NCBI GenBank assembly: GCA_037379345.1
Contig: CM074518.1
Span: 29,202,001-29,266,000 of the forward strand
Direction: 5' to 3'
DNA from: Perna viridis
Lineage: Eukaryota
Length of the DNA: 64,000 nt
Positions 1-64,000 of the stretch are shown here, one piece after another. Every line of letters begins with the position of its first letter. Position 1 is the first letter of the stretch. The notes beneath the pieces were generated by a model. It searched no databases and was not told the DNA's origin. It was given only the letters and a program-made list of their open reading frames with translations. The position numbers and the translations under genes are program-made.

Positions 1-1
1 T

Positions 2-1534
2 AAAGTTATGATACAAGTTCCTGGACAAACTCAAGCTGGTGGTACCATGCTTTTCATTTCTCCACAGAAAACATATGTATTAGGCTCACAAGCATCACAA
101 AACCTAGTTGGCAGCAGTGTTGTGCAGTCTGTCTCACCAAAACCAGTTGTTAGTAATCCTGCATTATCAAATGTTCCAAAAATTGCAAGTACCAATGTTC
201 TGAAATCTGTTCAACAGCCTACAATGGTGGTACAGCAGAATAATTCAACAAGCCAAGCAGGAAAACCAAACAATGTTATTCAAGCAAAAACTGTAGTCCA
301 AAAAGATGACAAAAGCACTTTATTGAAGGCTCAGAATACTGACACAGTCTTCAAGTTTCCAAGTGTTTCTCCCAAAAGTGGTACAAGTCCAGCTACAGTG
401 GTTCAGCAGATGCCACAAATTGTGCAGAAAAATTCTCAAACTGTTGGCAATGTACCTGCATCTCAAGTAGGAAAATCTAGTATCGTGCCAATAAGTGGTA
501 GTATTGTTGCCACAACTCAAACAGTAGTTTCTAGTCAAAGTAAAAATCCTGGAACACCACAGAAGTTATTCCTATACAACATCAATGGGCAGCTTGTGAC
601 AGCACAAGGGGTGCCTGTTACAGTTGAAAATGGTATTCTGAAGATACTACCACAACCTAAAATTCAAATGTCTAATTTTAATTTGCCAAAAAGTCCACCA
701 TTTGCTTCTCGATCTCAACATGGTAATGTACCCATTTCACCAAAACCTGGGCAGACGACTGTCAATGCTCAACAAGCTTATTTGAATGTATTAACAACTT
801 CACACTCTGGACTTGCTGCATCTGCTACTCAACTTCATGGGAAAAGTCCTATAGTTCCTGGAAATAGCCTATCTACCTTATCTCAGCCAATCAAACTTCA
901 AGCTCCGCCCATAGGATCTAAACAAGTGATACAGCAAAGTCAACCAATAAAACTTGTTGCTCCTCCATCTGGTTCAAACCAGAATATGTCTGCTGTAAGG
1001 AATTTAAATACTGTGTTGACGGTAGCAGATGTAGCCAACACAAATAGTGTCAAACAAACTGAAATGTCAAGTGTTGGTATAAAGAGCGCTGTCTTGCAAC
1101 CAGGAAAAGATATAGGACAACCTCGGCCATCTCCTCGCTTTGTAGTCATGCCTGAAACAGGCGAACAGACACAAATTGTATTTCCTCAACCAAACATTCA
1201 TTCCAGTCATTTGAATTTCATTAACAATGAACAGAGTGCTTCATCAGCTATAATTTCAGCAAGTCAGAAGGTTGCTACACCTGTCATTTCTCAAACTGTC
1301 AACTTGCCATTTGTACAAAATTCATCACCAGTCATTTTGAATCATCCAATCAAAATTAACAATGCATCACGGAAAGTTCCCTTTGTATCAACAGTTTCCA
1401 TTAGTCCAAGTATGAATGGTGACCATCCAGTCAAGACAGGTTCCCTGACAAAGAATCCAGGAATCAGTTCAGGAGATGCACAGGAAGCTGCTCTCAATCT
1501 ACTTTCTCTGGCCAATCAGAGATTCTCATCTTAG
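2..1534 (+). CDS. 3' terminal part of a large low-complexity (Gln/Ser/Val/Pro/Thr-rich) protein, probably a disordered nuclear or chromatin regulator; 5' part lies outside the window
   Basis: The frame is open from base 2 (AAA GTT ATG...) to TAG at 1532-1534, over 500 codons in AT-rich DNA. It ends in a short helical motif EAALNLLSLA and is followed by a long AT-rich UTR-like tract. No diagnostic domain recognised. Confidence 0.8.
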   Translation, partial: KVMIQVPGQTQAGGTMLFISPQKTYVLGSQASQNLVGSSVVQSVSPKPVVSNPALSNVPKIASTNVLKSVQQPTMVVQQNNSTSQAGKPNNVIQAKTVVQKDDKSTLLKAQNTDTVFKFPSVSPKSGTSPATVVQQMPQIVQKNSQTVGNVPASQVGKSSIVPISGSIVATTQTVVSSQSKNPGTPQKLFLYNINGQLVTAQGVPVTVENGILKILPQPKIQMSNFNLPKSPPFASRSQHGNVPISPKPGQTTVNAQQAYLNVLTTSHSGLAASATQLHGKSPIVPGNSLSTLSQPIKLQAPPIGSKQVIQQSQPIKLVAPPSGSNQNMSAVRNLNTVLTVADVANTNSVKQTEMSSVGIKSAVLQPGKDIGQPRPSPRFVVMPETGEQTQIVFPQPNIHSSHLNFINNEQSASSAIISASQKVATPVISQTVNLPFVQNSSPVILNHPIKINNASRKVPFVSTVSISPSMNGDHPVKTGSLTKNPGISSGDAQEAALNLLSLANQRFSS

Positions 1535-4500
1535 TGCTCCTTGTTAACTATGCAAATTTTAATTGTTAGTTGGATTTTCTTTGTGAAGGCTATTTCATTT
1601 AAACATGAACAATACCTGTATGTACCCGAGGGAGGTACTATTTATTATAATATTATTGCATAAGGTTTTCCATATTGGCTTAGTTATTGGTCTAGCTATT
1701 TTGTTTCAAAAGAATACACACATGTATTTAAAAAAAAGTGGTAGATGTGAAATTAAATAGTTACAAAATTGGAGTGACATTTCAAATAAGGAAATAAAGT
1801 GTCTGTGTAAATGACTTTGTTTACAGTAATACTAACTGCATTATGTTGTACTAATTACAGACATTAGGTAAATTGAGGGGTAGACATTTAAAAAATGTAA
1901 GCCTACTTTATTTTTTTTGTTGGTATATTAAGGGGAGAAATCTTTTGTATCGTGTTTGGTTTTTTTTTTAAAGAGTTTTGATAACATTTGAAACAGTTAC
2001 TACAAATTTACGAAATCAAAATTCACCATAAGTGAAAAACTGTTGTTTTCATAACTGGGAAAAAAGCAAACATTGATATGTATTTGCTATTGTTATCTTT
2101 TACCATCATTTTTAAAATGATTATTTTTATTTACTAATATTTTGTAATTATCAAATTACTGATCCTTGAGTGTAGGAAGATGATCATGTTGTTAATTTAC
2201 CAATGATATTTTAATGCACTTGCAAGATAATGCTTTGGGCATACCAGTAAATAGTTGGGTTTTGTGTCTAAATCACCACATCTTGGACCATTGCAAGTTA
2301 ATTTTTAGGTTGCCATCAACCAGAAAAAAAATCTATTGGTGGGAGGATCAGTTTGGTAAACACACTTGTAAAATTTTCAGGACCATTGTATAATGGGCTT
2401 AACAAATGTCAAGGGCTATATCTGCTGTCAGGTCTCCATTTATTTGTTCTTTTTTTTAACTTCATTTTAAATTTTGATGTCACACTAGCTCATGCCATAG
2501 ATTTTAATATAATATTTCGTGGGTTTTGATTTGATAAGAAGATATTTTTACTTAGTAGTGTAGTTATGATGGGCATTAAAATTTTCCAAATTCTTATTAA
2601 TTGATGCAAGTATCAGTTTTATTGCTCTGAAACTATTTTGTTGGTTTTTGGGATACATTTTTTGTATTCACCAACAAAAGAGTGAAGAGCAGTTCCTCTA
2701 GTCTCATCGATTCTAGTGTTAACTTAAAAATGTTCTCCAGTTATACCAAAATAATCAAGTACATGTACATTGTATTATTATGATTGTTCCCTGTCATTGC
2801 CTGTTTGGGTCATGAATTGAGTTAAATTTTGTATAAAATCAGAGTATAATGGACTGTTCCAAATTTTTATAGGAAAAAAGATTTTGAACCAGAAGTGGAT
2901 TTTTGAAGGTTTAGTCCAAATTTCCAGAATTTTTTTTTGAAGTCTACAGTACTTTCATAAATAAGGACCCATTTAAAAGTAGAATAAAAATTTCATCAGA
3001 CCTAGGATCCTGTTAAAAATTTTTATTAAAGTTTTGCCTAGGATGGTTTAAATTCAGTATTAAACCAGAAAAAAAATGCACAGAATGTGCGAATGTATAG
3101 CTGATAATGATATAGTTTTGTTTATCCTATGGAGTAAATTATATTACCAAGCAAGGATACTAATTATGAGTTTATGTAAATACAAAATGTATTATGATTT
3201 TTTTTTTTGTAAGAAAACATAATTATTTTCAAAAATGAATGTACAGGATCTTGGAGGTACATTACTGTGTTGTTAGCTGGAAAATTTGGTCGAACTTTTA
3301 GTTGATAGGAAATAGGTAGATGATAAGTTACGCAAGGCAAATTGGGAAATAAAAGGTGTTTGTGCATCTGCATGTCACATCTTGCAAGTGCTTTAATACC
3401 TGCATTTCTCAACAAAAAAATTACTATCAATCTGGAGAGGATGGTTGACATGGAACAATTTTATTTATTAGTCAAGAAATTTACTTTGTTTTCCAGGAAA
3501 ATACTGTTCCATTGATATTTTTTAACTCTATAGTACTGATTGGAACATGATTTTTTTTCTGATAAATTTTCCTGAAAAAAAAAAATGTATACTTCTCGAT
3601 GCTTTCTACTGATATTAATCATAATTTTTAAATTGGCAGATATTTCAAATGAAAATATTCAAAATCATTATATGCCTTGACTAACCCTGTCAGTTCATTT
3701 TTGAAATACTGTTATAAAGCTTAAAGGGAAGCATCTTTGTTGAATGAGAAAATGAATACAAATACTATTTTAAATGATAATTTGTTATTAACAGCTTTTT
3801 CTACTTATCTCGACAGGAACCAATGATTTGAGATATACAGCTAAAATTCACACATTGTTAGATTGATATGAGAAGCATATGATAATTTACATACATATGA
3901 TAGTCATGCATATGATTCTCATGTGGAAATTCTGCCTTGCTGACATGTGATAATCATGGGTAAACTGAAACATATGTCAATCATATCATGCTCAATTCAT
4001 ATAATGGTCATATGTTGTACTTCACATGATTTTCATGTGTGACAGTTTATTTTGTGTTCATGAATGTGGTGTTGCATGTGCATATAAGAAAGGTTCAAGT
4101 TGCATCAATGATGCTGATTCTAATGGACAAGTTATCTCCTTTTTTTTCTTTTTTTTCTAAAGGTGTTTTTTTTTTATACAAATTATATCTGATGAATGTA
4201 AAGAATTCTGAAGGTTTTATTACTTATTAAACCTTAAGAGTTTTGAATGTTTTGAAGAGTTCTTGCAAAAATGCCTTCCTTGAAATGATTACATGTCATA
4301 CATGCAGGTCTTTTAAGGAATTGGTTAGTCACAAATTTGTTTCATCAATTTCCTGCCTTGATATTATAAATAGCTGTTCATAACTGTATTTTTTAAAGTT
4401 CATTTATGAAGTTATCAATCATTCCTTGTTTTTCTATTATTTTTTTTTGATTTATCTAAGTGCTATCGTTTATTTGTTAACTAATTAGAACACCTGTGTT

Positions 4501-4942
4501 GTAAGAAGGTAGAACTAGGTATAGGGGCACAACTCTTATAAATCATTGGTACATTTGTGTCAACCATTTTATATAAATCTCATGTAAACATCTATGTAAA
4601 TTAGATTCATTTGTAAATGAATGCTTGACAGATTTTGATGAAATTGAATATAATATGAACATATCACAGATTTCAAGAGTACTAAAAGTTAGGTACTTTT
4701 TTAAATGGTAAACCTTGTTCTGATGATTTGCAGGCCTGGGCACCACATAATTTAAAAAGTTTTAATATTTAAGTCTGAAAACATTCCTGACTGCCTTGGC
4801 AACTCCAATCAAAGTGTCCAGATTTCATGATATCACAAAGAAGTGGAATTAATTGTAGACTTATGCCTTTTTCTAAATTTGTAGTGCTTAGGGCAGGGAA
4901 AATTTTTTTCTTTCAAACTTGTGCTGTTTCTTTGATGTGTTA

Positions 4943-5342
4943 TTAAGTATCAGTCTCTAAAATCAGACAGAAGGTGATTCATGAATGTCAAAAACCCACC
5001 AAATTCAGTTTTATTTCTTGTTCAGACACAGTAACTGATCATGTAGCCAGTCTTAGTTTTTTCATTTGGTTGTTGCACTTTTAAGATAAAAATTATGTAG
5101 ATTGTACATGAAATTTGCACTTTGCAAGAGTTATCGTTCTTGATTTGGCTTGATTTAGTTGCTTTTAGAGAGTGATAAATGTATGATTTTCTAAAAAGTG
5201 CAAATCTGAATGCAGAAAAGGTTGTTGTGTGAAAGTATAGCATACATAGACCAAAAAAGCATCGTTTGTTTGGTGGGTTTTTCTGGACCATGAATCACTT
5301 TATCATTGGTAGTGTCTGAATTTTATGCAGACTGGTACTTAA
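4943..5342. mobile_element. Non-autonomous DNA transposon (MITE) with TIRs and TTAA ends (Kolobok/piggyBac-type)
   Basis: TTAAGTATCAGTCT...AGACTGGTACTTAA termini with subterminal GGTGATTCATG / CATGAATCAC. Related copies at 46848-47130 and 10369-10461. Confidence 0.75.
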
Positions 5343-5441
5343 GAAAACTAGAAAAAGAACACCAATAGTTTCAGTAAATTCATGTAGAAAATGCATCATT
5401 TTGCTTTATAATACAATGAAATAGCCAAATATCAGCATGCG

Positions 5442-6040
5442 ATATTATAGGGTTATTGCATGAATACTGGTGAATATTGTCCCAAGCAGAATATCATATT
5501 GCACGAGCTTGCGAAGGACAATATTCACCAGTATTCATGCAACAACCCTTTTATTATATAGTAATGAATATTTCAGTTGTCATTATACTAATTTGTTACA
5601 TATGCTTATGACAATGTTGTATGTGTTTTATTGCACTAGTTCAAATATGATGCATAATAAATATATGAACTAGTGCGATATGAATTTATGAATGTTTGAT
5701 AAATTGTAGTAAATTTGAAAGGAATGCATTTTTTTGTGTGTATTATTTGGAAGAAAAATAGAATCACAATAACTGTCACCAAACACGGAAATATGTTGAC
5801 CCATATAAAGAGGTCATTGCTATTTTTATAACAACCTTTCAATATCCTGTTCAGGCATTTTTTGAGCAGATAACAACAGTGCAATAAATTTAAAAACGTA
5901 TTCGGAACGTCTCCGAATTTTTCCGGATACGAATAAAAGCTTGCATGCAAATACCGGGATATATTGCATGCTTTGTTTTCTATTGATTTCAATAGGAAAA
6001 TATTTATTACTATATAATAAAATCTTATATTGCACTAGTT
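5442..6040. mobile_element. Non-autonomous element with a terminal hairpin and subterminal inverted repeats
   Basis: Palindrome GGGTTATTGCATGAATACTGGTGAATATTGTCC...GGACAATATTCACCAGTATTCATGCAACAACCC, plus inverted repeat 5549-5575 versus 5996-6021. Superfamily not determined. Confidence 0.6.
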
Positions 6041-7314
6041 GACTTCATAAATAAGAAGGAAATTTTCAGTATTGAAAACCCTTGAAAACACAGTATATTT
6101 AGGTAAACTGACCTTGTACTGCCAAATTCTTGAACTTGTTGTTTATGTTGATTGAATAATTCATATTAACATTGTAAGTTTCATTGTGTCAGTGCTATTA
6201 CACCTGTTGATCCACATGCATTTTAGCAATGAATAATAAAGTTGTTTAGAAAGAGGATTAGATTGGTAAACGTTAAAATGAAGTACTATTTATAGCTAAG
6301 GTCATCACCTTACCAAGGATGTTTCACTTATCTTTTGATTTTTCAGGTATTCTTCACAAAACATTTTGTCTCTAAATAAAACTTTTGGGATGACATAGAC
6401 AGATGGTAAACTTGTTTCAGTATTAAGTAATTCTTTGGTTTAAAAAAAAAAGAAAAATACTATCTAATATTCATGATCTGCTGTCAAGCCTTCCCAAGGG
6501 TACAGATGTATGTTGAGTAAAACTACCTTTTCACCCTTTCCAGATACAATTTATTATAGCAAATAAAATAGTTTACTTCAGGGAATAGAGTTGGTCTTTC
6601 ATTGATTGAATGACAATTGACAAGAAGCTTCAAGCTTTCTATTACTCCACAGGTAATTGAATCTGTGCGTGAAAGTTTAAATATCCATGTCATTTGTCCA
6701 TTTAACTGTCTGAAAGTTCATCAGGTAATGATCTGACCTGAATTCAACTTCTATACTCGCTGTAGTAAGTGGACAATAACAATCATTGAAAACTTCATTA
6801 TCTTGTTTCAATTAACTCATTAATCATGTCAAGCATTTACAAAAATTCCAATGAAAACATTGTACATTATCAGTATATAGTGGTGCTGTTGTGTATGGAA
6901 ACTCAACTCATTCTATATGTAGTGTGTGTCAAGATGAATGTTTGTTTACTTGTATATATCGAGTTATTGTATGATTGTACAGAGAATGTTATTTAAGAAT
7001 GAAATTAAATCTATTGACCATTTTATCACAACTTATTATTTTATAGCCAATATATATAGAGTGGACGTAGAATGCATTCATCAATTTCTCTTCATCTGTC
7101 AATGTTTTAAAAATTTCTTGTTTCTTTAATAATTGTGTCCATACTTTTTCATTTGCTAGATATTTAATTTTGTGCATGGGTTTAATATATTTCCAAGTAA
7201 CTTTTCCTACAGTTTAAATGCTTGGAATTTTTCTTGATGGAGGATTTCACTGTGCTAGCCTTACAATTTTCCTTGAAGTGTGTGGATAATTGTATTATGC
7301 AGGGGCGTAGCCAG

Positions 7315-7785
7315 GATTTAAGTTACTTGACCGATTGAAACCAACCTTGGTATGAATGTTCCTAGGTGTATCCTGCATAGAACTGTTGCGGGATTTTTTG
7401 ATCTGTTGAAAAACATGGTCACTGTTACTAAAAACAGAACATAGAGGTCAGACAGTAGTTTTTCGCATACATCTTCAAAACCGTTAGGTTTAGCTAATTT
7501 CTTTCTATAGCTGAAATGATCCTCAGGCATAAAAGTTGTCAGACGACTCCTTGTAAGAGTTCTTTCCCTTGAAAGGAGAAAAATGACTTTTTTTAACAGT
7601 TTTCAGCCAATATCTTGAAAACTATGATAGATAGAAACTTTCAATTGCTGAAATGATCCTTATGATACGTCCTACCAAAGTCTTATTGAGTCAAAATTGC
7701 TGCAAAACTTCTGGTTAAATTTATTGCCCTGGAAAGACAAAATTCAACCAGGTGAGCGATTCAGGCTCCTGGGAGTCTCTTGTTT
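7315..7785 (+). mobile_element. Helentron-associated (HINE-like) element fragment with satellite-like internal repeats
   Basis: Typical 3' end CAGGTGAGCGATTCAGGCTCCTGGGAGTCTCTTGTTT (short hairpin) and repeated GCTGAAATGATCCT units. Boundaries approximate. Confidence 0.6.
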
Positions 7786-10368
7786 TGTAAAAAGTTTGTT
7801 TCTTGCAATGTAAAAATAAATAGACATTACTCTTAATGGGACTTGCACCCTTGCAGCCAGATGAACCCTGTACATTTGGGGACCAAGTTCAATATACAAT
7901 TGATATTGGACACAATTTTTAAGGTGGATAGACTATGTAATTTTGACACACAATTTTCTGCCATTTCAAAAAACCCTACTCCAAACAGCAATCAGAACTA
8001 TTTTTTGTTCACAACACAGTAATAGAATATAAATAATTCCTGACAATATGCACATCTCCGTAGGTAATCTTACAATCCGACTGAGTTTCACAACAATCCT
8101 GCAAGTCCTTAAGGAAGAGTTGTAGACATCACATCAGACCAAGTTTTGCTAAAAATGCCTAAGTTCCAACAGACGACATTTCTACAATTTGTGTCCAAAC
8201 ATAAATTCCTGACAACATCATCATAATCCTACAAGTCTTTAAGAAGTAGTTATGGACAATGCATGGGACCAGGCTATGCAAAAATAGTGTTTAATTCTTT
8301 ATTTTTAACACCTTGAAGTGTATATCTTGAAGAAAAAAACTGAAAAAATCTTGTTCACATTCAACAAAAATAAAATACCAACTAGCATTTGAGGTTAATT
8401 AGGACATGGGAGAACAAACAGACAGCAGTACACCATGATACATCAATAAAAAAGGCATATTAAAAATAAACAATACATTTCTGACATAACAAACACATAC
8501 CCATTTATTTCATAAGTATACTAAACATGCATACAAAAAGAACTCAATTATGAAAGTACATGTATATTACATGAAGGAAAGAAATTTCATGTTTTTTTTC
8601 TACCAACATATTGTTTTAATTGATAATATGAATGAAAACCATAAGTACATCTTATTATCTTGGACAATTCTTTAATACTGATACCTATGATTATAATTAT
8701 TTTCAGATATAGGTACTTCATGTTTAAAAATAAAAATATAGAAATCTACACAGGTCAAACACAAAACTTTCATATTAGTTCACTAAACTGAAAAATAGCT
8801 CCGACCATTTTGCTATAGCATACTGACCTAGGGTACATGTATAAAGTTCTAAACTCAACATGCCATTTGAAAATGAGGTGTAAATAAAAATTACTTCAAT
8901 TTTCTTGAGTATTCAGAATATAAATCTTTTTTGGTGTACAAATTAAAGCGACAAAAAATAAAATAATCTCCTTACCCTAGTCACAAGATAGACATTTATA
9001 CATCACTAACAATCCAACCGAACATATCCAATAAATAAGATATGGGGGGAACATGTAATATCACAGAATGTACTTGTGGATGACTTACTGATACAGTAGG
9101 AAGATCGTGAAAATAAAGGTAACACTAAAGAAATCAAATTAGCGGTGGTTTCAGGTCAGGATCTTCTGACCTACGACCTTTGAACTTTCATTTTCCTAGG
9201 TCCTGAAACTTTTAATCATTTACATTTCACTGAGGGCTTCCAGTTTTCCCCAAGAGGTGCATTGATTTCAAACTTGGAAAACTAGAAAATCCTTCAATTC
9301 TTGAAATTAAAGAAGGTGTAAATATAACTTTAAGGGTCATTTTTCAAACAGCATGCCTAATTCTTTAAAATAGCTGTATATTGTGATTAAATATAGGTAT
9401 CAAAAGATAGATGAACAATGAGAAATAGCGTTCTAAAACAGGAGGGAACTCTGGATTTCACAACAACTCCTTTGGTACTAAATAAACTATATGTAACATG
9501 CTAAACAATAAATAAACATATATAGTTACCACAACAATAATAAATTCCAACAATATCGAGTATAAAATTATAATATGATGTCATGGATACTGAAAGATTA
9601 CTCCTCCCAATAAATAATATCATAACTACAATATTTACTGTCATGATTACATTGCAAAAAAAATTAACTGCACACATTTTTACATGTAAATTGTATATGT
9701 AGTTGAAATTTCAATTCTAAAAATTTGTAAAGGTCAGGCAAACCTAATCATACCTGAAATATGAAAGACCAAAAAGTTCAAGTCATAGGTTATGATATCA
9801 CAACTGACAACTAATTTTTGTGAAATCAAATGCAGAAAATGTGTTATCAGCTATAACAATGCCCAGGTCATCATGTTCAGATAAAACAAATAAATGTGTA
9901 CATAGTTCTTTTAAGTTCATATCACAAAAAGTGGACAAAAATCCCAAAATTTAGCACTCAGAAAATTCCATACTCTAGGATACTTTATACATGTATCGTT
10001 ATCCTGGTAAAAATAACTGTCATTCAGAACTAATCAGCCAAGAAACCCTACATTTTATTATACCGGTAATGACTATTCTACTTTATCTGTATTAGGTACC
10101 AGTTCATATAATATTCAGACATAGACTATTGTAGAGGTGATTAATGGGATAGAAACCCACAAAACAATGGTTTTTCTTTCTACATATGCTATATTTTTTT
10201 GTAAGGACAGACCTTTCTGTATTCAAATCTATATTTATGAGAAAACCATTCATCTCCAACTAAAAGCAATTAAATGAAACCAATTCAACAAAGATAACTC
10301 TTTCACAGTACAATTTTATACAATAACTATGTAACTAGTACAACAACCAACTAGTTATAAGGTCTGTA

Positions 10369-10461
10369 GGTGTGTCTGAATTAGAAATAAAAGTGAATTA
10401 AACAAGTTTTTGACATCCATGAATCACCTCTTGTCTGGTTCTCATAAAGACTGATACTTAA
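10369..10461 (-). mobile_element. Terminal fragment of the TTAA MITE family
   Basis: CATGAATCACCTCTTGTCTG...AGACTGATACTTAA matches the terminus of 4943-5342 in reverse orientation. Confidence 0.6.
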
Positions 10462-11397
10462 CAATATATTGCACTGTATGATTATTTGATTGTAATAAAA
10501 CATTCTCACAAATTCCACCATAAACTGAATATTGACATTTTCTTTGGTATGTCCATGTATATAAAAGTATATTAAAAACTAGAAATACTGTGAGCAAAGC
10601 TGACTTAAAAATAGCCCCGCTCCCTTCCAAAGAAACCATAAGCCATTCAGATGGAAAAAACAAAATAGGGGGTGCATAATTGCATAATTTTCATGAGCGC
10701 TATCCTGAAATTAATGTAAAAGTAGTGATAATACCATTAAACTGTTTTGTGTGCTAAGTACTGCACCTACCATAAAAATTTATAATTCCTATATTTTAAG
10801 CAGATACCCTTAAACCCTAGATGACAGATTACAAAATCATTCATTAGGCAATGCAAACAAATTACTTGTTCATCTGCTATTTAAAAGGAAACAACTGAGT
10901 ACACAGGCTTCATTAAGAGGTTTGAAAACCCATACATATTATTTCCTTAGAGCATGCAACACAAATATTTTCATGGATTAAATAGCACTAGTGAGAAACA
11001 AAAATATATTTGGAAATAAAGTTCTATAAATAAATAAAAAAATACATTTCTGAGATCTAACAAAAATAGAAGTCAGCAGTATGAAAATAGCATAAAAAAG
11101 GCCAAATAAAGCAAGTGCTTGGTTCTCAAGCCTCCTCTCATCCTCTCTGAATGTGCCCAAACCCAACTCCTTAATCATTTTTCTGGCTGCGAACAATGTA
11201 AAAAAAAACCACCCTCATCCCCTTTTTTTGAAGAAATAAAAAAACAAAAACCAAAAGATATGCCTCCCTCCCTCATTGGCTTTCATGAAAAGTGGCCTAA
11301 GAACCAAGAATTGAATTTAAATTGCCTAATTGAGATTCTTCAAATGCAAACACATAACAAACATACATTACACATATCATAAGACATGTATCATACC

Positions 11398-11749
11398 CGG
11401 GGGTAGAAATCAACCTTAAATTTCAACTGGGCAGCAGAACCAGTAGGCTAAAAAATCTACTGGTCCTACAGAAATCTTATTACTCTCCAGCCTTTCCACA
11501 TCTTTTCTAATTTGTTGTCGAAGACTCAAACTAGGGATATTTAGCAATACTTTTATCCCCCTCTAAGAAGTAATGATAGATGAGACACGAAACAACGAAT
11601 TACTAAAAAGCTGATGACACAAAGTAAGGTTGTAATCCAATCAGCGATGAAATTTCAACAAGCCACTGGAGAAAAATCTAAAAATCTAATGGTCTGACAG
11701 GAATTTTATTGGCCCCGGACCAGTGGATCAGTGTGAATTTCAACCCCTG
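11398..11749. mobile_element. hAT-type MITE with an 8-bp target-site duplication
   Basis: TIRs CGGGGGTAGAAAT / ATTTCAACCCCTG, flanked by perfect ATCATACC duplication (11390-11397 and 11750-11757). Confidence 0.85.
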
Positions 11750-12434
11750 ATCATACCTCACAAAGTGTTGAAAAATTCTTTTAACAAATTTCAAGGCATT
11801 AAAGAAGGAATGTTATCAAACTCTTTAAATATATTATTGTAATATACACTGAACAATGTATCAAATTAAACACAACTGACACTTTGCTTGCAAAATATTT
11901 TATCGGTCTGTGGCCAGTATCACATCCAGCAATGGATAGTAAAATTGATCTTTAGTTATAAAATAACAACAATCAACTTTACAAAAAAAGTAGTAAAATT
12001 GACAGTTAAAATTAGAAATCCTAATATTGTGCTACTTTTAAAGCCTATTTATAAAAAAATCAACTTCCACTATACATGTAGTATTACACATGTAAAATAT
12101 ATCTTTTACATTTATGTTTTCTTCTAAAATAACAACTTCATTGAAACATTTCACTATTTTTGTTTAAATATTCTACCCCTCCTTAGACACAAGTGAAAGC
12201 AGGGTAAAATTAACAAAATTCACATAGTTTCATAACATGTAAGCCACAGTGCTTTGCATATATATCAAATCCATAATTTTTGTTCATCAATTTCTAAAAT
12301 TTCATTTTTCTCTATAGTTCTTAAAACATGAAACCCACTGAATATTATATAAGAAAAATGAAAAGTCTTAAAGTCTATGTACTCCAAATGACTTTAAAGG
12401 ATATAAAGATAAGTTTGATGAGACAGTTTGACCT

Positions 12435-15400
12435 TTAATCTGATGAGACAGTTTGACTTTTCCTCTGTCGAACCCCTGATTCTTCCTCTTCTTTATCTTC
12501 TATAATTTCCTCAGTATCTTTTAATTCTTCATTATCTTCTTTATCATCATTTTCAACCTTTTCTGTCTGTGAGTCCTCTTCAGTTCCAGAGGCCTTTACA
12601 GTCTCCACTTCTGAAGAGTTCTTTCCCTCTTTCTTTTTATCCACAACTTCATAACTGCTGATATCTGGGCTAGAATCACTTGAGCGATTGACTTCATCTT
12701 TCCCCTGTAAGTATTATCCATTTTAACAATTTACATGTATAAAAAATTTATTTCAATGCTGAATACTTTTACACACATGAAATACAATAAACAGTAAAAT
12801 CTGACTTGGGATTTTTAAAGTCATCCTACTAAATACGGTTGTTCTATAGAGATGATTTTATGAGGTCAAGAAACTGGATATTGGCTAAATCTGAAGAAAA
12901 TATACAGTAAAAAAAGAATCGTAACGGTAAAATCTGGACTTGAAATAGCGGAAATATGCTAAAAAACAGAACAAAATCATGTCTGATTCTAATTCGTCAT
13001 TTTCTATGTAGAAACGTGAACATGTACATTGGAAACAAACAAATCTTCTTATTAGGTCTGCCAGTTACTTCGTGAAGCACAAAACCAGATTCTTTCTGGC
13101 AAAGCTCACCCTGAAGCATAGTAAATATTTGACACAAAGTATTTGATGCAGAAATTCATATTCTGTCAGTTTTACAATTGTGATGGACCAAATCTTCAGT
13201 TAAAATAGGAACAATAATCTAGGCTTTTGAATCAATTGGTATTTGATTCATGATAATTAATATTGTATTTCATTATTACCTGTTGTTCAGATTTTTTAAT
13301 GGCTTCAGAAGCCACAGTATTAACCTTGGAAGATACATGCTGCATAGCATTTAGTATCTGGGACATTTGTCTTTCTGTTTCTTCCAATCTTTTCTGTAAT
13401 TCCCTCATTTCATCAGCAGCTAATATCAAATGGACAAAAATTAATATATTGTATGAGATAAAGAAAAAGAAATACCACTACTGTACATTTGCTCTCATTT
13501 TAAAAGCAGTAGATTGATTATCTCCCTTTAAAATCAAACAGAATTACCATGTTCCATGTTCAAAATAGAATTAATAGGGGGAAACCTTTACTAATGATAC
13601 TTCACTGAAATATAAGAACATATAAAAGAAGTCAATAAAGCACTTAAAATATCTTCCAATAAGGAATTACTTCGTAGGGGCCATAGAAACTAAATATTTG
13701 TTTTACAAATGTGGTTAATACAAACCAAGTTTTGACTCCCTAGACTTAAAATGTAAAGGTTATTCACTGTTAAATGCAGAAATCTTTCATTAACATCAGA
13801 TTGGATTTGTAAATCATTATATCATTTTTTGCTTACAAATATTAGGATCTACATTAGATGCTCTGTCCAGCAAATCCTCCAGTCCTTGTAATTTGTTGGC
13901 TGTGTCATCTGTACTGGTTGGTTCTGCCTGCCTATCTATGCTTTCTGTGCTTCTCTGTGAAGGTGGTGAGTAACCTCTTCTCTTGAAAGGTGAATCTTGA
14001 TCTTTACCTTTCTTGCCAAACACCTGAAAATCATCATATTGGTAATGTTGAGCAAGATTATTAGTGCTTTGTCAAAATTTACAACATCAAGAGAATATTT
14101 CATTTCAAAATAAATGTTTTGATAGAATAAAACAACAGTTCAAATAATATTAAAATTACAAGAAAGGATGTTAAACAAAAATTTTAGAATTAGTAATCAC
14201 TCAGTCAAAATCCTTATTTTATTCCAAATAAACTACCTTGATAAGGGTGTAGACAAGATATCCAATTATTCCGAAGGCGTAAACAGGAAGTATCATTCCC
14301 ATCATGCCACCCCTACCAGAGGTTGATCCTTGTTTCTGTTTGTTCATCTCAGCAGCTGCTCTCATTCCTGGATGAGGACCTGGCTATAAAAAGAAAGAAT
14401 CATTAGCACAAGTTCAATCTTGTCTTAGATTTAGGGCTGCTACATGTACATCATTATGTATTCATGAAACTTGAAACTTAATAATGGGATTTAAGAGCCT
14501 ATATTCAATGGTGTTTCACATTTAAAAAAAAAATAACAAAATAACCTACAACATAATCACACAAAATATATACATAGTAACTCTAAACAATCATGGCAAT
14601 TCAGAAAAAAAAAAAAAAATAGTCTTGGAAATACAATGTTTTCAACTGATGTTTGGAAGTACATTTGTATTGCCAGTTATACAATTTCTAGGATTGACAG
14701 GTAAATTATTCCATCATTTTGGACCTATTGTACCAAAATTTGTGTCAGAAAAAGTTTTTCTTATTAAATGGAACTACATATCATTCTACAGATGCTTCAG
14801 ATGAACGCATAAAGTACTTTTCACTACTTACACGCATGTGCCTACGAATGTCATCTTCCATGGGATCACCACGGGGACGACCCTCTGGCATCCTTCTGTT
14901 TGGAGGATGACCTACAAAATTCAAAGAATAATAAATTTAACTTGAGCTATATTTTTTATAATCTATGACCTTGCACAACAACATTATTCACCATGATCAC
15001 GGTCATAGAAAAGTGTACAGAATGAACTTCAAGAACTTTTAGATTTTTTTAATATAATCTGCAAATGAGGTTTTTCTGTGTATGCATATTAAAGTTTTAT
15101 AAGATATTTAATGAAACTGAAAGAAAATATTGGTCTTAAAAGATGAAATATATGTTTTTCAACCATCTGTCTTGTAGGACCATCAAGTAGCCTAAGCCAT
15201 AGTATAGAGCACACTGGCCTTTGTATTCAGAGATAATTGTAAGATTGACAGGCATTAGCAATCCCACTAGAAAAATCACAAAGCCGGACAAACTGTCAAT
15301 ATCCCTCCAGCTTCATGGGCCAACTTCCTAAATACATGTAAAGTATGAAGTAAGGCAATTGCTGCATTAAGTCTAAAGATTACTTTATATACAAGAAAAC

Positions 15401-16918
15401 TTACATGAAAGCTGAATATCCATTTACATCCCAAAATTAGAACAAATACCCCACCTTGACTTCTTTAAAATGAACATCTCCAATTATGTGACAAGAGATT
15501 TTGTACAATGTATCTCTCTACATAAGTGCCTGTGGTATGGAATGGTTGTAAACAGACTTTATGTGATATTTTTCACAGACCTTTTAAAGTATAAATGACT
15601 TACACAAGTCACACTACACTCAGAGTAGTGGTTCTCTAACACTTAAGACCGACCTGAGTGAAACTCAGTGTTACACCGACATACTGAGTGTTGAACAACC
15701 ATATTCCACCTAGCCAACACTGACCGTTTGTATATTGTAATAGTTGTAAAATTCAATGAGGCATAACGGGGAATTCATTGTAAGATAAAAATGTTTTTCT
15801 CAGGTAATTCGGAGCACTCAACTTTTTTGTACATGTTTATCATTCATTAATGTGCTATATTTTATTTACAGCTACAATGTATGTCCAATGAGTGGGAGAT
15901 ATCATGCAGATATATAACTTTGTATTTTTATCAAGTAATAATACAATCTTTTAATGTTTTAATTTTGCATTTTTAATTTGATGGTTACTGTTAATAATTA
16001 TACATGTAAATAAAACACTTTGAACGTATTAATTGATGTAATTTGATACGGGTGAAGGACTTGGAAAAACAGTCTGGTGACGCTTTTTGTTTCTGATAGT
16101 TTTAATAATTGAACGGCTTTTCCAGAAATAAAAGAAACTAATTACAGGTCCAAAGGCATCTATTTAATGTGTACATAAGAATTGCAATGTAGGAACCCTT
16201 AATCAGGACTGTGAACATTGTCTTGTCCAAACCAGGATGAGACTGCTTGAGAATTTTCACAAGTCCCCTGGACTCCCCTGTTGTGATTTTCTGGGATCCC
16301 CGATGAATTCGGGAGGTCAGAAACCTGGAAGCTTGGGTACTAATGTCCATAGCGTTGGCGGAGATCAATGAGATTAAGTTCACCATGCTAGGTGAATTTT
16401 CGCACCAGGTCAGTGATTCTCCATACACAATTAACAACCGGAATATATGATGTCCCAGGTGGGTGGGTGTAATACTCACATTTCACCGTGAAAAATCTGA
16501 CCAACACAGTGTTTCAGTGATTAACATGGATTTGAAACTCTGACTTGGGAGTTAAGACTAAGAGAAACAAGCGTTACTGAGTGTAGTGACTAGTGTATCA
16601 TACTGTATGGCAGTGCAATGATGATCCAGAACAGACTTTCCTAACCATTTTACTTGCACGGAAAAGACAGTAATACTGCGCTGATACAGTTTATTACATG
16701 TACAATACAGCACTTTACTTACTTGGTGGCAATTTGTTAGCTTTCTCTTTTGGAGATGAGAGACCAAACACTCTCATCACAATTGGATGGAAAAATTTGG
16801 GGTAGAGCGTCGAAAAACACGCAATAATGATGACAACTGTAACAACAATTCTGATGGAAGATAAACCACTCCCAGAATTGTGAGGATTTCTCTGTTTTAC
16901 GCTTGTTTCTTGCTCCAT
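12435..16918 (-). CDS. RIC3: RIC-3 (nicotinic acetylcholine receptor chaperone), 339 aa. Exons 16918-16723, 14911-14832, 14383-14237, 14023-13837, 13419-13280, 12704-12435
   Basis: All introns are GT-AG with consistent phases. Features: N-terminal hydrophobic segment IVVTVVIIIACFSTLYPKFFHP, Pro/Gly-rich linker (HPGMRAAAE), second TM GGMMGMILPVYAFGIIGYLVYTLIK, coiled coil EMRELQKRLEETERQMSQIL and an acidic tail. This is the canonical RIC-3 architecture. Confidence 0.93.
15607..16592. mobile_element. Degenerate TIR element in RIC-3 intron 1
   Basis: AGTCACACTACACTCAG...GGTTCTCTAAC on the left versus AGAGAAAC...CTGAGTGTAGTGACT on the right (imperfect inverted termini). Confidence 0.5.
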
Positions 16919-17152
16919 GATTATGGATTCAGGATTCAGTTGTGTCAACAATGTCAACTCTCGTCTATGAATCACGTGATCAATCAGGATATAGCTTTTT
17001 ATCAGCAGTGTCAACTGTCTATTATTATTGAAATAGACTTAAATGATTTAATCAGTACTTATATGTTTTATCGTGAAGTGTTTTAGGTTGAAACTTTTCA
17101 CATCACCGAATAAGCAATTTGCAACCTACGAGATCTCGCGACTGAATCCAAG
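16919..17152. promoter_or_regulatory. Bidirectional promoter and 5'UTR region shared by RIC-3 and CNOT11
   Basis: Divergent ATGs lie 234 bp apart. Palindromic E-box ATCACGTGAT at 16971-16980; TCTCGCGA (BANP/Kaiso-type core) at 17134-17141; YY1-type CAAGATGGCG overlapping the CNOT11 start codon. Confidence 0.75.
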
Positions 17153-28500
<11,348 letters not shown>

Positions 28501-29309
28501 TGATAAATTCCTGGAAAATGTGAATTTCATTAAGTGCATCAAGTCAAAAGTAACATCAGTGCAATTCAGTTATTTAGAGATCTGTGACTCTGTGAACAAG
28601 TCATTTTTATTGGTAGACCTTGTTCTAATAAATTATATAGAAATTTGAATTCGGAATTTATCGTAAAGTTTGATTCCTAGAGTTGAATTTTGAAAGGTAG
28701 GTTGGCTGCTTCTGTTTTCTGGCATGTTTGCTGACTGGCATTAAAGAGGTATTATATGATTTTTGGAATGTTAAGCACAGGTCCGCCTAAGAATTATGCA
28801 ATTAAAGAAAGAGGTGATAAGTTGGAAAATTTTTTGTCAACCTCAAATTTTTAAGACAGTTACATTTATGATGAAATAAACAAGAGAGGTGTATTGAAGG
28901 ATGGGAAAGTATTGTGATATGTTAAAACTGTTTCTATTAAGAAATATTTCTTGCAAGTTCATGCATTATTTATCCAGCCAGTCAATTTTTATACAACCTC
29001 ACAAAAATTGTGTATGTATAATGCTATGGTGCAGTCATTGTTGTCTTGGTGCCCTTTGTTTCCATGCAATAACTTTTAATTTTGGTTTACCAATTGTTAT
29101 GAAATTTTGATATGATTTTACTAACCACTAAAGAAATGTTCCAATTTAATTTAGAGTTTGTGGCCTGTACGGTTTTGGAATAAGGGAAAAATCTTATAAA
29201 TAGGTGTTTTAGTAGAACTCATGTAGAATGTTTGTTTTTCTTCCAATTTTAATCATTCCTTTATTATTGTGTTCTTTATTTATTTCATGTAAACAAATGT
29301 ATCACTAAA

Positions 29310-29635
29310 TTTGATGCATTTTGGGTTTTAGACTGTTTTTTTTTTAATTTCAGATACAGGTATGTATCTTTTTTGGTTTTTGAGTTATAAGTGGTTAAAG
29401 GGCCACACCCCAAAAAATTGACTTTTTTGAATTTTTGGTCTGATTTAAAAAAAATTTTTTATTAATTTTCAAATTTTGTGCTATACTGTGTCCAAACCAG
29501 TGTTTGTATCCATGATGAACTAGTAGCCCCAATGCTTAAGTGAGTCAAAAACTAATATTGTGTCCACACTTGCCCCAACTGTTTAGGGTTCGACCACTGC
29601 AGTTGTTTCAAGCTGCACTTCGCGAAGTTTTGTAT
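29310..29635 (+). mobile_element. HINE/Helitron-like element 3' fragment
   Basis: GTCCACACTTGCCCCAACTGTTTAGGGTTCGACCACTGC...AAGCTGCACTTCGCGAAG terminal segment, recalled from bivalve repeats and not verified by search. Confidence 0.4.
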
Positions 29636-30849
29636 TCTAACATTGTGCAACATCCGTTTTATTTTGCTTTGTCCACTATCGAAGAACTTTTTTTTTAATT
29701 GATTTAGAGGGCTTAGTTAAAAAGTAATTTGTAAAAGCATGTGTAAACTGAGGAATTCAATATATCTGGATTTCTCTGAGAAAAGATTAAGGTTGAAATT
29801 CCTTGGACACCAAATATGAAAATAACAAAACAGTTAACCTCAAGCATTGTTGGAGTAGAATGAAATAAAACTGGAAATAATGTCAGCAGGCTCATAAAAA
29901 TAGTACCTCCTGCTTCATTTGGACGTAATTAAAACTCTTTAGTTGAATTATCTCCCTTCATCGGTTAGCCTCCTTCGTGCTAATCAGTCCCTTTAGAAGA
30001 GTTCGATAGTTTTCATTTACAGGCATCAAACAGTTACTAAATTCATTTATGCACGTTTACATAATTATGATTGCTTACGTACGGGTTTTGCTTATGATGT
30101 TTACCATGTGAACCCTTAAATTGGATTATCTCCCTCTGAAGGTATCGAACAATAATAATACTCCTTCATGCACATCTAAATATGATGCCTATTTTATCAA
30201 TCCCTTTAGAGGTTTTGAAGTAAGATACTGACAAACGGTCAGACAGACAGAAATACAGGGTGATTCCTACTTTGTTTTTTTTTATATAAAAAAATATTCA
30301 TAAAAAGAAAAAGAAGTTCAACTTTCATTTCTTTTTCTCCAACAGATAATGAAAACTTGAACGAAAAAGTTGACGACCTTTTTCATTAATATTTGTGTGT
30401 TATGCTTAATAAAATGGTGAACATACAAACATAGATAATCTGCTTTGTTAAATCGTAGGTAATCACGCAGTCCATGTGACTCTATCAAGCTACATTGAAA
30501 AAGTGTTGCCAATTTTTAATGATGCATGTTCTATTCTAATGCCCATTTATTCTATGTAAACATGAATTTTCGTATAGTTTCAACCTACGCAACAGCTTTA
30601 TGACGAATTGAAAAATAATCCTCCTTAAGAGTCATGCAAGGTAGTAAATAATCTACGAATCCACGACAATCATGCAGTTGAAAACCAGTTTTGCACCTTT
30701 CTAGTTTCTATTATGTCGTATGCGAACGGTTTTTGTGAGATATCTCTGTTTTTATGTTCTGGAAAATGAAACTTATACCTACAATAATACATGCACTATC
30801 TGCTTTTTACTGTAACACCCTAGCTTCGAATTCTTGAACGAACTTTTTA

Positions 30850-31670
30850 AAAATTGCCACGCTAGACAAATCGTTAGATCATGCCATCAATTCTTGTAAC
30901 TCACGACTGAATCATTACACGACAGACGTCAGTTCTTGTCACGCTTACTATAGATACGACGTACGCATGAATTGCTAGATATTACATTGGCTAGCATACA
31001 TTCTTGTCAAGTCCCAACATCGACCGCTTTGTCCATCTTTGCCACACTTAAAATTTGAATCGCTTGATGTGTACCGCCCACAACATGACCTACATGACTT
31101 CGAATTGCTGTTATGCTTGACCAGTGTTCACTAAAGTGACTTTCTGCTTTGCTTTGAACCGCTGTTTACCATTATCACGTACGCTAGACTATCAATCGCA
31201 TGATGTCCGCCGTCGATCATTGTCCCGCTTGACTATGGGCCGCTGTCAATCATCACATGTTTTTCTACCAATTACTAGATGTCATCGATCTCTAGATATA
31301 CCCGCCGTCAATAGTTGTCACTTGACTTTGGACCGCGTGATGTCCGCCGCCAATTCTTATCTCATTTGATTGAGGATCACGAGATCCTTGTCCCGCTTGA
31401 CTATGGATCGCTGACACGATTATCACGTAATGCTTGACCGTCAATCTTTTTTCACGATTGACTATGGACTGATGCCAGTCACTTAACTGATAATTGACCA
31501 GCGCCAATCTTATTATGCTTAAACTTGGATGTCCACCGTCAATTCTTGTTCTGCCGAACCATGGAGCACTGTCAATCATTATCCCGTTCACTTGACTTTC
31601 GATTGCTAGATGTTAGTCGACAATCCTTGACCTGCTTGACTATTACGCAATGTACATTATCCGCTGTCAA
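30850..31670. repeat. Degenerate minisatellite (core CACGCTTGACTATGGACCGCTGTCAATC)
   Basis: Many diverged CTTGACT / TGTCCGCCGTCAAT units; the short ORFs here are artefacts of the repeat. Confidence 0.75.
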
Positions 31671-32264
31671 AGTTTTTTTTTTACCTCAAATTATTCTAGT
31701 ACAAAAAATAAGCTCGAGAGAATCCTGTAAAACTTGTTTAATCTGAACCATGAATTCCTATAAATCTAATCAAAGTTTATTTAGTCAGCTTCTAGAAACA
31801 TTTACAACTTATCAAAGTTGAACTCTGTAATATAAAGGATATGTAATATAAAGGATAACTGTCCGTGAACTATATTCATTTGCACTGCACTTTATGGATG
31901 AATTTATTACTCATTTCAGTTTAATGATACAACACATCTGGTGTTTACTCAGAACTCTTCTAGTACAGTTAGGTGGAACTGATAAGCTTTATACGAAGAT
32001 GTTTCCTCTACTGCCCGATTCTTATACGGTCTGGCTCTAAGAAATGTGTAATATTTAGACAGACAGATCTCCGATTGCATAACACCATGAAAACCCTTTT
32101 AGGGAAAGGCATAACAAGCAACATCAACATTACGATTTCAGATGCAATTTATGCAAAGTCCACATGCTGAATTAACTTTAAGCGTTCAAATATCATATTA
32201 AACCCAACTGTTACAAAACATTAATACAAATACCTTCCACAAAAGAAATTATAACACAATAATT

Positions 32265-32915
32265 ATGAATGAGCTTAGTTTAACCGCTGTGTTGTTTTGG
32301 CTAGGAAATGTGCTAAAAATAGGCTCTTCAACGCCGAAAATCGGCATCGAGTGTGAACCGCACGGAAATTCACAGACTTGGAAATGTTCATGTAACAAGA
32401 AAGGTCTCGGATTTTACGTTGATAATTTACCAGGAATGATGTTAGTTTGTAGTAGTGATCTCAACCTCGAGTTTATCAAAATCCCGTCCATTCCAGTGAT
32501 ACAGGAAACCAAGTCGGTAAGCGGCGTATCCAGAAGTGATAGCGCAGTAATCAAAAAGACAAAAAGTGGACCACCGGCTCCGAGGCCAACCTCACATTCC
32601 GCTCAATCAAAGGTCTACAATGATCACGAATCAAATGTTGAGGGTACTAATGTCAATGATGTTCGCCACATAATGGAAACAACACCAAACATTTTGTTCC
32701 CGATGCACCACAAAAAGTATGGCTATGCTAGCGAAATTGCACGGGAATCCATGCACTGTCTCGTTTTTGATAGAGACCTAAAACCGGGCGAAACGATGAG
32801 GGTTAGAGGATGCACATACATTTGTGACAAGGGTGTATTTAGAAAACGCGACTGTAATAGCAGAAAAACTGAAATACTTCTTACTGGAACGAAAGGAAAA
32901 TTTCGTGGAAAATAA
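32265..32915 (+). CDS. Uncharacterised secreted Cys-rich protein, 216 aa, single coding exon: N-terminal 4-Cys module, Ser/Pro/Lys linker, C-terminal FN1/VWC-like 4-Cys module
   Basis: ATG-initiated ORF with a hydrophobic N-terminus (LSLTAVLFWLGNVL) and 8 Cys in two clusters. Both clusters align with modules in the 43006-44829 ORF. AATAAA overlaps the stop and recurs downstream. Confidence 0.82.
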   Translation: MNELSLTAVLFWLGNVLKIGSSTPKIGIECEPHGNSQTWKCSCNKKGLGFYVDNLPGMMLVCSSDLNLEFIKIPSIPVIQETKSVSGVSRSDSAVIKKTKSGPPAPRPTSHSAQSKVYNDHESNVEGTNVNDVRHIMETTPNILFPMHHKKYGYASEIARESMHCLVFDRDLKPGETMRVRGCTYICDKGVFRKRDCNSRKTEILLTGTKGKFRGK

Positions 32916-33330
32916 AATGAAACAATCTCATGACTCACGAAAGATGAAAAATAAATGTGTCGGACTTTCAACGATTCATACCAGTTATTGTTTGTGTTGA
33001 AACAAAAAAATCCGGCTTAAAGCCGAATATACTCAGTGCCAAATATCTCTACTTGTGATTACATGTATACAGCATAAAGTGTAGTATGTGTGAAAAAAAA
33101 CCCTAAAGGAATTGTGAAATTTTATTATAAAAAGTTCAATGGAACAAAAGGAGAATAAATAGATTAATAAATAAATAATAAGAAAAAAAGATCTAAAACT
33201 GTCTAAATCCAACGTGGGGCATTACAGTCAACTAAGCATATGAGTGGCTAGTCAAATTCATCAGCAAAGGCGTTCATTTTGTGTCACGTGACAAATGGCG
33301 GGAAATTGCTTATCTGGTATGCAAAAGAGG

Positions 33331-36300
33331 TTATGAGGCAAGTGTTCCAACTCCGAAACCATGGGGACCAAAGTTCTTAGCATAGCAACCTGTAAATAAG
33401 AAATAATAGTATTTATTTTTTAGTTCTTGATTATTCAAGGAGAGAAATGTGCAACTGATAATGTGGTTTGTCTGTATGTAGACGTTTTCGTCTCTCTATT
33501 TATTAATGAATTCACATGTATTTTTTCCATTTTCACATCAGTCTTCATTCGTTTTTTTTTGCTTCAACGTTATGATTGCTTTATCTTTGTTGTTACAGTT
33601 TAATCATCAAATTATTGTACTAAATTATGCTTTCAAGTATTTTACTTGCACGATAGGTGCCTAAACAATAAAATGAATTATTTTTATTGAGCTTTTGTGA
33701 TATTATTACTTTGTCTTATTACTTACAGGAATCTGGTTGTCAGTTGGCTCTTGATGTGCGCATTCAGTTATGAGTTAACAAGTCCAGTGGCTGGCCCATT
33801 TGTGAAATTTTTGAGTTGTTTTGTTTTCATAGAATGTCACGGATGTCGATATGAGCAAAGTCTTCTTAATCTGGTATTTGAACTTGTAGAAACTTGTGAA
33901 GGTTTCAGAAGAAAAGTTCTATGACAAATTTAGAACAGTTCTCGGACATCCTAGAGTCAGCTCTTCTGACAGTTCTAGCAGAGCCGGCTCTAGTAGAAGA
34001 ACTGTTCTGGTAGATAGCCCTGCCAGAACTATCAGAAGAGCTGGCTTTAGTAGTAAAATTGTTATCGTAGAGCCTGCCCTGCCCGAACTGTCAGAAGAGA
34101 TGGCTTTAGTAGTAGAGCTGGCTCTAGAACCGTTCCCCTGAGAAGTTGGACATGATCTCATCTGTAGCATGGTGGAATCTATTGATTTTTTTCTCTGCAT
34201 ACTTGTAGAGTTGGTGCTTACTTTTTATGGCGGCATTTAAACAATGTGCATACTTGTAAGTATGAAGGTGGTGTGTTACTTTTCATGGCCAGTATACGAG
34301 TGCAGAGAAATGCTTACCTTTACAATATATTTCTATCTCGTGTCTACATAAAGTGGTGGAATCTACAGCCTTATTACACTCCTTACATTTACAGCAAGAC
34401 TTGTGCCAGGCCTATGGTAGAATACAAACATATCATAAAACAACAACTTACAACAAAAAATGAAACAATGAAAATCAATAATTGTATTTGATTACATGTT
34501 TGAATGTTGCGTTCGAATTTCAAAGAATTTGTACTTTTTAGAGTTTTTTTTTATTCTAAGATTTAAAACTTTTTACGGTGGTACTGCTTAAACTTCTCTA
34601 TTGACACCGTGTGTTACGGGAGCACATACAGGTTCAATCTTCAAAGTCAGGGTTTTGAGAACAAACGAAGCGAAAATGGATGAGAATCCCGACTTGGGAG
34701 GATGAATTAGCAAACCAATTTTCAATTTCACTCATGCTATATTCTAGCAAAATCAAGATAAAATGAAGAAAAATAAGAAAATTTAAGTAAATTTACAGTT
34801 CGACGCATCATCTTGAATTTTCAACTTATAAATTTGAATTTATAAGTTCATATGTCAAATTTTCAAGAATTGTTTTAAATGGATGATAAGGCTTTTGTAG
34901 CATATTACTGACAGGGATATTTTGGGGGGTTAACTTCTTCCATACACCAACAAGCAAAATGCCATGAGTATTTCGCACGGACTTTTCTTTACGCTGATGA
35001 CGCCTGTCGTTCCATCTAACCATTGCACCTAGTCCAAGAAAAATCAAGGGAACCAAGATTCGAGCGGTAATCAAATAATTGTATCTGATTACATGTTTGA
35101 ATGTTTGAAAAGAGTATATCCCAAGGAAAATAACTAGATAGGGAAATTAGACGCATACACACCAAAGAAATTATAATAATCAAAACAGCACGTATAAAGA
35201 AGCAACCCGGACTCCACTAACAACTGGGAGCAAGAATCAGGTTCATCGGTAATGTAAGGGTCCTCTGCTTTTCTAAGCTACAAAATCGCTTAGGGCAAGT
35301 TGCTTTTTTTATTTAAGTTTTCTTTGCACTATTTTACGATGCTATATATTTTACATACACAGTGAAATCGGTCCCATTTAATCCTTGACCACAATGTTTT
35401 CAAAAGCGATCCGCGGTCTGAATTAATTGATTGCACTTTTCATTGTGTAAACTAGTAAGACACGAGATCTCTTAATTAATGAAAACATGTGTCAAAGGTA
35501 TTCGTTGAAGATATGTGCACATGCGTTTTTCTGAAAAGTAATAAAAATTCATTAGTTTAACTTTCTATAGACCTACATCAGTAAGACCAATAGCTCTCTC
35601 TGCTTCATAAACAGTCCTACCACATCTAGGGCAATGCGGACCTGGCCCGGAACTTGATGGTCCGACATGGGTCTCTGTGGGACGGTTGCTGAAAGTAGAT
35701 TTTTAATACAATGACCGAATTCTTGGTTTATAAGATAGCGTACCGTCCTCGTATTTCCGATTTTATCAATTTGCTATTTTAGCCGGATAGAATTTCTCAT
35801 ATCGTTTTGATATGCGTTGATAACTTATATATTTCGATAAGAGCTTACATGTAGTATGGTAACTTAACTCTGCAAGGCAATGAAAAAAAAATCACGAATT
35901 ACGTCATTTTTAGAGGTAAGTAAAATGATTACATACCAAAGTCTTTCGATACCGTAACGGAAGATTGTTCACTTATCTTCCTTTACTGAAATTACCGCAT
36001 TTCATGCTTGCACGTTAATGTTGCACTATACAGATGGGATTGCGGTGCACTGTTTCATACACAAAACTGAAGATGAAACTCGTTGGAAATAATGATTGTG
36101 GGTAGTAGATCGTTCGTGCATAAATAGATGCAATACTTGTGAAGGTAAAGAAGTGTAAACTGCATGTTTAAGCTACCCGGAACGATTCAGGTCCTCCCCG
36201 GATTGGGTTCTCATCCCTGCACCAACTGGCTGTTTTTCAGAAATGCAAAATTTCGCACGAACTTTAAGATTAAAATCATGAACAAATGAGCAGAAAAAGT

Positions 36301-37578
36301 ACACTTTTTATTTGTTTTTTTTACGATAATACCATACCTGCTTGCTTTTTTCTGGCGGTTTTAAAGTGCCTGATATTATAGAAAACCTGTTTTTGACAGT
36401 TAATTTTGCGAAGGCACCCAAAATTTGTTTTGAAAACTGACATCTATTTTTGTATTATTTTACCATGGCTACAGATTTTCATGATAAAATAGAAAATAAT
36501 ATCTATCTATTCGTGGACCTCCATAATGTAAGGTTTAGAAAAATATATACTTTTTTACAGGAATAAATTGTTGGATTTGCTTGCTTAAGTGTCTCAATTT
36601 AACTTTATTTCCACAAATTGTCAAAAAGGTATCTGCAGCTACCTATCTGTAAAGTGGAACCTAAAGGTTGGAATTCAGCTTCAAAGTCTCTATACCCTTT
36701 CAGAAGATACCAAGTATGAAGATGTTCAGTAAACACATCCAGCATTGCACTCGGTCTTCCAACATTATTTTTATTATAAATTAATGTGCAGCTAAAATGA
36801 AAACTTACGACATTTCAGCTTCCTTGTTTCCGAACTGGGCACCAGTTTCCATACTAAGAGCTCCAGCTCCTTGTCCGAAACCATATCCCTTAGGACCGAA
36901 CTTTTTACCATGGCAACCTTTGCAGAAGACACGCCCCTCGTGCTCGGCTACTGTTGTGCTTTCCAACATCTTGTTGCACATGCCTGTAAAGTAAACTAAA
37001 CCTGAAACTTTTTGGAAACTAGAAACTAGAAATTGTGAGATTAGAGGAAATAAGATGCGCCATAGTTCCATTGTAATGTTTACTAAACAATTCGGATACA
37101 TTCTGCTATACCATTGTCCGTCCTCATGTCTACGCGGCGTACGATAAATCAACGCTTTGAAAGATTTTAATGAATTTTAGCTCAAAGCTTTTCGTGATGT
37201 TTAAGTTTAGAAGCAACCTATCGTTTTAATTATTTTATAAACTTTTGTTTTAAAGTTTTCTGACTTGAAATTTCGCGGGCGCATTGTGTCCTTTAGCACA
37301 AATTTTATTAAAACATTAATCATTAACGAATCAGGAATTTATACTGTATATATTTTATTTCGAGTGTGGTAGTATAGAGATTCTATTTTGTCATAGAAAA
37401 GTGAAAAACATAAGGCAGTGATATCACGATTTGTAAAGTTACGACGTAGGTGCTTTTACATACCACACTTAAAGCACATTTTGTGCCATTTCTTGCCAGC
37501 TCCTAACTTCTCCTCGGCAGCATATACTGCTTTACCACAAGCCGGGCAGATAGACCTTTCTGGAGGCTTGAAAGGCAT
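33331..37578 (-). CDS. CSRP: Cysteine- and glycine-rich protein / muscle LIM protein (CSRP/MLP family, two LIM domains), 184 aa. Exons 37578-37464, 36983-36809, 35688-35577, 34411-34318, 33389-33331
   Basis: LIM1: [23 protein letters not shown]...WHKMCFKC, then [23 protein letters not shown] (Gly-rich repeat). LIM2: [12 protein letters not shown]...[11 protein letters not shown]...[17 protein letters not shown] splice acceptor 4 nt before the ATG implies an upstream non-coding exon. Confidence 0.95.
33945..34135. repeat. Composite direct and inverted repeat in the last CSRP intron
   Basis: GCTCTTCTGACAGTTCTAGCAG is inverted against CTGCCAGAACTATCAGAAGAGC and CTGCCCGAACTGTCAGAAGAG; GGCTYTAGTAG recurs. 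Confidence 0.7.
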
Positions 37579-38068
37579 AGTTCTGAAAAAAGAAAATGTC
37601 GTTCAATTAAAGGGAATGAATAGAATGTTTGAAAACATAATTTGAAGAAATAACTACTAAGTAATCGAGTAGTGTACCAATTCAACTTTAATAAGATAAC
37701 TACTAATGGAGTGGGCGTTCGGATCTGATATGATGATACCTTTAGATACAATGTCGTATGTTCTGATCAGCATCCTGTTGTAGTATGTAGATATTGATAA
37801 ATGCCATACATATATACATATATGAATGGGTGTCAGTTTTTCATTGTCTGAATATATGAATGGGGTGGGTACAATTTTTTGGGGGCCGCACACCCGTAAC
37901 CTTTTACCTGTTAAGTTACCTCCCTCGTGGCCATTTGATCCGCAAGTCGGAAAGAATGCAAGAAGAGTTGGATCACTGAAAAAGCGACTTGGTCACTTTG
38001 TTTTTGTTTTGATGCTATATCGCGGAAACCATTGATATAGCACATTAGTTTAAACGTTTGTTGTTCAA

Positions 38069-38644
38069 TACGGGGCGCCGAATGGGACTCTGTGGTTTTG
38101 TACTCAAAATTCAATTTTGTACAGACAAAAGTGAATTTTGTTCAACATGCAGAAATGAGTTCAAATTAACAAAATTTATAACATACTACAAATTTAAATT
38201 TTGTGTAACTTTTGTCATGATAAAATTCCTTTTTGTATCACATACTTGTTACCTAATTTGATTATTGGGTAACAAAAGTCAATTTTATATGCAAATGAGT
38301 TTAGTTTGGATTCTGCGAATTTATTTGCATACAAAACCGAGAAAAATTATGATAAAATTAAATTTTGTCACAAAATTCATATTTGTGTTCACAAAATTGA
38401 ATTCTGTAATAACAAAATCACTTTTGCAAGCAATTTAACTCAGAATTCTCTTTTGTGTCACAAAAATTGAATTTTGTCATGACTAAAATGAATTTTGCAA
38501 TTACAAAATTGAAGTGATCACAAAACAAGTTGGTATAATATTGTTTTGTACGACAAAAGTGCTTTTGTTATTACGGAATTCAATTTTGTGTACACCAAAT
38601 TAATTTTGATTACAAAAAGATCAAGTCCCATTCGGCGTCCCGTA
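38069..38644. mobile_element. MITE with ~21-bp TIRs and internal ACAAAATT/AATTTTGT repeats
   Basis: TACGGGGCGCCGAATGGGACT ... AGTCCCATTCGGCGTCCCGTA. Confidence 0.85.
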
Positions 38645-39346
38645 TGCAACATGTATAGATGTCCGTCTGTATATAGCGTATGAAGTGTGGTAAAGGAAAA
38701 AAAGCAAGCTTTTAGAAATTCATGAATCTATAAATCATAATGTTAAGTTAGTTGTGTATTAATATAGCCGTTGGTATATCTTTAGTTCAAACAATACCTG
38801 AACTACCAAGTTACAGAAATAGTTAAGTAATTAAACACAAAGAATGATTCAGAAACCAGGTAAAACGGCATTTAACACACATCAGAGTAAGCAGTACTAA
38901 TTAACGCAGTGCAAAAAGAGATCTTTACTTGGCAGCCTGCTCGAGGAAGTTTTTCTTCGTCAATTTCACCTTGAGGGATATATTGCTATGACTCACAAAA
39001 GATTTATCACTTAAATTATGTTTATATTGTAGAAGGCACATTCCTTAACACATAAACAATATACCATGGGAAAGTGTTTCATATGACTAACAAATATGAT
39101 ATACAACATGTAGGCTGAGTTCTTTGAACTATGGAGAAATTGAGAAGAATTGTGTTATGTAAAGTTGGGGGTGATGTTTTTTGAACGTGAAAGGAAGATT
39201 CTAATGAAAGGGTGTGTTACCAATCTTAACCTTTATTGACACAAGTTTTACAGTGAAATTCTGAAGAAGGGGAAGATGCATTGGTTGATTATTTCATTGC
39301 TCGAAGTTTTGCGTTTTTTTCTTAAGTATTTTACCTGGCAGATCGT

Positions 39347-39415
39347 ACCCCGATATAATAACTTATTTCAGGACCATTTAGACAATGGTCCTGAAATAAG
39401 TTATTGATTCGGGGT
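39347..39415. repeat. Hairpin with a 22-bp perfect stem and 5-nt loop, extendable
   Basis: AATAACTTATTTCAGGACCATT-TAGAC-AATGGTCCTGAAATAAGTTATT, flanked by ACCCCGA / TCGGGGT. Confidence 0.85.
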
Positions 39416-40604
39416 CTAGGAATGGAACCTCTCCCTTTTTATAGGAAATGTTTGTGCAAATTTGGACAAAATGAGCAAATGATAGATTGTAACCCCCTTT
39501 TTTCTCGATTTATATACAATGTGTAAAACAGGCTTATATTTATTACATTATGGTCCAAAAAAAGGGAAATGCTAAAAATTTCACACCCCAGCATATACTC
39601 CTTGGTCCATTTAAGCAAGTGAAATCCGAAATATTAATTGAATTTTTGTATTTCTCTCCTAGCTAAGTGTTCTTTAATTACCAGTTAATTAATGACCAAT
39701 ACATGTAGACATAATGCAGTTGTTGAACTGACTTGTGCCAGGTCATATGAGGTTACATCCCAGAATAAATAAACAACCAAAGACAAAACACTCCTTGTCC
39801 AAACATTACTCAGAACATAAGGAAGTGTTCATTATCAGATTATCTACATTATAACATCTACCGGGCAATGGCCAGCGTAAGTAATTTATTAAGAATGCTA
39901 ACAGTTGTTGACCGGGGCCAAAGACGTACATGTATAACATTACTGTAAGACCGTTAAAACAGACACAGCCAAGTAAAAACAAGTCTTTATTCATTTCCCG
40001 GTTTTTTTCTCAACATTAGTAAACCGAAATCAGATAATGTTGTGAGACTTCGAAGTATTGCATGAATGAAGTATTTCTGTATTTACAGAAAGTGAAGACA
40101 TTTTAATTAACGCTATAGACCTATTTCCTTCACTGTGATTCTGTTTCTTACAAACGATGTGCAATATCTGTAGTTATAAAGTCGTGTAGGGAACTATCGT
40201 TTGAATTTACGAAGTGGGTAGGATGAATTTTGAAATTATGTCAGGACAGCTAAGAAAAATTAAAAAGTCTGGATCTATATAATTGTCCTGAAATTTTTTG
40301 TTTATATTCAATTAAAAGAAAAAGACAGTCCTGACCTACACTTTCTCAAAATAAACAGGATAGAAAATTTCATCCAAGCCCCATAAAAACCAAAGGTTTG
40401 CTCTCTCATATGATGGAAAATATTGAAATGCTTATATTCAATAAGTAGAAATATTAATGTGTCTTTCCAATTACTGTAATTCTCTTGCATTTTGTTATAT
40501 CTCTCGAAAATTGACAGATTTTTTTTGTATAGTTACATATTGTAGTTAATCGTTATATGTACTTAACATAAAATTAGATTGTCAATGAACACTAACTTAC
40601 CTTA

Positions 40605-41003
40605 GAGCAACTACAATCCGACTTGGAGGATGGAATTCTTTGCACACGATACAAGCAAAACTGAACCATACCCTCTCTATTTTTGTCCAAAGTTTTATAT
40701 TGCAATTTTGCGCACATCACTCAAAGACCTTTCTTCACAGGGGTTACTGCCTGATATACTGCGGTGAAAGCTTGAAATCTGCGCCTGGAGCAAAATGAAA
40801 AATAGTGAAAGATGCATAAGTCCAGTGTTGGAAGTAATAAGAGGGAGAACGGAATCAAAAATTGAACGGCAACTAAAATCCGACTGGGATAGTAGAATTC
40901 TTTGCACACGATACAAACAAAACTGAACTATAGTTTCAAGTTTGATATTGGAATTTTGCGCACACCACTCTAAGACCTGTCTTTACAGGGGTTACTGCCT
41001 GAT
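40605..41003. repeat. Local tandem duplication (~260-bp period) with a third partial copy near 41435-41550
   Basis: GAATTCTTTGCACACGATACAA and CAGGGGTTACTGCCTGATA each occur twice; CGGTGAAAGC..TCTGCGCCTG recurs at 41435. Confidence 0.8.
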
Positions 41004-42127
41004 AAATGAATCAGAGAATTTCCTGTTGAATTTATAGGACAGACTAAATTAATAACTCCTTTATATCAATTAAACAAAATATTTTAATACGTATTAAACT
41101 CTATAAGTATAATCATGCATGTGAAATTAAAATGCTTTATTGTACACTCCTTAGGGTGCCTCATCACAACTTCGGGTGGTAAACTAAATTCGACATAAAT
41201 GGATTCTGCTTCACGCCATACATTCGTATCTCATCATCAATCTCATCATCAACTACATAAAGAATCACTGTAATGTAAATTATATGATAAAATCGGTTCT
41301 GAGCAACCTTTATTAATTATAAACAATTATATAACAGTTGAAAGCAGTTGCCGAAAAATTATAATGAGATTAATGACCAAGTGCTTCCTCTGTGACTTTC
41401 AAGCTAAATCTTGTTATTACCAATTCAGAGCAGACGGTGAAAGCCTGAGATCTGCGCCTGAAGGAAAACCAAACATTTGTTATAGTGAAAGATAATCTAA
41501 AGTCCAGCGGTTAAATTAATAAGATGAAGAATGGAATCAAGAAATGAAGAACATTACTTAAAGGGCAGATGCAGACATTCATAAAAGGGAGGTAAAATCC
41601 AGAAGAAATGAAAAAAGGAGGTTCTAGGCTATAATTTGCCAACATTTCTGCATTATAGAAATAACCAAATTTTCTTACAAAAAGTAGTTCATCCCTCGCC
41701 CCCGCCTCTGAACTTGCATGTTTCAATGTACTAATGCGAATTAAATTGACCTATCACACAGCGATAGATGTTCTACTAGTCATTTTAACTTCACTTGTCT
41801 TGTAAAAGACCCAACTTTCTGGTCAACATTTTTTATTTGAAATTGGAACCTTTATTTTAATTATTTAAAATACATGCAGTTCCACTTGAATATTATCGTT
41901 AAAACACATCTTCCATCTATCATAAGTGTTCCTCCTCTTTAATCGGATATAAACCCCAGCCAGATGTTCGACTGGTGCAATTCGAGTATTTGTAGATATT
42001 GCTCGCAGTATTTCGAAGTAACTCTTCCTTATATTTTTTTCTGAACCCTAACTGTATTTATTCTTTTATATGATATATTTAGATTACAATAGATCTGTTT
42101 GTATGTGCATTATGGGTGTTTGTCAAA

Positions 42128-42275
42128 ACCCTATGTCGTCTACCCTATATCGCATATCCTATATCATACCCCTAGACCTATATTAAATACCCTATATCGC
42201 ACCTCTAGAACTATATGGTATACCCTATAACTCTCCACTAGACCTATATTGCCATACCTTATATCGCACCCCTTC
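42128..42275. repeat. Degenerate short tandem repeat (ACCCTATATCGC-like)
   Basis: Repeated CCTATAT units. Confidence 0.65.
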
Positions 42276-42319
42276 ACAGACCATACTTGAAGCATGGTTA
42301 ATGTATATTATATAATGAA

Positions 42320-42450
42320 CATTGCATGTTAAATCTGTGTCACATGTTGTATCAACCCTCGACCAATATCACCCCGCGGACCGGTGGCCCTTGGGATCAT
42401 ATAGGAGTCTCAGTTTGATACAGCATATGATACATATTTTGACATGTAAT
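42320..42450. mobile_element. Hairpin-type non-autonomous repeat
   Basis: TGCATGTTAAATCTGTGTCACATGTTGTATCAA ... TTGATACAGCATATGATACATATTTTGACATGTA imperfect palindrome around a GC-rich core. Confidence 0.5.
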
Positions 42451-43005
42451 ATTCAGTATATATCGAATTGATTTAAATGTAGTTACAATCGCAGCTTCAT
42501 TGATTTCATTTCAAATGAAGCACACATTTCCACGTCTGGTCTTATTTTAAACATCGAGCGTCACCCGATTCATGAAAAAGCAGAAATATGACAATATCAT
42601 TTGATAATGATGTGGTCTATATATTGATAACCAATGATCCATTTGTAACATGTGGCTCAATTTCTCCCCATCCTAAGATTGTCTATTGTGAAGTGTTTTC
42701 ATAAAGAAATAAGTCAATAAGAAGAACATTTCCATTGAAGATCATCAGTACGCACTTAATATAGGAATATATTTTTGTTAAAAAGTAAACAGTCTGAGAT
42801 ATGCATCCGTAATTTTTCAATTCTGCGACGGCTTTTGATGAAAGATATTAGGTAATTGAGTTCAAAATTGAAAAGGATTTTTTTTTACAAAAAGTCAACC
42901 TCAGTTTTATTGCTATCTTATCACAATAAGATATAGAAATTGGAGTGCAAGCTATACGCAAGCTTTTTTTTTCTGATTGTGTCGGTTGTGTAAATGGATT
43001 AAAAC

Positions 43006-44829
43006 ATGATTATCAGAACTAAGTTGGTTTTACTTGTTTTTACAACGTGTTTTCTAGTGGCATACACAAGACCACGCAGCAGATACCATAGAAGACGCCG
43101 ACCTCATATACGACCAAAACGATCCCCGAATCTGCGTATACGATGTGGCGAAAGGATCGACTTTGACTGGCAGTGTTATTGCGATAGACCAAGCGTTTTA
43201 CTGACATTGAATAATGCCAAAGATGCTGCTGACGCTTATCTTATTTGCGGGATTGACCAAGAGTTGGTGATTTTAGCCAAGACTCCAAAATATACTCCTT
43301 TGCAATCTGGTTTGGGAAGAAACTATAATCGCTTTGTCAAACAAGAGCGTCCTAGAACAATTTTGAACAACAACAAGTATTATGGATCTTCTTCTCTCGG
43401 AATGGAAAGAAAAGGTGGGATTGGAAATATAGGAAAAGACTATAGAACGAATGACAACCCATTCGGCGAAGGAGATAATATAAATTATCGTCAGATTGAA
43501 TCAAATGGCATTGATCATGTGAGATCTAATGAAATTTCTTCAGAAAGAAGTGAAAATCTGGGTTCGAGTAGTTTTGAAAATCTGAAGAGTTATGTATCCG
43601 ACGATAGGCATGGAATGGGAACAAGTAACAACCGAATTCGTAATCCTTACATTCAAAATGGACAACTTCCACTTCCGTTTTCGAAACAGAAAAGATCTAT
43701 AAACCTTCAAACAGTTGAGATTCTTTGCAACCGAGACATCTATGAAAGATGGTACTGTTATTGTCAACAACAAAGTGTTGTGATAACATTACCCAGCTCA
43801 GATATCTACAGTCTTTCTTGTGAATCTGACCAAGTATTAACAGTGCGTACCAAGGTGTCATACTATCAACCAGCGCAATCACAGTTTGCTGGTAAAATTG
43901 GAGTCAATAATCCGCCATATCCTGCTAACCAAAAGAACAACATCTTAGATACAGAACACAGAAATCCTTTTGATTCCATCGAACAAAGTAAAATGAACCC
44001 CGGAAACAATGTGGGCAATAGTCATTTAGAAAAACCACAACCTCTGTCTCAGCATGCATCAGACGAAACACCAACAGACTACGACAACATGATATCACAA
44101 GAAAAATTAGATAACGATTTGCAGGAAGCTATGCTTCGTTTAAGGAAAACACCGGAAACAACACCTACGACTACGCGAACTACTAAATTTTTGTCAACTG
44201 CTTTCACGGAAAGAGGATTCAAATTTGGCGGGAAAATATATGGCCTTCTGCCCGAAACTTCAAAACATGAGTCAAATGCAGATGTGGCCCCACAATCAGA
44301 AAATATAGACACCAATCCAAATAATTATAACACTAATAAATCTCAAACCAATACAGAAAATGCAGATGTAAAGGACGATTCAAAGCATGAATATAGTATC
44401 AGCAGTAGCAACAATGATGGCGATAACAAAACTATATTACCATTGACAACCTATGTCAGCAAGAATACACGAGATAAGACAGTTGACACTAATGTAATTA
44501 AGAATAAAAATAATGATGAAGCATTGACCGGGATTAGTAGACAACAACAGAAACAAACCAACAACAGTGTCAGAATTTATCAGCAGAGACAAAGCGATTT
44601 GACGACGATGGAAATGGACTCTGCTAGCAATTCTACGACGACCAATAGAACAGATTTATCAACAGACAATGATACACAAAATAGTGATAATTTAAAGATT
44701 ATAGACAAAGCGCCATGTTCCTTTTACGGGAAAGACTTACAGATTGGAGAAGGTGCACCAATCAGTATTTCTTGTAAGATGGTTTGTAAAAAGAAAAACG
44801 TTCTTAGACGAGAATGTTTTGGAAAGTAA
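43006..44829 (+). CDS. Uncharacterised secreted modular precursor, 607 aa, single coding exon: signal peptide, Arg-rich peptide, two 4-Cys modules, Asn/Asp/Thr-rich low-complexity region, C-terminal FN1/VWC-like module
   Basis: 1.8-kb ORF with signal peptide MIIRTKLVLLVFTTCFLVAYT. RPKR and KQKR each precede a W-x-C-x-C module. Paralogous modules occur in 32265-32915. AATAAA follows the stop directly. Confidence 0.88.
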   Translation: MIIRTKLVLLVFTTCFLVAYTRPRSRYHRRRRPHIRPKRSPNLRIRCGERIDFDWQCYCDRPSVLLTLNNAKDAADAYLICGIDQELVILAKTPKYTPLQSGLGRNYNRFVKQERPRTILNNNKYYGSSSLGMERKGGIGNIGKDYRTNDNPFGEGDNINYRQIESNGIDHVRSNEISSERSENLGSSSFENLKSYVSDDRHGMGTSNNRIRNPYIQNGQLPLPFSKQKRSINLQTVEILCNRDIYERWYCYCQQQSVVITLPSSDIYSLSCESDQVLTVRTKVSYYQPAQSQFAGKIGVNNPPYPANQKNNILDTEHRNPFDSIEQSKMNPGNNVGNSHLEKPQPLSQHASDETPTDYDNMISQEKLDNDLQEAMLRLRKTPETTPTTTRTTKFLSTAFTERGFKFGGKIYGLLPETSKHESNADVAPQSENIDTNPNNYNTNKSQTNTENADVKDDSKHEYSISSSNNDGDNKTILPLTTYVSKNTRDKTVDTNVIKNKNNDEALTGISRQQQKQTNNSVRIYQQRQSDLTTMEMDSASNSTTTNRTDLSTDNDTQNSDNLKIIDKAPCSFYGKDLQIGEGAPISISCKMVCKKKNVLRRECFGK

Positions 44830-46847
44830 TAAATAAAATAATTTAATCGTGAATATTTTTCTTATATCACGTGACCTCGATTTTTTGCATGCTTTATAGT
44901 TTGCTTTCTTTCCGTCAAAGCTACTGACGATAAACAATTCATTTTTAGGAATGAGTAAGGGTCTTTATTTTTTTCTTTTTTAAAAGTGAATTCTTGGTTG
45001 AGAAAACAATTGTCATTCCTTATGATTCTCCCAAACAGACTCATAACCGCTTCCTGATTGACGACGTATTACTTCGCTGGGTTATATACTCTGCTTTACA
45101 GGATGTGAAAAAAAAAAACAAAGCATAAGCATTAAGACATTACAAATCAGAAAAAAAAACTGTTTCCGTTTTACTGTCCTTATATGCATAAAGTCTGAAT
45201 TTAGTACTGAGTACAACAGAGGTGTAAATCTTTGAAATAATCAATGTTCTCTCTGCACAGGAGATCGTGTTTATCTGAGGTTTCTTTATCTTTTCTTTTG
45301 TCTCTGATCACATTTACATTTAGTAATCTGTTTTTACCATCCATGGTTTCCTTTGTAACACATATTTCTGTTTTAAAGACCACACAGACAGATTTACCGT
45401 ATCACCACAGGAAGGCACTTTATGTTGTGTTAAGTAAAGATGCACATAAAAAAGCAGGACAAATAGTAACATTGACAAATAAACTTATTGCTGAAACGTC
45501 TCAACATAACTCAGAAAACATTTAAACATTTACTGGTGAATAAAGATATTGGGATTTTAGCAACTAAAGTTCCTTACGCAATCCTTCTCTTACATTTGCA
45601 GTCATAAATAACGTACTGTCACCTCGCAATTATTTTTTTTTGTTTCCTTGTTTCCAGAACGTTTTCTATAGATGTGTTACATTAATTTCATCCATAAAAT
45701 GTATAAAGAAACTGCCGGCTAAGCTGTGCTAAGAAAATCCCTGCTCAACCATTTCTGTCAAACGTGGAAAAGGGAGACACGGTACAAGTCTTCGTGCAAA
45801 AGGAATATACCAATTATCTAAGCAATCCCTCAAATATATGCTGAAAAATCTGTTTATAATTCCATTAGGTTACAGACCACCAATTCAACCAATGAGCATT
45901 TGGAACGTACGCAAAAATAGTCCTACGCAGAAATTACCCTTGTTCCTCATAGTGCTGTGAAAAAAGTTCTCATCTTATTTAAAAAATTTAAACAGTTTCT
46001 GAAAGGAAAAACATTTTTGTACATTTTATAGGTGCATTTTGCTTCTTGTGATGTGAAGCCTAATCTCCATAATGATTTTTAAATATACCCCTATCTTGTG
46101 AAAACACTGGGATTTCCCATGCTATTTATAGACCCTTCACTTCCGGTGACCAGTACTGCATTGCAAGTCTGCTAACCCCACATGCCATTCTGAGGATTGT
46201 GAGCTGACATATGTAGAATCATGCTGATATATAGTCCTCTGCAGGTTAAAGTTAAGGTAAAGTCCAGAGAAGCCATTGAATATTGTGAAATTAGCATAGA
46301 AGCCTATGGAAAGTGGAATTAGTGGTTTTTAGCCATTATACTTCACCTTAAAATTACGAAGTCATACAGTAAACAATATGTACAGCAGCAAGGAATCTGA
46401 TAAAAGGAGACATCATCTAACATTAGCAATATACAAAACATCTAAGCATTCCCTCCATTAGAAGCAAAGAAATCGATTACAAAAAGTGTAACGGACGGAC
46501 GAAAAAGGTGATTACAATAAAGCCCATATTCTCATGAGGTTAAGTATAATTTTCACTTACAATGATTGCTCACAGTTTTTGAACAGTTAGCAGTTTATAA
46601 TCTTCCCAAGCGGGTACGTAAAAGGAGAAGCATATTTCGCGTAAGTATCCGTGGAGCATATGACAATTATGCAGAATATGATATACTACCTAGTTCAGGA
46701 CGAAAAACCTGACTGTACTATAATACTACAATTGTAAAATTGTACAGTACTTGATCGTTTTCTGAATCAAATCTGGGTAATTTTATTTCGACTCTGACAA
46801 TTCATCATTTCGACACATTTTGAAATGGATTCTTTCGTCGACTATAT

Positions 46848-47130
46848 CTAAGTAGCAGTCTTTACAAAAATCAGACAGGAGGTGATTCATGGTTATAGAT
46901 TGTACACGAAATTGGAACTCTGCAAGAGTTATTGTTCTAACTTTGGTTTAATGTGGTTGATTTTAGTATGAGATAAATGTATGATTTTCTCAAAGTACAG
47001 AAATGAATATAGTTACACAAAAATATAGCATATGTAGATTGAAAAGTCGTCGTTTGTTCGGTGAGTTTTTCTTTACCATTAATCATATTGATTTGGGCAG
47101 TGCCTGAATTTTAAATGGACTGATACTTAA
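46848..47130. mobile_element. Second copy of the TTAA MITE family (internally deleted)
   Basis: Aligns with 4943-5342 (TCAGACAG.AGGTGATTCATG; TAGATTGTACA; GATAAATGTATGATTTTCT; GACTGATACTTAA). Confidence 0.75.
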
Positions 47131-60600: not shown

Positions 60601-60825
60601 AAAATTAATTAACCCGATTTGGACTAATGGTTCTGTTTGGAAGGAAACGCTTGATAGTGAAGTAAGTAGGGATGATATTTTGTGAGGGATGTACACGTTA
60701 GCGCTGAGAAATGCCAATGCACAGGAGTTTTCCAAAGTATTTGTGATTTCATCAGGGTAAAACTCTCTAAAAGCAAATGCCGTCTGTAGGAATAAACATG
60801 TAATGCATACAATATATGCTGTCAT
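54666..60825 (-). CDS. Signal peptide + redox-inactive thioredoxin/PDI-like domain + JmjC (cupin_8, JMJD7-like) 2-oxoglutarate oxygenase, 539 aa. Exons 60825-59614, 58894-58712, 55480-55338, 54747-54666
   Basis: JmjC motifs: KPVIIENAIENWPALIKWS, NIWFSDGNTLGKLHFDPFDNLLCQISGRKQVILF, GDVLFMPAFWWHEVQS, AVNYWY; the HxD...H metal triad is intact. GT-AG introns are in frame. AATAAA lies at 54659-54654, just after the stop. Confidence 0.9.
56987..57245 (+). mobile_element. SINE-like repeat in JmjC gene intron 2
   Basis: TGCGCCTGTCCAAGTCAGGAA and GGAGTTGTTGTCTCTTTGACATATAC segments; a reverse fragment of the latter occurs near 18987-19012. Confidence 0.45.
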
Positions 60826-61309
60826 CCCGGTAAAATCAATTATTTGTCTTTTCCACAAAATGAAAGTAAAACTTCATTGTTGATAAAAGGGGAGGTAACT
60901 CAAATTTTAAAAAGTAAAAGTCGTTTCGGAGAGGGATAATTTCCGGAAATTAATTTAATGAGAAGGCGATACAAATTTTCAAATAATCAATTACATTCAA
61001 ATTTCTGAATAGAAAAACAATTTTAAAAAATCTGGAAGAAACTCACATCGTTACTTTTATATAGAAAATTAACACCAGTAAGTTATTTTTATGGCATTCA
61101 CATTGTGTGACAAGACTGTGACACTATCCATGTTGCGCAATGAAATTATCAAAATTACAAACTACTACGAACATACTCAAAGGCAAGAAAAAATAAATAT
61201 AAAGCCTATAAACATTCCATATTGCAACAAAGAAAATCTTCACGATAAAGATCCAAAAAAAGTATTGGAGTTTAATAAACGAATTACAAGAAAAGACTAC
61301 TGCTAATGA

Positions 61310-62372
61310 TCCTTAGGCATAATTGTCCTGCCTTCATAATTATTCAATTTAATTGTAACAGCTGGTTTCTACCAACAGTCCTGGTCTTCAGGATATATTG
61401 TACCAAATACCTTAAGCCAATGACGCCTCTGATCCCCATAACTATACATTGTGATATCACTATTACAACTGCATAAGGTAAATAAAATTCTAAATAATCG
61501 ACTGTAGAAATTCCTTGAAATACATAGAATTATGATTGATGGGTAAATTGGATTGTCAAAGAAAGCAAGAACATCAGACCATATGTTTATTCTCAAATCT
61601 TACTTGATAAGTATTGTCATACAAACGAATGTAAATTGTACGACTGCTTTGTTTTTTGATTTCCAAAAGGCCTTTGATACTGTTATTCATCAAGGCATTC
61701 AACTTAAATTACTGAATTTAGGAACTGGATCCAATTTTTATAATTCTATCGAAAGTATCTTTATAAACAGAGTAAATCGTGTGCCCGAGTAGACAATGAC
61801 AGAATAACTGATTTTTCCCCAAACAATGTAACAATGTTGGAGTTGAGCAAGGGGACAACTCGAGCCCAAGTTTTTTAAAAGTACTTATTAAGGATTTTTC
61901 AACTTCAGTCAACAACCTTCCAGATCTTGATCAAATTAATGCACGTTCTATTCATTGCTTACTGTATGCAGATGATATTGTTCTTCTTTCAACATCTGCA
62001 ATTGGACTACAAAAAAAAACTTGATCAACTAGGAGTATATTGTAATGAATTGTGCCTTAAAATCAGCAGTCTACAAAGACCAAGGTTTTCTTGTTCAATA
62101 CAGCAGACAGAAATATCAGGAATGAACATAGGATTAATAAGTCTGTTATTGAGTGTGTCGAGCAATGTAAATATCTAGGTATCACATTAAGTGCGTCTGG
62201 GTCATTTTCTTGTGCTCAAAAAGACTTGTACAAAAAAGCTTTGAAAGCATATTATAAACTTCGCAAATATTTTATTCTCTAAATCCCAGTATTAAAAATT
62301 GTGTGAATGTATTTCATAATACGATCAAACCAATCTTGTTATATGGCTCTGAAGTAACAGGGGTCGTTTTCA

Positions 62373-62408
<36 letters not shown>

Positions 62409-62560
62409 GTGTACAAATAGTCGTAAGTTATGACGTCATAGTAAATCAAAGTATTGTGACGTTATAACTTACGACTAATTTTACTCTTACGATTTTTTGT
62501 GAAAAGGGCCACCGAAGTAACAAGATATTTTAATCCATTCAAGAAAATTTTTATACAAGA
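61310..62560 (+). pseudogene. Decayed non-LTR retrotransposon (LINE) ORF2 reverse transcriptase, multiply frameshifted and interrupted by a MITE
   Basis: RTSDHMFILK, FFDFQKAFDTV, GVEQGDNSSP, LLYADDIVL (YADD), CKYLGITLSASG and IKPILLYGSEV across shifting frames. Confidence 0.9.
62360..62513. mobile_element. Palindromic MITE with a 9-bp target-site duplication and an internal poly(A) expansion
   Basis: GGGGTCGTTTTCACAAAAAA ... TTTTTTGTGAAAAGGGCCACC, flanked by GAAGTAACA on both sides (62351-62359, 62514-62522). Confidence 0.85.
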
Positions 62561-63717
62561 TCAACACAACCATCGAGCAGCCTTTCCTAATTACTTGCTG
62601 AGAAGCTGCATGTTAAATTTTGTAAAATATTACTTTAGGTTAGTAAAAGCGCAACAAATATTGCTACACTCTCCGAATTAGGACTTTGCACTTTGACATA
62701 TTGAAATCAATGTTGAAATACTGGCATAGACACGAAATTTAGATACATTATTTCCACTCCTTAAAGATACATATATAGATTCAAATTCATTATATGCTCA
62801 TATACTCTAAAAATATAAAAGGACTTCAGGACTGAAAAAATACAAGTTCATATATATATAAAGCTTGCGGACTCAAGTGAGAATAAGTGCGGACCTATGT
62901 AACCTTCAACAGAAATATCGGGGGTGAAAAATATTTAATGCTTTTACAGTCTCCTGAGCACAGGAAAAAAAATCACAAGATCACATATAGATGCACATTG
63001 ACTAAGAATTGAACAAGGTCGTTATAAGGGTATTCTTTGGCCCTGCAGGACATGCCTCAGGTTCAACTCTGATGAGGTAGATGATGAAAAAAAACTTTAA
63101 ATATTGTCTCGCATTTCACTGGAGGATACCAGGGAAAATATGAACACTTCTATTAATCTTATCTGTCCAAATATCAACGTTGAATCCTAACGTTTGGTGG
63201 GCAAAGTCTGGGAGTTGCCATAGAGCATCGTCCATTGGTGCCCTTTGCAGGCTGGTTACCTGATAGCTAATCTGCATAGGACAGAAGGATGGAATTTCTG
63301 GTCTCGGAGTCCCTAACCAGAAATTACACAGAGGTGGTTATCCTACGAACTGAATTTTAACCTTTTTGAATTGGGCAAAGTTCCTATGTGTTAAATAGGA
63401 CATCGTCCCTTGGTGTCATCAGCGTTTGGTCCATGTAAAAAGCTCCTCCTCTTGCCTCGGACACAAGGATATAACAATTTGATCATTGAAGCCCTTCGGA
63501 ACTCAAATATGGCAATATTCATTTGGGTTACCTTAATAACTGAATATAAATAGTTAGCTGTGGTTGGAACATACTGTATTGTACTATGTGGTAAATCAGT
63601 CATAATAGTTCTTTGTTATGTTAATAATGCAAGCCCAATGTAATGTGATGTTATAATTTTAATATATATATAATGTATCAAACCCTGACGGGCTCATTCA
63701 TATGGATAATAAAAGTT

Positions 63718-63740
63718 TTCTTCTTCTTCTTCTTCTTCTT
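63718..63740. repeat. (TTC)n microsatellite
   Basis: About 7-8 TTC units. Confidence 0.85.
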
Positions 63741-64000
63741 TAGATCTCAGGAGGGAAGATGATCTGTAAATTATGTAGGTTGGGTCTATTTTTGTGAGTC
63801 TTTAATAACACTCCAAATTAATTGAAAATTTTGTCATTTGATACATTCAGAGCTTAAAGAAATCCCAACTTCTTTGAGCACACATTTGTTTTCAAAAGGA
63901 AAAAAAATACTGTACAGATATCCGATTTAGAGGGGATTTTGCAGTTGATCTTTTTTTTGAAAAAGGTGGGGAGGTGGGTAAATGTAACTAACATTGTAGT

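Follow-up and report, generated by a model that had tools for sequence, protein, structure and literature searches.

The 64,000-nucleotide stretch of Perna viridis DNA analysed here (the window) contains an open reading frame of 607 amino acids, P0001, in which two cysteine modules each stand closely behind a cluster of basic residues. The question raised by this locus is whether these clusters are convertase sites and what kind of product would be released from them. A preliminary description had proposed separate disulfide-bonded products, as in neuropeptide or toxin precursors. From the sequence comparisons presented below, P0001 is a likely secreted proprotein that would be cut at both sites and would act in the extracellular matrix or a mucus layer, a reading that is held at about even confidence.

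Gene, transcripts and layout of P0001

The stretch is contained in 20 of the 24 runs listed. Four of these (X1, X6, X9 and X15) were examined, and their RNA or genome kind was judged from splicing. The CT..AC joints of the neighbouring minus-strand gene are spliced in X1, X6 and X9 and are absent in X15, which is genome-like. The depth in bins 39288-39951 and 41280-41943 is zero in X1, X6 and X9 versus about 50 in X15. On these two grounds X1, X6 and X9 were taken as RNA-like. The P0001 ORF appears unspliced in their contigs 42682-44852, 42695-44851 and 42701-44853; the run contigs carry neither strand, level nor tissue information. The P0001 gene is transcribed without introns in its ORF. Hidden introns were rejected because unspliced contigs span the ORF in all three RNA-like runs, and a chance ORF was also rejected.

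Two variants were recorded: a C>T change at 43809, at a third codon position, in the three RNA-like runs and a G>T change at 44521 in X15. Neither affects a site or a cysteine. Directly after the gene stands a high-copy repeat (45264-47255) with a depth in X15 of up to 617,000, compared with about 45 in single-copy bins.

The features of P0001 and the position of its paralog P0003 are collected in Table 1. The hydropathy scan gives a value of 2.65 at the N-terminus of P0001, and a similar N-terminus is found in the homologs. The two N-type modules follow the pattern C-x7/9-W-x-C-x-C-x18/21-C. Their local alignment has a score of 87, compared with a shuffle mean of 22, and this score is reached by 0/5000 shuffles; with the Cys and Trp residues fixed, the shuffle mean is 35 and 87 is again reached by 0/5000. 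By this alignment modules 1 and 2 are homologous. The IS(Q/E)EKLD motif of the long linker occurs in 7 of the 11 proteins checked, namely in every long-type protein except P0006 and in 0/3 of the short type.

Table 1. Positions of the P0001 features and of the paralog P0003 in the window
Feature	Positions	Strand	Remark
Single-exon ORF P0001, 607 aa	43006..44829	+	unspliced contigs at about 42682-44853 in 3/3 RNA-like runs
Likely signal peptide, aa 1 to about 19-21 (basic start, hydrophobic core)	43006..43068	+	by eye and hydropathy scan
Arg-rich propeptide, aa 22-39 (50% Arg), site 1 at its end	43069..43122	+	shorter in homologs
Site 1, RPKR (canonical R-x-K-R), predicted convertase site, aa 36-39	43111..43122	+	RPKR or RSKR in 5 further homologs
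Cys module 1, aa 40-95 (C47, W55, C57, C59, C81)	43123..43290	+	five beta strands predicted
Site 2, KQKR, aa 227-230; Lys at P4, non-canonical for furin	43684..43695	+	RRKR in P0002
Cys module 2, aa 231-286 (C241, W249, C251, C253, C272)	43696..43863	+	internal duplicate of module 1
Low-complexity linker rich in Asn, Thr, Ser and Asp, aa 290-565, with six N-x-S/T sequons	43873..44700	+	
IS(Q/E)EKLD..L motif in long linker, likely amphipathic helix	44092..44139	+	conserved in family
C-terminal 4-Cys module, aa 570-607 (Cys 571, 590, 594, 604)	44713..44826	+	alignment; fold from paralog's model
Short paralog P0003, 216 aa	32265..32915	+	independently found by search with homolog P0010, E 4.9e-7

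P0003 stands 10 kb upstream of P0001 and has a likely signal peptide, one Cys module without KR ahead of it, a short linker and a C-terminal 4-Cys module. Between the two genes lies a spliced two-LIM-domain gene on the minus strand (33192-40720), which from its translated exons we take to be of the CRP/muscle LIM protein type. Its exons are at 40601 and beyond, 37463-37582, 36809-36982, 35576-35688, 34316-34410 and to 33387, and the contig at its 3' side (32843-33391) reaches into the last part of the P0003 ORF. Two further minus-strand frames were noted in the window. The first (52834-53586) contains Cys, measures 183 aa from Met and has a likely signal peptide; no Pfam match and no protein-collection entry as translated were found for this ORF. 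The second (59554-60873) is a large exon that encodes a Cupin_8 (JmjC-like) domain (E 6.5e-25) as well as a likely signal peptide. Just right of the window, three plus-strand frames (L015 6105-9186) each encode a Cys-rich unit, about 35 aa long and similar among the three, with low-complexity sequence after it; no Pfam match was obtained, and they are likely exons of a repeat protein. Three similar exon-like frames within about 25 kb (L008 3-518, L010 6038-6469 on the minus strand and L010 8248-8847) form a local tandem family, and the one frame checked has no Pfam match.

Family members and conservation of the basic sites

A word-based protein search returned a single homolog, P0002, a protein of 736 aa that is 43% identical to P0001 in the best local alignment. 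When the three window modules were combined into a profile and compared with 1.84 billion representatives, 10 matches were obtained. Two of these, P0004 (a repeat protein) and P0008 (CD22-like), were rejected as false; both are without the W-x-C-x-C module. The other eight share the order of signal peptide, N-module or N-modules, low-complexity linker and C-terminal Cys module, with only part of the C-module cysteines retained in P0010. The C-module is present in every full-length member, often 300-500 aa from the N-module. A further search added P0053 and P0054; these two proteins and P0009 carry two copies of the C-terminal module and a single N-module, so that both ends of the family duplicate.

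Names exist only for members from Mytilus galloprovincialis and M. edulis, which are entered as hypothetical proteins (CAG2240968.1 and VDI78920.1/VDI78919.1). They belong to the same family, having the signal peptide, RPKR site, Cys module, IS(Q/E)EKLD motif and C-terminal module, and differ from P0001 in their single N-module; as a protein type they are unnamed. Single-protein searches of the P. viridis genome found just the P0001 and P0003 genes, which is a lower bound, and a broken C4 match (E 0.35). The flanks, 100 kb to either side of the window, yielded no other convincing copy; their best module match (E 0.0045, 27 positions) is in L010. None of the 107 pattern matches in metagenome contigs was confirmed. 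At the curated cut-off Pfam gave nothing for P0001, for its three modules alone or for 11 aligned members, and the PDB sequence search with P0001 gave one match, which is unrelated (E 0.15). P0001 belongs to an unnamed mussel family with an unclassified Cys module, and this family is the new element; the logic of a convertase-matured secreted proprotein is common.

The motifs RPKR↓SPNLRIRC (aa 36-47) and KQKR↓SINLQTVEILC (aa 227-241) of the preliminary description are both present in P0001. They hold its only two KR pairs, compared with 2.7 expected from shuffles, and stand 7 and 10 residues ahead of their 4-Cys modules. KR within 17 aa before both first cysteines is seen in 0.55% of 100,000 shuffles and [KR]x[KR]R within 19 aa in 0.035%, the two window sizes having been picked after the data were seen and the two sites sharing an origin. 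For these reasons conservation is the stronger test. The description of each Cys module as following a convertase site holds for modules 1 and 2 and fails for the third, C-terminal module, which has no KR or other basic site in front. The furin consensus R-x-K-R, similarly, applies to RPKR at site 1 and leaves KQKR at site 2 as a dibasic KR only. According to PMC3059051, Arg at P4 is often essential for furin, and substrates without it exist.

Sites were scored in 15 full-length proteins with 19 N-modules, out of 63 ids; the remainder comprised the two false matches and their clusters, fragments, and sequences that fall in the same 90% clusters, few of which were read. A site precedes 11 of the 13 modules of the nine long-type proteins, which amount to about four lineages and not to nine independent cases. 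KR is found 7-10 aa before the first Cys in nine of these modules, and RRKR 21 aa before it in two. The two long-type modules without a site are both first modules and closely follow the signal peptide. None of the six modules of the six short-type proteins, P0003 included, has a site between signal peptide and module; in P0010/P0046 KR stands ahead of the hydrophobic stretch. Since the short-type paralogs have no site, the N-module does not need one. Canonical R-x-K-R is found at 10/11 sites, the KQKR of P0001 being the sole exception, and ahead of the first modules of the P0001, P0005 and P0009 groups in 7/7 cases. Mytilus-type homologs have RPKR↓F and RSKR↓Y ahead of their single module. 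The P1' residue is Ser at 6/11 sites and Phe or Tyr at 5/11. S-x-N-L, described earlier as following K-R just before each module, was rejected as part of the signal, as it is found at just 2/11 sites, both in P0001.

These counts also bear on the possibility that the basic motifs belong to the module fold or to a binding surface and that the protein stays whole. The first strand of the modules starts only a few residues after the site, as seen in the model of module 1, which fits this possibility; the absence of the motif from 8/19 modules and its distance of 21 aa in two others place it outside the fold, and the element conserved is exactly the R-x-K-R pattern. Motifs of this structural kind are considered very unlikely.

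In the closest homolog, P0002, the two modules are preceded by RPKR↓S and RRKR↓S, respectively. Between P0001 and P0002, aa 33-40 are identical at 8/8 positions and the site 2 region at 3/5. Module 1 is identical at 45/55 residues (82%) and module 2 at 33/54 (61%); the linkers are 24-44% identical, with aa 381-565 at 24%. K-R-S at site 2 is retained in P0002 despite the diverged flanks. The KR sites are thus conserved in homologs, so that the refuting condition named earlier, a lack of such conservation, did not arise, and the claim that the basic site was duplicated together with the module is supported by the homology of the modules and by the presence of both sites in P0002. In a tree of the 19 modules the four modules of P0001 and P0002 are placed together (support 88/100), apart from those of P0006/P0020, which have RRKR between their two modules. 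The tree, in which long branches meet, suggests two separate N-module duplications, one in P0001/P0002 and one in P0006/P0020. Module 2 of P0001 has a long branch.

A second possibility is that only site 1 is used, for removal of the propeptide, and that site 2 is a by-product of the duplication that is cut poorly or not at all. The mature chain would then contain about 570 aa and two N-modules. The optimal RRKR at site 2 of P0002 is at odds with this possibility, and the direct test of site 2 rests on that one other sequence. In its favour, the P4 residue of KQKR is Lys and its P6 residue is not basic (compare PMC3059051), and the long branch of module 2 may reflect relaxed constraint; K-R-S is nevertheless kept between diverged flanks, and the apparently separate P0006/P0020 duplication also has RRKR between its modules. 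Use of site 1 alone is judged unlikely.

Predicted products

Cutting at both sites would divide P0001 into an 18-aa propeptide (50% Arg), a 191-aa chain (21.7 kDa, pI 9.0, 4 Cys, computed) and a 377-aa chain (42.5 kDa, pI 5.7, 8 Cys and six N-x-S/T, computed). The next KR/RR after module 1 is site 2 itself, 149 aa on, and there is none for 330 aa after module 2; the proposed likeness to a neuropeptide or toxin precursor is not borne out by this spacing. A check of 12 proteins over the 70 aa behind each module showed no mono- or dibasic site that is common to all long homologs. Two large chains of about 191 and 377 aa are predicted because no conserved site closes either module. The layout of the 377-aa chain equals that of the single-module Mytilus proteins, including the IS(Q/E)EKLD motif and the C-module.

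In the favoured reading of a proprotein cut at both sites, the signal peptide of P0001 would be removed by signal peptidase. The cut at RPKR, which is assigned with good confidence, would remove the Arg-rich propeptide and leave module 1 near a free N-terminus, as in the short-type paralogs after the signal peptide. The cut at KQKR would probably do likewise for module 2 and would restore the ancestral order of module, linker, helix motif and C-module. Each module would form its own disulfides, so that the chains would not be disulfide-linked. Every N-module of the family would end near a free N-terminus, by way of signal peptidase or of a furin-type convertase. This would hold for all 19 modules because those without a site (two long-type first modules and six short-type modules) closely follow the signal peptide.

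A third possibility is a peptide-type polyprotein, in which additional trimming of the modules would set free small mini-proteins for signalling or defence, disulfide-bonded and possibly amidated. The size of the module, about 55 aa with four Cys, is in the range of neuropeptide- or toxin-type mini-proteins, and a C-terminal Gly-Lys is a usual amidation signal. P0001 ends in Gly-Lys-stop (within 44818-44829), as do P0003 (within 32904-32915) and P0002; this ending may be an amidation signal, and it is absent from the other members read. No G-K/R-K/R amidation signal is present in P0001. In P0006/P0020, G-KRRKR appears 22-26 aa after module 1, where a cut would yield an amidated product about 60 aa long. 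Four of the seven long-type proteins of the P0001, P0005 and P0009 groups (P0001, P0002, P0005 and P0012) have an RK pair 53-60 aa past the first module; against its use, the pair is missing in P0009, P0053 and P0054, and acidic residues come next in three of the four. The 70 aa that follow module 2 of P0001 are free of mono- and dibasic sites, the distant C-module is always kept in full-length members, and the P0001 family has no Pfam match to any peptide family, all of which argue against small products. Release of the modules as peptides is regarded as improbable.

Neuropeptide precursors have basic sites on both sides of the peptide, as described in PMC5996578. By the criteria of the same source, molluscan neuropeptide precursors resemble P0001 in the signal peptide, which is likely in P0001, basic sites, cysteines and a possible amidation Gly; P0001 differs from them in having no conserved basic site C-terminal of its modules, predicted products of 191 and 377 aa and no family match. 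The basic sites N-terminal of both N-type modules are as in polyprotein precursors, and a basic site on the C-terminal side is found only at module 1 of P0006/P0020.

Predicted folds, precedents and significance

The model of module 1 (mean pLDDT 67) was obtained from an alignment of only three sequences, and a new fold is not supported on this basis. Foldseek gave nothing for module 1 at E <= 0.001, the best VIA match has Z 2.5, and the ESM Atlas gave no usable match; for P0012 the ESM Atlas lead is VWFC at 0.77, under 0.9. The P0003 model, built from 14 sequences, contains two small beta modules joined by a linker with pLDDT <50 (pTM 0.28). For its C-module Foldseek listed VWC entries of vWF, MUC2/5AC/5B and collagen-2A, with a best E of 0.54 and an rmsd of 1.3 A across 33 columns; the vWF and mucin rows have rmsd values of 1.1-1.7 A over about 30-34 residues. 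VIA listed fibronectin-I, the tPA finger and the factor XII FnI domain with Z 3.5-4.1. Pfam VWC2L_C appears at E 0.19 in 2/11 members, and the C-module alone has no Pfam match. From these non-significant matches of the paralog's model, the C-terminal module is predicted to be like fibronectin-I or a half VWC. The Foldseek and VIA results, though weak, are consistent among themselves and with the VWFC lead of the ESM Atlas. In common with FnI, half-VWC and vWF-mucin E modules, the C-module has four Cys, a G..L..GE pattern and a predicted small beta fold. The C-module differs in having only four Cys, C-x3-C in place of C-x-C and a single or double copy at the C-terminus, and the FnI/VWC assignment has no score at the curated cut-off. 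A full VWC has 10 Cys. A shared fold of the C-module shows no function. A complex prediction for the N- and C-modules of the paralog gave a score of 0.01 with the alignment unused, which is no evidence either way.

In the manner of matrix, shell, byssus or mucus proteins, a flexible and probably glycosylated spacer may carry the N-module and the FnI/VWC-like C-module as its two binding ends, an assignment for which the chances appear evenly balanced. A two-ended tethered protein fits because the C-module is kept in full-length members, often 300-500 aa from the N-module. The reading of a proprotein cut at both sites is favoured by the conservation of the sites, the RRKR kept in P0002, the predicted product sizes, the composition of the linker and the P0003 model. 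Against it are the absence of P4 Arg in KQKR and the fold matches, which are non-significant and were made on the paralog. Against the matrix role in particular, the Gly-Lys ends of P0001-P0003 and the G-KR of P0006/P0020 fit a regulated peptide pathway better.

A precedent is provided by the shell matrix. In Pinctada fucata, cleavage of Pif at RMKR gives two large chains, and BMSP of Mytilus galloprovincialis is likewise cut into two (PMC11291548; see also PMC4619886). The likeness lies in a secreted bivalve precursor giving two large chains, with a dibasic site in Pif and with cleavage predicted in P0001. Pif and BMSP have VWA, chitin-binding and laminin-G domains, none of which is detected by Pfam in P0001 or the 11 aligned members, and the P0001 site fronts a duplicated 55-aa Cys module. 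By analogy, P0001 likely works like Pif and BMSP and is not a member of their group.

No description of the family was found by accession, short motif or topic; subscription papers and bioRxiv supplements are mostly unsearchable, and a description may exist. The family motifs gave 0 matches in the mussel shell and byssus proteome supplements PMC6641155, PMC6508894, PMC4517812 and PMC5911496. This counts against the favoured reading, though by a weak test in which cells were limited to 400 characters and a species match was not established. A control motif of the neighbouring LIM gene was also absent there, and sequences were seen only in PMC6641155. The terms sought do not occur in the accessible text of PMC2119775.

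A bolder reading, considered quite improbable, is that of a new 55-aa disulfide module that would be active only at a free N-terminus, would have been duplicated twice with its convertase site and would be released as an amidated mini-protein in one lineage. The family would then represent a new class of convertase-activated secreted effectors that exist in both tethered and free form and serve as signals, in defence or as triggers of assembly.

The two-chain reading makes exact predictions, namely N-termini at Ser40 and Ser231 and chains of 22 and 43 kDa. The family offers a natural comparison set, as its members carry two sites, a single one or none, and the window itself contains two such members at a distance of 10 kb. 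If the proteins are matrix parts, they would be an addition to the biology of mussel shell, byssus or mucus; if the modules are released free and amidated, they would constitute a new peptide class.
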